From positions 2,112,001 through 2,176,000 of the forward strand of contig OZ253449.1 of NCBI GenBank assembly GCA_965261345.1: DNA of 64,000 bases. Reading direction: 5' to 3'. Source of the stretch: Chloroflexota bacterium (GTDB taxonomy: Bacteria > Chloroflexota > UBA11872 > VXNJ01). Shown here piece after piece: positions 1 through 64,000 of the stretch (positions within the stretch are counted from its first letter, which is position 1; the number at the start of each line of letters is the position of its first letter). The notes beneath the pieces are model-generated. The model searched no databases. It was not told the origin of the DNA and was given only the letters and a program-made list of their open reading frames with translations. Both the position numbers and the translations under genes were made by a program.

Positions 1-411
1 CTGGAAGCCGGGATGGCCTTGCACGGCCATGAGCTGTCGCTGCAAATCAACCCCTATGAGGCCAATCTGGGCGGAGTCGTGCGCCTGACCAAGGGGCAAT
101 TTGCCGGCCGCGGGGCCCTGGTCCGGGTCCACGAGGATGGGCCCGCGCGCCGCCTTTACGGGTTGACAATGGACTCGCGTCAGATCGGTCGCGACGGCTA
201 TCGGATCGAAACTGAACACGGGCCCGGTTGGGTCACCTCGGGGAGTTATTCGCCGACCCTCAAACGCGGGATTGCGATGGCCTTTTTGCCCGCCGGTTGC
301 AAAATTGGCGATTCAGTTTCGGTGATGGTGCGCGGGACCCCGGCTCCGGCGACCCTCTGTGAATTGCCCTTCTATTCAAATGTGCGGCGCTGGCGTGCCA
401 AACCCGCGTAA
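1..411 (+). CDS. gcvT: Glycine cleavage system T protein (aminomethyltransferase), C-terminal part; 5' end outside window
   Basis: LHGHEL...NPYEANLG, G.VTSGSYSPTLKRGIAMA and ELPFY motifs; directly upstream of gcvH-gcvPA-gcvPB. Confidence 0.93.
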   Translation: MEAGMALHGHELSLQINPYEANLGGVVRLTKGQFAGRGALVRVHEDGPARRLYGLTMDSRQIGRDGYRIETEHGPGWVTSGSYSPTLKRGIAMAFLPAGCKIGDSVSVMVRGTPAPATLCELPFYSNVRRWRAKPA

Positions 412-456
412 AACGCTTAACCCAATTTGAGGCGTACAGATGCGACCATGTTTTAA

Positions 457-829
457 ATGAGTCCCCAAGACCGCCGCTATTCGCGCGAACACGAATGGGT
501 TAAGGACCAGAATGATGGAACCGTCGCAATCGGGATAACCGACTACGCTCAGAACGAGCTGGGCGACGTCGTCTTTGTCGAACTGCCTTCGCTCGGGAGC
601 CAGTTGGCGCAGATGCAATCGTTCGGCGTTGTCGAATCGGTCAAAGCAGTTTCGGATCTCTATTGCCCGGTGACCGGGCGGGTAGTTGCCATAAACCCGG
701 ATTTGGAAATGGCTCCGGAGAAAGTCAACGATGATCCGTTCGGCGCCGGTTGGATGATCCGGGTAGAGTGCTCGGACCGCGCCGAAATCGATCAGTTGCT
801 AGATGCTGATGCCTACGACGCGTTGCTAG

Positions 830-846
<17 letters not shown>
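457..846 (+). CDS. gcvH: Glycine cleavage system H protein
   Basis: YSREHEW, GITDYAQNELGDVVFVELP, lipoyl-Lys motif VESVKAVSDLY. Confidence 0.97.
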
Positions 847-2175
<1,329 letters not shown>

Positions 2176-2179
<4 letters not shown>

Positions 2180-3630
2180 GGCGGACCGAACCGGTCATCT
2201 ACGAACTGAGCGAGCCCGGGCGCTGCGGAGTGGCCCTCCCCGCGCCCGACCCGACGCTCGACCCGGCCGATCTGCTGCCGGCCGATCAACTGCGATCCGA
2301 TCTGCCGCTGCCGCAGGTCTCGCAAGTTGACGTGGTCCGCCATTTTGTGCGGCTCTCGCAGCGCAATTTTTCAATCGATACCGACATGTATCCGCTGGGC
2401 TCCTGCACGATGAAGCAGAACCCCAAGATCAACGAGGCGACCGCTCGCTTGGAGGGGTTTAACCGGATCCATCCGGGGCAGGGCGACGATCAGATCCAGG
2501 GAGCCCTGGAGCTGCTGTATCGACTGGCTGGCCAGTTGAAGGGCATTGCCGGGTTCGCCGCCGCCTCGCTCCAGCCGGCCGCCGGCGCACAGGGGGAATT
2601 TGCCGGCCTGCTGCTAATCCGGGCCCACCATAGGGAAAATGGCCAGGATCGCCGTCGGGTCCTGATCCCCGATTCGGCGCACGGAACCAATCCGGCCAGC
2701 GCGGCGATGTGCGGCTTGGACTCGGTGGCCGTCCCCTCCGATTCCTCGGGTGAAATCGACTTTGCGGCGTTGATCAAACAGCTCGACCAGTCGGTCGCCG
2801 CAATCATGATGACGGTTCCCAACACCCTGGGGATCTTTGAAACCAAGATCGCCGAGGTCTGCCGGGCTGCCCACGCCGTCGGTGCCCAGGTATATTGCGA
2901 CGGGGCCAACATGAATGCGATGCTGGGGCGGGTGCGACCGGGCGATCTGGGCATCGACGTGATGCACCTAAACCTGCATAAAACGTTCTCCACCCCGCAT
3001 GGCGGCGGCGGCCCGGGCGCCGGCGCGCTCTGTTGCGCCGAGCACCTTGCCGCCTACCTACCCAGTCCGCTGGTGGCCAGACGCCCCGACGGGACCTTTT
3101 ACCGGGATTTCAACCGTCCCCAATCAATCGGGCAAGTCCACTCGCACCTCGGAAACTTCGGCAACCTGGTCCGCGCCTACACGTACATATGTTCCAATGG
3201 CGAGTCGGGCCTAAAGGCCATCGCCGACAATGCCGTCCTAAACGCCAACTATGTGCGGGTCAGCCTCCAGGACGATTACGAATTGGCCCACGATCGGGTC
3301 TGCATGCACGAGGTTGTTTTTTCCGGGTCGCGGCAGAAGCGCCAGGGAGCGAGCACCCTCGATATTGCCAAAGCTCTCATCGACCACGGCTTCCATCCGC
3401 CCACCGTGTATTTCCCGCTGGTGGTCAAGGAGGCACTCATGATCGAGCCGACCGAGACCGAATCACGGCAATCGCTGGACCGATTCATTGCCGCCATGCG
3501 GGCGATTGCCCACGATGCCGCAACCGACCCTGAAAAACTGCGCCAAGCGCCGGTGACGGCCCCGGTTCGCCGTCTAAACGAGGCCCGCGCCGCCAGGTCA
3601 CCCAACCTGCGCTACGTTCCAGAACAATGA
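2176..3630 (+). CDS. gcvPB: Glycine dehydrogenase (decarboxylating) subunit 2
   Basis: YPLGSCTMK, SAHGTNPASA, PLP-Lys motif HLNLHKTFSTPHGGGGPG, MIEPTETES; ATGA overlap with gcvPA. Confidence 0.97.
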
Positions 3631-3706
3631 ACGAGATCTGGTCGCTCGCACTGACCAGACGTTGGGCCGGGTGAGTCGCGGCCGCAGGCCCAAGGACCGT
3701 GGCGGT

Positions 3707-4891
3707 ATGCCGCGGCGGATTGCCCATTTCGACCTCGATCAATTTTTCGTGGCAGTAGAACGGGTCGCCAACCCGAGTTTGGTCGGAAAACCGGTAATCG
3801 TCGGTCACGACGGCCCGCGTGGGGTGGTGGCCACCGCCTCGTATGAGGCCCGCCGATTCGGTGCCCATTCGGCCCAGCCGATGGCCGAGGCCCGCCGCCG
3901 GTGCCCACAGGCGATCGTGGTTGCGCCGAATCGGCGGGCCTATCTGGCGGCCTCGGCGGTTTTTCACCAGATATTGCTAAGCCACGCCCCGCTGGTCGAC
4001 CCCGGCGGCCTCGACGAAGCCTATGCCGACCTGACCGGGATAGATGCCGGTGACCTGGGCGGTTCGGCCCGGGCGGCCCAGGCGGTGCGGCGCGCGGTGG
4101 CCGAGGAGCTGCAGGTGGCGGTATCGGTGTGCATTGCCAGCGGCCGCTGTACCGCCAAGGTCGGTTCCGATCTGATCAAACCCGATGGGCTGCTGGAAGT
4201 TCCTCCGGGTGACGATGCCAAATTCCTGCGCCCGCTGCCAGTAAGCAAACTTCCCGCGGTGGGCCCGCAGTTTGCCGGGCAGCTTGAACGGTCCGGAATA
4301 CTAACGGTCGGCGACGCCGCCGCGCGACCCAAGGACTGGCTGATTGCCAAATTTGGGCGCCGCGGGGGAGAACTGTCGGATCGCTCGCAGGGAATCGACC
4401 CGACTCCAGTTCGCGGCCGGCCGGAGCCGGCCAAACAGGTCTCGCGCGAGCAAACTTTCCAAGTCGACTGCGACTCGATTGTGAGCCTGCAGGAGACGCT
4501 GCGCGAACTGGCCGATTCGGTCGCCGCCGACCTGCGAGGGCTGGACCGCCGGGCCAGGACGGTCAGCATCAAAGTCCGCTGGCCCGATTTTTCGACGATT
4601 TCGCGTTCGCAGACGCTGCCCGAACCGGTATTCGACTCTGCCTCTGTGTACGGTGCAGCCCGGACCCTGCTGGCCCGAATCATGCGTTCGGGCGGCTTTC
4701 GCCCGGTGCGGCTGATTGGGGTGGCGGCGGCCAATCTGGAACCGGGTATTCGCCAATTAAAGTTGCCCGAACTGGCGCCACTCGAGCGAGATTTCCAAAA
4801 ACGGCGGCGTGATGAGCGCCGTGACCTGGCAATTGACGCGATCCGGCAACGCTTTGGGCCGGATGCAGTTCGGCGTGGCCCCGGCGGTTGA
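3707..4891 (+). CDS. dinB: DNA polymerase IV (Y-family)
   Basis: IAHFDLDQFFVAVE, GVVATASYEARRFG, LDEAYADL, AKVGSDLIKPDG, VRLIGV; start placed at ATG 3707. Confidence 0.93.
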   Translation: MPRRIAHFDLDQFFVAVERVANPSLVGKPVIVGHDGPRGVVATASYEARRFGAHSAQPMAEARRRCPQAIVVAPNRRAYLAASAVFHQILLSHAPLVDPGGLDEAYADLTGIDAGDLGGSARAAQAVRRAVAEELQVAVSVCIASGRCTAKVGSDLIKPDGLLEVPPGDDAKFLRPLPVSKLPAVGPQFAGQLERSGILTVGDAAARPKDWLIAKFGRRGGELSDRSQGIDPTPVRGRPEPAKQVSREQTFQVDCDSIVSLQETLRELADSVAADLRGLDRRARTVSIKVRWPDFSTISRSQTLPEPVFDSASVYGAARTLLARIMRSGGFRPVRLIGVAAANLEPGIRQLKLPELAPLERDFQKRRRDERRDLAIDAIRQRFGPDAVRRGPGG

Positions 4892-4928
4892 GAACCCTTG
4901 ACCGGAGCCGTGTGAGGAGAGAGGCTTC

Positions 4929-6500
4929 ATGCTTCCCTTAAGCAAGTCGCGCTATATTGCCGGTCGCCAGTGCCCGCTGCAGCTCTGGTACCGCGCCTTC
5001 GATCCGCTGCCGGAACCGGCCGAGCCGCTCCTGCTGGAGGGCGCCGAACCCCAGGCTCGGCGTCTGTTTCCCGGTGGCGTGCTGGCCGGCGCCGACGGAG
5101 ATCCAATCCCGCTGCGAATAGAGCGTACCCAAGCCCTGATTGATGATCCCGCCTGTCCGGCAATCTTTGAGGCGACCATCGCGGCCGGTGAGTTGCTGGC
5201 CACTGTAGACATCCTCCGGCGGGTCACCGGCGGATGGGACCTTATCGAGGTCAAGTCGGCCACCACCTTTGATCCGACCAAGAATTCGCTCAAGGCCAAG
5301 CCCTACATTAAGTACGATGCCGCCTTTCAACGCGAGGTCCTGCGGCGCGCCGGGTTGCCGCCGCAAAAGGTCTGGATCTACCACCTCAACGGCGAATACG
5401 AGCTTGCCGGCAAGCTCGACTACCAGGCGCTTTTCTTACAGCGCGACATTACTGAAGAATGCAAAAAGCTGGCCGATACGGTGATCGCCGACATCGAACA
5501 ACTCACCGCCCTAAGGCCCGACGATCAGCCTGATGCGGAACCTGGCGCCCGCTGTAATTCCCCTTTTGATTGCGAATTCAAATCGCGCTGCAGGGTCAGA
5601 AAACCCAAATATTGGACTTACTCACACCTCCACAACCTAAATGCCGCCCATTTCCGGGCATTGCGCGCCGAATCGGCTGAATCGGTGCTCGATCTAGATG
5701 AGAGCAATACCGCCGCCCTGCCGCCCCGGGCGCGCGCCAAGCACCTGCGCTTTCGCGATGTCTACCGCAGCGGGCGCCCATATTTGTCGCCGCATTTGCA
5801 ATCGGAACTGTCCGCGCTTGGCCCACCCACCGCCTACCTGGATTTTGAGACGATCGCGCCGGAGATCCCCTCGCATGAGGGGACCCGCCCACACAGTCAG
5901 ATCCCCTTCCAGTATTCGTTGCACCATTGGGACGGGCGGGAGTTGGTGCACCGCAAATTCCTTGCCAGCGGCGAAGGCGATCCGCGTCGGTGCTTGGCCA
6001 GGCAGCTGGTTGATGACCTGGCGGGATTTGCAGACTGTCCGGTCGTAGCTTATGCAGCCAATTTCGAGGCCGCGCGACTAAGCGAACTAGCGGCGCTGGT
6101 GGAGGCGGAAGATCCCGCCCTCGCGCGCAGATTAGCCGAGATCAAGTACCGCCTCAAAGACCTTGCCCCGATCGTTCGCGACAACATCGTGGCGGCCGGT
6201 TTTGGCGGGTCCTATTCGATGAAGTCGATCGCCCCCGCGATATTGGGTCCGGCGGCCGACTATGCCGGACTTGAAATCGCCGACGGCCGGGCGGCGGCAT
6301 CGACCTTTGGCCAGATCATCGAGGGCCAATATTCCGGACGGGATCTGTACCGCCAGCGCCAGGCCCTGTTGACCTATTGCCGCCGCGACACACTCCATCT
6401 CCACCAGATCCACCAAAAATTGGGCGAGACCGCCGAACTTGTCCGGGCGCTGACGAAACCGCCGGCCAGGTGCGACCGACGCTTCAACGATTCGCAATGA
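4929..6500 (+). CDS. DUF2779-family protein: N-terminal PD-(D/E)XK nuclease-like domain with four Cys, C-terminal RNase H-like domain
   Basis: LSKSRY...QCPLQLW, IFEA, DIL...LIEVKS, CNSPFDCEFKSRC, YLDFET, IPFQYSLH, GSYSMK, LLTYCRRDT; GAGGAG upstream. Confidence 0.75.
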   Translation: MLPLSKSRYIAGRQCPLQLWYRAFDPLPEPAEPLLLEGAEPQARRLFPGGVLAGADGDPIPLRIERTQALIDDPACPAIFEATIAAGELLATVDILRRVTGGWDLIEVKSATTFDPTKNSLKAKPYIKYDAAFQREVLRRAGLPPQKVWIYHLNGEYELAGKLDYQALFLQRDITEECKKLADTVIADIEQLTALRPDDQPDAEPGARCNSPFDCEFKSRCRVRKPKYWTYSHLHNLNAAHFRALRAESAESVLDLDESNTAALPPRARAKHLRFRDVYRSGRPYLSPHLQSELSALGPPTAYLDFETIAPEIPSHEGTRPHSQIPFQYSLHHWDGRELVHRKFLASGEGDPRRCLARQLVDDLAGFADCPVVAYAANFEAARLSELAALVEAEDPALARRLAEIKYRLKDLAPIVRDNIVAAGFGGSYSMKSIAPAILGPAADYAGLEIADGRAAASTFGQIIEGQYSGRDLYRQRQALLTYCRRDTLHLHQIHQKLGETAELVRALTKPPARCDRRFNDSQ

Positions 6501-6528
6501 TTAAGGCCGATTGCGGGAGAGCTGGCCG

Positions 6529-7422
6529 CTACTGCGTCTGGGCGAGGTTGTAACGTTCAGTGACTAGGACCGTCAGGTTTTGGGCCAGTAGCTCGTTGGT
6601 GACCGGACCGACCCCTCCGGGAACCGGAGTGATCGCGGCGGCCACCTGTGAGACCTCGTCAAAACAGACATCGCCGACCGGGCGGCCCGCAACGTACTCG
6701 AAACCGGCATCAACTACCACCGCGCCGGGCTTGACCATTGCGGCGGTGACCGAATGCGCTCGCCCAGTGGCGGCCACCAGGATGTCGGCCGAGCGGGTCA
6801 ATCGCCCAAGGAGCGCACTGTCGGTATGCGAATGACACACCGTAACCGTGGCATTTCGCTTGAGCAGTAACCACGAGACCGGGCGCCCGATGTTGGCGCT
6901 GCGCCCGATAACGACCACTCGACGTCCGGGAATCTGGATCTGGTAATGATCGAGGATGCGCAGGACGGCCCCGGCCGTCGGCGGTGCCAACTCGGACAGC
7001 CCCAGCGCCAGGTCCATGATCCGCCGCGGCGAAATGCACTCTAAGTCCAGGTGCGTCCGCACCGCGGCCAGGTAAGGAAGATGGCGCCCGCCCGCCAAGT
7101 CGATCGCAAATGCCTCGGGCAGAGGCTTTAATATGATCAGCCCGTGGAGGTGCGGATCAGTCTGCAGCTCACGCAATCGCCGGTAGACCTGGTCGCGGTC
7201 GACATCGGCCGGAAATTCGTGGGCGCGTACCGGAATCGCGTAACGATCGAAGTTTTTCCGGATGGTCCGCAGATAGGTTTCCGAACCGGCCTCGCTGCCC
7301 ACCTTCAGCACGGCGATTTCCATGTCGCCGTGGTCCCAGCGCACCTTATCGAAAAATTCTTGGTAGTTGGCGCGCATCGAACGCGCCAATGCACGGCCGT
7401 TTAGCAATTTGGAATGCTGCAC
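6529..7422 (-). CDS. folD: Methylenetetrahydrofolate dehydrogenase (FolD family), probably monofunctional
   Basis: VVVIGRSANIGRP, NATVTVCHSHT, ITPVPGGVGPVT; GTG start. Confidence 0.9.
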   Translation of the reverse strand: MQHSKLLNGRALARSMRANYQEFFDKVRWDHGDMEIAVLKVGSEAGSETYLRTIRKNFDRYAIPVRAHEFPADVDRDQVYRRLRELQTDPHLHGLIILKPLPEAFAIDLAGGRHLPYLAAVRTHLDLECISPRRIMDLALGLSELAPPTAGAVLRILDHYQIQIPGRRVVVIGRSANIGRPVSWLLLKRNATVTVCHSHTDSALLGRLTRSADILVAATGRAHSVTAAMVKPGAVVVDAGFEYVAGRPVGDVCFDEVSQVAAAITPVPGGVGPVTNELLAQNLTVLVTERYNLAQTQ

Positions 7423-7424
7423 TA

Positions 7425-8054
7425 TCAGCCCACTTCCAGGTACAGGGTTATTTCACGCAATGCCCGCGAAGCCGCGGCTGCAAGATCAGTCCATTCGGAA
7501 GTTTGGCCGTCGCTTGGGCAATAGGCAAGGTTGGAATTGAGATTGGCCAGGGCTATGGCCGATGCAACCGCACCCAGACGGGCACCGCCACCGGCGTCAT
7601 TGAGCAGGTGCCGATTCCCTTTTGCAACCGTCAATTCGCCGGCCCGCTGCACTATTTGTCCAACTTCCACTATCTCTGCTGACGTCGCCGCCGAGGCCTT
7701 GGCGGCACTGGCCAGGGCGACGCGACGCTCCTTCCGTTGAAAATTGGTTTTCCGGGGTAGGGAGTTCGCGTCGGCGAACAGTTGGTAAGCCCGCGCGTCT
7801 TCGTCGACTGCAACCAGCGCCCTGGAGCGAGCCGCCGCACATTCGTCCCGGGCCTTCCGCAGTTGGTCTTGAGCGACTCCGGGCCCGGTCCGGGGCAGAG
7901 AAAATTCAATTGCCATCTGAACCATCGCGGCCCCTAGCGCCGCCGCCGCGGCGGCGGCCGAACCGCCGCCTGGAGTGGGAGTGGCGGAGGCCAGTTGCCG
8001 GCAAAAAGTGGCCAGTGCGGCATTGTGCTCGCGCGGGTCTTGATCCTCAATCAA
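7425..8054 (-). CDS. Formiminotransferase-cyclodeaminase C-terminal / methenyl-THF cyclohydrolase (FchA-like)
   Basis: LASATPTPGGGSAAA, VDEDARAY, GNRHLLNDA, NLNSNL; start placed at TTG 8054 after AAGGA; 2-bp gap to folD. Confidence 0.82.
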   Translation of the reverse strand: MIEDQDPREHNAALATFCRQLASATPTPGGGSAAAAAAALGAAMVQMAIEFSLPRTGPGVAQDQLRKARDECAAARSRALVAVDEDARAYQLFADANSLPRKTNFQRKERRVALASAAKASAATSAEIVEVGQIVQRAGELTVAKGNRHLLNDAGGGARLGAVASAIALANLNSNLAYCPSDGQTSEWTDLAAAASRALREITLYLEVG

Positions 8055-8119
8055 ATCCTTGCCTGCCCGCTTGAGTAAATTTCGATTGCCGCATCCGCAG
8101 CGAAGGGTCCAAATAGAGT

Positions 8120-9055
8120 TTGAATGATCATTTTGTCGTCGGGCAGACTGGTCGGCAAGCGGCGAAGGGCAGCCCGCCGCTGATCGCCCTAGTCGGACCA
8201 ACCGCCAGCGGCAAAAGCGCCTTGGCGGTCCAGCTCTGCCGGCAAATCAACGGTGCGATTATCTCGGCCGATTCCCGCCAGATATACCGCGGACTAGACA
8301 TCGGCACGGCCAAGCCGGGCGTTAACGAGCGATGTGGAATCGATCACTACCTCTTAGACATTCGGGCGGTCGATGAACATTACTCGCTCCACGATTTTTT
8401 GATCGATGCCAATGCGGCTATTGTGCAGATCAGATCGCGCCGCCAACAGCCGGTCGTCGTGGGCGGAACCGGGTTGTACGTCCAGGCGTTGCTGGAAGGT
8501 TTTCATCCCGGACCGATCGACCGGCAGGTCCGCGCCATGCTCGAAGCAGAACTGGCCTCCAAGGGATTGCCGGCGCTGCGGGAACGCCTCAGTTCGCTAG
8601 AGGCGGCGATATCGGCAACCGTTGACCGGAATAACCCGCGCCGCGTCATCAGGGCCATTGAGCAAACACTGGCCGATCACGGCCAGGACGGTCCCAATTG
8701 GCCCGATCACCCGGCAAAGGTACTCGGCATAGCCTATCCGTCCGCATGCCGGGCGGCGCGCATAGGCCAACGAACCGACCAGATGCTTGCCGCCGGGTTG
8801 CTCGATGAGGTCCGTCGGGTGCTATACAGCTACGGTCGGTTGCCGATTCTGGCGTCCTCGATTGGATATCGCGAATGCGCCGAATATCTGTTGGGGTCAA
8901 TCGACTTGCCGACCGCCCGCGACCGGATAGTTGTGGCCACCCGCCGGTACGCACGCCGGCAAATGACGTTCCTGAGAAATAAAATTCAGGTCCAATGGCT
9001 CGAATGCGATCGCCCGCTGCTGGCCCAGGCCCTAGATTTGATCAACCGGCACTAG
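8120..9055 (+). CDS. miaA: tRNA dimethylallyltransferase
   Basis: GPTASGKS, IISADSRQIYRGLDIGTAKP, VGGTGLY, NPRRVIRA, TRRYARRQ. Confidence 0.96.
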   Translation: MNDHFVVGQTGRQAAKGSPPLIALVGPTASGKSALAVQLCRQINGAIISADSRQIYRGLDIGTAKPGVNERCGIDHYLLDIRAVDEHYSLHDFLIDANAAIVQIRSRRQQPVVVGGTGLYVQALLEGFHPGPIDRQVRAMLEAELASKGLPALRERLSSLEAAISATVDRNNPRRVIRAIEQTLADHGQDGPNWPDHPAKVLGIAYPSACRAARIGQRTDQMLAAGLLDEVRRVLYSYGRLPILASSIGYRECAEYLLGSIDLPTARDRIVVATRRYARRQMTFLRNKIQVQWLECDRPLLAQALDLINRH

Positions 9056-9056
9056 G

Positions 9057-9953
9057 TTGGCCGTCACGAGAGATAACGCTTTGCAATTTACCAAGCTTGA
9101 AGGGGCCGGCAACGACTTTGTACTAGTCGACGCCCGCACCGAATCCGCTCCCGATTGGGGGGCGCTGGCCAGATCGATCTGCGATCGACACTTCGGCGTT
9201 GGTGCCGACGGCATCCTGCTGGTCCAAGGGGCCGTGGGCATCGATCTCGAGATGGCAATGTTCAACCCCGACGGCTCACCATCGGCAATGTGCGGCAACG
9301 GTATCCGCTGTTTTGCCAAGTACCTCCATGATCGAGGCGAAGTCGGTGATGACCAGGTCGCGGTCAAGACCGGTGCCGGACCGGTTTGGTTCCAGGTTGC
9401 CAGAGCAAACGGCCCAAGCTTCACGGTGGCGACCTCGCTTGGGGTGCCCGACCTAGACGCAGAGGCGGTTCCGACCAATTTGGCCGACGATATGGCCATT
9501 GAGGTGCCGGTGCGAATTGGTGGTCAGGATCTGGAACTTACCTGCGTGAGCATGGGTAACCCGCACGCCGTGGCCCGCGTCGATAGTGTGGATGATTTCG
9601 ATCTGGCGCGCATCGGCCCGTTGGTGGAAAATCACCCGGCATTCCCCGAACGCACCAACTTCGAGATCTACTGCCCAGTGCCAGATGAGACCGGCCCGCG
9701 CCTGCGAATGCGGGTATGGGAGCGTGGCGCCGGGATCACCCTGGCCTGCGGGTCGGGCGCGGCGGCCACGGCGGCCGCGGCCATGAAAACCGGTGCGATT
9801 GAATTTGGACGGGTTGACCTAACGGCCGACGGCGGCCGCCTGACGGCCGAATGGGACCACGAACATGATGATCTAATACTTGCCGGCCCGGCCAGTACCG
9901 TCTTTTCGGGCCATTGGCCAGCCGGTTGCAATCCCCGGGCATCGCAACCATAG
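9057..9953 (+). CDS. dapF: Diaminopimelate epimerase
   Basis: GAGNDF, DRHFGVGADG, NPDGS..MCGNGIRC, SMGNPH, VWERGAGITLACGSG. Confidence 0.96.
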   Translation: MAVTRDNALQFTKLEGAGNDFVLVDARTESAPDWGALARSICDRHFGVGADGILLVQGAVGIDLEMAMFNPDGSPSAMCGNGIRCFAKYLHDRGEVGDDQVAVKTGAGPVWFQVARANGPSFTVATSLGVPDLDAEAVPTNLADDMAIEVPVRIGGQDLELTCVSMGNPHAVARVDSVDDFDLARIGPLVENHPAFPERTNFEIYCPVPDETGPRLRMRVWERGAGITLACGSGAAATAAAAMKTGAIEFGRVDLTADGGRLTAEWDHEHDDLILAGPASTVFSGHWPAGCNPRASQP

Positions 9954-9994
9954 CCGATATCATCCGGAATTCAAGCAGCTTTAAGCGAGTCAAC

Positions 9995-11170
9995 TTGAGC
10001 ATCAACCCCGAAAATCTGTTGGCCCAGCGCATTGCCGAACTGCCGCCTTACCTTTTCGCCCGACTCGACGCTTTGCGTGCGCAAAAAGCCGCCCAGGGAG
10101 TCGACGTTATCCCGGTCAGCATCGGCGATCCGGACCTCCCGACCCCCTCCACGGTGGTTGACCGGCTGCGCGAAGCGGCCACCAATCCGGCCTACCACCG
10201 CTACAACGAGACCGCGATCCCTCAATTTCGGCAGGCCATTGCCGATTGGTACCGTCGTCGCTTCGGAGTCGATCTGGATCCGAACCGTGAGATCGTCCCG
10301 CTGATCGGCTCCAAGGAAGGAATAGCCCACCTACCAATCGCCCTGGTCAATCCCGGAGACCTGGTGCTGGTCCCCGATCCCGGATATCCGGTATATGCGA
10401 TCGGGACCCAACTGGTTGGCGGCCAGGTGGCTCGGCTGGAGCTCCGCCGAGAAGCCGGGTGGACCCCCGATCTGGGTGCCGTCGCAGCCGCCGACCGGGC
10501 CGCCGCCAAGCTGCTGTGGCTCAACTACCCGAACAACCCGACCGCGGCGAGCGGGTCAACCGAATTCTTCCGCGAAGCACTCAACTTCTGCCGCCGCCAC
10601 GAAATCCTGCTCTGTCAGGACGCGGCCTACTCGGAGGTGACCTTTGACGGATTCGAGGCTTCCAGCGTCCTGTCTCTGCCTGGCGCGATGGGGCATTGCG
10701 TGGAATTCCACTCACTTTCCAAGACGTACAACATGACCGGCTGGCGGGTCGGCTGGGCGGCCGGCAATGCCGATGTAATCGAGGCCCTTGGGCGCATCAA
10801 GAGCAATCTCGACTCAGGGATGTTTGCGGCGGTCGAGGCGGCTGGTGTGGCCGCCCTGGAGTTGCCCACGCAGTGGATCCGGAAGCGCAATCTGGTATAC
10901 CAGAATCGGCGCGATCGGGTGGTCGCGGCTCTCCGCAATATGGGGCTTGAACCTGAAGTTCCGGCCGCCAGCCTGTACGTTTGGACGCCGGTGCCGCGCG
11001 GGTACGATTCCTCCTCCTGGGCTGCCCACGTAATTGACGAGGTCGGAGTTATCGTGACTCCGGGGCTGGGATTCGGGCCGGGTGGGGACGGCTACTTTCG
11101 GATTTCGCTCACCACTCCCGACGCGCGCCTTGACGAGGCGATGGACCGGCTGGCAACCCTATCGCACTGA
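9995..11170 (+). CDS. dapL: LL-diaminopimelate aminotransferase (class I PLP aminotransferase)
   Basis: LPPYLFA, LIGSKEGIAH, LNYPNNPT, EFHSLSKTYNMTGWRVG; follows dapF; start placed at TTG 9995. Confidence 0.85.
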   Translation: MSINPENLLAQRIAELPPYLFARLDALRAQKAAQGVDVIPVSIGDPDLPTPSTVVDRLREAATNPAYHRYNETAIPQFRQAIADWYRRRFGVDLDPNREIVPLIGSKEGIAHLPIALVNPGDLVLVPDPGYPVYAIGTQLVGGQVARLELRREAGWTPDLGAVAAADRAAAKLLWLNYPNNPTAASGSTEFFREALNFCRRHEILLCQDAAYSEVTFDGFEASSVLSLPGAMGHCVEFHSLSKTYNMTGWRVGWAAGNADVIEALGRIKSNLDSGMFAAVEAAGVAALELPTQWIRKRNLVYQNRRDRVVAALRNMGLEPEVPAASLYVWTPVPRGYDSSSWAAHVIDEVGVIVTPGLGFGPGGDGYFRISLTTPDARLDEAMDRLATLSH

Positions 11171-12261
11171 CCACTCCCGGGCCGGAAGCGGTCTACCTGG
11201 CGGGCCTGGATCTGCCCGGCCGAAGGGCCTGGTCGCCGCGGGACAGCCTGGCCGAATTGGCCGAATTGGCCACCGCCGCCGGAGCTCGGGTCTGCGGGCA
11301 GCAGTTGGTGCGAGTTCGCCGACCGGGGCCGCGCTTGTTGGTCGGTACCGGCCAGGCCGATTCGGTGATCGCGGCGGCGAAGGCGGCCGGCGCCCAAGCG
11401 ATCGTATTTGACGCCGAATTGCATCCACGCCAGCAGCGCAACCTCGAGTCGCTGGCGCAGATGAAGATCATCGATCGTACGGCGTTGATCCTGGATATAT
11501 TCGCCCAGCACGCAACTTCGGCGGAGGGCAAATTGCAGGTTGCGCGCGCACAAGTTGAGTACCTGCTGCCGCGGCTTTCGCAGCTCTGGGTGCAGTTCTC
11601 GCGGACCGGTGGCGGGATCGGCACGCGTGGCCCTGGTGAAACCCAGCTGGAGCGTGACCGGCGGGAATTACGAGCGCGCTCCACTCAGCTTGACCGCCAG
11701 ATCGAGAAGGTGCGCGACCGACGCGCTCGCGCTCGCCGGAAACGTGAGCAATTCGGAATCGTTGTCGCCCTCGTTGGTTACACCAACGCCGGCAAGACAA
11801 GTCTTCACGCCGCCCTCTCGGGAGCCGGTCGAGCCGGGCACGGCCAGATGTTTGCGACCTTGGATCCGCTGGTGCGGCGGGCCACCCTGCCCGGTGGCCT
11901 TCGGGTGCTGGTAGTCGATACGGTCGGCTTTATCCATGATCTGCCGGAGGGATTGATCGCCGCGTTCAAGGCGACCCTGGAAGAGATCTCGGGCGCCGAC
12001 CTGATAGTGCACGTAGCCGATGCGGCCGCGCCGCGCCTGGCCGAAAGGATCGATACGGTTGTGTCTACGCTTGAGGACCTGGGGTTGGGTGATCGACCCA
12101 GTTTGCTGGCGCTAAACAAGGCCGATCTGGTTCCGCCCGGAAATCCTGCACCGGCTCCGGGCGGAGTACTGGTGTCCGCCCGAACCAAAGTTGGAATAAA
12201 CGAGTTGGGGATGGCAATCGAACGGGCACTGGCGAGCCGGTCGGTCGCGCCACGGGCGTAG
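11167..12261 (+). CDS. hflX: GTPase HflX (short form)
   Basis: IIDRTALILDIFAQHA, GGGIGTRGPGETQLE, VGYTNAGKTS, FATLDP, DTVGFI, NKAD. The frame extends upstream of the track's TTG (11257) to a CTG at 11167 overlapping the dapL stop. Confidence 0.93.
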   Translation: MTTPGPEAVYLAGLDLPGRRAWSPRDSLAELAELATAAGARVCGQQLVRVRRPGPRLLVGTGQADSVIAAAKAAGAQAIVFDAELHPRQQRNLESLAQMKIIDRTALILDIFAQHATSAEGKLQVARAQVEYLLPRLSQLWVQFSRTGGGIGTRGPGETQLERDRRELRARSTQLDRQIEKVRDRRARARRKREQFGIVVALVGYTNAGKTSLHAALSGAGRAGHGQMFATLDPLVRRATLPGGLRVLVVDTVGFIHDLPEGLIAAFKATLEEISGADLIVHVADAAAPRLAERIDTVVSTLEDLGLGDRPSLLALNKADLVPPGNPAPAPGGVLVSARTKVGINELGMAIERALASRSVAPRA

Positions 12262-12294
12262 GGCCGCACCCGAGCGCTTCCGCCGCCGGGGCGG

Positions 12295-13302
12295 CTAGTC
12301 GCGGTCCTGCGGCTGACCCGGCCGGGCCGCCACCGCATCCTCCAACGGTTGTGAATAGCGATCAAAGGCCGCCCGCAGATGCCCGACCGAATAATGGGCG
12401 TAGATCGTCTTGGTGGTTTCGGGAGACGCGTGGCCGAGGAGGTCTTGAACCTGCGAAAGGTCGGCTCCACGGTCTAACAGGGTGGTCGCCTTTAGGTGGC
12501 GAAAGTGATGGGTTGATGCCGACACGCCGCAGCTTTGGGCATGCCGCTTTACGGTCAACCAAATCGTCTGTGGGGACAGGCGCAGGCGCTCGCCGCGCGG
12601 GCCGGGCCTCGATCCCTTGGTGTGGCGAATAAAAAGCGGTTCAAAATGGTCGGCGCGGCGGTCCAGGTATGCATCGATGTGACCCAGCGTTTGGGGATCA
12701 AAGAAAACGACCCTTTCCTTATTGCCCTTGCCGCTGATGATGGCTTCCCCGACGCGGCCGCTGGCAAGGTCGGCGCGATTGAGCGAGGCGACTTCGGCCC
12801 GCCGCATCCCGGTTGCGTATAGGGTGTTGAGGATTGCCCGGTCGCGGAGCAGGCGCAACCCCAATTTTCCGGTCGGATCGCGATCGGGCAGGGGAGTCTG
12901 ATTTGCGTTATGAACTATCAGGGCCAGGGTCGAATCGACCCGCGGGGTCGAATAGTTTTTCCTGACTTTTACCCGCTGAAGCTGCTCGCGCGAACGTTCG
13001 AGCGAAATCTGCGGAACGGCCGCTTCGCCCGCCAGATACCGTAGCAGTCCGCGCAATCCGGCCAGGTAGGTCTCCACCGTGGACAGGTGATCGCGACCGT
13101 GGCGATCGACCAACCAGAGATAGAACTGCTCCAGGCTGCGTTCGGGCAAATCGTCGAGCCCTGATCGGGCCGGGTCGATCCGCCGGTCATGGAGGTATTT
13201 GCAGAATGCGTTAAGTCCGGTCGCGTAGGTGCTACGGGTGGCCGGTGACTTGGCACGGTTTACCCGCAGAAAGCTGGCGATCGCCGATTCAATTGTTTGC
13301 AT
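12295..13302 (-). CDS. Tyrosine recombinase, XerC/XerD-like, catalytic residues intact
   Basis: RDRAIL..LYATGMRRAEV (R), GKGNKER (K), HHFRH (HxxR), VQDLLGHAS (H), TTKTIYAH (Y); 335 aa with an N-terminal core-binding region. Confidence 0.9.
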   Translation of the reverse strand: MQTIESAIASFLRVNRAKSPATRSTYATGLNAFCKYLHDRRIDPARSGLDDLPERSLEQFYLWLVDRHGRDHLSTVETYLAGLRGLLRYLAGEAAVPQISLERSREQLQRVKVRKNYSTPRVDSTLALIVHNANQTPLPDRDPTGKLGLRLLRDRAILNTLYATGMRRAEVASLNRADLASGRVGEAIISGKGNKERVVFFDPQTLGHIDAYLDRRADHFEPLFIRHTKGSRPGPRGERLRLSPQTIWLTVKRHAQSCGVSASTHHFRHLKATTLLDRGADLSQVQDLLGHASPETTKTIYAHYSVGHLRAAFDRYSQPLEDAVAARPGQPQDRD

Positions 13303-13330
13303 ACTTTACATAATAACGAGATTGGCAAGT
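13303..13330 (-). other. dif-like recombinase-binding site (11-6-11) abutting the recombinase start codon
   Basis: Minus strand ACTTGCCAATC-TCGTTA-TTATGTAAAGT then ATG; compare B. subtilis dif as recalled, ACTTCCTAGAA-TATATA-TTATGTAAACT. Confidence 0.7.
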
Positions 13331-13411
13331 CGCACTCGCCGGATCGCCGGCCAGCCGGCCACAGGTTCGATAATCCGCTAGTCGAAAGAACCCTCTCGTT
13401 GGGGGGCAACA

Positions 13412-15031
13412 TTGCAGAATCGCGAGTTCGCAGCGGCTGACCAGCCACAGCCCCGATGGCGGAAATTGCTGGCGGCGCCATGGGTTTTTGCCGGATTGAT
13501 TGGGCTGTTGGCCAGCGGGCTGGTTACCTCCCTCTACTTCCCGCTATTCGAACTCGGTTGGATGGCCAACCCAGCCTTTGACTTCGTCGATCTGCTGATC
13601 CGCTATTCGCCGGGAGCCTTGGCGACGTGGTCGATCGAGACTTTGGGTCAGCTTGGAAAGCAACTGCTAGAGGCCTCCGGGTTATTGACCTGGATCGCAA
13701 TGGGAGCAGTCATATCCGCTGCAATCACCCGATTCGCGCCGCCGGCATTTACGGTCAGCCAGCGGGCATTGCTGGCGGGCGGAGCCTACGGGGCGTTGTG
13801 CGTGGGAGTCGAAATGCTCGCCGAACTGTCGTTTTACGGGCTAGGCGGGATTTTCTGGATCGCCGCCACCGCCCTGCTTTTCGGGTTTTTGGCCCAAATG
13901 TTCGCCCCATCCGGAGCGATCGCTGAACCGCCAGCTGACCCTCCGACCTGGCCGCCACCACCGCGCCCGGGCTGGTTGCAAACCCGTTCGCGGCGGGAAT
14001 TGCTGGCAATGTCGGCCGCGACCGCGATCATCGGTTCGATCGTTGCGATCGCCGCCCAGCGGAATCTATTAACGGCAACGATCGCCGACAGCGCGGGTCC
14101 GGTTGAAACGCTTATAGGATTTGATCCGGACTTTGTTCCAGCCGCCAACACCCGGCCGCTGGTTACCGCCAACCCCGATTTTTACCGGATCGACATCTAT
14201 ACCCGCACCCCGACATTTGCCCGATCCAACTGGTCGATGCAGGTCGCAGGACTGGTTGACCGCGAACTGAATTTTTCAATCGAGGACATCGAAGCGTTGC
14301 CGGCCCGAGAACAGTACGGGACGCTGCAGTGCATTTCCAACGAGGTTGGGGGGGAGCTTATTTCAACCACCAAGTGGACCGGTGTGCCACTGGCCGAGGT
14401 GCTCGACCTGGCCGGGGTAAAACCCGGTGCCGAGGATGTGGTTTTTTATGCCCCGGGCGGGTACGACGATTCGATTCCGATCGCCAAGGCACTTGAACCG
14501 GGCACCCTGCTGGCATACGGCATGAATGGGCAGCCACTACCGCCCGAACACGGATTTCCGCTCCGAGCTTACATTCCCAACATCTACGGGATGAAAAATG
14601 TCAAATACATAACGCGCATCGAGGTGGTTGATTCCAACCACGAGGGCTATTGGCAGCGTCGCGGATGGTCGGACACCGCGATCATCAAGACCACCAGCGC
14701 CTGGGATCTGCCAGGCGGTAGTCGGATCGGACGGATCAATCCCGGCGAAGACATCATCGGGGGCATTGCATTCGGCGGGGCGCGGGGAATTTCCGCAGTG
14801 GAATGGCACCATACGGATAGTGATATTTGGACTCCGGCCGAGCTTGAGGACCAATTGAGTCCCACCACCTGGCGGCGCTGGAAAGCCGACTTGGGTCTGG
14901 AACCGGGCACTCATCGGTTGGAGGTTCGAGCCTATGACGGCAACGGCGATCCGCAAACGGAAACCCGAACTCCCACCCACCCCGATGGGGCCAGCGGATA
15001 TCACCTCATCCAGCTTTCGGTTAGCGGGTAG
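13412..15031 (+). CDS. Membrane-anchored molybdopterin oxidoreductase (sulfite oxidase family)
   Basis: N-terminal hydrophobic helices, internal SRRELL, TLQCISNEVGG (Mo-ligand Cys), WTGVPL, HGFPLR, YGMKNVK, GYWQRRGW; exact start uncertain. Confidence 0.85.
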   Translation: MQNREFAAADQPQPRWRKLLAAPWVFAGLIGLLASGLVTSLYFPLFELGWMANPAFDFVDLLIRYSPGALATWSIETLGQLGKQLLEASGLLTWIAMGAVISAAITRFAPPAFTVSQRALLAGGAYGALCVGVEMLAELSFYGLGGIFWIAATALLFGFLAQMFAPSGAIAEPPADPPTWPPPPRPGWLQTRSRRELLAMSAATAIIGSIVAIAAQRNLLTATIADSAGPVETLIGFDPDFVPAANTRPLVTANPDFYRIDIYTRTPTFARSNWSMQVAGLVDRELNFSIEDIEALPAREQYGTLQCISNEVGGELISTTKWTGVPLAEVLDLAGVKPGAEDVVFYAPGGYDDSIPIAKALEPGTLLAYGMNGQPLPPEHGFPLRAYIPNIYGMKNVKYITRIEVVDSNHEGYWQRRGWSDTAIIKTTSAWDLPGGSRIGRINPGEDIIGGIAFGGARGISAVEWHHTDSDIWTPAELEDQLSPTTWRRWKADLGLEPGTHRLEVRAYDGNGDPQTETRTPTHPDGASGYHLIQLSVSG

Positions 15032-15158
15032 CTCGGATCATCTCCTAGCGACCGCGGCGCGAACCGGCTGTTAGCGGGCAAACGGTTGAGTGCGGTAGGA
15101 AATAATTGGGGACCTGCTTGAGGTATTGCGCCCAGGTACGGCTGCAGGAGCGCAGAGG

Positions 15159-16142
15159 ATGATGGCAATGCGATTGACGCAGGACCAACTAAACCACTTT
15201 GATCGCGAGGGTTGGTTGGTAGTCGAAGAGGTTTTTGATCCGGAAATCGATTTTGGTCCGCTCCAACGCGATTATTCGGCCATCGCCGACCGTCAGGCGC
15301 TCGAGGTGCTCACTCCCGAACAGCTCGCCGGTTACGACCGGAATTGGACGTTCCGGAAGAAATTTATGTACATGGCCGAATGCACCGGGGGGTTTGATTA
15401 CCAGCCATACGATATTTCGCTTCCGCTAGGGGGCTTTTCCGAGGCGACCGAAATGTACACCGGAGCGGCTGCATTCGCCCTGCTTTCGCATCCTCGGCTG
15501 TTAGATCTCGTGGAGTGTTTCATCGGGTCTGAGATTTTTTCCAATCCAATCCAGCATATTCGGGTCAAGGTTCCCGAACGTTTGATCCCTCACCAACAAG
15601 GCGCTAAACTCCACGCCGGCTCGGCCATCGGGACCAACACCCAGTGGCACCAGGACAATGGCGTGGCCACCGAGGACTGCGACGTAACGCCGGTCATCAC
15701 CTGTTGGGCGCCGATTACCGACGCCACGATTGAAATGGGTTGTCTGGCGGCGATCCCGCGCAGCCACCGGATTGGCCTGGCGCCGCATTGCCTAAACGGG
15801 AGCCCCCTCCAGATCCCCGAGGAAAATATCGAGACGGACCTTATGCGGCCACTGCCGATGAAGGCCGGTTCAGTGCTTTTTCTGCACCGCCACACCATGC
15901 ATAGTTCGCTCAAAAACGTTTCCGACCACATGCGATTTAGTTTCGACCTGCGCTATTCGCCGACCGGATTACCCACCGGGCGATCTGTTTTTCCGGGATT
16001 CGTAGCCAGATCCAAGCGCGATCCGGAAAGTGAAACCAGGGATCCAACCGAATGGGCCCGCAGCTGGGCTGAGGCCAAATCTCGTTTGTCCGGAGCCAGC
16101 CACAGTTTCAACCGCTTCGGCGTCGAATCGTTCGTCTGCTAG
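15159..16142 (+). CDS. Phytanoyl-CoA dioxygenase (PhyH) family Fe(II)/2-oxoglutarate oxygenase
   Basis: FDREGWLVV, WHQD, ITCWAP, GCL..IPRSH, GSVLFLH...HSS..N.S..RFS. Confidence 0.85.
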   Translation: MMAMRLTQDQLNHFDREGWLVVEEVFDPEIDFGPLQRDYSAIADRQALEVLTPEQLAGYDRNWTFRKKFMYMAECTGGFDYQPYDISLPLGGFSEATEMYTGAAAFALLSHPRLLDLVECFIGSEIFSNPIQHIRVKVPERLIPHQQGAKLHAGSAIGTNTQWHQDNGVATEDCDVTPVITCWAPITDATIEMGCLAAIPRSHRIGLAPHCLNGSPLQIPEENIETDLMRPLPMKAGSVLFLHRHTMHSSLKNVSDHMRFSFDLRYSPTGLPTGRSVFPGFVARSKRDPESETRDPTEWARSWAEAKSRLSGASHSFNRFGVESFVC

Positions 16143-16151
16143 GGATATTGC

Positions 16152-17192
16152 ATGGCGTCTAACTGCAAATTCATCCTGGTTGAGCGGCCGCGGGCAGAAC
16201 CGTCGCCGGACAATTTTGAGTTGATCGAGGAACCGGCCGGGACGCCGGGCCAAGGCCAGGTGCTCGCGCGCAGTATCTGGCTCTCGGTGGATCCCTATAT
16301 GCGTGGCCGCATGCGACCAACCCGGAGCTATGCCGATCCGGCCGGCCTGGGTCAGGTCATGGTCGGCAGCGGGGTTGGCGAAGTGGTGGCTTCCGCTACG
16401 GACGAGTTTTCGCCGGGCGATATCGTCGAGGGCGACTTCGGATGGCAGACGATGCCGATCGTTAACGCCCGCGAGCTGGACTTGATCGACCCCGCCCTGG
16501 CCCCGATTTCCACCGCCATTGGTGTGCTGGGGATGCCCGGGATGACCGCCTACTTCGGTTTGCTGGAGGTCGGCCGTCCACAGGCCGGTGATACGGTCGT
16601 GGTTTCGGCTGCCTCGGGCGCGGTTGGCGGCATCGTCGGCCAAATTGCCCGGATCGGCGGGGCCCGCACGGTCGGGATCGTCGGCTCGGAAGCCAAGCGG
16701 GCCTACTGCCTTGATCGGTTGGGTTATGATGCGGCCATCAATCGCCGCACCCAGGACGTAGGCGACGGGCTGGACGCCGCCTGCCCCGACGGAATCGATG
16801 TTTATTTCGACAACGTTGGCGGTCCGATTCTCGATGCCGTGCTCGCGCGCATCAATCTTGGGGCGCGAATTGCAATCTGCGGAATGATCTCCGAGTACAA
16901 CTTGCCCGAGCCGGAACTGGCGGTCCGCCCCACTCGGGCGCTGCTTTCAAACCGCGCCACAATGCAGGGATTGCTGGTCCGAGACTGGTGGCATCGGCGC
17001 GCCGCGGCGCGCGCCCGGATCGCCGGTTGGATTCGAAGTGGTCAGCTCTATTACCGCGAGGAGACGATTGAGGGCTTCGAAAACATGCCAATTGCCCTTA
17101 TCGGATTGTTGGCGGGCGAGAATTTCGGCAAACGGCTGGTTAGGGTCGACGACCCGCCCGCCGGAGTGCGGGCCGGCGGGGACGCCAGTTAG
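16152..17192 (+). CDS. NADP-dependent oxidoreductase (CurA/prostaglandin reductase-like MDR)
   Basis: LSVDPYMRGRM, LGMPGMTAYFGL, VSAASGAVG, GIDVYFDNVGG, GENFGK. Confidence 0.9.
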   Translation: MASNCKFILVERPRAEPSPDNFELIEEPAGTPGQGQVLARSIWLSVDPYMRGRMRPTRSYADPAGLGQVMVGSGVGEVVASATDEFSPGDIVEGDFGWQTMPIVNARELDLIDPALAPISTAIGVLGMPGMTAYFGLLEVGRPQAGDTVVVSAASGAVGGIVGQIARIGGARTVGIVGSEAKRAYCLDRLGYDAAINRRTQDVGDGLDAACPDGIDVYFDNVGGPILDAVLARINLGARIAICGMISEYNLPEPELAVRPTRALLSNRATMQGLLVRDWWHRRAAARARIAGWIRSGQLYYREETIEGFENMPIALIGLLAGENFGKRLVRVDDPPAGVRAGGDAS

Positions 17193-17235
17193 CGGCCCAG
17201 GCCGAATCGGTCCGAGCCTGAACGCCCGCCCGGTT

Positions 17236-18585
17236 CTAGGCCAACTGGTCGAATCGACCAAGCAGGTCGAATAGGCAGCCGGCGCCAAATTCCAGGCAGC
17301 TGGCCGGAACCCGTTCGTCGGCTGCGTGAATCAGCCTGAAGACCTCGATATCGTCGGGCAGGTCCAGCGGCAGAAATCCGTACGACTGGATTCCCAGTCG
17401 ACGAAACTCGCGCCCGTCGGTCGCCCCGACCATCAGCATCGGCATAGGTCGGGCCGCGGGGTCATGTTCCTTAAGGATCTGGCCCAGCAGCGGGAGCAAA
17501 CGCAGATCCGGTTCGCCCATCGGATCGCTCATCGCGCGCGGCGGATCGAACTCAACATCGCCTCCCAGTAATGCCTGCAGATCGGCAACCAGTTTGTCCG
17601 GGTTGGAGCTGGGCAGGATTCGAGCGTCGAAATTGAGCTCGATAACGCTCGGCACGACATTGAATTTTTCGCCGGCCGCAATCACCGTTACGTTCACCGT
17701 ATCGTGCAGGACGCAGTCAAAAATATCGCCCTGACGCCCCATCCGGTTCAGGGCGGCATCGCTGCGGGCCGGGTCGAGCAGAGCCAGCACGGTGGCCCGT
17801 TGCTCTCCCTTGAGTCCGGCCGCAACCGCCTCGATCATGGCCGCCGCAGCCGGAGTGATGTTTACCGGCAACCGCTGTCGGTCCAGGGTCGTCAAGACCC
17901 GGGCCAAGCCGGCCATGATCCCGCCGCGGTGGATCATGGCACCGTGGCCGCCCGGCCCACGGAGTCGTCCGCGCAGGCGCACGACCGTTTTTTCTGAGAC
18001 CTGGATCGGATAGAACGACTGCCCGAACACGCGATCACGATACCCGCCAAACTCACCGATAGCAAACCGAACCCCGGCGAACTGTCCGGGATGGTTTTCG
18101 ACCATGAATTTCGCGCCGAATTCGGCCCCCGCCTCCTCGTCGGCCAGCAGGCACAGAATCACGTCGCCGGGCAGTTCTATCCGATCGTGGTGGGCGCGCA
18201 GGAACGCGGCAATCATCATGGCATCGCCGCCTTTCATGTCCAGGCTGCCGCGCCCCCAGACCACTCCCTGATCCAATTTGCCGGCGAATGGATCGTGCGA
18301 CCATGGCTGGTCAGCGGCGGTTACGACATCGACATGCCCGTACAGTAGCAGCGGCGGTTCGCCCCCGCCCTTTAAGCGGGCGACCAGATTCGGGCGGTTC
18401 GCATCGCGGGCAAATATTTGCGAGTCGATGCCGTACGCTGCCAGCAGGCGCTGGGCCCACTCGATGCAGGGCCTTTCATTGCCGGGCGGATTGGTGGTGT
18501 CGAATGAAATCAGTTTGCGCAGCAACTGCGCGGGATTTTCGTGAAGTCCGACAAGTTTTTCGGCTAGCGCCACTGCTGTCCCCAA
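17236..18585 (-). CDS. M20 family metallopeptidase/amidohydrolase
   Basis: DTTNPPGNE, LLYGHVDVV, WGRGSLDMKG, ADEEAG, GATD, IHAADER; start may instead be GTG 18573. Confidence 0.88.
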   Translation of the reverse strand: MGTAVALAEKLVGLHENPAQLLRKLISFDTTNPPGNERPCIEWAQRLLAAYGIDSQIFARDANRPNLVARLKGGGEPPLLLYGHVDVVTAADQPWSHDPFAGKLDQGVVWGRGSLDMKGGDAMMIAAFLRAHHDRIELPGDVILCLLADEEAGAEFGAKFMVENHPGQFAGVRFAIGEFGGYRDRVFGQSFYPIQVSEKTVVRLRGRLRGPGGHGAMIHRGGIMAGLARVLTTLDRQRLPVNITPAAAAMIEAVAAGLKGEQRATVLALLDPARSDAALNRMGRQGDIFDCVLHDTVNVTVIAAGEKFNVVPSVIELNFDARILPSSNPDKLVADLQALLGGDVEFDPPRAMSDPMGEPDLRLLPLLGQILKEHDPAARPMPMLMVGATDGREFRRLGIQSYGFLPLDLPDDIEVFRLIHAADERVPASCLEFGAGCLFDLLGRFDQLA

Positions 18586-20003
18586 TCGGAGGTTTGGTAG
18601 TGGCTGCGCACCAGGTAGCTGGTAATCGCCTGGGACAGCCTCAGTTTTTGATCGGCCACCGCCGGATCAGACCACAGATTTCGGGTCTCGCCGGGATCGT
18701 TTTCCAGATCGAACAGTTGGCCCTCGCAGCTATCGAGCAGCGCAACCAATTTCCATCGCGAATCGCGCACCATGGTCATAAAGTCCCACTCCAGCCCCAT
18801 CATGTCCTCACGGCTCTGCTCGCAAAACACGTATTCGCGCCCGGTTGCCGCCGCCGAACCCTGGAGCGCTGGCAGCATGCTAATTCCCTCGAAACCGGCC
18901 GGCGGCTCAAGGCCAGCAAACGCAAATATCGTCGGCGCCAGATCTATCCATGAATAGAGATCCTCAATCGCTTGCCCACCGGCGAATCGCGCCGGCGACC
19001 AAACAATCATCGGCACCCGGGTAACACAGTCGAAGAAAGTCCATTTTTGACTGTGCCCGTGATCGCCCAGGGCGTCACCGTGATCGGACGTAAAGATTAC
19101 GATCGAGTTCTCGAGCAACCCCCGTGCGGACAGGGCCGCCATGATGTTGCCAACCTGCCGATCGATCAGGGCCACGTTGGCCATGTAACAGGCCCGCTGG
19201 TGCTGGCGCTGCGCGCGCGTGGGATTTAGTAGGTGAACGATCGAGTCGTGATCGACGGCCGCGTTGTGCTCGCGCATCGCCCGGAAAGGTAACGGCTGCT
19301 CGGCGAGCTCGCGGGAACTGGGATCGGCCAGGCCGAAATCGCGATCGGCGTACACGCGGGCCAGTTCAGGGGTCGGATCATAGGGCGGATGGGGACCGGG
19401 AAACCCGATTTGCAGGAAGAGCGGCCCGGTGAATTGCTGATGCTCGATCCAGTGTTCGGCGAAACCACCCACGAAATTGTCAGATTGCAGATCCTCGTCG
19501 TAATCCCAGATGAATGCCCCCAACGATTCCTGGTAATCGGGCCTTTGACGATAGACGATTCGGCCTGGTTTGGGGGTCAACTTACGGGCAATTAGGGCCT
19601 TGTCCCACTCGTCGATAAAGCTGGCGCCCTGGAGGTAGCGGTCCTTGTTTTCGACGACGTAACGCTCATCAAAACCGGCGGGCGCCAGGAAGGGGGTGGT
19701 GTGCATTTTGCCGATGTTGACAGTGTGGTAACCGGCCGATTGCAGGTCGGCAATCCAGGTAGTTTGCCAAGGATCGCCATTTTTGAAGATTCCGGTGGTG
19801 TGTGGATAGCGCCCGGTGAAAAGCGCCGCGCGCGCCGGCGCGCAGGAGGTGGCCGGGATGTGGCACTGGTTGAATGTGATCCCCTCGTTGACCAGGCGGT
19901 CCAGATGGGGCGTGTCCATGTAGTCAAATCCCAGCGCGCCAATGGTGTCGAAGCGCTGCTGATCGGTAATGATCAGGATGATATTTGGGCGTTGATCTGC
20001 CAA
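18564..20003 (-). CDS. Sulfatase (Cys-type, formylglycine-dependent)
   Basis: RPNIILIITDQQR, CAPARAALFTG (CxPxR), IGKMH, PHPPYD, FTSDHG, LFDLENDPGE. Confidence 0.92.
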   Translation of the reverse strand: MADQRPNIILIITDQQRFDTIGALGFDYMDTPHLDRLVNEGITFNQCHIPATSCAPARAALFTGRYPHTTGIFKNGDPWQTTWIADLQSAGYHTVNIGKMHTTPFLAPAGFDERYVVENKDRYLQGASFIDEWDKALIARKLTPKPGRIVYRQRPDYQESLGAFIWDYDEDLQSDNFVGGFAEHWIEHQQFTGPLFLQIGFPGPHPPYDPTPELARVYADRDFGLADPSSRELAEQPLPFRAMREHNAAVDHDSIVHLLNPTRAQRQHQRACYMANVALIDRQVGNIMAALSARGLLENSIVIFTSDHGDALGDHGHSQKWTFFDCVTRVPMIVWSPARFAGGQAIEDLYSWIDLAPTIFAFAGLEPPAGFEGISMLPALQGSAAATGREYVFCEQSREDMMGLEWDFMTMVRDSRWKLVALLDSCEGQLFDLENDPGETRNLWSDPAVADQKLRLSQAITSYLVRSHYQTSDWGQQWR

Positions 20004-20182
20004 ATTTGCTCCCGCAATAGGTTGGGCGGCTTAGTTGGCCGGCAATCAAATGCTATTTGAGGATGGCCGCGCAAAGTTGTCCGATTACCAGCGAAAATGG
20101 TATATGGCCGGCTGCGGGCGCACGGGACATCCGTTGCCTGCACCATTTGAATTCGTGCAGATATTCAGCTCGGTAGCAACAC

Positions 20183-21220
20183 ATGCGCAAGCAAGCAGAT
20201 GCCCCGTTGATCGGATTGACCTTGGGCGACCCGACCGGGGTGGGCCCCGAGGTAGTTGCCAAGGCCCTAGGCCACCGCAAGGTTTATGAGCGGGTGCGTC
20301 CGTTGGCTATTGGTAGCGCCTCGGCGCTGAAGCGGATCATCGCAATCTGTGGTCTCGAAATGAGCGTGCGGCCAATCCACGATGTTGCCGATTGCCGATT
20401 TGAATTCGGGAAAATTGACACCCTGGACCTGTGGGACGAGGATCATTCCGAGCTCCCCTTCAAGATGGAAACCGCCGAGGGTGGGCGGGCTGCGGTTACC
20501 GCGGTGATCGAAGCGGTAATGCTCTGCGCGGCCGGCCGGATGGACGCCATGGCGACCTCGCCGTTGCACAAACTGGCGATGAAAATGGCCGGTTTCGAAT
20601 ATCCAGGCCACACCGAAATTGTCCAGGAGTTCTCTGGTGCCAAGACCTCGCGGATGATGTTGGTGGCCGGCAAGTTGCGGGTGATTCATGTATCAACCCA
20701 CGTCGGGCTGGCCGAAGCGGTCACCCTGGTTCGGACCGATCGCATTGTCGAGGTGATCGAGATTTTCAATCGTGCGCTCGAGGATATGGGTATTCAGGAT
20801 CCCCTGATCGCGGTGGCTGGTCTCAACCCGCATGCCGAACCAGGCAATCTTTTCGGCATCGAGGATTCGGCCGAGGTCGAGCCGGCGGTTGCGCGCGTGC
20901 AAGCGATGGGTATACGGGCGATCGGCCCGATGCCCCCCGATACGGTTTTTGCCCGTGCTGCCGGAGGTGAATACGACGGCGTTGTGGCGATGTATCACGA
21001 CCAGGGCCACATCGCGGTCAAGATGCTTGGGATTCACAACGGAGTCAACGTGACCTTGGGGACCCCGGTGATTCGCACTTCCGTGGACCATGGGACCGCC
21101 TACGGCCGGGCGGGTGACAACCGGGCCGAAGAAACCAGCATGCTCAACGCAACCCTGCTGGCGGCCGACATGGTAGTGGCCCGTCGGGCCCGTCAGGTTT
21201 CGCTACCGGTTCCTAGTTGA
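20183..21220 (+). CDS. pdxA: PdxA-family 4-hydroxythreonine/4-phospho-sugar-acid dehydrogenase
   Basis: GDPTGVGPE, YPGHTE, AGLNPHA, PPDTVF, AMYHDQGHI, IRTSVDHGTA; could be the catabolic PdxA2 type. Confidence 0.85.
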   Translation: MRKQADAPLIGLTLGDPTGVGPEVVAKALGHRKVYERVRPLAIGSASALKRIIAICGLEMSVRPIHDVADCRFEFGKIDTLDLWDEDHSELPFKMETAEGGRAAVTAVIEAVMLCAAGRMDAMATSPLHKLAMKMAGFEYPGHTEIVQEFSGAKTSRMMLVAGKLRVIHVSTHVGLAEAVTLVRTDRIVEVIEIFNRALEDMGIQDPLIAVAGLNPHAEPGNLFGIEDSAEVEPAVARVQAMGIRAIGPMPPDTVFARAAGGEYDGVVAMYHDQGHIAVKMLGIHNGVNVTLGTPVIRTSVDHGTAYGRAGDNRAEETSMLNATLLAADMVVARRARQVSLPVPS

Positions 21221-22182
21221 TCGGCCCGCCCGGATTCGCCATGCGATCGCTGCGATCGCCCATCCAGCCGATCGACCGCCTGCCGGTCCGGAAGAGACGA
21301 CGAAGCCCCCAATCTGGTGCAGGCTAGCGAACCGGCGGCGCTGGCGAACCTGAGCGCTCCGGGCAGCGACCGCCGTTCGATCAGGGCGACCGCCAAGGCG
21401 CCGCAGAAAGCGTCACCGGCGGCGGTGCTGTCGACAACCTCGGTTTCAAATGCGGGCAGGGTCTGGCGGCTGTGCCCGTCGCTGCAGGCAAGTCCGCCGG
21501 CACCCAAGGTGATGATGGCCACTCCGCCACTGCGCCGCGCCAACCGCCTGGCCAGGTCGGCGGCCGAGCGATGATCGGGCGGGGCGACGCCGGCGAGCGC
21601 GCCGGCTTCGGTCTCGTTAACGACCAGGTAGTCAACCAGTCGAAGAAGCCGGTCGTCCAATCGACTGGGCGGGGCCGCGTTGAGCAGGGTGATGGCGCCG
21701 GTTTGGCGGGCCAATTCAAATCCGGCGGCAATCGCCGGGATTGGGATTTCCAGCACTGCCAGGACCAACCGGGCTGCACCGACCTGGGGGCACCGAGCCG
21801 CTTGGTTGGTAACCGCCAAGTTTGCACCAGCGGCCAATGCGATTGCGTTCTGGCCGTTGGCGTCAATTGTGATCAGCGCCACCCCCGAGGATTGGCCGGG
21901 CAGACTGGCAACCTGGTCAATATCTATGCCCTCCGCGGCCAATTGGGCGATCCGCGCGCGGCCAAAATCATCGTCGCCGACCGCGCCGACCATGCAGACT
22001 GGCGCACCCAGGCGGGCCGCCGCCACCGCCTGGTTGGCACCCTTGCCGCCGCCGATGATTTGGAGCGCCGAGCTGGTCAATACCGTTTCGCCCGGCCTCG
22101 GCAGGGTCGGCAACTGCACAACAAGGTCGGTGTTGATGCTGCCGACAACGGTTATCCCGCCCAAATTGTTATCAACTTTCAT
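21193..22182 (-). CDS. rbsK: Ribokinase (PfkB family)
   Basis: VGSINTDL, GGKGANQAVAAARLG, LNAAP, VNETEA, DSTAAGDAF. Confidence 0.88.
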   Translation of the reverse strand: MKVDNNLGGITVVGSINTDLVVQLPTLPRPGETVLTSSALQIIGGGKGANQAVAAARLGAPVCMVGAVGDDDFGRARIAQLAAEGIDIDQVASLPGQSSGVALITIDANGQNAIALAAGANLAVTNQAARCPQVGAARLVLAVLEIPIPAIAAGFELARQTGAITLLNAAPPSRLDDRLLRLVDYLVVNETEAGALAGVAPPDHRSAADLARRLARRSGGVAIITLGAGGLACSDGHSRQTLPAFETEVVDSTAAGDAFCGALAVALIERRSLPGALRFASAAGSLACTRLGASSSLPDRQAVDRLDGRSQRSHGESGRADQLGTGSET

Positions 22183-22302
22183 TTGAATTGTTGGACTCCC
22201 ATCCTCATGCGGAGTTACTGGCCATAATCATCTCGACCCAGCCGTTCCGGGCCGGTCCGGTGCCCAAGTCGCCCCCAAGAACCGTTCCCCAGTCCACTCG
22301 TA

Positions 22303-23436
22303 ATGCGCGATTTTGACCACAGCGAAGCCGACAGCTTCGTTTCTATTGATAACCACGATTCATGGCGACGCCTATCCTGGACGATTCCAGTGTTTGCGGT
22401 GGCCCTGGCGGCAGCGTTTGCGGCCTGGCTTTTTACACCGGAACCGAGCTTCAACTCGGGCGCCCTCGCCGGTCCGATCAACGCCGCCGAGATTGATCCG
22501 GCTGCGATCACCCCGGCCGAGCAACGTTTGCGGGATCTCATCGAACCCCTACCCGAGGTCTCCGGGTTGCTCGGCAGCCCGGAAGAAATCGTTCCTGACT
22601 GGCCGATCGGGAAGCCATTTACGGCACTGATCCTGGGGATCGATCGTCGCGGCGCCGATCCTTCGGGGCGCACCGACACCATGATCTGGCTGCGGGTCGA
22701 TCCCGGGAGTGATACTGCCGTTGCGGTATCGATACCGCGTGATATCTGTATCGCGGTATGCCAAACGCGCCCGGTGCGAATAAACGCGGCCAAGGACCTG
22801 TTCGGCGTGGGCGGGTTGAAGCGCGAGGTCGCCGCCCTCATCGGCCAACCGGTCGATTACTACGTGGCGATGGAGTTTCCAGGATTCGTAGAGCTGGTGG
22901 ACCATTTCGGCGGGATTGATGTCTTCGTTGAAAAAGAAATCCGTGATCGCAATTTCCCGGCGGTCGACGACTCCCAGTTTGAATATTTTTTCCTACCACA
23001 AGGGCAACAGCATTTGGACGGGGCCACCGCCCTCAAATTCGTCCGAACACGATACCAGGATGGGGATTTCGGCCGCGTTCAGCGCCAACAGCAATTTCTG
23101 CGGGCGGCGCGCGACCAATTGGTCGCGCCGGCCCTCATTGTCCAGGCGCCGACCTTGCTGGCCCAACTCGGATCCACCTTCGACACTGATATTCCCTTGC
23201 TTTCGGTGCCTTCGCTGATCAAATTGGCGACCCGGATCCCTTCGTCGGCTATCGATTCCGGAGTAATTGACTACCGATTGGGCATGGTTGAACCGTTTAC
23301 TAGCGAAAATGGCGCCCAGGTCCTGCTCGCCAACGGCCCAATCATCCGGTCCTACGTGGCTGAATTGATCGCCGAAACAACGACCCGGCCGACCACCGAA
23401 CCGATCGACCCGACATCAGAGGAGCCCCAGCCATGA
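22303..23436 (+). CDS. LytR-CpsA-Psr (LCP) family glycopolymer phosphotransferase
   Basis: Single TM helix, LILGID, GRTDTM, SIPRD, RINAA, LDGATALKFVRTR, DFGRVQRQQ. Confidence 0.88.
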   Translation: MRDFDHSEADSFVSIDNHDSWRRLSWTIPVFAVALAAAFAAWLFTPEPSFNSGALAGPINAAEIDPAAITPAEQRLRDLIEPLPEVSGLLGSPEEIVPDWPIGKPFTALILGIDRRGADPSGRTDTMIWLRVDPGSDTAVAVSIPRDICIAVCQTRPVRINAAKDLFGVGGLKREVAALIGQPVDYYVAMEFPGFVELVDHFGGIDVFVEKEIRDRNFPAVDDSQFEYFFLPQGQQHLDGATALKFVRTRYQDGDFGRVQRQQQFLRAARDQLVAPALIVQAPTLLAQLGSTFDTDIPLLSVPSLIKLATRIPSSAIDSGVIDYRLGMVEPFTSENGAQVLLANGPIIRSYVAELIAETTTRPTTEPIDPTSEEPQP

Positions 23437-24245
23437 CCAACGCCGGATTTGTGATTTCCGATCCCGGCGCCCCGGTGGAATTGCTGGCGATCGGCACCGA
23501 AATGGTCATCGGGAGGATCCAGGACACCAATTCTTCGTGGCTGGCCGACCGACTTACCCGGTCCGGGGCGGTTGTAAGGAGAATCACCGCGGTCGCCGAT
23601 GATCCGGAACTTCTGACCGGAGTTTGGCAGAGCGCCGTAGATCGTCGGGTCGGGCTGGTGCTCTCAACCGGCGGATTGGGTCCTACGCCGGACGATATGA
23701 CGGTGGAGGTCGCCGCCGCGCTGGCCGGGGTCGGAGTTGAGCCCAACCAGTCGATCCTGGCTTCCTATCGACGGCGTCGTGAAATTGGTCTGGATGACGC
23801 CCTGCCGCCGCACCTGTACAAGATGTCGTCGGTACCACGCGGGTCGCAGGTATTTGAAAATCTGCACGGCTGGGCCCCGGCCTTTGCGATCAAGGTTGGG
23901 CCAACCGTATTGGCCTGCATGCCGGGCCCGCCGAGTGAAATGCGTTCGCTCTGGGAGAGTGGAATCGGTCCCGAGGTCGAGCGTGGCTACGGCGGTCGAA
24001 CCGAATCCGAGCGGGTGCTGGTGTCCATGTTCGAATCCCAGGTCGCCCCGATCCTGGAGCTGGTTATGGCCCGCCACCAAAACGCGTACCTGAAGGCCTA
24101 TGTGGCGCTGGGGCAGCGCGATGTCGGGTTGCCGGTCGATGTGATCGTGCGAAGGCAAACCGGCGGGGCCGAGCTGGGTGTGGTTCTCGCCTACCTGCGC
24201 GAGTTGGTGGAAGCTGCGGGCGAACAGATTTTGGATCTGCGCTAG
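23433..24245 (+). CDS. CinA N-terminal/molybdopterin-binding (MoCF_biosynth) domain protein
   Basis: IGTEMVIG.IQDTNSSWLA, TGGLGPTPDDMT, MPGPPSEM; no PncC domain. Confidence 0.8.
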   Translation: MTNAGFVISDPGAPVELLAIGTEMVIGRIQDTNSSWLADRLTRSGAVVRRITAVADDPELLTGVWQSAVDRRVGLVLSTGGLGPTPDDMTVEVAAALAGVGVEPNQSILASYRRRREIGLDDALPPHLYKMSSVPRGSQVFENLHGWAPAFAIKVGPTVLACMPGPPSEMRSLWESGIGPEVERGYGGRTESERVLVSMFESQVAPILELVMARHQNAYLKAYVALGQRDVGLPVDVIVRRQTGGAELGVVLAYLRELVEAAGEQILDLR

Positions 24246-24268
24246 CCATCGGCGGGCGGCCGAAACGC

Positions 24269-24853
24269 TCAGATTCCGAGCGTTACCCCGGAAATTACCA
24301 TCGATTGATCAGAAATTATCAGAGTCCGGGTATCAATCGGGACCCTTGGCAAACCGGCATTGAAGGTCGCGTTGATGCTCGTGACCGCAAGGTCGCGGAA
24401 CCAGCCCGGGGCCGTTAATTCACCGATCTGGGCGTGCTCCAGCGTCAGTTTGCGCGCGGCGTCCTCGATTCGCAGGCTGAAATCGATGCGGAATTGAAAA
24501 TCGATCCGGGCCAGATTGAGCTTGCCAAAGAAAATGATCCCGTCAGCCTTTAGGTAAGCCTCGCCGGAATTTATGCCGATCAATGGCAGGCCGGGCCTGG
24601 ACCAGTCGGCAATCTTGCTAAAGACTTCGGACTCGGATATTTGCAGCATCACCGGTTGCGAGCGCCCGGTCAGGCGGCTTTCGGCAATCGCCCTGGCGAC
24701 CGGTTCCAGCTTTTGGTCGAGCACCCGGAGGTCCAACGCGCTCTCGGACAAACTGGGCAGACCGCTGCGGTTTTCGATCGGTTGGGCGGCAAAATAGACA
24801 ACCAACGCCAGGCCGGCCAGAATGACCGCGATCAGCAGTGGCTTTGGGCGCAC
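24269..24853 (-). CDS. Hypothetical protein with N-terminal membrane anchor
   Basis: 194-aa ORF filling the gap; hydrophobic LLIAVILAGLALVVYF; no family recognised. Confidence 0.6.
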   Translation of the reverse strand: MRPKPLLIAVILAGLALVVYFAAQPIENRSGLPSLSESALDLRVLDQKLEPVARAIAESRLTGRSQPVMLQISESEVFSKIADWSRPGLPLIGINSGEAYLKADGIIFFGKLNLARIDFQFRIDFSLRIEDAARKLTLEHAQIGELTAPGWFRDLAVTSINATFNAGLPRVPIDTRTLIISDQSMVISGVTLGI

Positions 24854-24967
24854 GGGGAACTTGCTTGCCGGGTCGTCTCTACAATCGTTTCGCCGCCACC
24901 AATCGGCAATAGCAGCCGGCGCGTTCGCGACGGCAATCGGCCGAGATGATCTATTGAAGCGAGAAGC

Positions 24968-25720
24968 ATGGATTTATTGAGTCCTTTTCGCAACCTCTGG
25001 ACCGGTCTCAGCGTTCTCTACTATGACTTGTTGGCGCTGGCCTTCAGATCCCATCTTCCATGGTTGCTGTGCATGCTGCCCTGGTTCCTGGTCCTGGTGG
25101 GAATATTCATTTTTGCGGCCGGTAGCCCGGAGTTTGCCGACGGAGTCCGCAATTCCAGTATTCACCCACTGTTCCTGGTTGGGTTGCCGCTCATTACCGC
25201 GTTGACGATGGCCTTGGCGGGCCCGGCGACGGCCGCTCTCTATGATGCGACCTGGAAGTTTCATGATGAACACTTAGACCCCAGCTGGTCCGGGTTTTGG
25301 CGCTCCTTCCGATTGTTTTTCTGGCGCGCCTGGGCCATTGCCACGATCGACATCTGCGCCTTCTATCTGCTGATCCTGGCCTTCTTTTTTTACTGGAATC
25401 AGGGTGAGATGCCGTTCCAGGTAATCGCCCTGGTAGTTACCTATCCGGCAATATTCTGGTTCCTCATGCAGCCTTTTCTGATGCCTGCATTAACTCAGCT
25501 CAACGGATCGGTGCGGGCTACGTTCCGCAACGCAGCTTCACTGGCGCTAACCAGTTTTTCGATGTCGATTGCCCTGTTCTTAATTACCGTGCTAACGATC
25601 GTGCTCTCGCTGGTGCTCAATATCTTGGTGTTCCTGGTCGCCCCGACCGCGCTGGCGTTGTCGGGTCAACTTAGCGTTAGTCAGCTAATCGACCGCATCA
25701 ACCGGCGAACCCCCGGCTAA
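24968..25720 (+). CDS. Integral membrane protein (DUF624/YesL-like)
   Basis: Multiple TM helices, LAGPATAALY, FWRSFR; next to a sugar ABC ATPase. Confidence 0.6.
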   Translation: MDLLSPFRNLWTGLSVLYYDLLALAFRSHLPWLLCMLPWFLVLVGIFIFAAGSPEFADGVRNSSIHPLFLVGLPLITALTMALAGPATAALYDATWKFHDEHLDPSWSGFWRSFRLFFWRAWAIATIDICAFYLLILAFFFYWNQGEMPFQVIALVVTYPAIFWFLMQPFLMPALTQLNGSVRATFRNAASLALTSFSMSIALFLITVLTIVLSLVLNILVFLVAPTALALSGQLSVSQLIDRINRRTPG

Positions 25721-25748
25721 CCCGACCTCTTAGCGCCCCGAACCTGCG

Positions 25749-26858
25749 ATGCCGGAACTGACCGCCCGGCAACTAACCGTCAAATTTGGCGCGGATCCGG
25801 ACGACCCCGGAGGTGGCGGTCAGTCGAGGCGGATGCTGGCGCTCGACCATGTCGATCTGTTCATTCCTGATGGGCAGACGATGGCCCTCATCGGGCCGTC
25901 TGGCTGCGGCAAAACCACCCTGGTGCGAGCGCTGGCCGGCCTGATTTCGCTAGATGAAGGGTCCATTTGGTTCGGCGGTCGCGAAGTTACCGACCTATCA
26001 CCGCGCGAACGCGATGTGGCGGTCGTATTCCAGGAATATGCGCTCTACCCGCATCTGCCATCGGGCGGGATAGTTTCTCTGTTTTTTCGCCTGCATCGCC
26101 GCAGCGGCGAGATACCTGAACGGCTGGTTAGGGCCTGCGAAATCATGGGCCCGGAATTCGAAAAACTACTAGATCGCAAACCCGGCCAGCTGTCCGGCGG
26201 CGAGCAGCAGCGGGTGGCGATCGCCCGCTGCATAATCCGCGACCCGACGGTGTTTCTATTTGATGAACCGCTGGCGAACCTGGATGCCGCGCTGCGCTCC
26301 CGCGTCCGCACCGAAACCAAGCGGTTGCTGCGGCAGTTTGCCACGACCGCCCTTTACGTTACCCACGACCAGCGCGAAGCCGGGGCGATCGGCGACCGGG
26401 TTGCGCTTATGGCTGACGGCCGCATCGTTCAGATTGGCGCCTATGCCGATCTGCGTGAGCGCCCTGCCAATACTCTGGTCGCCGGCTTCATGGGCTATCC
26501 GCCGATGAATCTGTTGCCGGGCCGGGTAATCGCCGGCGGGATCGAGGTGCTCGGCTGCCGCCTGCAAGTAGCTTCCCGTTGGCTAGCGATTCTTGCGGGC
26601 GAACCGGTCACCGTCGGAATACACCCCGATGAACTAAAAATCTGCAGTTGGGGAGAACCCAGGTTGCAAATGCGGGTTGAATCGGCCCAGCCACAGCCCG
26701 AGCGGCGCTCGGTTTTGGTCTTTGGTCAGGTGGGCGGAGTTGACTGCTACGCGTATGTTCCGGGCGATTCGGGAGTGGTCCCAGGCGATGTGCTGCCATT
26801 TACTTGCGCCGACGAAAAATGGGTGCTTTTCGACCAGTCCGGGCAGCGCGTCGGGTAG
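25749..26858 (+). CDS. Sugar ABC transporter ATP-binding subunit (MalK-like)
   Basis: [50 protein letters not shown]. Confidence 0.9.
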
Positions 26859-26888
26859 CGTTCGGCGAGTTGGGGGAGGCGATCCTGC

Positions 26889-26918
26889 CGTTGACATAAT
26901 GTCACGATTTTTGCAAGT
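26889..26918 (-). other. Second dif-like site (11-8-11), same orientation as 13303-13330
   Basis: Minus strand ACTTGCAAAAA-TCGTGACA-TTATGTCAACG; each arm matches the first site at 8/11 and both spacers begin TCGT. Confidence 0.5.
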
Positions 26919-27062
26919 TGGGCCCGATCTTGCGCATATACTTGCCTGCAAAGCAGGGCGACAGGCCAAAAGCCGATCGAAACGGGCGCAAAATGTCCGC
27001 TTCGGAAGGCCTAGGGCAAAGATGTGGAGGCCCAACCGGACAGTCCTTTGGAGGTTAGATCG

Positions 27063-28250
27063 GTGAAAAGCGAGTTTGAACTCGCGGTCGCCCAGATCGC
27101 CGCGGACAAAGGCCTGACCATGGGCGATGTAATCGAAGCGGTTAGGGTCGCGGTCGAATCGGCTTATTTCGATCTTCCCGGGGCGCTCGAAGATGTCTCA
27201 GCCGAGGTTGACGCCGAGGGCTCGTTTTCAGTATTTGCCAATAAGACGGTGGTGCAGAAGGTCTCCGATTCCGACACCGAAATCGACGTGGCAGGGGCCC
27301 GTGCGGTCGACCCCGCGGCAGAAGTGGGCGGGGTAGTCCACATTGACGTGACCCCGAGGGGGTTCTCGCGCATCGCTGCCCAAAAAGCCGGGCAGACAAT
27401 GCGCGATACCTTGCGCGAAGCCGAGCGAATGCTGGTGCACGACCTCTACTCGGGCCATGTGAACGAACTGATGGTCGGCAAGATCGTGCGGATTGAAAAC
27501 CGCGGCGCGATTCTTGAATTTGGCCGCGCCGAGGCCCTACTTCCTCCGTCCGAACAGATATCCAATGAACGCCTGCGTCCAAATTCTTGGCTGCGGGTGA
27601 TCCTGCTTGAAGTTCGCGAAGTCGGCCGCGGTCCGCAGCTGCTGGTATCGCGCCGGCACCCCGACTTTGTCCGCAAGCTGTTTGAGCGTGAAGTTCCCGA
27701 GATAAACACCGACGTGGTGCGGGTTGTAAATATCGCCCGCGACGCCGGCGTTCGCTCGAAAGTGGCGGTACAGGCGATGCAGGAAGGCCTTGATCCGATC
27801 GGCACCTGTGTCGGCATCCGCGGTTCGCGGATTCAAAACATCGTCCGTGACCTGGTGCCCGAAAAAGTCGAGATAGTTCAGTATTCAGAGGACCCGGCTG
27901 CCTACGTAGCTAATGCCCTCAGTCCGGCCCGTTCGATGCGGGTCAACATCGATCCGGAACAAAACCTGGCCGATGTTCAGGTTTCCTCCGACATGGTCTC
28001 CCTGGCGATCGGCCGCGAGGGCCAGAATTCGCGTCTAGCGGCGCGGCTTACTGGATGGCGAATCAACATCCGTGATGCCGCTCAGCCGGACAAGCTGCGC
28101 TCGGAAGCGGCCCCGGACCCGGCCATCCTCCTGGGCGATGAAAATCTCGAAGACCTGGCCGAGATCCTCGGACAAGATCTATCCGACCTTGAAGAACACG
28201 ACGCATTCGCCGCCGAAACTGGCGATGTATTGGAACGCGGCGAGGCTTGA
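27063..28250 (+). CDS. nusA: Transcription termination/antitermination factor NusA
   Basis: FSRIAAQ, S1 and KH domains (ARDAGVRSKVAV, CVGIRGSRI, SLAIGREGQNSRLAARLTGWRI); GTG 27063 after GGAGG. Confidence 0.96.
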   Translation: MKSEFELAVAQIAADKGLTMGDVIEAVRVAVESAYFDLPGALEDVSAEVDAEGSFSVFANKTVVQKVSDSDTEIDVAGARAVDPAAEVGGVVHIDVTPRGFSRIAAQKAGQTMRDTLREAERMLVHDLYSGHVNELMVGKIVRIENRGAILEFGRAEALLPPSEQISNERLRPNSWLRVILLEVREVGRGPQLLVSRRHPDFVRKLFEREVPEINTDVVRVVNIARDAGVRSKVAVQAMQEGLDPIGTCVGIRGSRIQNIVRDLVPEKVEIVQYSEDPAAYVANALSPARSMRVNIDPEQNLADVQVSSDMVSLAIGREGQNSRLAARLTGWRINIRDAAQPDKLRSEAAPDPAILLGDENLEDLAEILGQDLSDLEEHDAFAAETGDVLERGEA

Positions 28251-28303
28251 ACTTCGGCCCTGCCGGGAAATATCGCCGGAACCCACCGGCATTGAGGATT
28301 TAG

Positions 28304-30181
28304 ATGGCCCGTCGCCGAGCCCGCCGCCGCCCACCGCCCCGCCGCCGGCCGCCGATCCGGCGGCCGGCGGCGGGCGGCAGCGAGCGCACGGAAACATTCG
28401 TCGCCGTAAGTGACCGACCAGAAAGGGTAACCATTCCGGCCACGATTACGGTGTCCGACCTAGCCGAGCAGATTAATATGTCCGGCCCCGAATTGGTCGG
28501 TGAGCTATTCAAGCAGGGCATTTCAGCCAACATCAACGCCCCGCTCGATTTTGAAACCGCCAGCCTGATGCTCTCCGACTTGAACGTGGAAGCGGACCTG
28601 GAGGAATCGGAGGCGCCGGATCCACAAATTGCGATAGATGACATCCCTGAACCAGAGGGTGAGATCGGCCCACGGCCGCCGGTGGTGACGGTGATGGGGC
28701 ATGTCGATCACGGCAAGACCACGCTGCTTGACTACATCCGTCAATCGGACGTGGCCAACCGCGAAGCCGGCGGGATAACCCAGAGCATCGGCGCTTACCA
28801 AGTTGACGTAGCCGGTCGCTCGGTAACGTTCATCGACACGCCGGGGCATGCGGCGTTTACAAAGATGCGGGCCCGCGGGGCCGGGGTTACCGACATCGTG
28901 GTGTTGGTGGTGGCTGCCGATGACGGCGTGATGCCGCAGACACGGGATGCCCTCGGCCATGCTAAGGCCGCGCCCGGGGTCAAGATCATCGTGGCCCTCA
29001 ACAAGATCGATCTGGAGTCGTCCAATCCGATGCGCGCGCTCAGCGAATTGGCAACCGCCGGTTTGCAGGTGGAACAGATGGGTGGCGACATCACCAGCGT
29101 CGAGGTCTCGGCCCTAACTGGCCGCGGCGTCGACGAATTGCTTGAGTTGATACTGTTGACCGCCGACCTAGAGCCGCCGCAAGCCCGCATCACCGGGCCG
29201 GCCCGGGCGACGGTATTGGAAACGCGACTGGATCGCTCGCTCGGTCCGGTGGCCACCGCCCTAATCTCGGAGGGGCAGCTGAAGGTTGGCGACCCGTTCG
29301 TGCTCGAATCCAATCCCGGTAAAGTCCGGGTACTGGTGGATCCGCGCGGGCAGCGGATTAGCTGTGCCGGCCCGTCCATGGCGGTCGAGGTGATCGGGAT
29401 CAAGGAAACGCCGATCCCAGGCAGCGTGCTCTATGGGGTTGATTCAGACAAGCAGGCGCGATCGATCGCGGCAATTCGCAAGGGCCTGTCCGATCGGGCC
29501 CGGGCCCGCAATTCGCTGGCCAGCCAAATGAGTCTGGAGCAATTGGCGCAACAGTTGACCCAGGGCCGTGTACAGCAGGTCGATTTGGTTATCAAAGCTG
29601 ACACCGAGGGCGCGGCGCAGGCGACCGTGCAGGCGGTTGAGTCCCTTTCTACCAAATCGATCCGGGTCAATGTGGTTTTCCACGGAGTGGGCGCCATTAC
29701 CGAGAACGACATCAACCTAGCTACCGCAGCGTCCGCCATCGTGTTGGGGTTCGGGGTTCAACCCAGTGCCAACGCAGCGGTCCTGGCCGACCAGAACGGT
29801 GTCCAGATCCGGCACTATTCGATCATCTACGATCTAATCGACGATGTCGAAAAGACCCTTGCCGGGCGGTTTGAACCCGAAATCGTCGAGGTGATCGATG
29901 GGCGCCTGGAAGTTCTCGGTGTTTTCCGAACCGAACGCGCGCTCAAAATATTTGGTGGCCGGGTGACCGAGGGCCGGCTCGCAACCAATCTGCAGGTTCG
30001 CCATTTCCGTGAGCAGGAACTGATCCAAACCGGCACGATTGCGGCGATGCAACGATTCCAGGATCGCGTCACCGAGGTAAACGCCGGTTTTGAATGCGGA
30101 CTCTCGGCCAACCTGCGCCGGGTGGTGCGCGAGGGAGACATCATCGAGGCGTTTCACAGCGAGGAACGCCTGCCGGGTTAA
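28304..30181 (+). CDS. infB: Translation initiation factor IF-2
   Basis: RPPVVTVMGHVDHGKTTLLD, EAGGITQ, FIDTPGHAAF, NKID, GFECG. Confidence 0.97.
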   Translation: MARRRARRRPPPRRRPPIRRPAAGGSERTETFVAVSDRPERVTIPATITVSDLAEQINMSGPELVGELFKQGISANINAPLDFETASLMLSDLNVEADLEESEAPDPQIAIDDIPEPEGEIGPRPPVVTVMGHVDHGKTTLLDYIRQSDVANREAGGITQSIGAYQVDVAGRSVTFIDTPGHAAFTKMRARGAGVTDIVVLVVAADDGVMPQTRDALGHAKAAPGVKIIVALNKIDLESSNPMRALSELATAGLQVEQMGGDITSVEVSALTGRGVDELLELILLTADLEPPQARITGPARATVLETRLDRSLGPVATALISEGQLKVGDPFVLESNPGKVRVLVDPRGQRISCAGPSMAVEVIGIKETPIPGSVLYGVDSDKQARSIAAIRKGLSDRARARNSLASQMSLEQLAQQLTQGRVQQVDLVIKADTEGAAQATVQAVESLSTKSIRVNVVFHGVGAITENDINLATAASAIVLGFGVQPSANAAVLADQNGVQIRHYSIIYDLIDDVEKTLAGRFEPEIVEVIDGRLEVLGVFRTERALKIFGGRVTEGRLATNLQVRHFREQELIQTGTIAAMQRFQDRVTEVNAGFECGLSANLRRVVREGDIIEAFHSEERLPG

Positions 30182-30197
30182 CCGCCAGCCACCGGGC

Positions 30198-30578
30198 ATG
30201 TCCTACCGACCGGCAAAAATTGCCTCGCAACTCTCTCGCGAACTGGGCCTGATCCTTGCCCGGGAGGTAAGCGATCCGCGACTCGCCAAGGTTGTGATCA
30301 CGCAGGTGACGGTGTCGACCGATCTAAAACACGCGCGAATTCTCTATGGCGCCCCGGGTGAACTTGCCGACTTGGATGGCCTGCCTCAGGCGATGGCCAA
30401 GGCATCCGGCTACTTGCGCTTCAAACTGGCCCGGGTCCTGCGGATCAGGATGGTCCCCGAGCTCGACTTTCGTCTCGACCGAGGCTACTGGGCCGGGATG
30501 GATGTGCTGGAATTGATCTCCAAACTGGAACGCGACGCCAATCCCTTAAGGACCGCGGACCCTGACGGGGGCGATTGA
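30198..30578 (+). CDS. rbfA: Ribosome-binding factor A
   Basis: SDPRL, VSTDLKHA, GYLR, RMVPELDF; position between infB and truB. Confidence 0.92.
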   Translation: MSYRPAKIASQLSRELGLILAREVSDPRLAKVVITQVTVSTDLKHARILYGAPGELADLDGLPQAMAKASGYLRFKLARVLRIRMVPELDFRLDRGYWAGMDVLELISKLERDANPLRTADPDGGD

Positions 30579-30582
30579 GGCA

Positions 30583-31527
30583 ATGCCGGCAAGCGGGCTG
30601 GTCGTGCCGATATACAAGGCGCGCGGTATGGGCTCCACCAGCGTAGTGGCGCAGCTCAAACGGGCCGGAAAATTTCCCAAGATCGGCCATGGCGGCACGC
30701 TTGATCCTCTCGCCGAGGGCGTACTGCCGATTTTGATCGGGCCGGCCGCGCGCCTGACTGACCAGCTGCACGAACTGACCAAATCCTATTTGGCGGCAGT
30801 TCTATTCGGGGTCGCCACCACCACCGAGGACCTGGCCGGCGAAGTCATTTCCAGCAGCCCGCAAACCCCGGCTCCCTACCAGGTTCGCAACGCCCTGAAC
30901 CAATTTGGCGGGACGATCCAGCAAATCCCGTCGGCCTATTCGGCGATCCATGTCAATGGCCGCCGGGCTCACCAATTGGCCCGGGCCGGCCAGGCGGTGC
31001 AGATACCGCCGCGAACGATCGAGATATTCGCTATTGGTGCCCGTGAATTTGCGGTTTGGTCAAATGCGCAGTTGGCTGCCTGTGGTCTAGGCGGACTGAT
31101 CGGTTCCCGCTCCGGGCGCCTGCTGGCGCTAATTGAAGTTGAGTGCTCCAAGGGGACCTACATCCGGGCGCTGGCCCGCGATTTGGGACAGGTCGTTGGA
31201 ACCGGCGCGGTGTTGGTTGGACTGCTGCGTACCCGGGTGGGGCCACTGGCGGCCAGCGATTGCCTTTCGCTGGCGCAGGCAAAAATCCTGGCCGCGCAGG
31301 GGGCGCTTCACGATGCCGGTTTCGCCGCGGACCGGTTGCTTGGCGATGTTGCCCCGCTGATCCTGCCCGCCCAGTCGGCCTACCGCTTTAGCAACGGGGT
31401 CCGGTTCACAGTCGACCACGCCCCGGGCCGGGTAAGGGTTTACAGCGATGACGGGCAATTCCTGGGCCTCGGCCAGATCGGCGAGGATCGCCGGCTGCGC
31501 CCGTGGCGGGTATTGGCGGCAGCCTAG
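30583..31527 (+). CDS. truB: tRNA pseudouridine(55) synthase
   Basis: IGHGGTLDPLAEGVL, QIPSAYSAI, CSKGTYIRALARDLG, LLRTRVG. Confidence 0.95.
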   Translation: MPASGLVVPIYKARGMGSTSVVAQLKRAGKFPKIGHGGTLDPLAEGVLPILIGPAARLTDQLHELTKSYLAAVLFGVATTTEDLAGEVISSSPQTPAPYQVRNALNQFGGTIQQIPSAYSAIHVNGRRAHQLARAGQAVQIPPRTIEIFAIGAREFAVWSNAQLAACGLGGLIGSRSGRLLALIEVECSKGTYIRALARDLGQVVGTGAVLVGLLRTRVGPLAASDCLSLAQAKILAAQGALHDAGFAADRLLGDVAPLILPAQSAYRFSNGVRFTVDHAPGRVRVYSDDGQFLGLGQIGEDRRLRPWRVLAAA

Positions 31528-31530
31528 AAA

Positions 31531-32493
31531 TTGCCAGACGCCGATGTCCTGGGCAAAACCGACCCGCTGCCGCCAAACCGTGGACTGGCGATTGCCGTCG
31601 GAAAGTTTGACGGGGTTCATCTGGGCCACCGCCAAATGCTGGCGGCGCTGCGGCGATTGGCCCGGCAGCACGGTCTTGATAGTTTGGCGATCGTGTTGGA
31701 CCCTCATCCGCTGGCGGTGCTATCTCCCGGGAATCAACCGAGCGCGATAAATTGTCCGGCCGATCGCCTCCTCCTGCTGGCCAGCCTGGACCTTGACTAT
31801 GTCAAATTGATGGAATTTGATGCACGGCTGGCCGCCAAATCAGCTCGCGACTTCATCGCCGAATTGACCGGTGCCGGGCTCAAATTGCTAGTTGCCGGAG
31901 CCAACACCCGGATCGGCCGAGCCGGCGCCGCCGGGCCCGAGCAGATCCGGGAAATCTGCCAGGAATTTGGCGTAGCGCTCGCGGTGGTGCCGATCGTGAG
32001 TGGCGACGTCAACCTGAGCACCGGTAATCTGCGGGCAAAGTTGGCGGCCGGCGACCTGGATGCGGTCGGCAGGATTACCGGCCGCCTGTACAGCTTGCAG
32101 TCAAAGGTCGTAGTGGGCGCTGGGCGTGGTTCGCAACTGGGTTTTGCGACCGCCAACCTTGTACCTGACCCGGCGTTGCAACTGCCGCCCGACGGTGTTT
32201 ACGCGGTAACTGCGCGATTGGCCGACCGACCGGAACTTTGGCCCGGGGTGGCCAATCTTGGCATCAGGCCCACCTTCGGCGGCGCGACGCAACTGCTGGA
32301 AGTTCACCTTTTCGACTACGAGAACGACCTGCGCGGAGGCGACCTGCGGGTGTTTTTCAAAAAGCGACTCCGCTCGGAAAAGCGTTTTGCCGGATCGGCC
32401 CAGCTGGTGGCCCAGATCAAGATCGATTGCGATCAGGCCCGGGCGATCCCCACCGGGAACCTGGATGGCTACCGACCGTGGGTGGCAGACTAG
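31531..32493 (+). CDS. ribF: Bifunctional riboflavin kinase/FAD synthetase
   Basis: GKFDGVHLGH, GFATANL, GVYA, NLGIRPTF, EVHLFD, LRSEKRF. Confidence 0.95.
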   Translation: MPDADVLGKTDPLPPNRGLAIAVGKFDGVHLGHRQMLAALRRLARQHGLDSLAIVLDPHPLAVLSPGNQPSAINCPADRLLLLASLDLDYVKLMEFDARLAAKSARDFIAELTGAGLKLLVAGANTRIGRAGAAGPEQIREICQEFGVALAVVPIVSGDVNLSTGNLRAKLAAGDLDAVGRITGRLYSLQSKVVVGAGRGSQLGFATANLVPDPALQLPPDGVYAVTARLADRPELWPGVANLGIRPTFGGATQLLEVHLFDYENDLRGGDLRVFFKKRLRSEKRFAGSAQLVAQIKIDCDQARAIPTGNLDGYRPWVAD

Positions 32494-33284
32494 CCCATCA
32501 GGTCCTCGCCGCCGTCTACCCCGATCACGTTACCGGTGATCCAATGGGCGCGCCGGTCACAGAGCAGCGAAATTGCCTCGGCCAGGTCGCCCGGTGTCGT
32601 GAGACGACCGCCCGGATTCAAGGCGGCCGAACGGGCCATCAGTTCCTGGTAGCCACGAATTTTTTCCAGTGCCGGGGTATGGGTTACACCTGCGCGCAAG
32701 GCGTTGACGGTAATTTCAAGCGGTCCGCATTCGTAGGCGAGGCGGCGAACGTGGGCCTCCAGGGCTGCCTTGACCGGCCCGACCGTCCCATAGTGCGGCC
32801 AGATCCGGGTGCTTCCGGCCGAAGTCATGGCAAATACCCGGCCCCCGCGGCCTAGCAGTTCTGCTTCAACCAGTCCGCGCGTCCAGTAGACGAGCGAGTG
32901 GGCCATAACGTCGAAGGTCATCTCAAGCTGGCGGCTAGATATCTGGCGGCCGTCTTCGTCGGCAAAGTAGGGCAAGAGGTTGCCGAAAGCCAGTGAATGA
33001 AGCAGGACCTTGACCGGCGGGAGTGATCGTTCGGAGGCAATTTCGGACATTGCGGCGATAGCTTCAACCCGTACCGACTCGTCGGCCGCGTTGGCGTTGA
33101 AGAATTCGGCCCGCACTCCGCAATGAGTTATCGAATCGCGGATTTTTGCCACCGCCGGCATGGTGGCGCGGCGATCCAGGTGAAATCCGAATATGTTGTA
33201 CCCGTCGCTGGCCAGTTTTTGGGCGGCGGCGGCGCCGAAACCGGACGAGACGCCAAGGACTACTGCCCATTGCGGTTGGCTCAA
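32490..33284 (-). CDS. Enoyl-ACP reductase-like SDR (FabL/FabI-like)
   Basis: LGVSSGFG, HSLAFG, YGTVGPVKAALE (Yx6K), VNALRAGVTHTPAL, WITGNVIGVDGG. Confidence 0.75.
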   Translation of the reverse strand: MSQPQWAVVLGVSSGFGAAAAQKLASDGYNIFGFHLDRRATMPAVAKIRDSITHCGVRAEFFNANAADESVRVEAIAAMSEIASERSLPPVKVLLHSLAFGNLLPYFADEDGRQISSRQLEMTFDVMAHSLVYWTRGLVEAELLGRGGRVFAMTSAGSTRIWPHYGTVGPVKAALEAHVRRLAYECGPLEITVNALRAGVTHTPALEKIRGYQELMARSAALNPGGRLTTPGDLAEAISLLCDRRAHWITGNVIGVDGGEDLMG

Positions 33285-33451
33285 CGATTGATCACTTAAT
33301 CTGTCGCCTTTAATTTGTGGTACCCGAGAATTCCGCGCGCCGTTTCGCCACTGCCGATGGCCGCCGGGCGCATTGGCACTTTACGCGATTGACCGCGTCG
33401 ATGGTTTCTGCTTTTAACTGCACCAGCGCGATCGGCCCAGGCCGATCGCGG

Positions 33452-33523
33452 AGCCGACGGTGGGAATCGAACCCACAACCTGAGCTTTACGAAAGCCCCG
33501 CTCTACCCTTGAGCCACGTCGGC
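33452..33523 (-). tRNA. tRNA-Thr(CGT), CCA not encoded
   Basis: GCCGACG acceptor stem, GGGCT-TTCGTAA-AGCTC anticodon arm, GTTCGATTC T loop; followed by a GC hairpin at about 33427-33450. Confidence 0.93.
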
Positions 33524-34432
33524 GCTTGAAGCAGTCGATTTTAGGGTTGGCTTGATGCCCCTCAGCCAGCGCTCGATCAACTCGGCCGCCCCGTCGCTCT
33601 CGGGGCCGGGGATTGCCCAATCAGCGGCTGCCAATACCCTGGAATTGCCCCCCGCGACGGCGATTCCGGTCCCGGCCCAGGTGATCATTTCCAGGTCGTT
33701 GACGTCGTCGCCGACCGCCGCTACTCGTTCGCGGGCAACCCCGAGGCGTTCGCAAAGCCAGGCCAGGGCCGAACCCTTGGAAGCGTCGGCGTTGACAAAT
33801 TCAAGCACCGCCCCGCGATAGCGTTCGCTGTTCCAGGTCATCGACCGGACGATGCCCGAAAGTCGTGAATCGATCCCTGCCTGCAAACTTTCAAGGGCCG
33901 ACGACTGGCCAAAACAGACCAGTTCCATTGCCTCGTCCAGATCGTCAAAATTGGCGTTTTCCACGAATGCCGACGGATTGGGGCGCGAATACAGTTCCAG
34001 CTGCGGATTCCCCGCAATCTCGCCGAAGACATAGAGCTTGCGGCTGCGCTCGGGAGTGTCATACCAAACCGGAATAACGCCGTGGGATATTGCGGCGCGA
34101 CTGACTGCCACCGCGGCCGAGTGGGCGATGTATCGTCGGTAAATTATTTCTCCAAAACACTCCGGCCGCAGGCTCCGCAGCGCCGCCCCGCTGCTCTGGA
34201 TGAGGTAATCGCCGGCGCCCAGCGGTTGCAGGACCACTTGGGCGGTCCGCCAACGCCGGCCGGTGGCGATAACCAAGGTGATGCCGGCCTTGCTGGCCGC
34301 GCGGATCGCGGCGATCATGCGCGCGGACAGCCGGCCGCCGCTGGGCATTAAGGTCCCGTCAATATCGAGCGCCAGTAATGCGGGCGGGGGTGCTTTGGCA
34401 GGCAGGCGGATGCGGCGGGCGAGCGGGATCAA
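33503..34432 (-). CDS. Cof-type HAD-IIB hydrolase
   Basis: ALDIDGTL, IATGR, SKGSAL, VGDDVNDLEM. Confidence 0.88.
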   Translation of the reverse strand: MIPLARRIRLPAKAPPPALLALDIDGTLMPSGGRLSARMIAAIRAASKAGITLVIATGRRWRTAQVVLQPLGAGDYLIQSSGAALRSLRPECFGEIIYRRYIAHSAAVAVSRAAISHGVIPVWYDTPERSRKLYVFGEIAGNPQLELYSRPNPSAFVENANFDDLDEAMELVCFGQSSALESLQAGIDSRLSGIVRSMTWNSERYRGAVLEFVNADASKGSALAWLCERLGVARERVAAVGDDVNDLEMITWAGTGIAVAGGNSRVLAAADWAIPGPESDGAAELIERWLRGIKPTLKSTASSADVAQG

Positions 34433-34543
34433 TTGCGTGGTCGAACGTTGAGCCCGCGATTATCGACCGGTTCCGGGGATGATGCCTAAATTGGCAAACT
34501 TGAATCTGGCGGAATGACAGGAATTGGACGCAAAGGACTTGCA

Positions 34544-36070
34544 ATGTATCTGGGCGTAGACATCGGAACCCAGGGGTCACGGGTAATCGCCATCAACGCG
34601 GCCGGTCACCTGCTGGGTTCGGCCGCCGGTGAACATGATCTGGCCACTCCCGCACCGGGTTGGACCGAACAGGATCCCGACCAGTGGTGGCACGCGGTGA
34701 AAACGGCGTTCGCCAAGCTAGGAGAACAGGTCGATTTGTCGGCAGTTACCGGTATTGGGCTAACCGGTCAGATGCACGGGTCGGTGTTTCTCGACGAATC
34801 GGGCCGGGTGATCCGGCCGGCCCTGCTCTGGAACGACCAGCGCACCGCGGCCCAGGCCGAACAGATGCAGGAGCTGGCCGGATCGCAATTGCTCGAAATC
34901 GCCCTCAGCCCGGCGATGACCGGGTTTCAGGCTCCCAAGATTCTTTGGCTCAGGGACCACGAACCAGAAAACTTTGCTCGCATTGCGACGGTCCTGCTGC
35001 CCAAGGACTACATCCGATTTCGCCTCAGCGGGAGGCGAGCGACCGACGTAGCCGATGCCTCGGGGGTTCTGCTCCTGGACGTTGCGCGCCGCCGGTGGTC
35101 AGAACAGCTGCTAACGGCCTTCGGAATTCCCCGGCAGTGGCTCCCCGAGGTCTTTGAGGGGCCGGCTGATACCGGGGCGATCGACGGTGCGGTCGCGCGC
35201 GAGCTGGGACTGCCCGAGGGCATTCCGATAGCCGCGGGCGGCGGCGACAACTCGGCGTCTGCGATCGGCACCGGAATTATCAAGCAGGGCGTGGTGTCGG
35301 TCAGCATCGGTTCCAGCGGGGTAGTGTTTGCCCATTCGCAACGCCCGATCGCCGACCCGGCCGGCCGCATCCACACGATGTGCCACTCAGTTCCGGGCGC
35401 GTTTCACTATATGGGCGTCATACTTTCCGCCGGCATGTCACTGCGCTGGCTGCGTGATCTGCTGCTGGACCCGGCATACGGTGGCAGGCCCCCGATCGCC
35501 GGCGATTCCTACGGACCGCTTACGGCCGCCGCCGGGAGCGCCCCGCCGGGCGGCGAGGGCTTGCTATTCCTGCCCTATCTGGCGGGAGAACGTACTCCAC
35601 ACCTTGATCCCGATGCCCGCGGCGCGCTGGTGGGATTGACCTTGCGTCACTCGCTGGGCCACGTTGCCCGGGCGGTAATCGAGGGGGTTACCTTCGCGCT
35701 GGCCGAAAGCCTGGACCTGATCGCCGAACTGGGAGTTGACACCGATCGGGTAATTGCGACCGGCGGCGGCGCGCGGTCAGATTTGTGGCTAAGGATCTTG
35801 GCCACGGTGCTGGATCGCCCGGTGCAAAGGGCCGCTGTCGAGGAGGGCCCGGCGTACGGGGCGGCCATTCTGGGGTCGGTTGTAGGGGGCGGCCACCACA
35901 GCGTCGAAGAGGCGGTGGCGGTCTGCGTGCGCTACGGCGAATCGATCGAGCCCGATCGGTCGCTGGCGCCCATCTACCACGACTACTACCGTGCGTACCG
36001 CGATCTCTACCGCGAGCACCTGCAAGCCCCCTCGCACCGGCTCGCCGGATTGGCGCGCGGCGATGGGTAG
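34544..36070 (+). CDS. xylB: Xylulokinase (FGGY carbohydrate kinase)
   Basis: YLGVDIGT, GLTGQMHG, LWNDQR, LLPKDY, GGGDN, LPYLAGERTPH, GGGARS. Confidence 0.85.
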   Translation: MYLGVDIGTQGSRVIAINAAGHLLGSAAGEHDLATPAPGWTEQDPDQWWHAVKTAFAKLGEQVDLSAVTGIGLTGQMHGSVFLDESGRVIRPALLWNDQRTAAQAEQMQELAGSQLLEIALSPAMTGFQAPKILWLRDHEPENFARIATVLLPKDYIRFRLSGRRATDVADASGVLLLDVARRRWSEQLLTAFGIPRQWLPEVFEGPADTGAIDGAVARELGLPEGIPIAAGGGDNSASAIGTGIIKQGVVSVSIGSSGVVFAHSQRPIADPAGRIHTMCHSVPGAFHYMGVILSAGMSLRWLRDLLLDPAYGGRPPIAGDSYGPLTAAAGSAPPGGEGLLFLPYLAGERTPHLDPDARGALVGLTLRHSLGHVARAVIEGVTFALAESLDLIAELGVDTDRVIATGGGARSDLWLRILATVLDRPVQRAAVEEGPAYGAAILGSVVGGGHHSVEEAVAVCVRYGESIEPDRSLAPIYHDYYRAYRDLYREHLQAPSHRLAGLARGDG

Positions 36071-36521
36071 GCCGATCGAGGGTGAGTTGCCCGCCGTCGG
36101 AAACCTGATCCCGCAGCGCCCGCCCTTCCTTTTCATCGACCGGCTGGTGGAGCTGGATGCCCCGCGCCGGGTGGTGGCCGAATACCTGGTCCGCGGCGAC
36201 GAATTTTTCTTTGCCGGTCATTTCCCGGGCAACCCGGTCCTACCGGGCGTGATCATGGTCGAAGCGCTGGCCCAGACCGGAGCGTGCCTGGCCATGGCGA
36301 TTCCGGCTAACCGGGGCAAACTTGCGGTGTTTGCGGGAATCGACGGCATGCGGTTTAGGAGCCTTGTCCGGCCGCGCCAGCAATTGACGATGACGGTCAC
36401 GGTTGAGCGCCTGCGCTCGCGACTGGGCCGCGGCACCGGCCAGGTAATGGCCGATGGCAAACTGGCCTGTTCGGGACAACTCTCATTCGCCCTGGTGGAT
36501 GCCGCAACGGCCCGGGTTTGA
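36063..36521 (+). CDS. fabZ: 3-hydroxyacyl-ACP dehydratase
   Basis: IPQRPPFLFID, FFAGHFPGNPVLPGVIMVEALAQ. Confidence 0.92.
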   Translation: MGRPIEGELPAVGNLIPQRPPFLFIDRLVELDAPRRVVAEYLVRGDEFFFAGHFPGNPVLPGVIMVEALAQTGACLAMAIPANRGKLAVFAGIDGMRFRSLVRPRQQLTMTVTVERLRSRLGRGTGQVMADGKLACSGQLSFALVDAATARV

Positions 36522-37642
36522 TCGCCGGGAGGCGGCGCCGGGCCACCTCGGAATTGGCGGTTTCGCCGCTGTATAAGGCACTCGCGCCAGCCTTTGCCCG
36601 GGCCCGGCGACGGGTTCCGCCGGCTTTTGATCGGCCTGCCAGGTTGCTGGTGGTCAAGCCGGGCAGTCTCGGCGACCTGCTCCTCGCCGGTCCCTTCCTC
36701 GCCTCGCTGCGTGGGGCGTATCCGCATGCTCATATCGCCCTGGCGGTTGGAAGCTGGGCCCGCCCCGCCGCCATTGGTAACCCCAATCTCGACGAAATCA
36801 TCGATATCGGTCCGGTGGGGACCCCGGGGGCCTATGGCTGGCGCGAGGTGGCTTCCCTGGTCCGAAAAATCGCGCGCGTGGACTTTGGCGCTGCTTTCGT
36901 GCTGGATCGTTCGCCGATGATGGGCGCCCTGCCCTGGTTGGCCGGAATCCCGTTGCGGATTGGATTGGACAGCTCGGGTCGCGGCTTCAGCCACACGCAT
37001 AGGGTGGCCGTACCTCCCGGTCGCCATGAATCGGAGCTGTACCAGGACGTTGCCAGGCGCATCGGGATCACCGCTCAATGGCCGAGGCGCTGGTTTTTCC
37101 CTGACCCGGCGGTGCGCCGCCGGATGGTCGCGCGGTTGGGTAGGCCGGACCCGGATATTTCCGGATACCTGGTGGTGGCACCGGGCGGCGGCGTCAATCC
37201 AGGGGCCCGACGGACCGAAAAGCGGTGGCCCCCCAGCGGCTTTGCCCAGGTGGCCGGCGAGCTCGGCCGGAAGGCCGGGCTGTGCCCGGTGCTGGTTGGT
37301 GATGAAGCCGATTCCGATGCGGTATCGAGGGTCGCGCACCTCATCGACGGGCGGGCCGTTGATCTGTCGGGCAGGCTCGACTTTGGCGAATTGGCAGCCT
37401 TGCTCGAGCACTGTCGATTGTTCATCGCCAACGATTCGGCTACCGCCCACTTGGGCGCCGCGGTGGCGGCGGTCGGCACGGCGATATTTACGGTAACCGA
37501 TCCGCTCGTGTATGCCCCGCCGTCAACTGCGGTAGCCGTGATTGACGCACGCTCGGGCGGTCCGGTTGCCGAGCGTGCGATAGCCGCCCTGCTGGCTGGT
37601 TGGGGCGACGCAAAAGGGGCTGGGTTCCCGCGCCTCCTATAA
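36518..37642 (+). CDS. Glycosyltransferase family 9 (heptosyltransferase-like)
   Basis: SLGDLLL, APGG...KRWP, DLSGRL, FIANDSATAHLGAA. Confidence 0.85.
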   Translation: MIAGRRRRATSELAVSPLYKALAPAFARARRRVPPAFDRPARLLVVKPGSLGDLLLAGPFLASLRGAYPHAHIALAVGSWARPAAIGNPNLDEIIDIGPVGTPGAYGWREVASLVRKIARVDFGAAFVLDRSPMMGALPWLAGIPLRIGLDSSGRGFSHTHRVAVPPGRHESELYQDVARRIGITAQWPRRWFFPDPAVRRRMVARLGRPDPDISGYLVVAPGGGVNPGARRTEKRWPPSGFAQVAGELGRKAGLCPVLVGDEADSDAVSRVAHLIDGRAVDLSGRLDFGELAALLEHCRLFIANDSATAHLGAAVAAVGTAIFTVTDPLVYAPPSTAVAVIDARSGGPVAERAIAALLAGWGDAKGAGFPRLL

Positions 37643-37660
37643 TTTCGCGCTCCTTGATCT

Positions 37661-37744
37661 GGAGGGGTGGCCGAGTGGTTTAAGGCGGTGGTCTTGAAAA
37701 CCACTAACCGATGAGGTTCGTGGGTTCGAATCCCACCCCCTCCG
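37661..37744 (+). tRNA. tRNA-Ser(TGA), CCA not encoded
   Basis: GGAGGGG/CCCCTCC acceptor, GTGGT-CTTGAAA-ACCAC anticodon arm, long variable arm, GTTCGAATC. Confidence 0.95.
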
Positions 37745-37761
37745 CCCTCCAGCGTCGGCAT

Positions 37762-37855
37762 GGAGGAGTCGCATAGTTGGTCTAGTGCGGCCGCCTGCTA
37801 AGCGGTTACCCGGCTTTTAACCGGGTCGCGGGTTCGAATCCCGCCTCCTCCGCCA
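37762..37855 (+). tRNA. tRNA-Ser(GCT)
   Basis: GGAGGAG/CTCCTCC acceptor, GCCGC-CTGCTAA-GCGGT anticodon arm, long variable arm, encoded CCA. Confidence 0.95.
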
Positions 37856-37959
37856 TCCCCGTCACGGTCGCGATCCGGGACGGGCACTAAGCGGCCGGGA
37901 AACCGCGCCCCGGCAATCGCCTTTCCGTCTTCTGCTAAATTGCCGGTTTCGCCGGTGGC

Positions 37960-39309
37960 CTAACCCGGCCCGCGAAATCGAATTCCAGAGGGCGATCGTT
38001 CCGGGACGCCGAGTGCCGGGCGCAGACGACCGCCGCCGGCAATTCCAGCCCAACCCGCGTAGCCGGCCTGATTTTCGAGCTGTTCGGCGATGCGAAGGAG
38101 CTGGTTGTATTTGGCGCCGCGCTCGGAACGGGCCAGCGAACCGATCTTTATCTGTCCGGCGCCGGTGGCCACGGCGATGTCGGCGATCGTGGAATCTTCG
38201 CTCTCACCGGAGCGGGCCGAAACGATCGTGGCCAGACCAGCCTGTTTGGCGCGCAGCAGCGTGACCAGGGCTTCGCTTAGGGTGCCAATCTGATTGATTT
38301 TTATCAGGATCGCGTTGGCCGCGCGCTCCTTTATCCCACGCTCGAGCCTTGCCAGATTGGTGGTGAACAGGTCGTCGCCCAAAATCTGCACCGATTTCCC
38401 CAGGGTGGCGTTCAGGGTGGTCCAGCCGGCCCAGTCATCTTCGGCCAGGCCGTCCTCTACTGATGCGATCGGGTACTGCTGGCAAAGCCGATCGATCAGG
38501 CTGACCATTTCGGGCGCGCTGAGGCGGCGTTTTTCGGCAGCCAGGACATATTTGCCGTCGGCGTAAAAATGCTGGGCGGCGATGTCTAAGCCGATCGCCA
38601 TCTGCCGGCCCGGAGTGAGCCCGGCGCTCTCGATGGCCTCAACTAGCAGCTCCAGGGCGGCCTCGTTGCTGGCCAGCCGTGGGCCGAATCCGCCCTCGTC
38701 GGCCAGCAGCAGCGAATGACCCCGGGCCTCGAGCAGATCGGCGACGGATGATCGCACCGCGGCAACCCATTCGAGGGCCTGGCCGATAGATTCGGCGCCG
38801 GCCGGGATCACCAGGTAATCCTGGAAATCGAGTTTTCGACCTGCGTGCAGACCACCGGAGATGATGTTGATCATCGGAGTAGGCAGTGACGGCGTAAACC
38901 CCATCAAGGCAAGATACTGGTGCAATTTGAGGCCGGCCGCCGCCGCCGCCGCACGGGCGGCGGCCAGCGAGACGCCAAGTAGCGCGTTGGCGCCGAGGCG
39001 GACCTTGTTGGGGGTGCCGTCGAGGTTTATCAGCGCCTGATCGATTTCGTCCTGTTCGGCGCAATCCATCCCGGTAAGGTGCTGGGCGATTTCGCCGTTT
39101 ACATTGGCGACTGCTTTTTGGACCCCGTAACCGCGGTAACGAGCTGGGTCGCCATCGCGCAGCTCGTGGGCTTCGTGCGTTCCGGTCGAGGCCCCTGAAG
39201 GCACGATTGCTCGCCCGAATCCCCCGTCGCAGGCCAGGTCGACCTCGACGGTAGGGTTGCCGCGCGAGTCGAGCACCTCACGGGCGCGCAGCGATCGAAT
39301 TAGCGGCAT
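37960..39309 (-). CDS. eno: Enolase homologue with atypical active-site residues
   Basis: REVLDSRGNPTVEV, PSGASTG, DEGGF, GDDLF, LIKINQIGTL, QIKIG, RSER.AKYNQLLRI; start ATG 39309. Confidence 0.85.
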   Translation of the reverse strand: MPLIRSLRAREVLDSRGNPTVEVDLACDGGFGRAIVPSGASTGTHEAHELRDGDPARYRGYGVQKAVANVNGEIAQHLTGMDCAEQDEIDQALINLDGTPNKVRLGANALLGVSLAAARAAAAAAGLKLHQYLALMGFTPSLPTPMINIISGGLHAGRKLDFQDYLVIPAGAESIGQALEWVAAVRSSVADLLEARGHSLLLADEGGFGPRLASNEAALELLVEAIESAGLTPGRQMAIGLDIAAQHFYADGKYVLAAEKRRLSAPEMVSLIDRLCQQYPIASVEDGLAEDDWAGWTTLNATLGKSVQILGDDLFTTNLARLERGIKERAANAILIKINQIGTLSEALVTLLRAKQAGLATIVSARSGESEDSTIADIAVATGAGQIKIGSLARSERGAKYNQLLRIAEQLENQAGYAGWAGIAGGGRLRPALGVPERSPSGIRFRGPG

Positions 39310-39325
39310 TTGATTTGGACACCTT

Positions 39326-40336
39326 TCAGGTTGATGCGCATCTGGCCGATTGGCAGGCGCCAGCGACGGTGGCGATCCGGCCGGAAAGCAGGCAGTGACC
39401 CAGATCGAGTACCCGCTTGCGGGCAAGCGGGTCGACCAGGTATTCGACCGGCGATTTTCCGTCTAGGCGCGCCAGCAGCAGACCACCCAAGCAGCGGGTT
39501 GTGGCCAATTCCTGGCCGGGCATCGACCAGTCTCCCAGCCGCTTGCGATAGTTTTCCCAAAACCTTCGCGCCAAATCGACATAATCTCCGACCAAGTGGG
39601 GAAGGTGCTGCGATTTGATGAGCAGGTGGGCCAGCATGAATGCGGGATCAAAGGCAGGGTGCCCGTAGTGGGAAATCTCAAAATCGAGCAGAAATACATT
39701 TCCGGAACGATCCGACATCACATTCTTGGGCGAATAGTCGCCGTGGACCATGCAGACTCTGGTCGACCCCAGTTCGGTTGCCAGTGCGGCTATCTGCGCC
39801 GCCGCGCCAGGATGACGGGACCTCAACTGGGCACCCAGATACGGTTCGAGCCGGCCTTGCCGGAATGTGTCGTGGCTGGGAAAGCGGCGAGCGAGCCGTG
39901 GATATTGCGCGGACGATAATTGCCAATCGGCAAGCAATCTGCCGATCGCCTGGGCGACCGCCGGTTGGATGCTTCCGGCGAGAAGTCGAGTTTTCCAGTT
40001 CGTGTATCCGGGCGGCGCACAGGTCATTGTCAGAATGTAGTTGGTCTGATCGAGTTGCAGCACAGTCGGTACCCCGGTGCGGTCGACCCGCTCTTGCCAG
40101 AAACGCATGGCGTCGGCCTCGCGGCAGATGCGAACTCGATCGATTTCCCAATGCGCATCCACCCGGAGCCGGGCAAACGGCTGCTTTACCACGGCGCAAC
40201 CGCGATCGGATTCAACCCTGAAAACCGCGTTGGAAACCCCGCCGCCGGACAGGTCGTTGACTATCAATTGCCCGGAGTCGGATGGCAACCCGGCCGCGAT
40301 AGCCAGTCGCCCGGCGTTCGTTTCATTCAGCTGCAA
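39326..40336 (-). CDS. Aminoglycoside phosphotransferase / methylthioribose kinase-like kinase
   Basis: LSGGGVSN, VVKQP...W...R..E, VHGDYSPKN, LLDFE, RLDGKSPVEYL. Confidence 0.8.
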   Translation of the reverse strand: MQLNETNAGRLAIAAGLPSDSGQLIVNDLSGGGVSNAVFRVESDRGCAVVKQPFARLRVDAHWEIDRVRICREADAMRFWQERVDRTGVPTVLQLDQTNYILTMTCAPPGYTNWKTRLLAGSIQPAVAQAIGRLLADWQLSSAQYPRLARRFPSHDTFRQGRLEPYLGAQLRSRHPGAAAQIAALATELGSTRVCMVHGDYSPKNVMSDRSGNVFLLDFEISHYGHPAFDPAFMLAHLLIKSQHLPHLVGDYVDLARRFWENYRKRLGDWSMPGQELATTRCLGGLLLARLDGKSPVEYLVDPLARKRVLDLGHCLLSGRIATVAGACQSARCAST

Positions 40337-40365
40337 CCCGGCCTCGATCCCAGGAATTTGAGGAA

Positions 40366-42396
40366 TTGGCGATACGTATAAATTTTGGGTTGCGCGGCCT
40401 GCGGTCCCCGCTCCTGTGGCTCGCGCTGCTGCTGGCCTCCCTCGGTTGGATGCTGATTGCGGTGCCAGCGGCCAATGCCCAGGGCGAGGACTACGCTATC
40501 GAGGGCGGTTGGTTTTTCACTCAGACGGGGAGCGATTCTGCCAATCCACTCGACGGTTACGCGGTTGTCGACGACGACGATGCCCTGTTCTGGACGGCTT
40601 TTGAGTCCTATGGTGGGGTCGGCGCGGTTGGGTACCCGGTATCTCGCCGGTTCCTGTGGGACGGGTTCGTTACGCAGGTGATGCAAAAAGCCGTATTCCA
40701 GTGGCGTCCGGATCTGGGCGGCACCGCGTTTATCAACGTCTTTGATGACCTGCACAATCATGGTTTTGATCAGGAGCTGGTCGATCTCCTGGTGCCGGCG
40801 CCGGAGCAGTTCCTTGAATCCGGGCTTTCCTGGCCAGAGATTGTCTCAACGCGTACCGCCCTACTCGATCGAGATTCACGCCTGGCGGCAGCTTACGCGG
40901 CCGCTCCCGACCCGCTCCAGTTCTACGGACTGCCGACCTCGCGCGGACGGGACTTCGACGGGCTGCGGGCGATTCGCCTGCAGCGAGCGGTTCTCCAGGT
41001 CTGGACCAAAGATTTCCCCTGGGCGGCGGCCGGTACGGTAACCGTTGCCAACGGCGGCGATCTAGCTAAACAGCTGGGCCTGTTTCCGCGGCCCCCGCTG
41101 GAACCGCACCAACCCGAGGTCGTCCCACCGGTCTGGGGCGCGCCGGTGGAATCGCAATACTTGACCGGAAATTGGTTTGTCGATACCCCGGGATCAACCC
41201 TGATCGTCCGCCGACGTCCCTCGACCACCGCATCGGTCGTTGAGCGCCTAACCCATGGGACCGAGGTATTCCCGACCGGACTTACTATTCTGGCGGGCGG
41301 GCTTGATTGGGTCGAGTTGGGCCCCAACCGATGGGTTGCCGGCGAATTCCTGCGGCCCTACCGCCCGCACCCGGTCTCGAGCCCCACGCCCGAGCCGACC
41401 ATGGGAGTCGATTACACGTCTGGACAGTGGCGGGCTGATGTTCCGGGATCGTTCCTCAACATTCGGACCCGGCCGTCGTTGACGGCGCCGATCGCCGGTC
41501 GGGCGCCGCACGGTCAGGTCTTGGCCCTCTCGGGCAATCAGATCGAATCGGGCGGATCGCTGTGGTTGGAGTTGACCAACGGCAACTGGATCGCCGCCGA
41601 ATTCGTTTCGATGGCGGACCCGGATCCGATTGCGGTCGCGCCCGAGACCGCCGGCGAGATCCTTGATCGTGTCAATGGGTTGCGCCGCCAGTTGGGTCTT
41701 GACCCGCTCACAATTTCCAGCGCCCTGACTCAATCGGCCAGCCAGCACTCCAATTACTGGATACGCAATCGGGGCGACTTTCACAACGAGGTTCCGGGGC
41801 GCGAGTTCTTCAGCGGGATTACGATCTACGATCGCGCCAAAGCGGCTGGTTACGAGCTCAACTGGATCGACGAGGTGGCCGGGCTCCTGGACCCGCCCAG
41901 AACGCTCGAATGGGCGCTGGCCAGCGTTTACCACCGCTACATGTTTCTCCACCCCTCGGCGGTCCACTTGGGTTTTGGATCGGCTTCTGATGGCAACGTA
42001 ATACTGACGATCTTTAGCGTTGGCCTAAGAGTAGATACGTCGCCACCGAATCCGACCCCGACCATATTTCCGATACACCGGTCGACCGGAGTCAATCCGC
42101 GGTGGGATGGATTCGAGTCGCCCGACCCGGCACCCGGCATCGAGCGGCCCCTTGGGGCGCCCATTACCGCCCAGTTCCGCCTCGGCGATGACGTTAGCTG
42201 GGGAACCGCGACGCTGATTCGCACTTCCGATGCCACCGCGGTGCCGGCAACCGTGCAGGTGAGCCAATGGCGGCGATCGCTCTCGCTGGTTCCGCATTCG
42301 CCGCTAGACCCGGGTGAGCGTTATCGTTTTGACGTTGCCTGGACGGTCAACGGCCAACGTGGCAACACGGTCAGCACGTTTACCACCAGCGTCTAG
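40366..42396 (+). CDS. Secreted multidomain protein with two SH3-like repeats and a CAP (SCP) domain
   Basis: Signal peptide ending ANA; repeats LIVRRRPS...WV and LNIRTRPS...WI; CAP motifs VNGLRRQLGL..L, ASQHS, HRYMFL. Confidence 0.7.
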   Translation: MAIRINFGLRGLRSPLLWLALLLASLGWMLIAVPAANAQGEDYAIEGGWFFTQTGSDSANPLDGYAVVDDDDALFWTAFESYGGVGAVGYPVSRRFLWDGFVTQVMQKAVFQWRPDLGGTAFINVFDDLHNHGFDQELVDLLVPAPEQFLESGLSWPEIVSTRTALLDRDSRLAAAYAAAPDPLQFYGLPTSRGRDFDGLRAIRLQRAVLQVWTKDFPWAAAGTVTVANGGDLAKQLGLFPRPPLEPHQPEVVPPVWGAPVESQYLTGNWFVDTPGSTLIVRRRPSTTASVVERLTHGTEVFPTGLTILAGGLDWVELGPNRWVAGEFLRPYRPHPVSSPTPEPTMGVDYTSGQWRADVPGSFLNIRTRPSLTAPIAGRAPHGQVLALSGNQIESGGSLWLELTNGNWIAAEFVSMADPDPIAVAPETAGEILDRVNGLRRQLGLDPLTISSALTQSASQHSNYWIRNRGDFHNEVPGREFFSGITIYDRAKAAGYELNWIDEVAGLLDPPRTLEWALASVYHRYMFLHPSAVHLGFGSASDGNVILTIFSVGLRVDTSPPNPTPTIFPIHRSTGVNPRWDGFESPDPAPGIERPLGAPITAQFRLGDDVSWGTATLIRTSDATAVPATVQVSQWRRSLSLVPHSPLDPGERYRFDVAWTVNGQRGNTVSTFTTSV

Positions 42397-42657
42397 ATGG
42401 CATCCGCGCCGAACCCGAGGGTGCGCGCTGATTTGGCTGGGGGCATCTCGTCGCGTTCCCGCTAATGTCGTGGGCGTCGACAGTTTTTGCCCGGTGAACT
42501 GGCCAACGATCGGTCAGTCAGGTTCTTGGATCTCCTTGATCGAAACGCGATTGCGCCGACGCATTCTGCCCGCCGAGAGGTCAATAAAATGGTTATCGGG
42601 TCGGCGCGACAGTCTGCCGGTTCAGAGCCGAGTGCCGGCCGTGCTTTCGGTCCCATC

Positions 42658-42733
42658 GCCCACATAGCTCAGTAGGAAGAGCGCATTCTTGGTAAGAATG
42701 AGGTCTCCGGTTCAATTCCGGATGTGGGCTCCA
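42658..42733 (+). tRNA. tRNA-Thr(GGT)
   Basis: GCCCACA/TGTGGGC acceptor, CATTC-TTGGTAA-GAATG anticodon arm, GTTCAATTC, encoded CCA. Confidence 0.95.
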
Positions 42734-42775
42734 AGAGCCAGAGCTAGCCAGACTGCTTAGTCAAAGGAAATCTCA

Positions 42776-43705
42776 ATGACTGCCGTACGGTTGGCCGATA
42801 AAGCTTTGGAAACCGCGCAAGTTGCCTTGGGTATCCGGATCTGGACGCTACGCAAAGCCCTGGAGCTGGACGGTGGCTATGTCTCGCAGGGTTTGTCCTC
42901 GGCCGAGATCCTGGCATCGCTCTACACCCGTCTGCTCAATATCGGGCCCAGCTTGGCGCCGCCGCTGCCGCTCCCGTTCGACGGAACCCCGTCGGCGCAC
43001 AATCCCGGACACCGCAGCGGGGACCTTTACAACGGCGCGCGCAGCAGCCATTTTGACCGGTTCATCTTCTCGCCCACCCACTATTCGCTGGCACTGTACG
43101 CGACCCTGGTCGAGGTCGGTCGGTTGGATCCGGCGGCAATGGATTTGGTCGAAGTCGATGGAGCGGTGATGGAGCGAATCGGGGCCGAGCATTCGCCCGG
43201 CATCGCAATTACCTCGGGCTCATTTGGGCAGTCGCTCTCACAAGCTGCCGGGATCGCATATGCACGCCGGGTCAATGGTGAAACCGGCCACACCTGGATA
43301 TTTATCTCTGATGGTGAATTGCAGGAGGGGCAGACCTGGGAGGCGGTGGCCGCCTGCGGCTTTCACAAGCTTGACAACCTGACGGTGATCATTGATGCCA
43401 ACGGTCAGCAGGTCGACGGCCCGATCAATGCGGGAATGCAGACCGAACCGATCGGCGATCGCCTCGAGGCGTTTGGCGCCAACGTCCTCGAAATCGACGG
43501 CCATGACCTCGACGCTCTGGCCAACGTTCCACACCACCGCAAGGCCGGCTCCACGTTATTCGTAATCGCCCGCACCGACCCGATGCGCGAAGTTCCCGAG
43601 CTGGCCCCGCGAATGCCCGAACTACATTACGTGATTATTTCCGACGAAGAGGAACGGGCCCGATTGACCGGGCGCCTGGCCAAGCTGCGGGAGCGCGTCG
43701 CATGA
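42776..43705 (+). CDS. Transketolase-like enzyme, N-terminal (ThDP-binding) subunit
   Basis: DRFIFS, SGSFGQSLS, SDGELQEGQTWEA, DANGQQVDG, IDGHD. Confidence 0.85.
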   Translation: MTAVRLADKALETAQVALGIRIWTLRKALELDGGYVSQGLSSAEILASLYTRLLNIGPSLAPPLPLPFDGTPSAHNPGHRSGDLYNGARSSHFDRFIFSPTHYSLALYATLVEVGRLDPAAMDLVEVDGAVMERIGAEHSPGIAITSGSFGQSLSQAAGIAYARRVNGETGHTWIFISDGELQEGQTWEAVAACGFHKLDNLTVIIDANGQQVDGPINAGMQTEPIGDRLEAFGANVLEIDGHDLDALANVPHHRKAGSTLFVIARTDPMREVPELAPRMPELHYVIISDEEERARLTGRLAKLRERVA

Positions 43706-44721
43706 ACGAAACCGGCAACTACGTAGTGCGACCGCACCACTCCAATTTCCCGCGGTTTGCCGCCACCCGCCCCGATGTATTCGCTCTTACCGCCGATCTG
43801 ACCCGCCCCTGCGAGTTGGGGCTGTTCCGTGATCGCTTTCCCGAGCGCACAGTCTCGATGGGGATGGCCGAACAGAACATGATCGGCTTTGCCGGCGGCA
43901 TGGCGCGTGAGGGCCTGATTCCATTCGTCCATACGTTTGGCGTGTTTGCCACCCGACGGGTGATGGATCAGATCGAGATGGCCGTAGCCTACCCCAACCT
44001 ACCGGTCAAGATCCTTGGATTTTTGCCCGGGATCGTATCTCCGGGCGGGGCGACCCACCACGCAATCGACGATGTGGCACTGATGCGTTCGCTGCCCAAC
44101 ATGACCGTGCTGGATGCGGGCGACGCGACCGAAATCGAGACCGTTCTGGACGCGGCCTATGAGCATCCCGGACCGGTATTCGTCCGCATGAATCGCGGTC
44201 GCATCCGTCGTCTTTTTCCCCTGGAAGAACCGCTCCAGATTGACCGTGTGCGGAGTTTATCGACCGGTTCCGATCTGGCGGTGTTTTCATCCGGCATCCT
44301 TACCGAGCACGCGATAAGGGCGGCCGAGGCGCTGCAGAAACGCGGCCTGAGCATCGAACATGTCCACGTCTCGACCCTCAAGCCGTTTTCCGACCCGCAG
44401 ATTGCCGAATCGCTTGGGGCGGCGCGCCTGGGCGCGATTTCACTGGAAAACCATCTCACTGTCGGTGGCCTGGGTTCGGCATTGGCTGAAACGATCGCCG
44501 ATCACGGAATCGCCACCAAGCTGGTAAGACTGGGACTAAGGGATACGTACGCCCACGGCGCCAATCCCGAATATCTGTTGCGCCTGCACGAAATGGATGC
44601 CCTGGCGGTGGTGCGGGTGGCCGAAGACTTGGTTGGCGATCGCCTGGGGATAAGCGAACGGGATCTGGCGGCGGTCGAATTTGAGTCGACTCGGGCCAAC
44701 TATCGCTCCGACGCGCTTTGA
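43702..44721 (+). CDS. Transketolase-like enzyme, C-terminal subunit
   Basis: ADL, FPER..MGMAEQNM, GATHHAIDD, TLKPF, ENH...GGLGS; ATGA overlap. Confidence 0.88.
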   Translation: MNETGNYVVRPHHSNFPRFAATRPDVFALTADLTRPCELGLFRDRFPERTVSMGMAEQNMIGFAGGMAREGLIPFVHTFGVFATRRVMDQIEMAVAYPNLPVKILGFLPGIVSPGGATHHAIDDVALMRSLPNMTVLDAGDATEIETVLDAAYEHPGPVFVRMNRGRIRRLFPLEEPLQIDRVRSLSTGSDLAVFSSGILTEHAIRAAEALQKRGLSIEHVHVSTLKPFSDPQIAESLGAARLGAISLENHLTVGGLGSALAETIADHGIATKLVRLGLRDTYAHGANPEYLLRLHEMDALAVVRVAEDLVGDRLGISERDLAAVEFESTRANYRSDAL

Positions 44722-44836
44722 GAGTGGCGCCCGGCGCCCGGCGGGATTTTCTCGGATCGTAATCTTAGATAACATCTATACAAGTGAATAACTGTTGCCA
44801 ACCATAAATACAGGCAACCTGTTTTGAGGAGTTCGA

Positions 44837-46315
44837 ATGCGCAAAATCAGCCGTAGAACCGCGCTGCGCTCAGCCGTAGCCGGGGCCGCCGGACTGGCCG
44901 CCACAGCCGCGCTGGCCGGTTGCGGTGACCCCGAAGTTGTCGAGGTTGAAAAGATCGTAACGGTCCAGGTCCCAGGCGCCACCGAAATTGTCGAGGTGGT
45001 AATCCCGGGTGAGACGACCGTGACCGAGCGCGTCGTAACGATCGAAGTTGAGGTGCAAGCGCCGGATCCGGTAACCCAGGTAACCAGCACCTGGTTTAAC
45101 CAGTCCAGCCAGCAGAAAAATTTCGAAGAGCATGTGGTCGGCCACTATCACCGCCAGCAGAGTGCCTACCGGCTAGATCCGATCCTGGTTCCCAACAACG
45201 AACTCAATGTCAAATTGACGACCGCTATCGCCTCGGGCACCCCGCCCGACGTGGTCCGGGTTGGTGGATCGATCCTGATAAACAACTTCTACCGCCGCGA
45301 AGTCATGCATGACCTCGACCAGTTCGACCCCGACTTGCAATCGGCAGATTTCGTCCCCTCGATTACCGAGTCGATCGTCTGGCGTGGCAAGATCTGGGCG
45401 ATGCCGGTCAACAGCGGTACGATGGCGCTCTACTACAACGCCGATCACTACCGCCAGGCTGGACTTGATCCCGATCAACCGCCGGCCACGACCGAGGATC
45501 TCTTTGAGAACGCCCAGCGGACCCACTCGCTCGGCGACGCGGTCACCGGGATGAATTTCTACACCAAGCCCAACCAGGGCACGGCCAACACCTCAACTGG
45601 TTGGTTTTTCCGCTACGCGGCCTACGGGGTTGACGAATCCGGCACCAAGGTGTTGCTCGATTCACCCGAGTTCACCGAGTACTGGAACTACGTCAAGCGG
45701 TACGTCGATGCGGAGATCCTGCAGTTCAAGTCGACCGACGAGACGTCGGCAACCAACGATTACGGCGCCGGTCTGTTGAGCCACTACGCAGCCTACCCGT
45801 CGCGACTGCAGAACGCGGTCCAGAATCTGGGCATTGAAGTTGGACGGGTAGCGGAGCTACCGGTCGGCCCGCTCTCGAACCTGAATCCGATCGGCTACGG
45901 CGCACTGCAGATTCCGGCTGGCGCCAAAAACCCCGAGGGTGGTTGGCACTTTACCAACTTCATCGGCAATGACCCCGAGAATGACTCGATCTGGTGTACC
46001 GCGTTCGGACAGATACCGCCGCGGTTCTCCTTCCGCGATTCGGTCGTCTACTCGGCCTACCGCCGATCGATTCCCGGCACCCAACCGTTCATTGATGGGC
46101 AGACAAATTCGTACGCGTTCTACTACGGCCCGGGCACCAGTGAAGTCTGGACGGTATTTGCCAGAATTCAGGAAGCTGTCATCCTGGCCAACGCCGATCC
46201 GGCGACCGTACAGGCCGAGCTGGTGGGCGAGGCCCAGGACGCTCTTGACCGCGCGTTGCAGGGCGACGCGCCAACCGAGCGCGTGTTCCCGGCGAACAAG
46301 GGCGGTTACCTATAG
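44837..46315 (+). CDS. Tat-exported sugar ABC substrate-binding lipoprotein
   Basis: SRRTAL twin-Arg, LAGC lipobox, Val/Glu/Thr linker (VEVEKIVT...), ASGTPPDV, WAMP, LYYN, PPATTEDL. Confidence 0.85.
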   Translation: MRKISRRTALRSAVAGAAGLAATAALAGCGDPEVVEVEKIVTVQVPGATEIVEVVIPGETTVTERVVTIEVEVQAPDPVTQVTSTWFNQSSQQKNFEEHVVGHYHRQQSAYRLDPILVPNNELNVKLTTAIASGTPPDVVRVGGSILINNFYRREVMHDLDQFDPDLQSADFVPSITESIVWRGKIWAMPVNSGTMALYYNADHYRQAGLDPDQPPATTEDLFENAQRTHSLGDAVTGMNFYTKPNQGTANTSTGWFFRYAAYGVDESGTKVLLDSPEFTEYWNYVKRYVDAEILQFKSTDETSATNDYGAGLLSHYAAYPSRLQNAVQNLGIEVGRVAELPVGPLSNLNPIGYGALQIPAGAKNPEGGWHFTNFIGNDPENDSIWCTAFGQIPPRFSFRDSVVYSAYRRSIPGTQPFIDGQTNSYAFYYGPGTSEVWTVFARIQEAVILANADPATVQAELVGEAQDALDRALQGDAPTERVFPANKGGYL

Positions 46316-46340
46316 GTAATTCCGGGTAGACCCCGATCTG

Positions 46341-46378
46341 ACCGGGCCGCGCAAACACCAATGCGCGGCCCGGTTTTT
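46341..46378 (+). terminator. Rho-independent terminator after the solute-binding protein gene
   Basis: ACCGGGCCGCGCA / TGCGCGGCCCGGT 13-bp stem followed by T-run. Confidence 0.75.
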
Positions 46379-46414
46379 GTTATTGGTCTAACTTTTAATT
46401 GAGCCTGGGCACAT

Positions 46415-47197
46415 GTGGGAATCGGGAAGGAGGCGGCGTTGCCGGGATGCATCACCCACCTCGGGCACGCGACCTGCCTGATCGAACTCGATCGGGCGAA
46501 AATACTCACCGATCCGTTGCTGCGCCGCAACCTGCTCACCCTCAAGCGGATTTGTCCAGCAGTTGATCCCGCCGACCTGCCGCCACTAGATCTGGTACTT
46601 GTCTCCCATCTGCACCACGACCACTGCGACCCGGCAACGCTCCGGCAACTGCCCGGCCGGCCGGAAATCGTGGCCCCGCACGGTGCGCGGGATTTCCTGC
46701 AGCGTCATCGCCTCGATCATGTAACTGAAGTGGGACCTGGCACCACGATTGCTCGTGCCGGGGTTGTGCTGTCGGCCTTGCGCGTGGATCATTCCGGTGA
46801 ACGCCTGCCGATGGGGCCGCACGCACCGGCCCTGGCGTTCGAAATCAGCGGTTCCAGACGGGTCTATTTTGCCGGTGATACTGGCTACTTTACCCCGATG
46901 CGGACCGATCCGACGAACTTGGATGTGGCCCTGCTGCCAGTCTCGGGCTGGGGTGCCCGGTTGGGCGCGGGGCACCTGGATCCGCAATCAGCCGCCCGAG
47001 CGGCCGCCCAACTGCGGCCGCGCTTTGCCGTGCCGATCCACTGGGGGGCTTACCGCCAATCGTGGACCTGGCGAATGGGCCGCAGGTCGAGCCCGGAAAA
47101 TCCCGCCCGAGAATTTGCAATCGCGCTGTCGCGGTTTGGCCCCGGGATCGAATCGGTAATTCTTAGCCCCGGGTCGGCGACCCGGTTGGAGTTTTAG
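46415..47197 (+). CDS. Metallo-beta-lactamase-fold hydrolase
   Basis: LGHAT, ILTDP, VSHLHHDHCD (HxHxDH), YFAGDT, VPIHWG. Confidence 0.88.
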   Translation: MGIGKEAALPGCITHLGHATCLIELDRAKILTDPLLRRNLLTLKRICPAVDPADLPPLDLVLVSHLHHDHCDPATLRQLPGRPEIVAPHGARDFLQRHRLDHVTEVGPGTTIARAGVVLSALRVDHSGERLPMGPHAPALAFEISGSRRVYFAGDTGYFTPMRTDPTNLDVALLPVSGWGARLGAGHLDPQSAARAAAQLRPRFAVPIHWGAYRQSWTWRMGRRSSPENPAREFAIALSRFGPGIESVILSPGSATRLEF

Positions 47198-49204
47198 ATG
47201 CCTCGCTTGGGCCGGGTACTCAGGCAGACCGCATTTGTGGTCGTCCTGCAATTGATCACCTTTCTGGTCCTTGACTGGCTGCTGGTCGGATTCGCGATAT
47301 CCAGCGTGGAATCGGCCCTTGCCCTGGCGCTGGCGGTGGTTGCCGGCAACATTTTTGTCCGCCCCCTGATTCTGCTGCTGACCCTGCCGCTGACGATCGT
47401 CAGTTTGGGGTTGTGGTCGCTGGTCCTCAATGCCGGCGTGATCTTTGCCGCCACCGCCCTGGTGCCAGGTGGGATGGCCGATGGCTTTGCCACCGCCCTG
47501 GTGCTGGCGACGGCCTTCGCGTTGGTCAATACCCTGGCCACCGCACTTTCGCTGATCCAGGACGAGGACACTTTCTACTACTACTTCGCCAATCGGGTAA
47601 CCGCCCGGTCCGAAGAGCATGAATTGGTAGGTTCGGGTCTGCTGGTTATCGAAATCGACGGTCTTGCCGAACCGATCCTGCGCGAGGCGATTGGATCTGG
47701 AAGGATGCCCAACCTGCGACGCTGGCTTCGAAGCAATCAGTTTGAATTGCGCCCTTGGTGGTGCCATCTACCCACCCAGACGTCCTCGGCACAGGCTGGG
47801 ATCCTCTATGGAAACGACCGCGATATCCCTGGGTTTCGCTGGTACGACAAGCGCGCCCGGCGGCTGATCGAATCTTCAAGCCTGGAGGCCGCAGCCGAAA
47901 TTGCCGCCGCCCGTGAACACCCGGCGGCGCTGCTTAGCGGGGGCGCCTCGATCTCCAACCTGCTCGACGGGGGCGCCAAGCTCCGCTTTGCCACCGCCAG
48001 CGCGGTCCGCAGTGATGCCAACGTTCAAAAACCGGCCCGGGACCTTTTCCTATTTTTCTACGACCCCTACAGCTTTTTCCGCGCCCTGCTGCTAATGCTC
48101 TACGAGCTGGTGGTGTCGTTTGCGTTTGAGTTGGGTCGATTGCGAAACGGTTCGGCACACATCAAATTCCCGTTCATGCGCGCCGTGTCCACCGTGCTGC
48201 TGGCCGAAGTTTCAACCTTTTTTGCCACCCGCGAACTATTTGATGCCACCCCGGCAATCTACCTCACTTTCGTCGGTTATGACGTCGTTGCCCACTACCG
48301 CGGGCCGCGCAGCCGTGATGCGATGCGCACGCTTAGGACCCTGGATACCCAAATCGGCCGCCTTCGGCGGGTGGCTCAATCGGCTCCGCGCGAGTACTCG
48401 GTGGTTGTGCTCTCCGACCATGGGCAAAGCGCTGCCACCCCCTTTAGGGTGCTGTATGGTTCGACCCTGGAGCAGTTGGTGGCATCGGCGGCGGCCCGGA
48501 CGCAACCGATCTGGATGGCATTGGGTGATTCGGAGCTAATGGGCCACTTCAGCTCGCTACTGACTGGTCCGGCCGAATCAGGTGGGGCCGGCGGGCGGGC
48601 GGCGCGCTCGCTGCTTGGAAGGGTTCGCCAGCGACAGGCCCGACTGGGCGCCCGGTCCGAGGAAGCGCCAGGCGACGGGCCTGACGCGGTCGTGGGCGAG
48701 ATCGTGGTTTGCCCATCGGGCAATCTGGCCAACGTCTATTTTTCCGCACAACCCGAACCGCTGACCGCGAGTGATATCGCGCGTGAATATCCGGCCTTGA
48801 TTCCGACCATTGCCAATCATCCCGGGATCGGTTTCGTGGTCGCCCGCTCGGGAACTGGCGGGGCGCTTATATCGGGTCGGGGTGGCGTCCTAGATCTCGA
48901 CAGCGGCGATCTGGTTGGGCGCGACCCGCTTGAAGGGTACCCGGGCGAACTGGTTGGTTCGATCCGGCGCCTGATTGAGTTTGAAAACGCCGGCGACCTG
49001 ATCATCAATGGAGCGATCTTGCCCGATGGCAAGGTCTGCGGATTCGAAAACCAGGTCTCGGTTCATGGCGGGGCGGGCGGCGAGCAGACCCACCCGTTCG
49101 TAATCGCTCCGACGGCCTTCCACATTGGGCCGGATCCGATCATTGGCGCCGAATCCATTTATGAAATACTGATCGAACACCGTCCACCCCCACCAGAAGA
49201 TTGA
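47198..49204 (+). CDS. 4-TM holin-like (DUF360) domain fused to an alkaline-phosphatase-superfamily domain
   Basis: VRPLILLLTLPLTIVSLGLWSLVLNA; EIDGL, QTSSAQAGIL, YDVVAH, LSDHGQ, HGGAGG. Confidence 0.75.
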   Translation: MPRLGRVLRQTAFVVVLQLITFLVLDWLLVGFAISSVESALALALAVVAGNIFVRPLILLLTLPLTIVSLGLWSLVLNAGVIFAATALVPGGMADGFATALVLATAFALVNTLATALSLIQDEDTFYYYFANRVTARSEEHELVGSGLLVIEIDGLAEPILREAIGSGRMPNLRRWLRSNQFELRPWWCHLPTQTSSAQAGILYGNDRDIPGFRWYDKRARRLIESSSLEAAAEIAAAREHPAALLSGGASISNLLDGGAKLRFATASAVRSDANVQKPARDLFLFFYDPYSFFRALLLMLYELVVSFAFELGRLRNGSAHIKFPFMRAVSTVLLAEVSTFFATRELFDATPAIYLTFVGYDVVAHYRGPRSRDAMRTLRTLDTQIGRLRRVAQSAPREYSVVVLSDHGQSAATPFRVLYGSTLEQLVASAAARTQPIWMALGDSELMGHFSSLLTGPAESGGAGGRAARSLLGRVRQRQARLGARSEEAPGDGPDAVVGEIVVCPSGNLANVYFSAQPEPLTASDIAREYPALIPTIANHPGIGFVVARSGTGGALISGRGGVLDLDSGDLVGRDPLEGYPGELVGSIRRLIEFENAGDLIINGAILPDGKVCGFENQVSVHGGAGGEQTHPFVIAPTAFHIGPDPIIGAESIYEILIEHRPPPPED

Positions 49205-49264
49205 CCGGCGGCGGGCGGGCTCTAGTTGAAAATTGGCCAAGACCAGTGGTTGGAGCTAATTTTT

Positions 49265-50077
49265 ATGGCTGAAGGCAAATTTTCCGGAGCGGTGGCAGTA
49301 GTTACCGGCTCAACCCAGGGGGTGGGCGCCGAGGTCGCCCGGATGTTCGGGCGCGAGGGTTGCCGGGCAGTTGTTACCTGCGGGCGCAATGAGGCCAACG
49401 GCCGTGCGGTCGCCAATGAAATTTCCGGGTTCGGTTCGCAGGCCGAATTCATTGCCGCCGACCTGAGAGATCTGGCCAAGGTCCGCACCATCATTCCGGC
49501 CGCATTGAAGAAATTCGGGCGGGTTGACTACCTCGTCAACGCGGCGGCGATGTCTGACCGCGGGAACATTCTCGACACCAGTGAGGAGCTATACCAGTCA
49601 TCGCTTGAACTGAACTTGCGGGCGCCATTTTTCCTGATCCAGGATGCGGCCCGAGCGATGATCGAGCGCGGCGGCGGCGGCGCCATTGTCAACGTGCTAT
49701 CGGGGAATTCCTATGGCGGGGGATTGGAACTGGCGGCCTATTCCACCTCCAAGGGTGGCCTGTTGACCCTGACTAAGAACGCAGCCAATTTCCTAGTGGA
49801 GAATCGCATCCGTGTAAACGGGATCGCCCTGGGTTGGACCGACACTCCCAACGAGGATCGGATCCAGGTCAAATATCATGGGGCCGAATCCAACTGGCGT
49901 GAAACGGTCGAACCGCTGCTGCCCTTCGGGCGGATGCTAAAACCCTACGACGTTGCCAATACGGTGCGCTTCCTCTGTTCGGGCGACTCGGGCTTAATGA
50001 CCGGGGCGGTACTCGACCTGAGCTGGGACGTCGTCGGTACCCATGGCACCTCATTGGTCGAATCGCTGGAAGACTGA
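49265..50077 (+). CDS. Short-chain dehydrogenase/reductase, copy 1
   Basis: VTGSTQGVG, LVNAAA, YSTSK; start ATG 49265 after GGAG. Confidence 0.88.
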   Translation: MAEGKFSGAVAVVTGSTQGVGAEVARMFGREGCRAVVTCGRNEANGRAVANEISGFGSQAEFIAADLRDLAKVRTIIPAALKKFGRVDYLVNAAAMSDRGNILDTSEELYQSSLELNLRAPFFLIQDAARAMIERGGGGAIVNVLSGNSYGGGLELAAYSTSKGGLLTLTKNAANFLVENRIRVNGIALGWTDTPNEDRIQVKYHGAESNWRETVEPLLPFGRMLKPYDVANTVRFLCSGDSGLMTGAVLDLSWDVVGTHGTSLVESLED

Positions 50078-50487
50078 GCAACCCCAAAAGAGCTGGCGGA
50101 CAAACGCACTGGTCCCGCGCATAAGATCTCGGGGGTCACCGGCATGGGAATCGTCGTCCGAACAGCTATCCGGCAAATCGGACGGATCAATTAAGTGTCT
50201 TCCCCCCGTTGGATACGCCGGAACGGTCATCGACCGGGTGGTCCGACCGAACGGCAAGGGCCACCCGGTTTTGAAGTGAACATCCCGGTTCATGGCGCGG
50301 CGGCCAGGCACTTGCGGTACGCATGCACCAAGGCGCGGTCTCCTTGGGCCGGACCCGGTCGTTGGTGCTAAGGCCATCTACAAGATTGCCCGCACGCATC
50401 GTCTGCTGGCCGTTGGGGCGCCCAATTTTGCGCGCGCTCGGCCGGTAACTGAAACTTGAAACGAATCACGGTTGGAGTTGAGTATTA

Positions 50488-51300
50488 ATGGTTAAGAGCA
50501 AATTTTCCGGAGCGGTGGCGGTAGTTACCGGCTCAACTCAGGGGACGGGTGCCGAGGTCGCCCGGATGTTCGCGCGCGAGGGCGCCCGGGCGGTTGTTAT
50601 CTGCGGACGCAATTTGGCCAACGGGCAGGCGGTCGCCAGTGAGATTTCCAAGCTGGGTGCGCAAGCCGAATTCATTGTCGCCGACCTGACCGATCTGGCC
50701 AAGGTCCGCGCTATCATTCCGGCCGCCTTGGAAAAATTTGGCCGCGTCGACTACCTGGTAAACGTGGCCGGAATATCCGACCGCGGATCCATTCTCGAGA
50801 CCAGCGAGGAGCTCTACCGAGAAACTCTTGATCTGAATCTACGGGCGCCTTTTTTCTTAACTCAGGACGCGGCCCGGGCGATGATCGAGCGCGGCGGCGG
50901 CGGCGCGATCGTCAATGTGATCTCGGGCGCGGCCTACGGCGGCGGGGTGGTCTCGGCGGCTTATTCGGCGTCCAAGGGCGGCCTGTTGACTCTGACTAAG
51001 AACGCGGCCAATTTCCTGGTTGAGAATCGCATCCGCGTAAACGGGATCGCCCTGGGTTGGACCGACACTCCCAACGAGGATCGGATCCAGAAGCAATATC
51101 ACGGAGCCGGGCCCAAATGGCGTGAATCGATCGAGCCACGGCTGCCCTTCGGGCGGATGCTAAAGCCCTACGACATTGCCAATACGGTGCGCTATCTTTG
51201 CTCGGACGACTCGGGTCTGATGACCGGGGCGATACTCGATCTGAACTGGGAAGTCGTTGGTACCCATGGCACCTCGTTGGTCGAATCACTGGCAGAATGA
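50488..51300 (+). CDS. Short-chain dehydrogenase/reductase, copy 2 (tandem paralogue)
   Basis: VTGSTQGTG, LVNVAG, YSASK; colinear with copy 1. Confidence 0.88.
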   Translation: MVKSKFSGAVAVVTGSTQGTGAEVARMFAREGARAVVICGRNLANGQAVASEISKLGAQAEFIVADLTDLAKVRAIIPAALEKFGRVDYLVNVAGISDRGSILETSEELYRETLDLNLRAPFFLTQDAARAMIERGGGGAIVNVISGAAYGGGVVSAAYSASKGGLLTLTKNAANFLVENRIRVNGIALGWTDTPNEDRIQKQYHGAGPKWRESIEPRLPFGRMLKPYDIANTVRYLCSDDSGLMTGAILDLNWEVVGTHGTSLVESLAE

Positions 51301-51330
51301 ACTATCTCAAAATAGCGAACGGACGGGCAC

Positions 51331-52104
51331 ATGGGGCTGCTAGATAAGTTTTCGCTGGCCGGCAAAGTCGCGCTGGTAACCGGTGGCGGGACCGGCATTG
51401 GGCGGGCGGTTGCCCGCGGATTGGCCGAGGCCGGGGCCGACATTGCCCTGGCCGGTCGCACGCCGGCGACCCTGGAGGAGAGCGCTTCGGCTATCGAAGC
51501 GCTGGGCCGCTCGGTGCTTACGGTCGAGTGCGACGTCACCGACGCGGCATCGGTCAATTTGATGGTCGAATCGGTCACTGAGCGGTTCGGGCAACTGGAC
51601 GTGGCCTTCAACAACGCCGGCGCGTTCGGTTGGATTTCCGGCTACGACGTGCCGGAGGCCGACTGGGACCGGATCGTCGATACCAACCTGAAGGGAGTTT
51701 TCCTGTGCATGCAGGCCGAGGCGCGCTGGATGCGGCTGCACGGTGGGGGTAAGATCATCAACAACGCCTCGATGTCGGGTTCGATCGCCAACCACCCGCA
51801 GCGCCAATCGACCTACAACGCCTCAAAGGCCGGTTGCATCCACCTGACCAAATCGCTGGCGGCCGAATGGATTTCCGACGGAATCTACTGCAACTGCATC
51901 TCGCCCGGTTACATCCTCACCGATCGCGCGGCCGAGAACGCCGATGCCAAAGCGGTGCGCGAATATTGGCATCAGATTACGCCAATTGGACGATCGGGCC
52001 AAATGGATGAAATGGCCGGCGCGGTCCTCTTCCTGGCCAGCCCGGCGTCGGACTTCGTGGTGGGCCTGGATTTGATCGCTGACGGCGGTTACAGCCTGTG
52101 GTAG
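51331..52104 (+). CDS. SDR, polyol/ketose reductase-like
   Basis: VTGGGTGIG, FNNAG, ASMSGSIANHPQRQSTYNASK, ISPGY, DGGYSLW. Confidence 0.82.
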   Translation: MGLLDKFSLAGKVALVTGGGTGIGRAVARGLAEAGADIALAGRTPATLEESASAIEALGRSVLTVECDVTDAASVNLMVESVTERFGQLDVAFNNAGAFGWISGYDVPEADWDRIVDTNLKGVFLCMQAEARWMRLHGGGKIINNASMSGSIANHPQRQSTYNASKAGCIHLTKSLAAEWISDGIYCNCISPGYILTDRAAENADAKAVREYWHQITPIGRSGQMDEMAGAVLFLASPASDFVVGLDLIADGGYSLW

Positions 52105-52251
52105 GCAGACCGGACTGGTCGGGATTGGGTGCTAGAATTTGCCCGATTGGCGCGGCGTAAAAGTCGCGCTTTTTTTGGACCGCAAAAGAGCAGGTTGCGT
52201 CGGGCAATATACGGCCGCAGCATCCGGCAATGCCTAGGCTGGGACGAATAG

Positions 52252-52485
52252 TTGGCCGCCAGACGAAGAACCACCCGCCGTACGGCGCGCAGTCAGAATG
52301 CAACTCCGGCCGCGTTCGCCCGTGAAACGGTGACTGAACTGCGGCGCGCCCATTGGCCGACCCGCGACGAGACGGTTCGCCTCACCGTTATCGTGCTCGG
52401 CGTGGTGATCGCCCTGGCCGTATTCCTGGGTTTCTTTGACTACGGTCTCTCAAAGCTTTCCGACCTAATTTTTATACAGGCTTAA
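52252..52485 (+). CDS. secE: Preprotein translocase subunit SecE
   Basis: ETVTELRRAHWPTR followed by one TM helix; upstream of nusG. Confidence 0.92.
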   Translation: MAARRRTTRRTARSQNATPAAFARETVTELRRAHWPTRDETVRLTVIVLGVVIALAVFLGFFDYGLSKLSDLIFIQA

Positions 52486-52488
52486 CTG

Positions 52489-53052
52489 ATGACTACCGAA
52501 ACCGGTCAACAGGGTGAATGGTACGTCGTCCAAACCTATTCCGGGTACGAGAATCGTTTTCGCGAAAATCTGCTCTCGCGGATACGGTCAATGGATGCCC
52601 AGGATGCGATTTTCGAGATCGTGATCCCGGAGAAAGACGTCGAGGAAGTTCGCAACGGCGAGCGCCAGACGGTCAAGCGCAAGATGTTCCAAGGTTACGT
52701 CCTGGTTCGCATGGACTACAACACGACCTCGGGCACGATCGTGCGCAATACTCCCGGCGTGGTCAACTTCGTCGGTGGCAGCCAGCGGGCGATGCCATTG
52801 CCCAAAGTTGAAGTGGAGCGGATATTCGAACAGATCCACGGCAAGGCGCCGCGCACCCAGGTGACTATGGCGGTGGGTGACACCGTCAAGATCGTCGATG
52901 GTCCGTTTACCGAATTCCTCGGCACCGTCGACGAGGTCAGCGTCGAGCGTGGACGGGTCCGCGTGATGGTCTCGTTCTTTGGACGCGACACCCCGGTCGA
53001 ACTCGATTTTCTGCAGGTCGAACGAGTCCGTTCGGGTGCGGCCGCCGGTTAG
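52489..53052 (+). CDS. nusG: Transcription antitermination protein NusG
   Basis: WYVVQTYSGYE, GYVLV, VRNTPGV, KOW motif GDTVKIVDGPF, FGRDTPVELDF. Confidence 0.97.
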   Translation: MTTETGQQGEWYVVQTYSGYENRFRENLLSRIRSMDAQDAIFEIVIPEKDVEEVRNGERQTVKRKMFQGYVLVRMDYNTTSGTIVRNTPGVVNFVGGSQRAMPLPKVEVERIFEQIHGKAPRTQVTMAVGDTVKIVDGPFTEFLGTVDEVSVERGRVRVMVSFFGRDTPVELDFLQVERVRSGAAAG

Positions 53053-53127
53053 TCGGCAACGCCCACCGCCTTTTGCTTACCTGACAACCTGACCACCGAA
53101 ATAATTACGAGTTTTTAGGAATATTTC

Positions 53128-53550
53128 TTGGCCCAGAAAGTGATCGCCGTAGTAAAGATGAAGCTCAACGCCGGGCAGGCCACAGTGGCCCCGCCGGTGG
53201 GGCCTTCGCTTGGACAGCACGGCGTCAACAGCGTTCAATTTGTCAAGGACTATAACGAGCGGACCCGCGATCAGAGCGGCAATATCATCCCGTGCGTGGT
53301 GACGGTATTTTCGGATCGCTCCTACTCTTTTATCACCAAGACTCCGCCGGCCAGCGACCTGCTGCGCAAGGCTGCTGGAGTCGAGTCCGGCGCCAATAAT
53401 CCCAGCCAGGAGGTCGTCGGCTCCATTACCGCCGAGCAGCTGGAAGAAATCGCCCGCATCAAGCTGCCAGATCTCAACACCAGCGACGTTGGGCAGGCCG
53501 CGAAAATTGTCGCCGGGACCGCCCGCAGCATGGGCATTCAAACGCCTTAA
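53128..53550 (+). CDS. rplK: 50S ribosomal protein L11
   Basis: APPVGPSLGQHG, KTPPAS, GTARSMG; TTG start after AGGA. Confidence 0.97.
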   Translation: MAQKVIAVVKMKLNAGQATVAPPVGPSLGQHGVNSVQFVKDYNERTRDQSGNIIPCVVTVFSDRSYSFITKTPPASDLLRKAAGVESGANNPSQEVVGSITAEQLEEIARIKLPDLNTSDVGQAAKIVAGTARSMGIQTP

Positions 53551-53624
53551 TCCGGCCGGGATGCGACCTGCTGATACTTGGCATACCGTTTACAAAACAA
53601 CACAAATAAGGGTTGAACCAAAAA

Positions 53625-54338
53625 GTGCCCAAACACGGCAAGAAATTTCTGGCGGCCATCGAACTGGTCGAAACCGGCAAGGACTACGAGATCGATGAAG
53701 CGGTCGAATTGGCCCGTGCTGCCGATTTGACCAAATTCGATGCGACCGTGGAGCTGCATTCCAAGCTGGGGGTCGACACCCGTCACCAGGACCAGCAGGT
53801 CCGTGGCACCGTCGTACTCCCGCACGGGACCGGGCGCACTCGGCGGGTAATCGCCTTCGCCGCCGGCGATGCGGCGGCCGAGGCCCAGGCGGCCGGGGCC
53901 GAATATGTCGGCGCCGCCGACCTGGTCGAAAAGATTCGCGGCGGTTGGCTTGATTTTGATGCCGCGGTGGCCACCCCCGACATGATGCGTCTCGTCGGTC
54001 CGCTGGGTCGAATCCTGGGTCCGCGCGGCCTCATGCCCAATGCCCGGGCCGGCACCGTGAGTCCCCGGATCGGTGAAGTCGTCGAAGCTATCAGAGGTGG
54101 CCAGGTCGAATATCGCGCCGATCAGAGTGGCAACATCCACTTTGCGATCGGCAAGGTCTCGTTCGATGCCGAGCGGCTCAAGCAGAATCTATACACCGCC
54201 CTGAATGCGGTGGTAAACGCCCGCCCATCGGGCGCCCGCGGCACCTATGTGCGGTCTATTACCCTGTCCACTTCAATGGGGCCGGGGATACCACTTGACG
54301 TGGCCGGCGCAATTAACGAAGCTCGCTCGGTCGCTTAA
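53625..54338 (+). CDS. rplA: 50S ribosomal protein L1
   Basis: KFDATVE, DQQVRGTVVLPHGTG, LGPRGLMPN, STSMGPG; GTG start 53625. Confidence 0.97.
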   Translation: MPKHGKKFLAAIELVETGKDYEIDEAVELARAADLTKFDATVELHSKLGVDTRHQDQQVRGTVVLPHGTGRTRRVIAFAAGDAAAEAQAAGAEYVGAADLVEKIRGGWLDFDAAVATPDMMRLVGPLGRILGPRGLMPNARAGTVSPRIGEVVEAIRGGQVEYRADQSGNIHFAIGKVSFDAERLKQNLYTALNAVVNARPSGARGTYVRSITLSTSMGPGIPLDVAGAINEARSVA

Positions 54339-54370
54339 ACTTTTTCGAGTAACCACCATTCTTAATATGA

Positions 54371-54532
54371 GCCCCAGACGGCCGGTGCCAGCGATTGGCT
54401 AATTCCCCGCTTATTGCGCGGGAGCCCGCCCAGGCGAAATACTGGCTGTTAACGGCCTCAAACAGCGCCCCAGCGGCATTGTCGGAGCCGCGCCGGGGCA
54501 GATTTGAGCCTGGCGCGGTTTTATTTATTTTT
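54371..54532 (+). promoter_or_regulatory. L10 leader (rplJ-rplL autoregulatory RNA) with downstream hairpin and U-rich tract
   Basis: CCCAGACGGCCGGTGCC...TAAT...CCCGCCCAGG resembles the L10 leader core; hairpin about 54486-54520 followed by TTATTTATTTTT; lies directly before rplJ. Confidence 0.7.
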
Positions 54533-54560
54533 CGACCGATTGATGGTCAAAGGAGACGAA

Positions 54561-55085
54561 TTGGCAACCAGGGCTGAAAAGATGGCCCGCGTTCAAGAGC
54601 TGGAAGCCCTTTTGGCGGCGTCGCCATCCTGGCTGGTTAGCTACTACCGCGGACTCTCGGTGCCGGCGATCGCCGAATTGCGCCGGGAATTGGCTGAAGT
54701 CGGCGCGCACTTTTACGTGGCCAAAAACACTCTCGTCCGCATCGCCGCGGCCAATCAGGGTTTGGGTGACCTTAGCGAACTGTTCGACGGCCCGATCGGA
54801 ATCACCGTTTGTGGCGCTGATCCCTCCGGGGCAGCCAAGATTTTGGCCAAATATGCAGTCCGGAACGAGGCTTACGCGCTGCGCGGCGGAAGGGTGGATG
54901 GCGAAATGATCGACCTTCCCTTGTTCCAGCGGCTGGCGGCAATCCCTTCGTTGGAACAGCTGACCGCCGAAGCCGTATTCGGCATCGCCGCGCCGCTCAC
55001 CGGGCTGGTCTACTCACTCTCTGGAATCTTGTCCGGGCTGGTAACGGCGCTGGACCAGATCCGCGAACAACGGGCCGAGGCATGA
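54561..55085 (+). CDS. rplJ: 50S ribosomal protein L10
   Basis: YRGLSV, VAKNTL, FDGP, LAAIPS; TTG 54561 after AAAGGAG. Confidence 0.95.
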   Translation: MATRAEKMARVQELEALLAASPSWLVSYYRGLSVPAIAELRRELAEVGAHFYVAKNTLVRIAAANQGLGDLSELFDGPIGITVCGADPSGAAKILAKYAVRNEAYALRGGRVDGEMIDLPLFQRLAAIPSLEQLTAEAVFGIAAPLTGLVYSLSGILSGLVTALDQIREQRAEA

Positions 55086-55145
55086 GCGCCAACCGCCCGA
55101 CAAACATTCCATCCATCGCAATTTTTCTTTTAGGAGATGCAACAC

Positions 55146-55532
55146 ATGGCTACTAGCAAAACCTCCGTATCCGACCTCATTGGCGCAATCGAGGCATTGA
55201 CCGTACTGGAACTGGCCGACCTGGTCGATCAGCTCAAGGAAAAATTCGGCGTTTCGGCGATGGCCGCGATGCCAATGGCGGCGGCCCCGGCCGCCAACGG
55301 CGAGGCGCAGGAGGCCGAGCAGACTGAATTCGACGTCGTCTTGGCCGAAATTGGGCCCAACAAGATTCCGGTAATTAAGGTTGTCCGCCAGATCACCGGG
55401 CTGGGTCTGAAGGAATCGAAGGCCATCGTTGACCAGGCGCCGAACGCGGTCAAGGAGGCGGTATCACGCGACGAGGCCGATGAGATTGCCAAGCAGCTTG
55501 AGGCTGAAGGCGCAACCGTCGAGATCAAGTAG
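55146..55532 (+). CDS. rplL: 50S ribosomal protein L7/L12
   Basis: [38 protein letters not shown]. Confidence 0.97.
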
Positions 55533-55538
55533 GTAAGA

Positions 55539-55576
55539 ACGGCCACGGGGCCGATTCTGGCCCCGTGGCCGTGTTT
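55539..55576 (+). terminator. Terminator hairpin between convergent rplL and cysK
   Basis: ACGGCCACGGGGCC / GGCCCCGTGGCCGT 14-bp stem. Confidence 0.7.
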
Positions 55577-55661
55577 GAACGGGAATCGCCAATTTCGTTA
55601 GCACGCGATTGAGTGCTGCGGATTATGTCGGTCCGGCCGGTTGGCGCGGCCTGCGGTAAAC

Positions 55662-56648
55662 CTAAACCGGCTTTAACAATTCGGCATTGTAGATAACCGA
55701 TTCGAACCCGGGGTGCGAGAGATAGCGCTCGCCGGTGTCGCAGAGCACGCAAACAATTAATTTGCCGCGATTCTCCAGGCGCTGGCCGACGGCCAGCGCC
55801 GCCGCCACCGAGGCGCCCGACGAAATTCCAACGAATATCCCATCGCTGGCGCAGAGCTTGCGCGCCATCTGCTCGGCCGCTTCGTCCTCAATCTGGATTA
55901 TCTCGTCGATAAGCTCTACTTCGAAGATCTTTGGAATAAAACCGGCCCCGATTCCCTGTATTCGGTGCGGTCCGGGCGGCCCGCCCGAAATCACCGCCGA
56001 ACGCGTCGGTTCGACTCCGATCACCTGGAGCGTGGGCTTGCGTGGCTTCAAGGCCCGCGCGCATCCGGTGGCCGTCCCGCCGGTGCCGACCGGCGAGACG
56101 ATGATGTCGACCTCGCCTTCGGTATCGCGCCAGATTTCTTCAGCGGTAGTGCGGAAATGGACATCGGGGTTGGCCGGGTTCTCAAATTGCTGCGGAATCC
56201 AACCATCGGGGATTGAATCCCGCAGGCGCACTGCCTGATCGATGGCTCCCTGCATTCCGCCGGCCGCAGACGTGAGCACCAGCTCGGCGCCGAACAGCAA
56301 CAGAGCCTGCCGCCGCTCCATGCTCATCGTCTCGGGCATGGTGATGACGCAGCGATATCCCTTGGCCGCGCAGGCCATGGCCAGAGCAATGCCGGTATTG
56401 CCGGAAGTGGGCTCGATGATCACCGTGCGGCCCGGTGTGATCTCTCCTTCCGCCTCGGCCGCCTCGAGCATTGCTAGCCCGGTCCGGTCCTTGACGCTCC
56501 CACCCGGATTGGCGGCCTCCAATTTGCCGGCGATCAATGCGCCCGACTCAGCCACCGAATTATTTATCCGCACCAGCGGGGTATTGCCGATTAGGTCGAT
56601 TACGCTGGACCCGATCTTCTCAAGCGCGCGGCCACGGATTTCTACCAT
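55662..56648 (-). CDS. cysK: Cysteine synthase A
   Basis: IGNTPLV, KLEAANPGGSVKDR, EPTSGNTG, QFENPAN, GTGGT, HRIQGIGAGF, DTGERYLS. Confidence 0.95.
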   Translation of the reverse strand: MVEIRGRALEKIGSSVIDLIGNTPLVRINNSVAESGALIAGKLEAANPGGSVKDRTGLAMLEAAEAEGEITPGRTVIIEPTSGNTGIALAMACAAKGYRCVITMPETMSMERRQALLLFGAELVLTSAAGGMQGAIDQAVRLRDSIPDGWIPQQFENPANPDVHFRTTAEEIWRDTEGEVDIIVSPVGTGGTATGCARALKPRKPTLQVIGVEPTRSAVISGGPPGPHRIQGIGAGFIPKIFEVELIDEIIQIEDEAAEQMARKLCASDGIFVGISSGASVAAALAVGQRLENRGKLIVCVLCDTGERYLSHPGFESVIYNAELLKPV

Positions 56649-56743
56649 CGATTGATTCCATTTCGTGCAGGCAGGTATGACTTAATTGGACGGCTCCCCA
56701 ACTTGATTGCGACCCAAAGCAAAAGTATGCGCAAGTATTCCCG

Positions 56744-57547
56744 ATGAGATCGACGTCTTTGAGAAAAACTCCTCGTGCGCAGTGGCTGCGGATCGCCGGT
56801 ATCGGCCTCGGCGGCGGCATGTTCTCGGGCCTGGCTGGGATTGGTGGCGGCACATTCATGGTCCCGCTCATGGTATCGCTGCTTTCGGTTAGCCAGGTGG
56901 TGGCCCATGGGACTTCGCTGGCGATCGTGATCTTTACCGCGCTGGCCAGTCTGATCGGTTACAGCATTTCGATCGAGATCGATTGGTTGCTAGTCGTCTT
57001 TGCCACCGTCCCCTCGATCGCCACCGCCCCGCTTGGGGCAAAAGCTGCCGATTCGATGCCCGAACTCGGGTTGCGCCGAGTATTTGCGGGTTTCCTTTTG
57101 ATTGCCGCCCTGCTGCTGCTGCTGGCCGATCCCGAGCAACTGCTGCCGATCGCCGGGAGCGGCCGAGTCGTAGCCGCGGTCTTGGTCGGATTGGTGGCGG
57201 GGTTCGTCAGCGGTCTGCTGGGAGTGGGCGGCGGGATATTCGTCGTCCCGGCAGCGGTGTTTTTTCTCTCCTTTACGCAGCGAGACGCCCAGGCGTTCGC
57301 CCTGGCGATGATGATCCCCACCTCGATTGCCGGGGTGATCGCCCATACCCGGCTGGGCAACGTCGTCTGGCGCTGGGCGATCGCGATCGCCATCTTTTCA
57401 GTTCCCACCGGGTTGATCTTTGGGACGCTGGCCGGAGGGGCGATCGACCAGGCCATACTGCGCTACGTGTTTGTCGGCCTGCTCATCTATTTCTCGCTTC
57501 GCATGTTCGGAACGGTTGGCTACCTGGCTGCCAAGCTGGGCCGCTAG
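56744..57547 (+). CDS. TauE/SafE family sulfite exporter / anion permease
   Basis: Duplicated GL.G.GGG..VP motifs, AHGTSL; divergent from cysK. Confidence 0.85.
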   Translation: MRSTSLRKTPRAQWLRIAGIGLGGGMFSGLAGIGGGTFMVPLMVSLLSVSQVVAHGTSLAIVIFTALASLIGYSISIEIDWLLVVFATVPSIATAPLGAKAADSMPELGLRRVFAGFLLIAALLLLLADPEQLLPIAGSGRVVAAVLVGLVAGFVSGLLGVGGGIFVVPAAVFFLSFTQRDAQAFALAMMIPTSIAGVIAHTRLGNVVWRWAIAIAIFSVPTGLIFGTLAGGAIDQAILRYVFVGLLIYFSLRMFGTVGYLAAKLGR

Positions 57548-57623
57548 CAGCCAGGGGTGCGAACCTGATGAACAGGTGATAATTGCCACTGGCGCTGCTG
57601 ACCCTCAAGCCCGGTCTCAATAG

Positions 57624-58484
57624 ATGATCTACCACCACACCGCCCATCTGGCCGAGTCGCTGCAGACCAACGTTTGGAACATTGATCCAACTGCCGCCGC
57701 CGGACTGATCATCCTCGCATTCGGCTATACGTACATGCTTGGACCGGTCCGCGCAAAATTCGCCCTGGGCCCGGATCCCGAATGGTGGCGCGCCCCGGCC
57801 TTTGGCCTGGGTCTGGTCTCATTTGGCCTGGCAATCTTCTCGCCGATCGACTATATCGGCGAGCACTACCTCTTTTCGGCCCACATGGTCCAACACTTGG
57901 TGATGTTCTTTATCACCCCGGTCGGACTTTTGCTGGGCACACCGGGCTGGATGATCGCGCTGTTGTTTCGCCCGCCCGGAGTTTTGCGCATCGTCCGGGT
58001 GCTGACCAATCCGGTGGTGGCGATCGGCGTATCGCAGGGGGTAGTGGCTCTCTGGCACGTCCCGACCTTCTACGAGGCTGCCCTGACCAACCCGTTTCTG
58101 CACGAACTAGAACACGGGTCCTACGTGGCGGTTTCACTGATGATGTGGTGGCCGATTCTTTCGCAGTCTGAGCAGCTGCCGCGCCTGGCGCCGGTCTACC
58201 AGATTTTTTATCTTTTCGTGCTGCCGGTTCCGCAATCGATTTTTGGGGCGATCCTGACCTTTTCGCAGGAGCCGGTGTACCAGGTTTACGCCGACGCGCC
58301 GCGGGTGTTTCCGATCAGCGCCGCCGACGATCAGCAATTGGGCGGCCTGCTGATGTGGACCCCGGGCAAGGTGCTTTTCTGGATCACCCTGGCGATCGTA
58401 TTCTTCCGCTGGTTCTCCCAGGAACGTCGCGACGCCAACCTGGCGCTGCGCAATCAGATTGAGCAGCGCCCCAGCTTAAATTAA
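57624..58484 (+). CDS. ctaG: Cytochrome c oxidase assembly protein, caa3-type CtaG
   Basis: LFSAHMVQH, LWHVP..YEAAL, HELEH, DQQLGGLLMW. Confidence 0.85.
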   Translation: MIYHHTAHLAESLQTNVWNIDPTAAAGLIILAFGYTYMLGPVRAKFALGPDPEWWRAPAFGLGLVSFGLAIFSPIDYIGEHYLFSAHMVQHLVMFFITPVGLLLGTPGWMIALLFRPPGVLRIVRVLTNPVVAIGVSQGVVALWHVPTFYEAALTNPFLHELEHGSYVAVSLMMWWPILSQSEQLPRLAPVYQIFYLFVLPVPQSIFGAILTFSQEPVYQVYADAPRVFPISAADDQQLGGLLMWTPGKVLFWITLAIVFFRWFSQERRDANLALRNQIEQRPSLN

Positions 58485-60067
58485 GCGTCTCTGCCAGCCA
58501 ATTTCCTTGCGGTCAGGCGGCCGACAAGGAGATTCCAGATCCGGGCTGGTTCGTCTACCCGCAGCCAATGCAGCGTGGCCAGGTAAGCGATGGCGCTGGG
58601 CGGCAGCGCCAGCAGCAGCGATAACCATCCTGACGGCCCGCTTTCGACCCGCCCACCCAGCGAGAGGCCCAAGATCAAGGCCGCCGCCGCCGCGCCGGTG
58701 GCAAGCGTGACGGCACCCACGAACCTGACCGCCGCCCGACCCGGCCGGATCCGGCAGTACCCGAGGAAGAGTCCCAGCAGAACCAACCCGTGAAGCCCGT
58801 TTTGGACGGAGTTGGCCCAGACCAGCCCGTGGAATCCGAGCGCATCGACGGCAGGGAAGGCGATCGCCAAAAACACTATTGACCCCAGCACTCCAACCGC
58901 CGCCGGCAGCAGGGTATTGCGGCATGCGTAGAAGGCAAAAATCAGGAGTTGGTCAATCGCGATCAACGGCAGCGCGGCGGCGTAGATGGAAAGCGCCCGG
59001 GCGGTCGGTGCCACCGCCGCCTCGATGAACTCACCCCGGGCAAAAACTGCCCTAATCAGCGGTTCGCTGGCCAATACGAACACCATCGCGACCGGGGCGA
59101 TGCCGACCGCCAGGATTCGCGCGGCGGCCCAGAAAAGGCGTGTGAAAGCGTCGGTTCGGTTGAGTTGGGAGAGCGATTCTGGGGCGGTCCGCGCGAGTGC
59201 TGGGAGCATAGCCAACCCCACCGCGGCCACCACCGCGCCGAGGGGAAACTGCTGCAGCCGGGCGGCGAATCGCATCATCGCCAACGATCCCTCGCCGGCG
59301 CTGCTGGCAAGGCGGGTATCGACCAGGATCACTAGCTGGGTAACCAGCAACCCGGCGAGCACCGGCAGGTAAAGCACCGCGGCACGTCGCAGGTTGGGGT
59401 CGCGCCAGAGGTTGGGCCGCCGCCAGCGCCGATCGATACCCAGCAATCCAGGGAGCTGGATCAGTAGGTGCCCTCCGGCACCTAGTAGATAGCCCACCGC
59501 AACCGCAACCGCGCCTAGCAGTGGGGTCAGGGCCAGGATGGATACAATCAGCACGGCGTTGAGGGTGGAGACCGAAAAGGCCGGGCCGGCGAACTTTTGA
59601 GCTGCCAACAGGCGGGCGGTAACGACCGCTGACATTCCCAGCAAAAAGGCCGCCGGCATCGTGAATCGCAGCATTGCCGCCGCCAACGGTTTGCCGTCGC
59701 TGCCAAGATCGGGAGCGAGCAATTCGACGATCGGTTCGGCAAACAGCAGGCCCAACCCAACCAACGAGCCCAGCACCAGGGCGGTAACGGTCGTCGCATT
59801 GGCAAACAGGCGGGCGGCTGAAGGGGAGTCACCCAACCCGGCCAGCACCGGCACAAGTACTGCGGCGACCGCCCCGCCTATGGCAACTTCCAGGAAGGTA
59901 TTGGGCACGCGAGAGGCGATCTCGAAGGCATCCGCTTGGGCCGTGGCGCCAAATACCGAGGCGATTAACGGTTCGCGGGCAAATCCCAACAGGCGCGAGA
60001 GGATATTGCCGCCGGCGACCAGTCCGGCGGCGGCCAGAAGGCGCGAATAAGTGGAATCGGCTTCTAT
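58481..60067 (-). CDS. murJ: MurJ/MviN-family flippase
   Basis: ILSRLLGFARE, ADAF, RVPN, LQQFPLG, RGEF, FAFYA; the homologous first TM extends upstream of the track's TTG 59989, start tentatively ATA at 60067. Confidence 0.85.
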   Translation of the reverse strand: MEADSTYSRLLAAAGLVAGGNILSRLLGFAREPLIASVFGATAQADAFEIASRVPNTFLEVAIGGAVAAVLVPVLAGLGDSPSAARLFANATTVTALVLGSLVGLGLLFAEPIVELLAPDLGSDGKPLAAAMLRFTMPAAFLLGMSAVVTARLLAAQKFAGPAFSVSTLNAVLIVSILALTPLLGAVAVAVGYLLGAGGHLLIQLPGLLGIDRRWRRPNLWRDPNLRRAAVLYLPVLAGLLVTQLVILVDTRLASSAGEGSLAMMRFAARLQQFPLGAVVAAVGLAMLPALARTAPESLSQLNRTDAFTRLFWAAARILAVGIAPVAMVFVLASEPLIRAVFARGEFIEAAVAPTARALSIYAAALPLIAIDQLLIFAFYACRNTLLPAAVGVLGSIVFLAIAFPAVDALGFHGLVWANSVQNGLHGLVLLGLFLGYCRIRPGRAAVRFVGAVTLATGAAAAALILGLSLGGRVESGPSGWLSLLLALPPSAIAYLATLHWLRVDEPARIWNLLVGRLTARKLAGRDA

Positions 60068-60570
60068 CGGTCCGGGGATTTCGGAATTGCCAGGATGGAG
60101 GCGATCAACGCGCTAGTTGAGAGCCCAGGTGCCATTGCCAGAAACTGACAATCGGCGCCGACTGATGTGACGGCGGCGCGTTCGGGCAGCTGCCGGGCAC
60201 CGGGAACGGCCGGATCGTACTCGGCGCCCTTCACGTAAATGTCGGGGCGGATCAGATGGATCAGCTCGCTAGCGTCGTTTTCGGAAAATGGCACGAGGTG
60301 GTCGACCCACCGGATTGCAGCCAAGACCGCCAACCGGTCCGTAAGGGCTTGAATCGGACGGGGCGAACCCTTGAGTCGGGCAACGCTCTGGTCGTCATTG
60401 ACTCCCACCACCAGCAGGTCGCCCAGCATTGCACAATCTTCCAAAAACCGGGCATGCCCGCGATGGAGCAGATCAAATACGCCGTTGGTTAGGACCAGTC
60501 GAGCCGAACCCCGGTCGGCCAAGCTGGCGGCTGCGGCCAGGTCTAGGATCTGGGCTGGACGCCGGTTCAA
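60064..60570 (-). CDS. RfaE domain II / HldC-like heptose-1-phosphate adenylyltransferase
   Basis: VLTNGVFDLLHRGH, LVVGVNDDQSV..LKG..RP, PDIYVKG.EY, LSTS; start placed at TTG 60570. Confidence 0.82.
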   Translation of the reverse strand: MNRRPAQILDLAAAASLADRGSARLVLTNGVFDLLHRGHARFLEDCAMLGDLLVVGVNDDQSVARLKGSPRPIQALTDRLAVLAAIRWVDHLVPFSENDASELIHLIRPDIYVKGAEYDPAVPGARQLPERAAVTSVGADCQFLAMAPGLSTSALIASILAIPKSPDR

Positions 60571-60571
60571 T

Positions 60572-61624
60572 TCAATTGCTTGCGGCCGCAGTGACCACAT
60601 CCATTATTTGCCCACAGGTAACCGATGTCACCCCCAGTGTGGCGACCACTGCGGCCCCCGCGCAGTTGGCCAGTTCGGCGGCTTCCAGCGAAGATGCTCC
60701 AACGATCCGGGCGGTGGCAAAGACCGCCGCCACGCTGTCTCCGGCACCGGTCGAATCCGCTATCCCCCTGATCGGGACGGCCGGGATGTGGATTGCCGGA
60801 CGATCTCGCTCAAACAAGCACAATCCTTGGCCGCCCATGGTCAGGACGAGGTGTTGGCAGTCGAGCTCAGCGCGCATCGTCCCGCCGCAGGCTAGGGCGT
60901 CGGCGGGGCCGCTGAATCGCCGGTTGAGGTAGCTTTCGGCCTCTGGTTGATTGGGGGTTATCGTGCCGAATCCGCGGAAGCGCTCGAAACCGCCGTGGGA
61001 ATCGGCCAGCAGCATGATATTGGCGTTGCGGGCGCTCTTGATTCCGACCTCGACCACGCTGGGATCGACCACTCCGCCTTCGTAATCGGAAAAGATTAGC
61101 GCATCATGGTCGCCGATGGCGCGGTCGAGGCGACCGATTAGTTCCTCCAACTCGGTCGGCGCCAGTTCGCCGCCGGCCGGCACGTCCACCCGGGCGACCT
61201 GATAGTTATGCTCCTGACGATCGCCGCTGGCCCAAATCCGCAATTTGGACGGAGTTCGTTGTCCGGCGACCGCGAGAATGTCGCTCGTATCGGCGCCGCG
61301 GGCGGCGATCATTTCCACCAGCCGCTGTCCCAACTCATCTTGGCCAACGACCCCCAGGAGCGATGCCCTGGCGCCAATGGCACACAGATTCACGGTCAAA
61401 TTACCGGCCGCGCCGGGTAAAAAGAGCTCGCTCTCTTGTTCGATTATTGGTAACGGCGCCTCGCGCGAGAGCCTGGCTACGGTGCCAATTCGGTGTTCGT
61501 CGATTACCAGATCGCCGACCACCAGAACCTTGGCAGATGCGATGCGGCCCAGGATTTCGGCTGCGCGGGCAGGACTTATCGAAATTTTTCGCCTACTTTG
61601 ATGTTCGGGGGTTGGTTCACTCAA
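60572..61624 (-). CDS. RfaE domain I / HldA-like heptose-7-phosphate kinase (PfkB)
   Basis: VLVVGDLVIDE, RLSREAPLP, GAAGN, FSDY, ITPNQPEA, DSTGAGDSV, LANCAG..VV...G. Confidence 0.82.
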   Translation of the reverse strand: MSEPTPEHQSRRKISISPARAAEILGRIASAKVLVVGDLVIDEHRIGTVARLSREAPLPIIEQESELFLPGAAGNLTVNLCAIGARASLLGVVGQDELGQRLVEMIAARGADTSDILAVAGQRTPSKLRIWASGDRQEHNYQVARVDVPAGGELAPTELEELIGRLDRAIGDHDALIFSDYEGGVVDPSVVEVGIKSARNANIMLLADSHGGFERFRGFGTITPNQPEAESYLNRRFSGPADALACGGTMRAELDCQHLVLTMGGQGLCLFERDRPAIHIPAVPIRGIADSTGAGDSVAAVFATARIVGASSLEAAELANCAGAAVVATLGVTSVTCGQIMDVVTAAASN

Positions 61625-61706
61625 TTTTTGCTTTACGGCTTAGCGGTCCGGCAGCGCGGCTGATCGGGCCCGGTTGTCATGGTCGATCCCGATTGAGAAT
61701 TAAGGC

Positions 61707-62876
61707 ATGTCGCTGACCCTTTCCTCCCCGCTGGCGCCGGATCAGATCCTGCACCTGGCCGGGATCCTGATCGAGGGGAACAAACTACAGGTTGCGACCG
61801 AACTAATAGCCCTGGTTACCGATCCTTTTCCACAAAGCCTGCCGGGTCGATTGGTCGGGGCGGAGTTGGCTCTGGCCAAGGGTGAGCCAGGCGACGCTCT
61901 AGAAACTGTCCGCGATATCCTGCAGATCGATCCACTCAATCCGCGAGCGCACCTGCTGGCGATGCGGGCCGGCGACGCTCCGGATTTGCCCGAATACGAG
62001 CTGGGGCTGGCTATTTCACATTTGGCGGAATCCGATCGCGACTGCCAGGATATCCAGGCTCTGGCCAGGCAACTCGGATTGCGCCCCAAACGCTCGCTGG
62101 CGGCGGCGGGATTTATGTACCTGGCCCATGGCCGCCTACTGCTGGCCGAACGCTATCTGCAGGCGGCCATGCGGGTCTGGAACCGGCCGCAACTGGCATT
62201 GGCGATCGCCCAGATCCAGCTGGAAACGTTTCGCATGAATGGCGCATTGGAAACTTGCCGGGACCTTGGTGCGCACTTCCCGACCTGCCTTCCGGCCGAC
62301 CTGATCGCCGCCCAGGCCAATGCCGAACTGGGGATGCTGGATAAGGCCCGGTCCCTGCTTGACCGCACGTCCCGCCTAGACCCCGGATTTGAGCGCGCCC
62401 GACAGATTTATGCCCGCCTTCCGGTTTCGCGGATCGAACCGCCGCCCCCGCCACTCCTGGTAGTGCCGGAGATTCTGCTAAACAGCGTCCGGCGAATCCT
62501 CGAGCCGGACGAACGCCGGGTTGAGCTGGCCTCGCCACCGCCGGAGCCGAGCGCAGAATTTGTTCCGCCCAGTGAACGCTTTCTGCCCTTGGCGCCCGCC
62601 GCAAACAATGACGGCAATGTGAACCCGGACGCTGCGGACGATCAAATGCCCAAGCCCGCCTCGCTTCCGGCGTTGATCGCCGAGGGGGATTGGACCAAGG
62701 TATGGAGCGTGCTTGAATACACTCATGATCTCGTCGATGACCAATTGTTGGCGGCGGTACCCGCCGAACGGCTGCAGCGGCTTGGCGACGAACTTACCCG
62801 CCTGGGGCGCTCCGATCTGGCCGAGGCTGCCTATCGTCGCGGCCAGGCGGCCGCATCCGATTTGCCTAATACCTAA
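61707..62876 (+). CDS. Tetratricopeptide-repeat-like protein
   Basis: Helical repeats (LQIDPLNPRAHL, LDPGFERAR, AEAAYRR) and a Pro-rich linker. Confidence 0.55.
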   Translation: MSLTLSSPLAPDQILHLAGILIEGNKLQVATELIALVTDPFPQSLPGRLVGAELALAKGEPGDALETVRDILQIDPLNPRAHLLAMRAGDAPDLPEYELGLAISHLAESDRDCQDIQALARQLGLRPKRSLAAAGFMYLAHGRLLLAERYLQAAMRVWNRPQLALAIAQIQLETFRMNGALETCRDLGAHFPTCLPADLIAAQANAELGMLDKARSLLDRTSRLDPGFERARQIYARLPVSRIEPPPPPLLVVPEILLNSVRRILEPDERRVELASPPPEPSAEFVPPSERFLPLAPAANNDGNVNPDAADDQMPKPASLPALIAEGDWTKVWSVLEYTHDLVDDQLLAAVPAERLQRLGDELTRLGRSDLAEAAYRRGQAAASDLPNT

Positions 62877-62947
62877 GGTCCAGGCCTGGCCGGTAGGCCA
62901 ACGGGGAAAATCAATTGTTCGATTTCAGCCCCCAGCCACCGAGGAAA

Positions 62948-63421
62948 TTGCCCTTGCTCGAACAGACTTTCGTGTTGCTCAAACCAGATGCTTTACAGCG
63001 ATCGCTGGGAGGCGAGATCATCGCCCGTTTCGACCGCCGCGGCTACCGGTTGGTCGCGCTCAAGATGACCCGGCCGCAGAAAGCCCAGGCCGAGTCCCAC
63101 TACGCCGAACACGAGGGCAAATTCTTCTACAGCGGGCTGGTTGACCACCTTACATCGGGGCCGGCTATAGCGATGGTCCTGGAGGGTCCGTCGGCGGTGG
63201 CCTCGGTTCGGAAAATTGTCGGTGCGACCCGGCCGCCAGAGGCGGATGCCGGAACGATTCGTGGCGATTTCGGACAGTCGCCGCTACGCAACCTGGTGCA
63301 TGCGGCTGATTCGGTTGAAAATGCCGCACGCGAAGCGGCGATCTATTTTTCTCCGGCCGAATTGCTTGAATTTGAGCGCGCCGCAGACAACTGGATATTT
63401 GAACCGGCCGATATGGCCTAA
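62948..63421 (+). CDS. ndk: Nucleoside diphosphate kinase
   Basis: EQTFVLLKPD, HYAEH.GK.F, SGP, GTIRGDF, NLVHAADS; TTG 62948 after GAGGA. Confidence 0.95.
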   Translation: MPLLEQTFVLLKPDALQRSLGGEIIARFDRRGYRLVALKMTRPQKAQAESHYAEHEGKFFYSGLVDHLTSGPAIAMVLEGPSAVASVRKIVGATRPPEADAGTIRGDFGQSPLRNLVHAADSVENAAREAAIYFSPAELLEFERAADNWIFEPADMA

Positions 63422-64000
63422 GTGTTTCCGCCCGACTGCCGGCGGATGACGTTCAGGGCCGATCCGGCCCAGAGCCAGGCGATCTGTTCGTCGTTTAGGG
63501 TTTGGAGCAGCTCGATCTGTTCAGAGGCGCCATCGGGGTGACGAACGCTGGCCAAGACCGGTTGGCCGGGCTTTATCTCCCCCGGGTCAACGATCGTTAT
63601 CTGGTCGCGGCGGCCGATTAGCTCGTAGTCGGCGGGATCGGCGAAGGTGAGCGCCAGGACACCCTGTTTTTTGAGGTTGGACTCGTGGATGCGGGCAAAC
63701 GAACGACAAATTACCACCGCAGCCCCGAGCAGTCGCGGTGACATCGCGGCATGCTCGCGCGACGACCCCTCACCGTAATTTTGATCGCCGATGGCCACCC
63801 AGGTATTTCCAGCGGCGGCGAGCTCGCGGGCAATTTCCGGCAGCGACTGGTCAACTTGCCCGGTAAGTTGATTGAATCCGACCCCCGGCTTTGACCCGAA
63901 GGCATTGTTGGCGCCAATGAACATGTTGTCGGAAATATTGTTCAAATGGCCGCGGAAGCGGAGCCACGGGCCGGCGGCCGAAATGTGGTCGGTGGTGCAT
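63418..64000 (-). CDS. Aconitate hydratase, C-terminal swivel domain; 5' part outside window
   Basis: TTDHISAAGPWL, NYGEGSSREHAA, SFARIHESNLKKQG, AGSALN. Confidence 0.9.
   Translation of the reverse strand, partial: CTTDHISAAGPWLRFRGHLNNISDNMFIGANNAFGSKPGVGFNQLTGQVDQSLPEIARELAAAGNTWVAIGDQNYGEGSSREHAAMSPRLLGAAVVICRSFARIHESNLKKQGVLALTFADPADYELIGRRDQITIVDPGEIKPGQPVLASVRHPDGASEQIELLQTLNDEQIAWLWAGSALNVIRRQSGGNT

Follow-up and report, generated by a model that had tools for sequence, protein, structure and literature searches.

Does the AT-rich sequence that directly precedes the gene of a Xer-like tyrosine recombinase in a Chloroflexota bacterium belong to the recombination system of this enzyme, does it serve the transcription of the gene, or both? 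The locus is part of a stretch of 64 kb, hereafter called the window, in which recombinase and adjoining sequence had been interpreted in a preliminary description as a self-contained module. Most likely it is the cognate site of the recombinase, linked to its gene like those of XerS/difSL and XerH/difH, and overlaps a leaderless promoter. On the basis of the sequences, we give an even chance to the assumption that the 11-13-bp element (TA)TTATGTAAAGT is the cognate arm of the recombinase, kept at the 5′ end of its own gene.

The site at the start codon

The 28 bp directly 5′ of the recombinase ATG (13302-13300) form, as previously described, the sequence ACTTGCCAATC-TCGTTA-TTATGTAAAGT on the minus strand, read as ACTTGCCAATCTCGTTATTATGTAAAGT from position 13330 to 13303. 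This 28-mer adjoins without a gap the start codon, which opens the 335-aa ORF (Table 1). Its G+C content is 9/28 (0.32), compared to 0.62 in the 12-14 kb bin, confirming the AT-rich character claimed for it within a GC-rich region. Low G+C content and a non-coding position are features of dif sites, and the site is indeed situated in the 109 nt that separate two divergent ORFs. In the same gap, a repeat search detected a G+C-rich palindrome (13338-13359). Direct reading also located the -10-like hexamer TATTAT, separated from the ATG by the seven nucleotides GTAAAGT, where it had been reported. A two-hexamer promoter was not detected in the window. Words of the GGAG, GAGG or AGGA type are absent from the 22 nt 5′ of the ATG, in agreement with the claimed lack of a Shine-Dalgarno sequence.

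The site is unique in the window. At up to three mismatches, the 28-mer has a single match in 64 kb (0 expected). For the 11-mer TTATGTAAAGT, one match was obtained at up to one mismatch (0.11 expected; at least one match in 10 of 100 shuffles) and still only one at up to two mismatches (2.63 expected).

Table 1. Features of the recombinase locus in the window (minus-strand sequences given 5′ to 3′)
Feature	Position	Strand	Basis and remarks
hflX, convergent downstream neighbour	11257..12261	+	Pfam GTP-bdg_N, GTP-bdg_M, MMR_HSR1; its position defines the synteny conserved at the recombinase gene
Xer-like tyrosine recombinase gene, 335 aa (P0001)	12295..13302	-	ORF and Pfam/NCBIfam
Right arm TTATGTAAAGT, XerD-arm type	13303..13313	-	adjoins start codon; identity with predicted dif arms
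TATTATGTAAA block	13305..13315	-	invariant in 6/6 sub-clade genomes (alignment columns T56-A66); includes TATTAT (13310-13315)
Putative central region TCGTTA	13314..13319	-	presumed crossover role, from the 11-6-11 layout of dif
Putative left arm ACTTGCCAATC	13320..13330	-	only outer part RYTTGCM (13324-13330) conserved
Remainder of the 109-nt divergent intergenic gap	13331..13411	.	reaches molybdopterin oxidoreductase ORF 13412-15031 (+), Pfam PF00174

The recombinase and its gene neighbourhood

The assignment of the encoded protein to the Xer-type recombinases was supported by Pfam, NCBIfam and solved-structure matches. It scored 93.7 bits with PF00589, above the gathering threshold of 27.1, and 28.6 bits with PF02899. 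Across 31 homologues, the residues R167, K192, H265, R268, H291 and Y301 do not vary, and from their spacing we take them to occupy the catalytic positions. They correspond to the signature R-K-H-R-[H/W]-Y of tyrosine recombinases, as given in an excerpt of the review PMC5357621. The closest solved structures are XerA (4a8e, the best match) and XerD (1a0p). The protein stays below the cut-offs of four Xer families: XerC (TIGR02224; 143.1 bits vs 335.15), XerD (TIGR02225; 137.1 vs 329.6), XerA (NF040815; 133.9 vs 220) and XerS (NF003462; 81.8 vs 267). The integron integrase model (TIGR02249) gave 58 bits vs a cut-off of 265, covering residues 238-304 only, and the formerly drawn comparison with integrons thus fails at the level of family membership.

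Among the 61 ORFs of at least 90 aa that were scanned in the window, P0001 is the sole recombinase, so that the attribute "solitary" holds for these 64 kb, the range for which it has been shown. Three complete chromosomes of the sub-clade revealed one locus of the recombinase family each, in a search that distant paralogues would escape, and one 2.28-Mb contig seems to carry two paralogues (P0003 and P0016). In the window and in 12 of 13 annotated loci (exception L037), hflX or an hflX block occupies the downstream side of the recombinase gene, which points to a chromosomal gene with vertical inheritance. The divergent molybdopterin oxidoreductase gene is also present in L001, L002, L004 and L005. 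An Rfam search of the window yielded four tRNAs only.

Comparison of the arms with published dif sites

The predicted dif sites of three proteobacteria, those of Caulobacter crescentus, Bordetella pertussis and Geobacter sulfurreducens (Carnoy and Roten 2009, Table 1), end in exactly the 11 nt of the right arm TTATGTAAAGT. The right arm differs at one position from the arm of B. subtilis, at one from that of F. alni and at two from that of E. coli. According to excerpts of Kono et al. 2011, the B. subtilis dif site contains the XerD arm TTATGTAAACT and a left arm starting with ACTT; by this source, the one-base difference and the common ACTT end had been correctly stated in the preliminary description. 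Some of these arms recur as natural variants among the relatives. L011 possesses the B. subtilis arm TTATGTAAACT and L009 the Frankia alni arm TTATGTCAAGT, while in L007, L013 and L015 the 10-nt core TTATGTCAAG is followed by A (Frankia alni-type variant). The 11-mer hence shows the highly conserved XerD-binding arm that characterizes canonical dif sites. Exact identity to three published XerD arms right beside a Xer-like gene is unlikely to be due to chance, and judged by its sequence the right arm qualifies as a true XerD-type arm.

The left side of the site is different. In the window, the two arms form an inverted repeat at 6 of 11 positions, a value reached by approximately 1% of random genomic 11-mers, and a repeat search with a 6-nt seed did not report the 11-6-11 inverted repeat of this site. 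Arm complementarity in the five closest relatives amounts to 2, 2, 2, 4 and 5 of 11. The imperfect 11-6-11 inverted repeat claimed earlier is a weak one in the window and is not conserved in relatives. What recurs on the left is GTTTGC(A/C), in the same register in L001, L002, L004 and L005 and shifted by one base in L003. Of the central region, the final TA alone is kept among the six sub-clade genomes, and the inner ATAA-type end of a XerC arm is absent from the window site. In 40 dereplicated sites, the information content outside the motif nowhere exceeded 0.42 bits, that is, neither a second arm nor a fixed -35 element became apparent. A hairpin or attC-like partner was sought as well, but inverted matches within 200 nt of the motif did not rise above the random background. 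Tyrosine recombinases as a rule require a pair of inverted arms, and the missing conservation of the second one speaks against a cognate recombination site.

Relation to the replication terminus

The caveat, already raised in the preliminary description, that the site does not look like the dif site of a terminus was borne out. Forty-two of the 61 ORFs in the 64 kb are on the + strand, which is the majority strand on both sides of the site (10 of 12 genes left, 31 of 45 scored genes right). Near 10-11 kb, the cumulative skew of the 64-kb window passes through a shallow minimum instead of a maximum. To the left of the site the GC3 skew amounts to -0.055, to the right to +0.006; a sign change of the terminus type, or a GC-skew shift point as expected at dif, was not found within these 64 kb, which provide local evidence only. 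The positions of the locus in complete chromosomes were widely scattered, a test for which the origin as assembly start is not established. It is conceivable but rather doubtful that the window site acts in the resolution of chromosome dimers.

Conservation of the motif in related genomes

For comparison, 80 loci of homologous recombinases (648 kb) were analyzed together with a tree of 81 recombinases from a quick tree search. The preliminary description had suggested examining whether the motif is conserved upstream of orthologues, and the outcome was positive. A site on the same strand lies within 600 nt 5′ of the start in 24 of the 80 loci, and all 24 fall into the 44-row clade containing the window. 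In 13 of them, as in the window, the site ends 0-15 nt 5′ of the predicted start, the gene-linked position expected of a single-recombinase module; in 11 more it ends 16-600 nt before the predicted start. Altogether, 43 of the 44 rows of the clade have the motif upstream and the remaining one, L048, has a variant, while four composition-matched control words gave 0-2 matches in 648 kb. The exact 10-mer TTATGTAAAG occurs in 58 copies upstream of the gene vs 5 downstream in the 80 loci, and 45 of the 58 upstream copies are located outside ORFs, although ORFs take up 89% of the bases.

Within the sub-clade of the window, the right arm is exact in L001, L002, L004 and L005 and reads TTATGTAAACC in L003, with one motif copy per 9-kb locus in L001-L005. 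TATTAT is invariant in 6/6 genomes, which fits a leaderless transcript, and the ATG adjoins the motif in four of the six. In other lineages 2-11 nt separate the end of the motif from the ATG. Across lineages whose recombinases are only about 50% identical, 10-11 positions are fixed, variants with one mismatch being almost confined to positions 7 and 11. The 37-row sister clade contains the motif in four rows under a relaxed pattern. Six of its rows possess a second motif upstream of the gene that is palindromic at 13, 11, 9, 9, 8 and 8 of 13 positions, and L047 has an 18-nt perfect inverted repeat. The type of site thus varies with the clade, and since the sister clade has a palindromic upstream motif of its own, gene-linked sites of the core type recur in the recombinase family. 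The recombinase tree mirrors the relatedness of the organisms, and shared ancestry alone could account for the co-variation of motif and clade. Of the module as originally conceived, the gene-adjacent XerD-type arm and its conservation upstream have persisted, but the conserved palindrome has not, and "solitary" applies to 64 kb.

Is the motif a promoter element?

The AT-rich element might be nothing but a -10 element, TATTAT in the sub-clade of the window and TAAAGT elsewhere, for a leaderless or near-leaderless recombinase mRNA and for the divergent gene. Its resemblance to XerD arms would then be coincidental and the recombinase would not bind. This explanation agrees with the spacing of 0-11 nt between motif and ATG in 13 loci, as predicted by leaderless starts, and with the lack of a conserved second recombinase arm. 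In all eight loci of the L042 group the motif follows 13 nt after CTTGAC, and a promoter scan of L042 identified the near-consensus sequence TTGACA-17-TAAAGT (10 of 12). In L004, a promoter-like match that would serve the divergent gene was obtained on the reverse strand of the AT-rich stretch. The L042-group sequences keep a purely transcriptional role viable. On the other hand, 10-11 fixed positions across recombinases of about 50% identity go far beyond the needs of a -10 hexamer, which would moreover have to use different halves of the motif in different clades. There is no further copy of the motif in the 64 kb, including the nusA-infB and rplA-rplJ-rplL operons, and many copies in relatives follow stop codons and point into convergent genes. 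Together with the small likelihood that the arm beside a Xer-like gene matches three published XerD arms by coincidence, these findings make a promoter without recombinase binding an unlikely explanation.

By contrast, promoter and recombinase site may coincide. In the window, (TA)TTATGTAAAGT would make up a dif-like site together with a 6-bp spacer and the left half RYTTGCM, whose conservation is weak. This site would overlie the only AT-rich, -10-like stretch before a leaderless start lacking a Shine-Dalgarno sequence. Because the site overlaps this stretch, binding of the recombinase would occlude its own promoter and result in autoregulation, and the same site could be cleaved as a recombination target. 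We infer protein binding, cleavage and repression at the site from the sequence, and likewise the leaderless recombinase transcript and the -10 function of TATTAT. Whether the motif is a cognate site with the capacity for recombination appears evenly balanced.

Half-site arrays and their orientation

In the relatives, the unit is a solitary half-site of 10-11 bp, often present in several copies upstream of the gene (2-4 per 4 kb, without a partner arm). The window and the five closest relatives contain a single copy. Orientation of the copies follows a rule: in all 10 loci with both orientations of the exact motif, all minus-strand copies are situated upstream of all those on the plus strand, and under the relaxed motif the same order was found in 32 of 32 loci. 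Many copies follow a stop codon at a distance of 6-28 nt and are directed into a convergent gene, for instance after a MR_MLE gene in 10 loci. Conserved DNA following some copies proved to be the 3′ end of this convergent MR_MLE gene, as indicated by codon-position variation; a known RNA at this position was rejected, there being no Rfam match at the gathering threshold in 16 motif-bearing loci. In 32 of the 80 orthologues a motif variant in direct orientation lies within the coding region. This would be dangerous if all motif copies were recombinogenic and counts against a cognate recombination site. In the L042 group, an inversion between oppositely oriented sites was not detected, the 8/8 loci being colinear.

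This architecture raises the question of whether the half-sites are bound without any recombination. They might serve as polar landmarks for the Xer-like protein or another factor, similar to terminator-type sites or to the XerD sites (XDS) of B. subtilis, the copy at the gene being an operator only. XDS are XerD-type sites that occur in several copies in a large terminus region and are used without XerC-type recombination. There, XerD unloads SMC complexes, and excerpts of the review PMC11894783 name XerD/XDS as an established system. Half-sites, several copies within 4 kb and the orientation rule in both sets of loci are in line with this model, and the relatives do have XDS-like arrays of XerD-arm sites without a partner. 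The window, with its one site, and the five closest relatives have no array, though. Furthermore, arrays of a few kb beside a gene are far below the scale of the terminus domain covered by XDS, and gain and loss of DNA bounded by the sites (see below) suggests strand exchange. The comparison with XDS is drawn from one review. Binding without recombination is decidedly unlikely.

Gain and loss of DNA at the motif

Three loci (L022, L026 and L072) have one site where nine relatives possess two direct copies flanking a homologous segment of 0.2-2.8 kb. L026 is the sister of the two-site locus L024 (support 1.0), and for this reason at least two precise losses of a segment at the motif are deduced. 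The opposite case is L058, the only one of eight sister loci in which two direct sites enclose an Acyl_transf_3 gene. Even without a recombinase, 10-bp direct repeats can give rise to precise deletions. Another candidate, L010 compared to the L006 group, was discarded: the additional 1.9 kb between two direct sites represent a gene that L007 and L015 possess too, and the loss is not precisely bounded by the sites.

Gain and loss at the sites could also mean that they are attachment sites of foreign integrative elements with an integrase of their own, whose position beside the recombinase gene is incidental. The insert of L058 includes a duplicate of roughly 20 nt from the 3′ end of the adjacent gene, and many integrative elements copy the 3′ end of their target gene. 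However, the ORFs of the inserted segments examined encode Acyl_transf_3, DUF2089, DUF4097 and bactofilin-like proteins, and neither an integrase nor another recombinase family was found in them. Since, in addition, the motif accompanies the resident recombinase gene on its 5′ side throughout the clade, this possibility is highly improbable.

That the events are bounded by the sites suggests strand exchange. In its widest form, this idea would describe a chromosomal platform of one large Chloroflexota clade, in which a Xer-like housekeeping recombinase and, 5′ of its gene, XerD-arm half-sites in polar arrays capture and excise gene-sized segments devoid of an integrase, the gene-proximal copy functioning as operator as well. 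An integron-like or dif-module-like system would thus have been made from a Xer enzyme and half-sites, and the window, with one site on the start codon, would be its minimal form. We consider a platform of this extent quite unlikely.

Comparison with known recombinase-site modules

Modules in which dif is linked to the recombinase gene have been described for XerS, XerH and some archaeal XerA proteins (excerpts of PMC2731167 and PMC5357621). In streptococci and lactococci, according to the same excerpts, the chromosomal xerS gene lies directly beside its own site, both forming one module. The Xer-type gene of the window likewise adjoins its putative own site. Unlike the atypical difSL (31 bp with an 11-bp centre, at the terminus), this site has an arm of the classical XerD type that touches the start codon and lacks a terminus signature, and the protein reaches 81.8 of the 267 bits required for XerS. 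XerH/difH of Helicobacter and Campylobacter is a single-recombinase system whose site is linked to the gene in most species (excerpt of PMC2731167); difH is palindromic and resembles difSL, whereas the window site has no conserved palindrome. With XerCD/dif, the window shares a right arm identical to published XerD arms as well as an AT-rich, intergenic site. It differs from this system by the lack of an ATAA-type XerC end, by a protein below the XerC and XerD cut-offs, by the link to the gene and by the absence of a skew shift in 64 kb. XerL/dif of the Legionellales, a divergent single-recombinase dif system, was uncovered via DNA integrated at the site (mobile element LME-1). In both cases the comparative clue is DNA gained or lost at the site, but XerL/dif has been demonstrated experimentally, with a site close to the terminus.

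Integrons and the dif modules of Acinetobacter, a concept outlined in excerpts of PMC12907356, combine like the family studied here a tyrosine recombinase gene with short, repeated, one-sided sites that bound gene-sized segments varying between genomes. As differences, the protein of the window is no integron integrase (58 vs 265 bits), the sites are neither attC-like hairpins nor full 28-bp XerC/D sites, and most segments are conserved among relatives.

In the Chloroflexota, dif predictions concern, as far as the excerpts of Kono et al. 2011 tabulate them, three Dehalococcoides genomes only. A description of a gene-linked Xer site in this phylum was not found in the literature searched, though the Dehalococcoides list may bear on this point. 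If the proposed interpretation is true, a cognate site would be defined for a large and so far uncharacterised family of Xer-like proteins (of 8000 candidates scored, 5953 are homologues at E ≤0.001). It would also provide an example, ready for testing, of a recombinase recognizing its own promoter, and a location at which these genomes, mostly of uncultured organisms, exchange DNA by way of a 10-bp landmark.

An archaeal parallel deserves mention. Some archaeal species possess a xerA/dif module with dif not positioned at 180 degrees from the origin (excerpt of PMC5357621). The archaeal XerA structure 4a8e is the best solved match of the window protein, but the latter scores 133.9 vs 220 bits for XerA and comes from a bacterial lineage.

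Features of the window and of related loci (L numbers, fetched loci of recombinase homologues)
Sequence	Position	Strand	Feature	Remark
Window	12295-13302	-	Recombinase ORF, 335 aa	Opened by the ATG next to the 28-mer
Window	13330..13303	-	28-mer ACTTGCCAATC-TCGTTA-TTATGTAAAGT	Directly precedes the ATG
Window	13338-13359		G+C-rich overlapping palindrome GCCGGATCGCCGGC / GCCGGCCAGCCGGC	86% complementary; 8 nt past the left arm, between the divergent genes
Window	33452-33523, 37661-37852, 42658-42730		Four tRNA genes	Two are 18 nt apart; ordinary
L047	3936-3975		Second site class, sister clade	Upstream of recombinase genes; also in L018, L027, L053, L061 and L077
L058	1416-2904		1.5-kb insert with Acyl_transf_3 gene (418 aa)	Between two direct motif copies
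L001; L002	3649-3679; 3856-3886		AT-rich run of ~60 nt	Includes CGTTCACATATACTTAACGCCCTTAACACAT
L022	~3938-3962		Stem-loop-like GTTCCCACTGTGTCGTGGGAG	Example of 17 loci
L022	4372-4381		Intragenic TTATGT(C/A)AA(G/C)	Example of 32 orthologues
L042; L078	2913-3199; 2462-3185		Patchily similar DNA	Examples of L042-type loci

The site at the start codon

On sequence criteria, the locus is an Xer-like recombinase gene with a linked XerD-type site. Direct reading bore out the preliminary description of a site at the start codon: the 28-mer is AT-rich (9 of 28 G+C, versus ~0.62 for the window), TATTAT lies 7 nt 5′ of the ATG, and no Shine-Dalgarno-like word precedes this ATG, while such words are present at 23 of 56 gene starts in the window, a rough figure since the most upstream starts were taken. 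Within the window, the 28-mer occurs once at up to three mismatches, and the right arm, the 11-mer abutting the ATG, once at up to two mismatches (2.6 chance matches expected).

The exact right-arm 11-mer constitutes the final 11 nt of the dif sites predicted for Caulobacter crescentus, Bordetella pertussis and Geobacter sulfurreducens in Table 1 of Carnoy and Roten (2009). It differs by one base from the arm that Kono et al. (2011) list for B. subtilis, as the preliminary description had noted, and by one base from their Frankia alni arm. Variants in relatives match the B. subtilis and Frankia alni arms listed there: L011 has TTATGTAAACT, L009 has TTATGTCAAGT, and in L007, L013 and L015 the core TTATGTCAAG with a following A lies 5′ of the gene. 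The right arm can be classified as an XerD-type arm.

By contrast, the inverted repeat noticed earlier did not prove to be a conserved feature. In the 11-6-11 register, 6 of 11 positions of the window's left arm agree with the right arm read as its reverse complement, a value equalled by ~1% of random 11-mers, and the arms of the five nearest relatives match at only 2, 2, 2, 4 and 5 of 11. No flanking column exceeded 0.42 bits over 40 dereplicated sites from all lineages, and no inverted partner within 200 nt of the motif was detected above the random-position control. Since palindrome, flanks and inverted partner are not conserved, the general unit is a solitary half-site of 10-12 bp rather than a two-armed core.

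The recombinase and its surroundings

The 335-aa protein contains a tyrosine-recombinase catalytic domain and a SAM-like N-terminal domain. It scored 143, 137 and 134 bits with the XerC, XerD and XerA models, each far under the curated cut-off, and much lower with the XerS and integron integrase models. Its closest solved relatives are XerA (4a8e) and XerD (1a0p), and the R-K-H-R-H-Y positions are invariant across 31 homologues. By these comparisons the enzyme is Xer-like but stands outside every named Xer family. The named homologues are labelled Chloroflexi or Chloroflexota, as are the titles of 78 of the 80 fetched loci. In the recombinase tree, L044 (a 2.2-kb contig with Rubrobacter in its title) is placed within Chloroflexota sequences, and the homologues P0017 and P0018, labelled Gammaproteobacteria, rank among Chloroflexota-labelled ones; these labels probably reflect misbinning in the source records.

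The window is ordinary chromosome, with gcvTHP, dinB, folD, miaA, dapF, an aminotransferase gene and hflX to the left of the recombinase gene and nusA-infB-rbfA-truB, eno, nusG, rplA, rplJ and rplL to the right. Since hflX, the aminotransferase gene and dapF are retained in 12 of 13 annotated loci (50-74% protein identity), the recombinase gene is a vertically inherited housekeeping-type gene and not part of a mobile element. No second recombinase was found among the 61 ORFs of at least 90 aa in the window; the term "solitary" thus holds within these 64 kb but is not established for the genome. The homologues P0003 and P0016 (74% and 66% identical to the query) are both listed with a longest contig of 2,278,061 bp; two paralogues may thus coexist in at least one genome close to the window's sub-clade. 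Two sister-clade MAGs gave two loci each (L016 and L017; L069 and L080).

Conservation among orthologues

The best 80 of 145 confirmed relatives, one genome per species, were taken with 4-kb flanks (648 kb in total). The relaxed motif TTATGT[AC]AA[GC] was present in 80 copies upstream of, 32 within and 14 downstream of the recombinase gene, while four composition-matched control words occurred 0-2 times. For the exact 10-mer, 58 upstream copies compare with five downstream; ORFs hold 89% of the bases, yet 45 of these 58 upstream copies are found outside them. Same-strand copies end no more than 15 nt before the predicted start in 13 loci and lie 16-600 nt upstream in 11 further ones; of the others, 22 have more distant upstream copies only, 32 have none and two have too short a flank.

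A quick maximum-likelihood tree of the recombinases revealed two clades with 100% SH-aLRT support each. Conservation upstream of orthologues, on which the preliminary description had made its proposal depend, extends to all 44 rows of the clade that includes the window: in 14 rows the motif abuts or lies near the start, in 11 it lies within 600 nt, in 18 farther away, and L048 has a three-mismatch variant. In the 37-row sister clade, the motif is absent from 25 rows, and relaxed-pattern matches only were found in four. Six of its loci possess a motif of their own, (A/C)T(A/T)ATATCTA(G/C)C(A/T), at 30-240 nt 5′ of the gene. This is a true 13-4-13 palindrome (13, 11, 9, 9, 8 and 8 of 13 matches). 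L047 has an 18-nt perfect inverted repeat around a 4-nt spacer; the palindromes of the five other loci are imperfect. Gene-linked core-type sites thus recur in the family, and the type of site tracks the recombinase clade.

In the window and its closest loci L001-L005 (69-74% identity), TATTATGTAAA is invariant and GTTTGC is retained 10 nt upstream of it (shifted by one base in L003), while the remaining intergenic DNA has diverged. The ATG abuts the motif in four of these six genomes; in L001 and L002 the site is 560 and 354 nt upstream of the start, respectively, with other DNA between. This DNA includes the near-identical ~60-nt run, absent from the other 78 loci and the window, a candidate small RNA, regulatory element or short ORF.

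The intragenic copies (L022, L042 and 30 other orthologues) are situated ~374-395 nt into the ORF in gene orientation. They encode D-Y-V-K in 28 cases and LYVN, LYVK or TYVK in the other four. All 28 share GAT TAT, whereas synonymous variation is seen in the codons around it; the genomes have a G+C content of 0.6-0.7. These copies may serve as internal binding sites. The recombinase gene of the window has none.

Promoter, operator or recombination site

In L042, a near-consensus promoter, TTGACA-17-TAAAGT (10/12), has the right arm as its -10 element. CTTGAC precedes the motif by 13 nt in all eight loci of this group, and the ATG follows 2-11 nt past it. In the window's sub-clade only TATTAT could be the -10 element because the ATG abuts the motif; a promoter scan found no two-hexamer promoter at the window site. 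That the motif is a promoter and nothing else is unlikely: different parts of the conserved 13-mer would act as -10 element in different clades, which argues for a further role of the motif beside RNA polymerase binding and for an overlap with the promoter everywhere. In addition, relatives carry up to four copies within 4 kb, many of them 6-28 nt past stop codons and some aimed into a convergent gene, where they cannot be promoters of coding genes. On these grounds the motif may be read as an operator; the recombinase would bind its site on its own promoter, with a putative leaderless start, and might repress its own transcription. The most probable reading, to which we give about even chances, is that the motif is the cognate site of the recombinase, lies on the leaderless promoter of the recombinase gene and is competent for recombination.

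The nearest known systems are the single-recombinase modules XerS/difSL and XerH/difH. In contrast to these, the window site has a classical XerD-type arm and touches the start codon, the relatives carry half-site arrays and no terminus is visible in the window. Literature searches retrieved no earlier description of a gene-linked XerD-type site in Chloroflexota. Of the 61 ORFs in the window, 42 are on the plus strand; left of the site the share is 10 of 12, and right of it 31 of the 45 scored. A shallow minimum of the cumulative GC skew falls near 10-11 kb and is followed by a rise; GC3 skew in plus-strand terms is -0.055 to the left and +0.006 to the right of the site. The earlier caveat that the site may not be the chromosomal dif is in line with these local signals, which resemble no terminus, although with a short left part and a weak signal they do not prove that the terminus is elsewhere. 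The preliminary interpretation is supported in part; a dif function of the window site is not established. Archaeal dif sites are likewise not opposite the origin, according to a statement in a review (PMC5357621).

Gain and loss of DNA between motif copies

Wherever both orientations occur, all minus-strand copies lie upstream of all plus-strand copies (10/10 loci for the exact, 32/32 for the relaxed motif), and the switch is located just before the recombinase gene. In nine loci of the L022 group, two direct copies flank a homologous segment of 0.2-2.8 kb encoding DUF2089, DUF4097 and bactofilin-like proteins, while L022, L026 and L072 hold a single copy whose flanks are exactly the outer ones of the two-copy loci. 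Since a 2.7-kb nucleotide tree places L026 as sister to L024, a two-copy locus (support 1.0), the segment was precisely lost at least twice. The L058 insert was seen in this locus alone among eight colinear sister loci, and its far junction carries a repeat of ~20 nt from the 3′ end of MR_MLE, the adjacent gene. These gains and losses show the hallmarks of exchange at the motif, although a repeat of 10 bp can give rise to deletions with no enzyme involved. Binding without recombination, as at the XDS (XerD binding sites) of B. subtilis, is rather improbable. That the motif is an attachment site for foreign integrases would also account for inserted DNA, but none of the inserted ORFs examined encodes a recombinase, and we regard this as very improbable.

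In L042-type loci, 270-720 nt at the recombinase side of the distal site are only patchily similar (10 short local matches all-against-all, four of them between L067 and L078), whereas the DNA on either side is 82-88% identical between the genomes; the stretch has the appearance of a hypervariable spot beside the motif. In 17 L022-group loci, the stem-loop-like sequence is conserved ~60-35 nt before the recombinase start, with the nearest motif copy ~820-950 nt off on the opposite strand.
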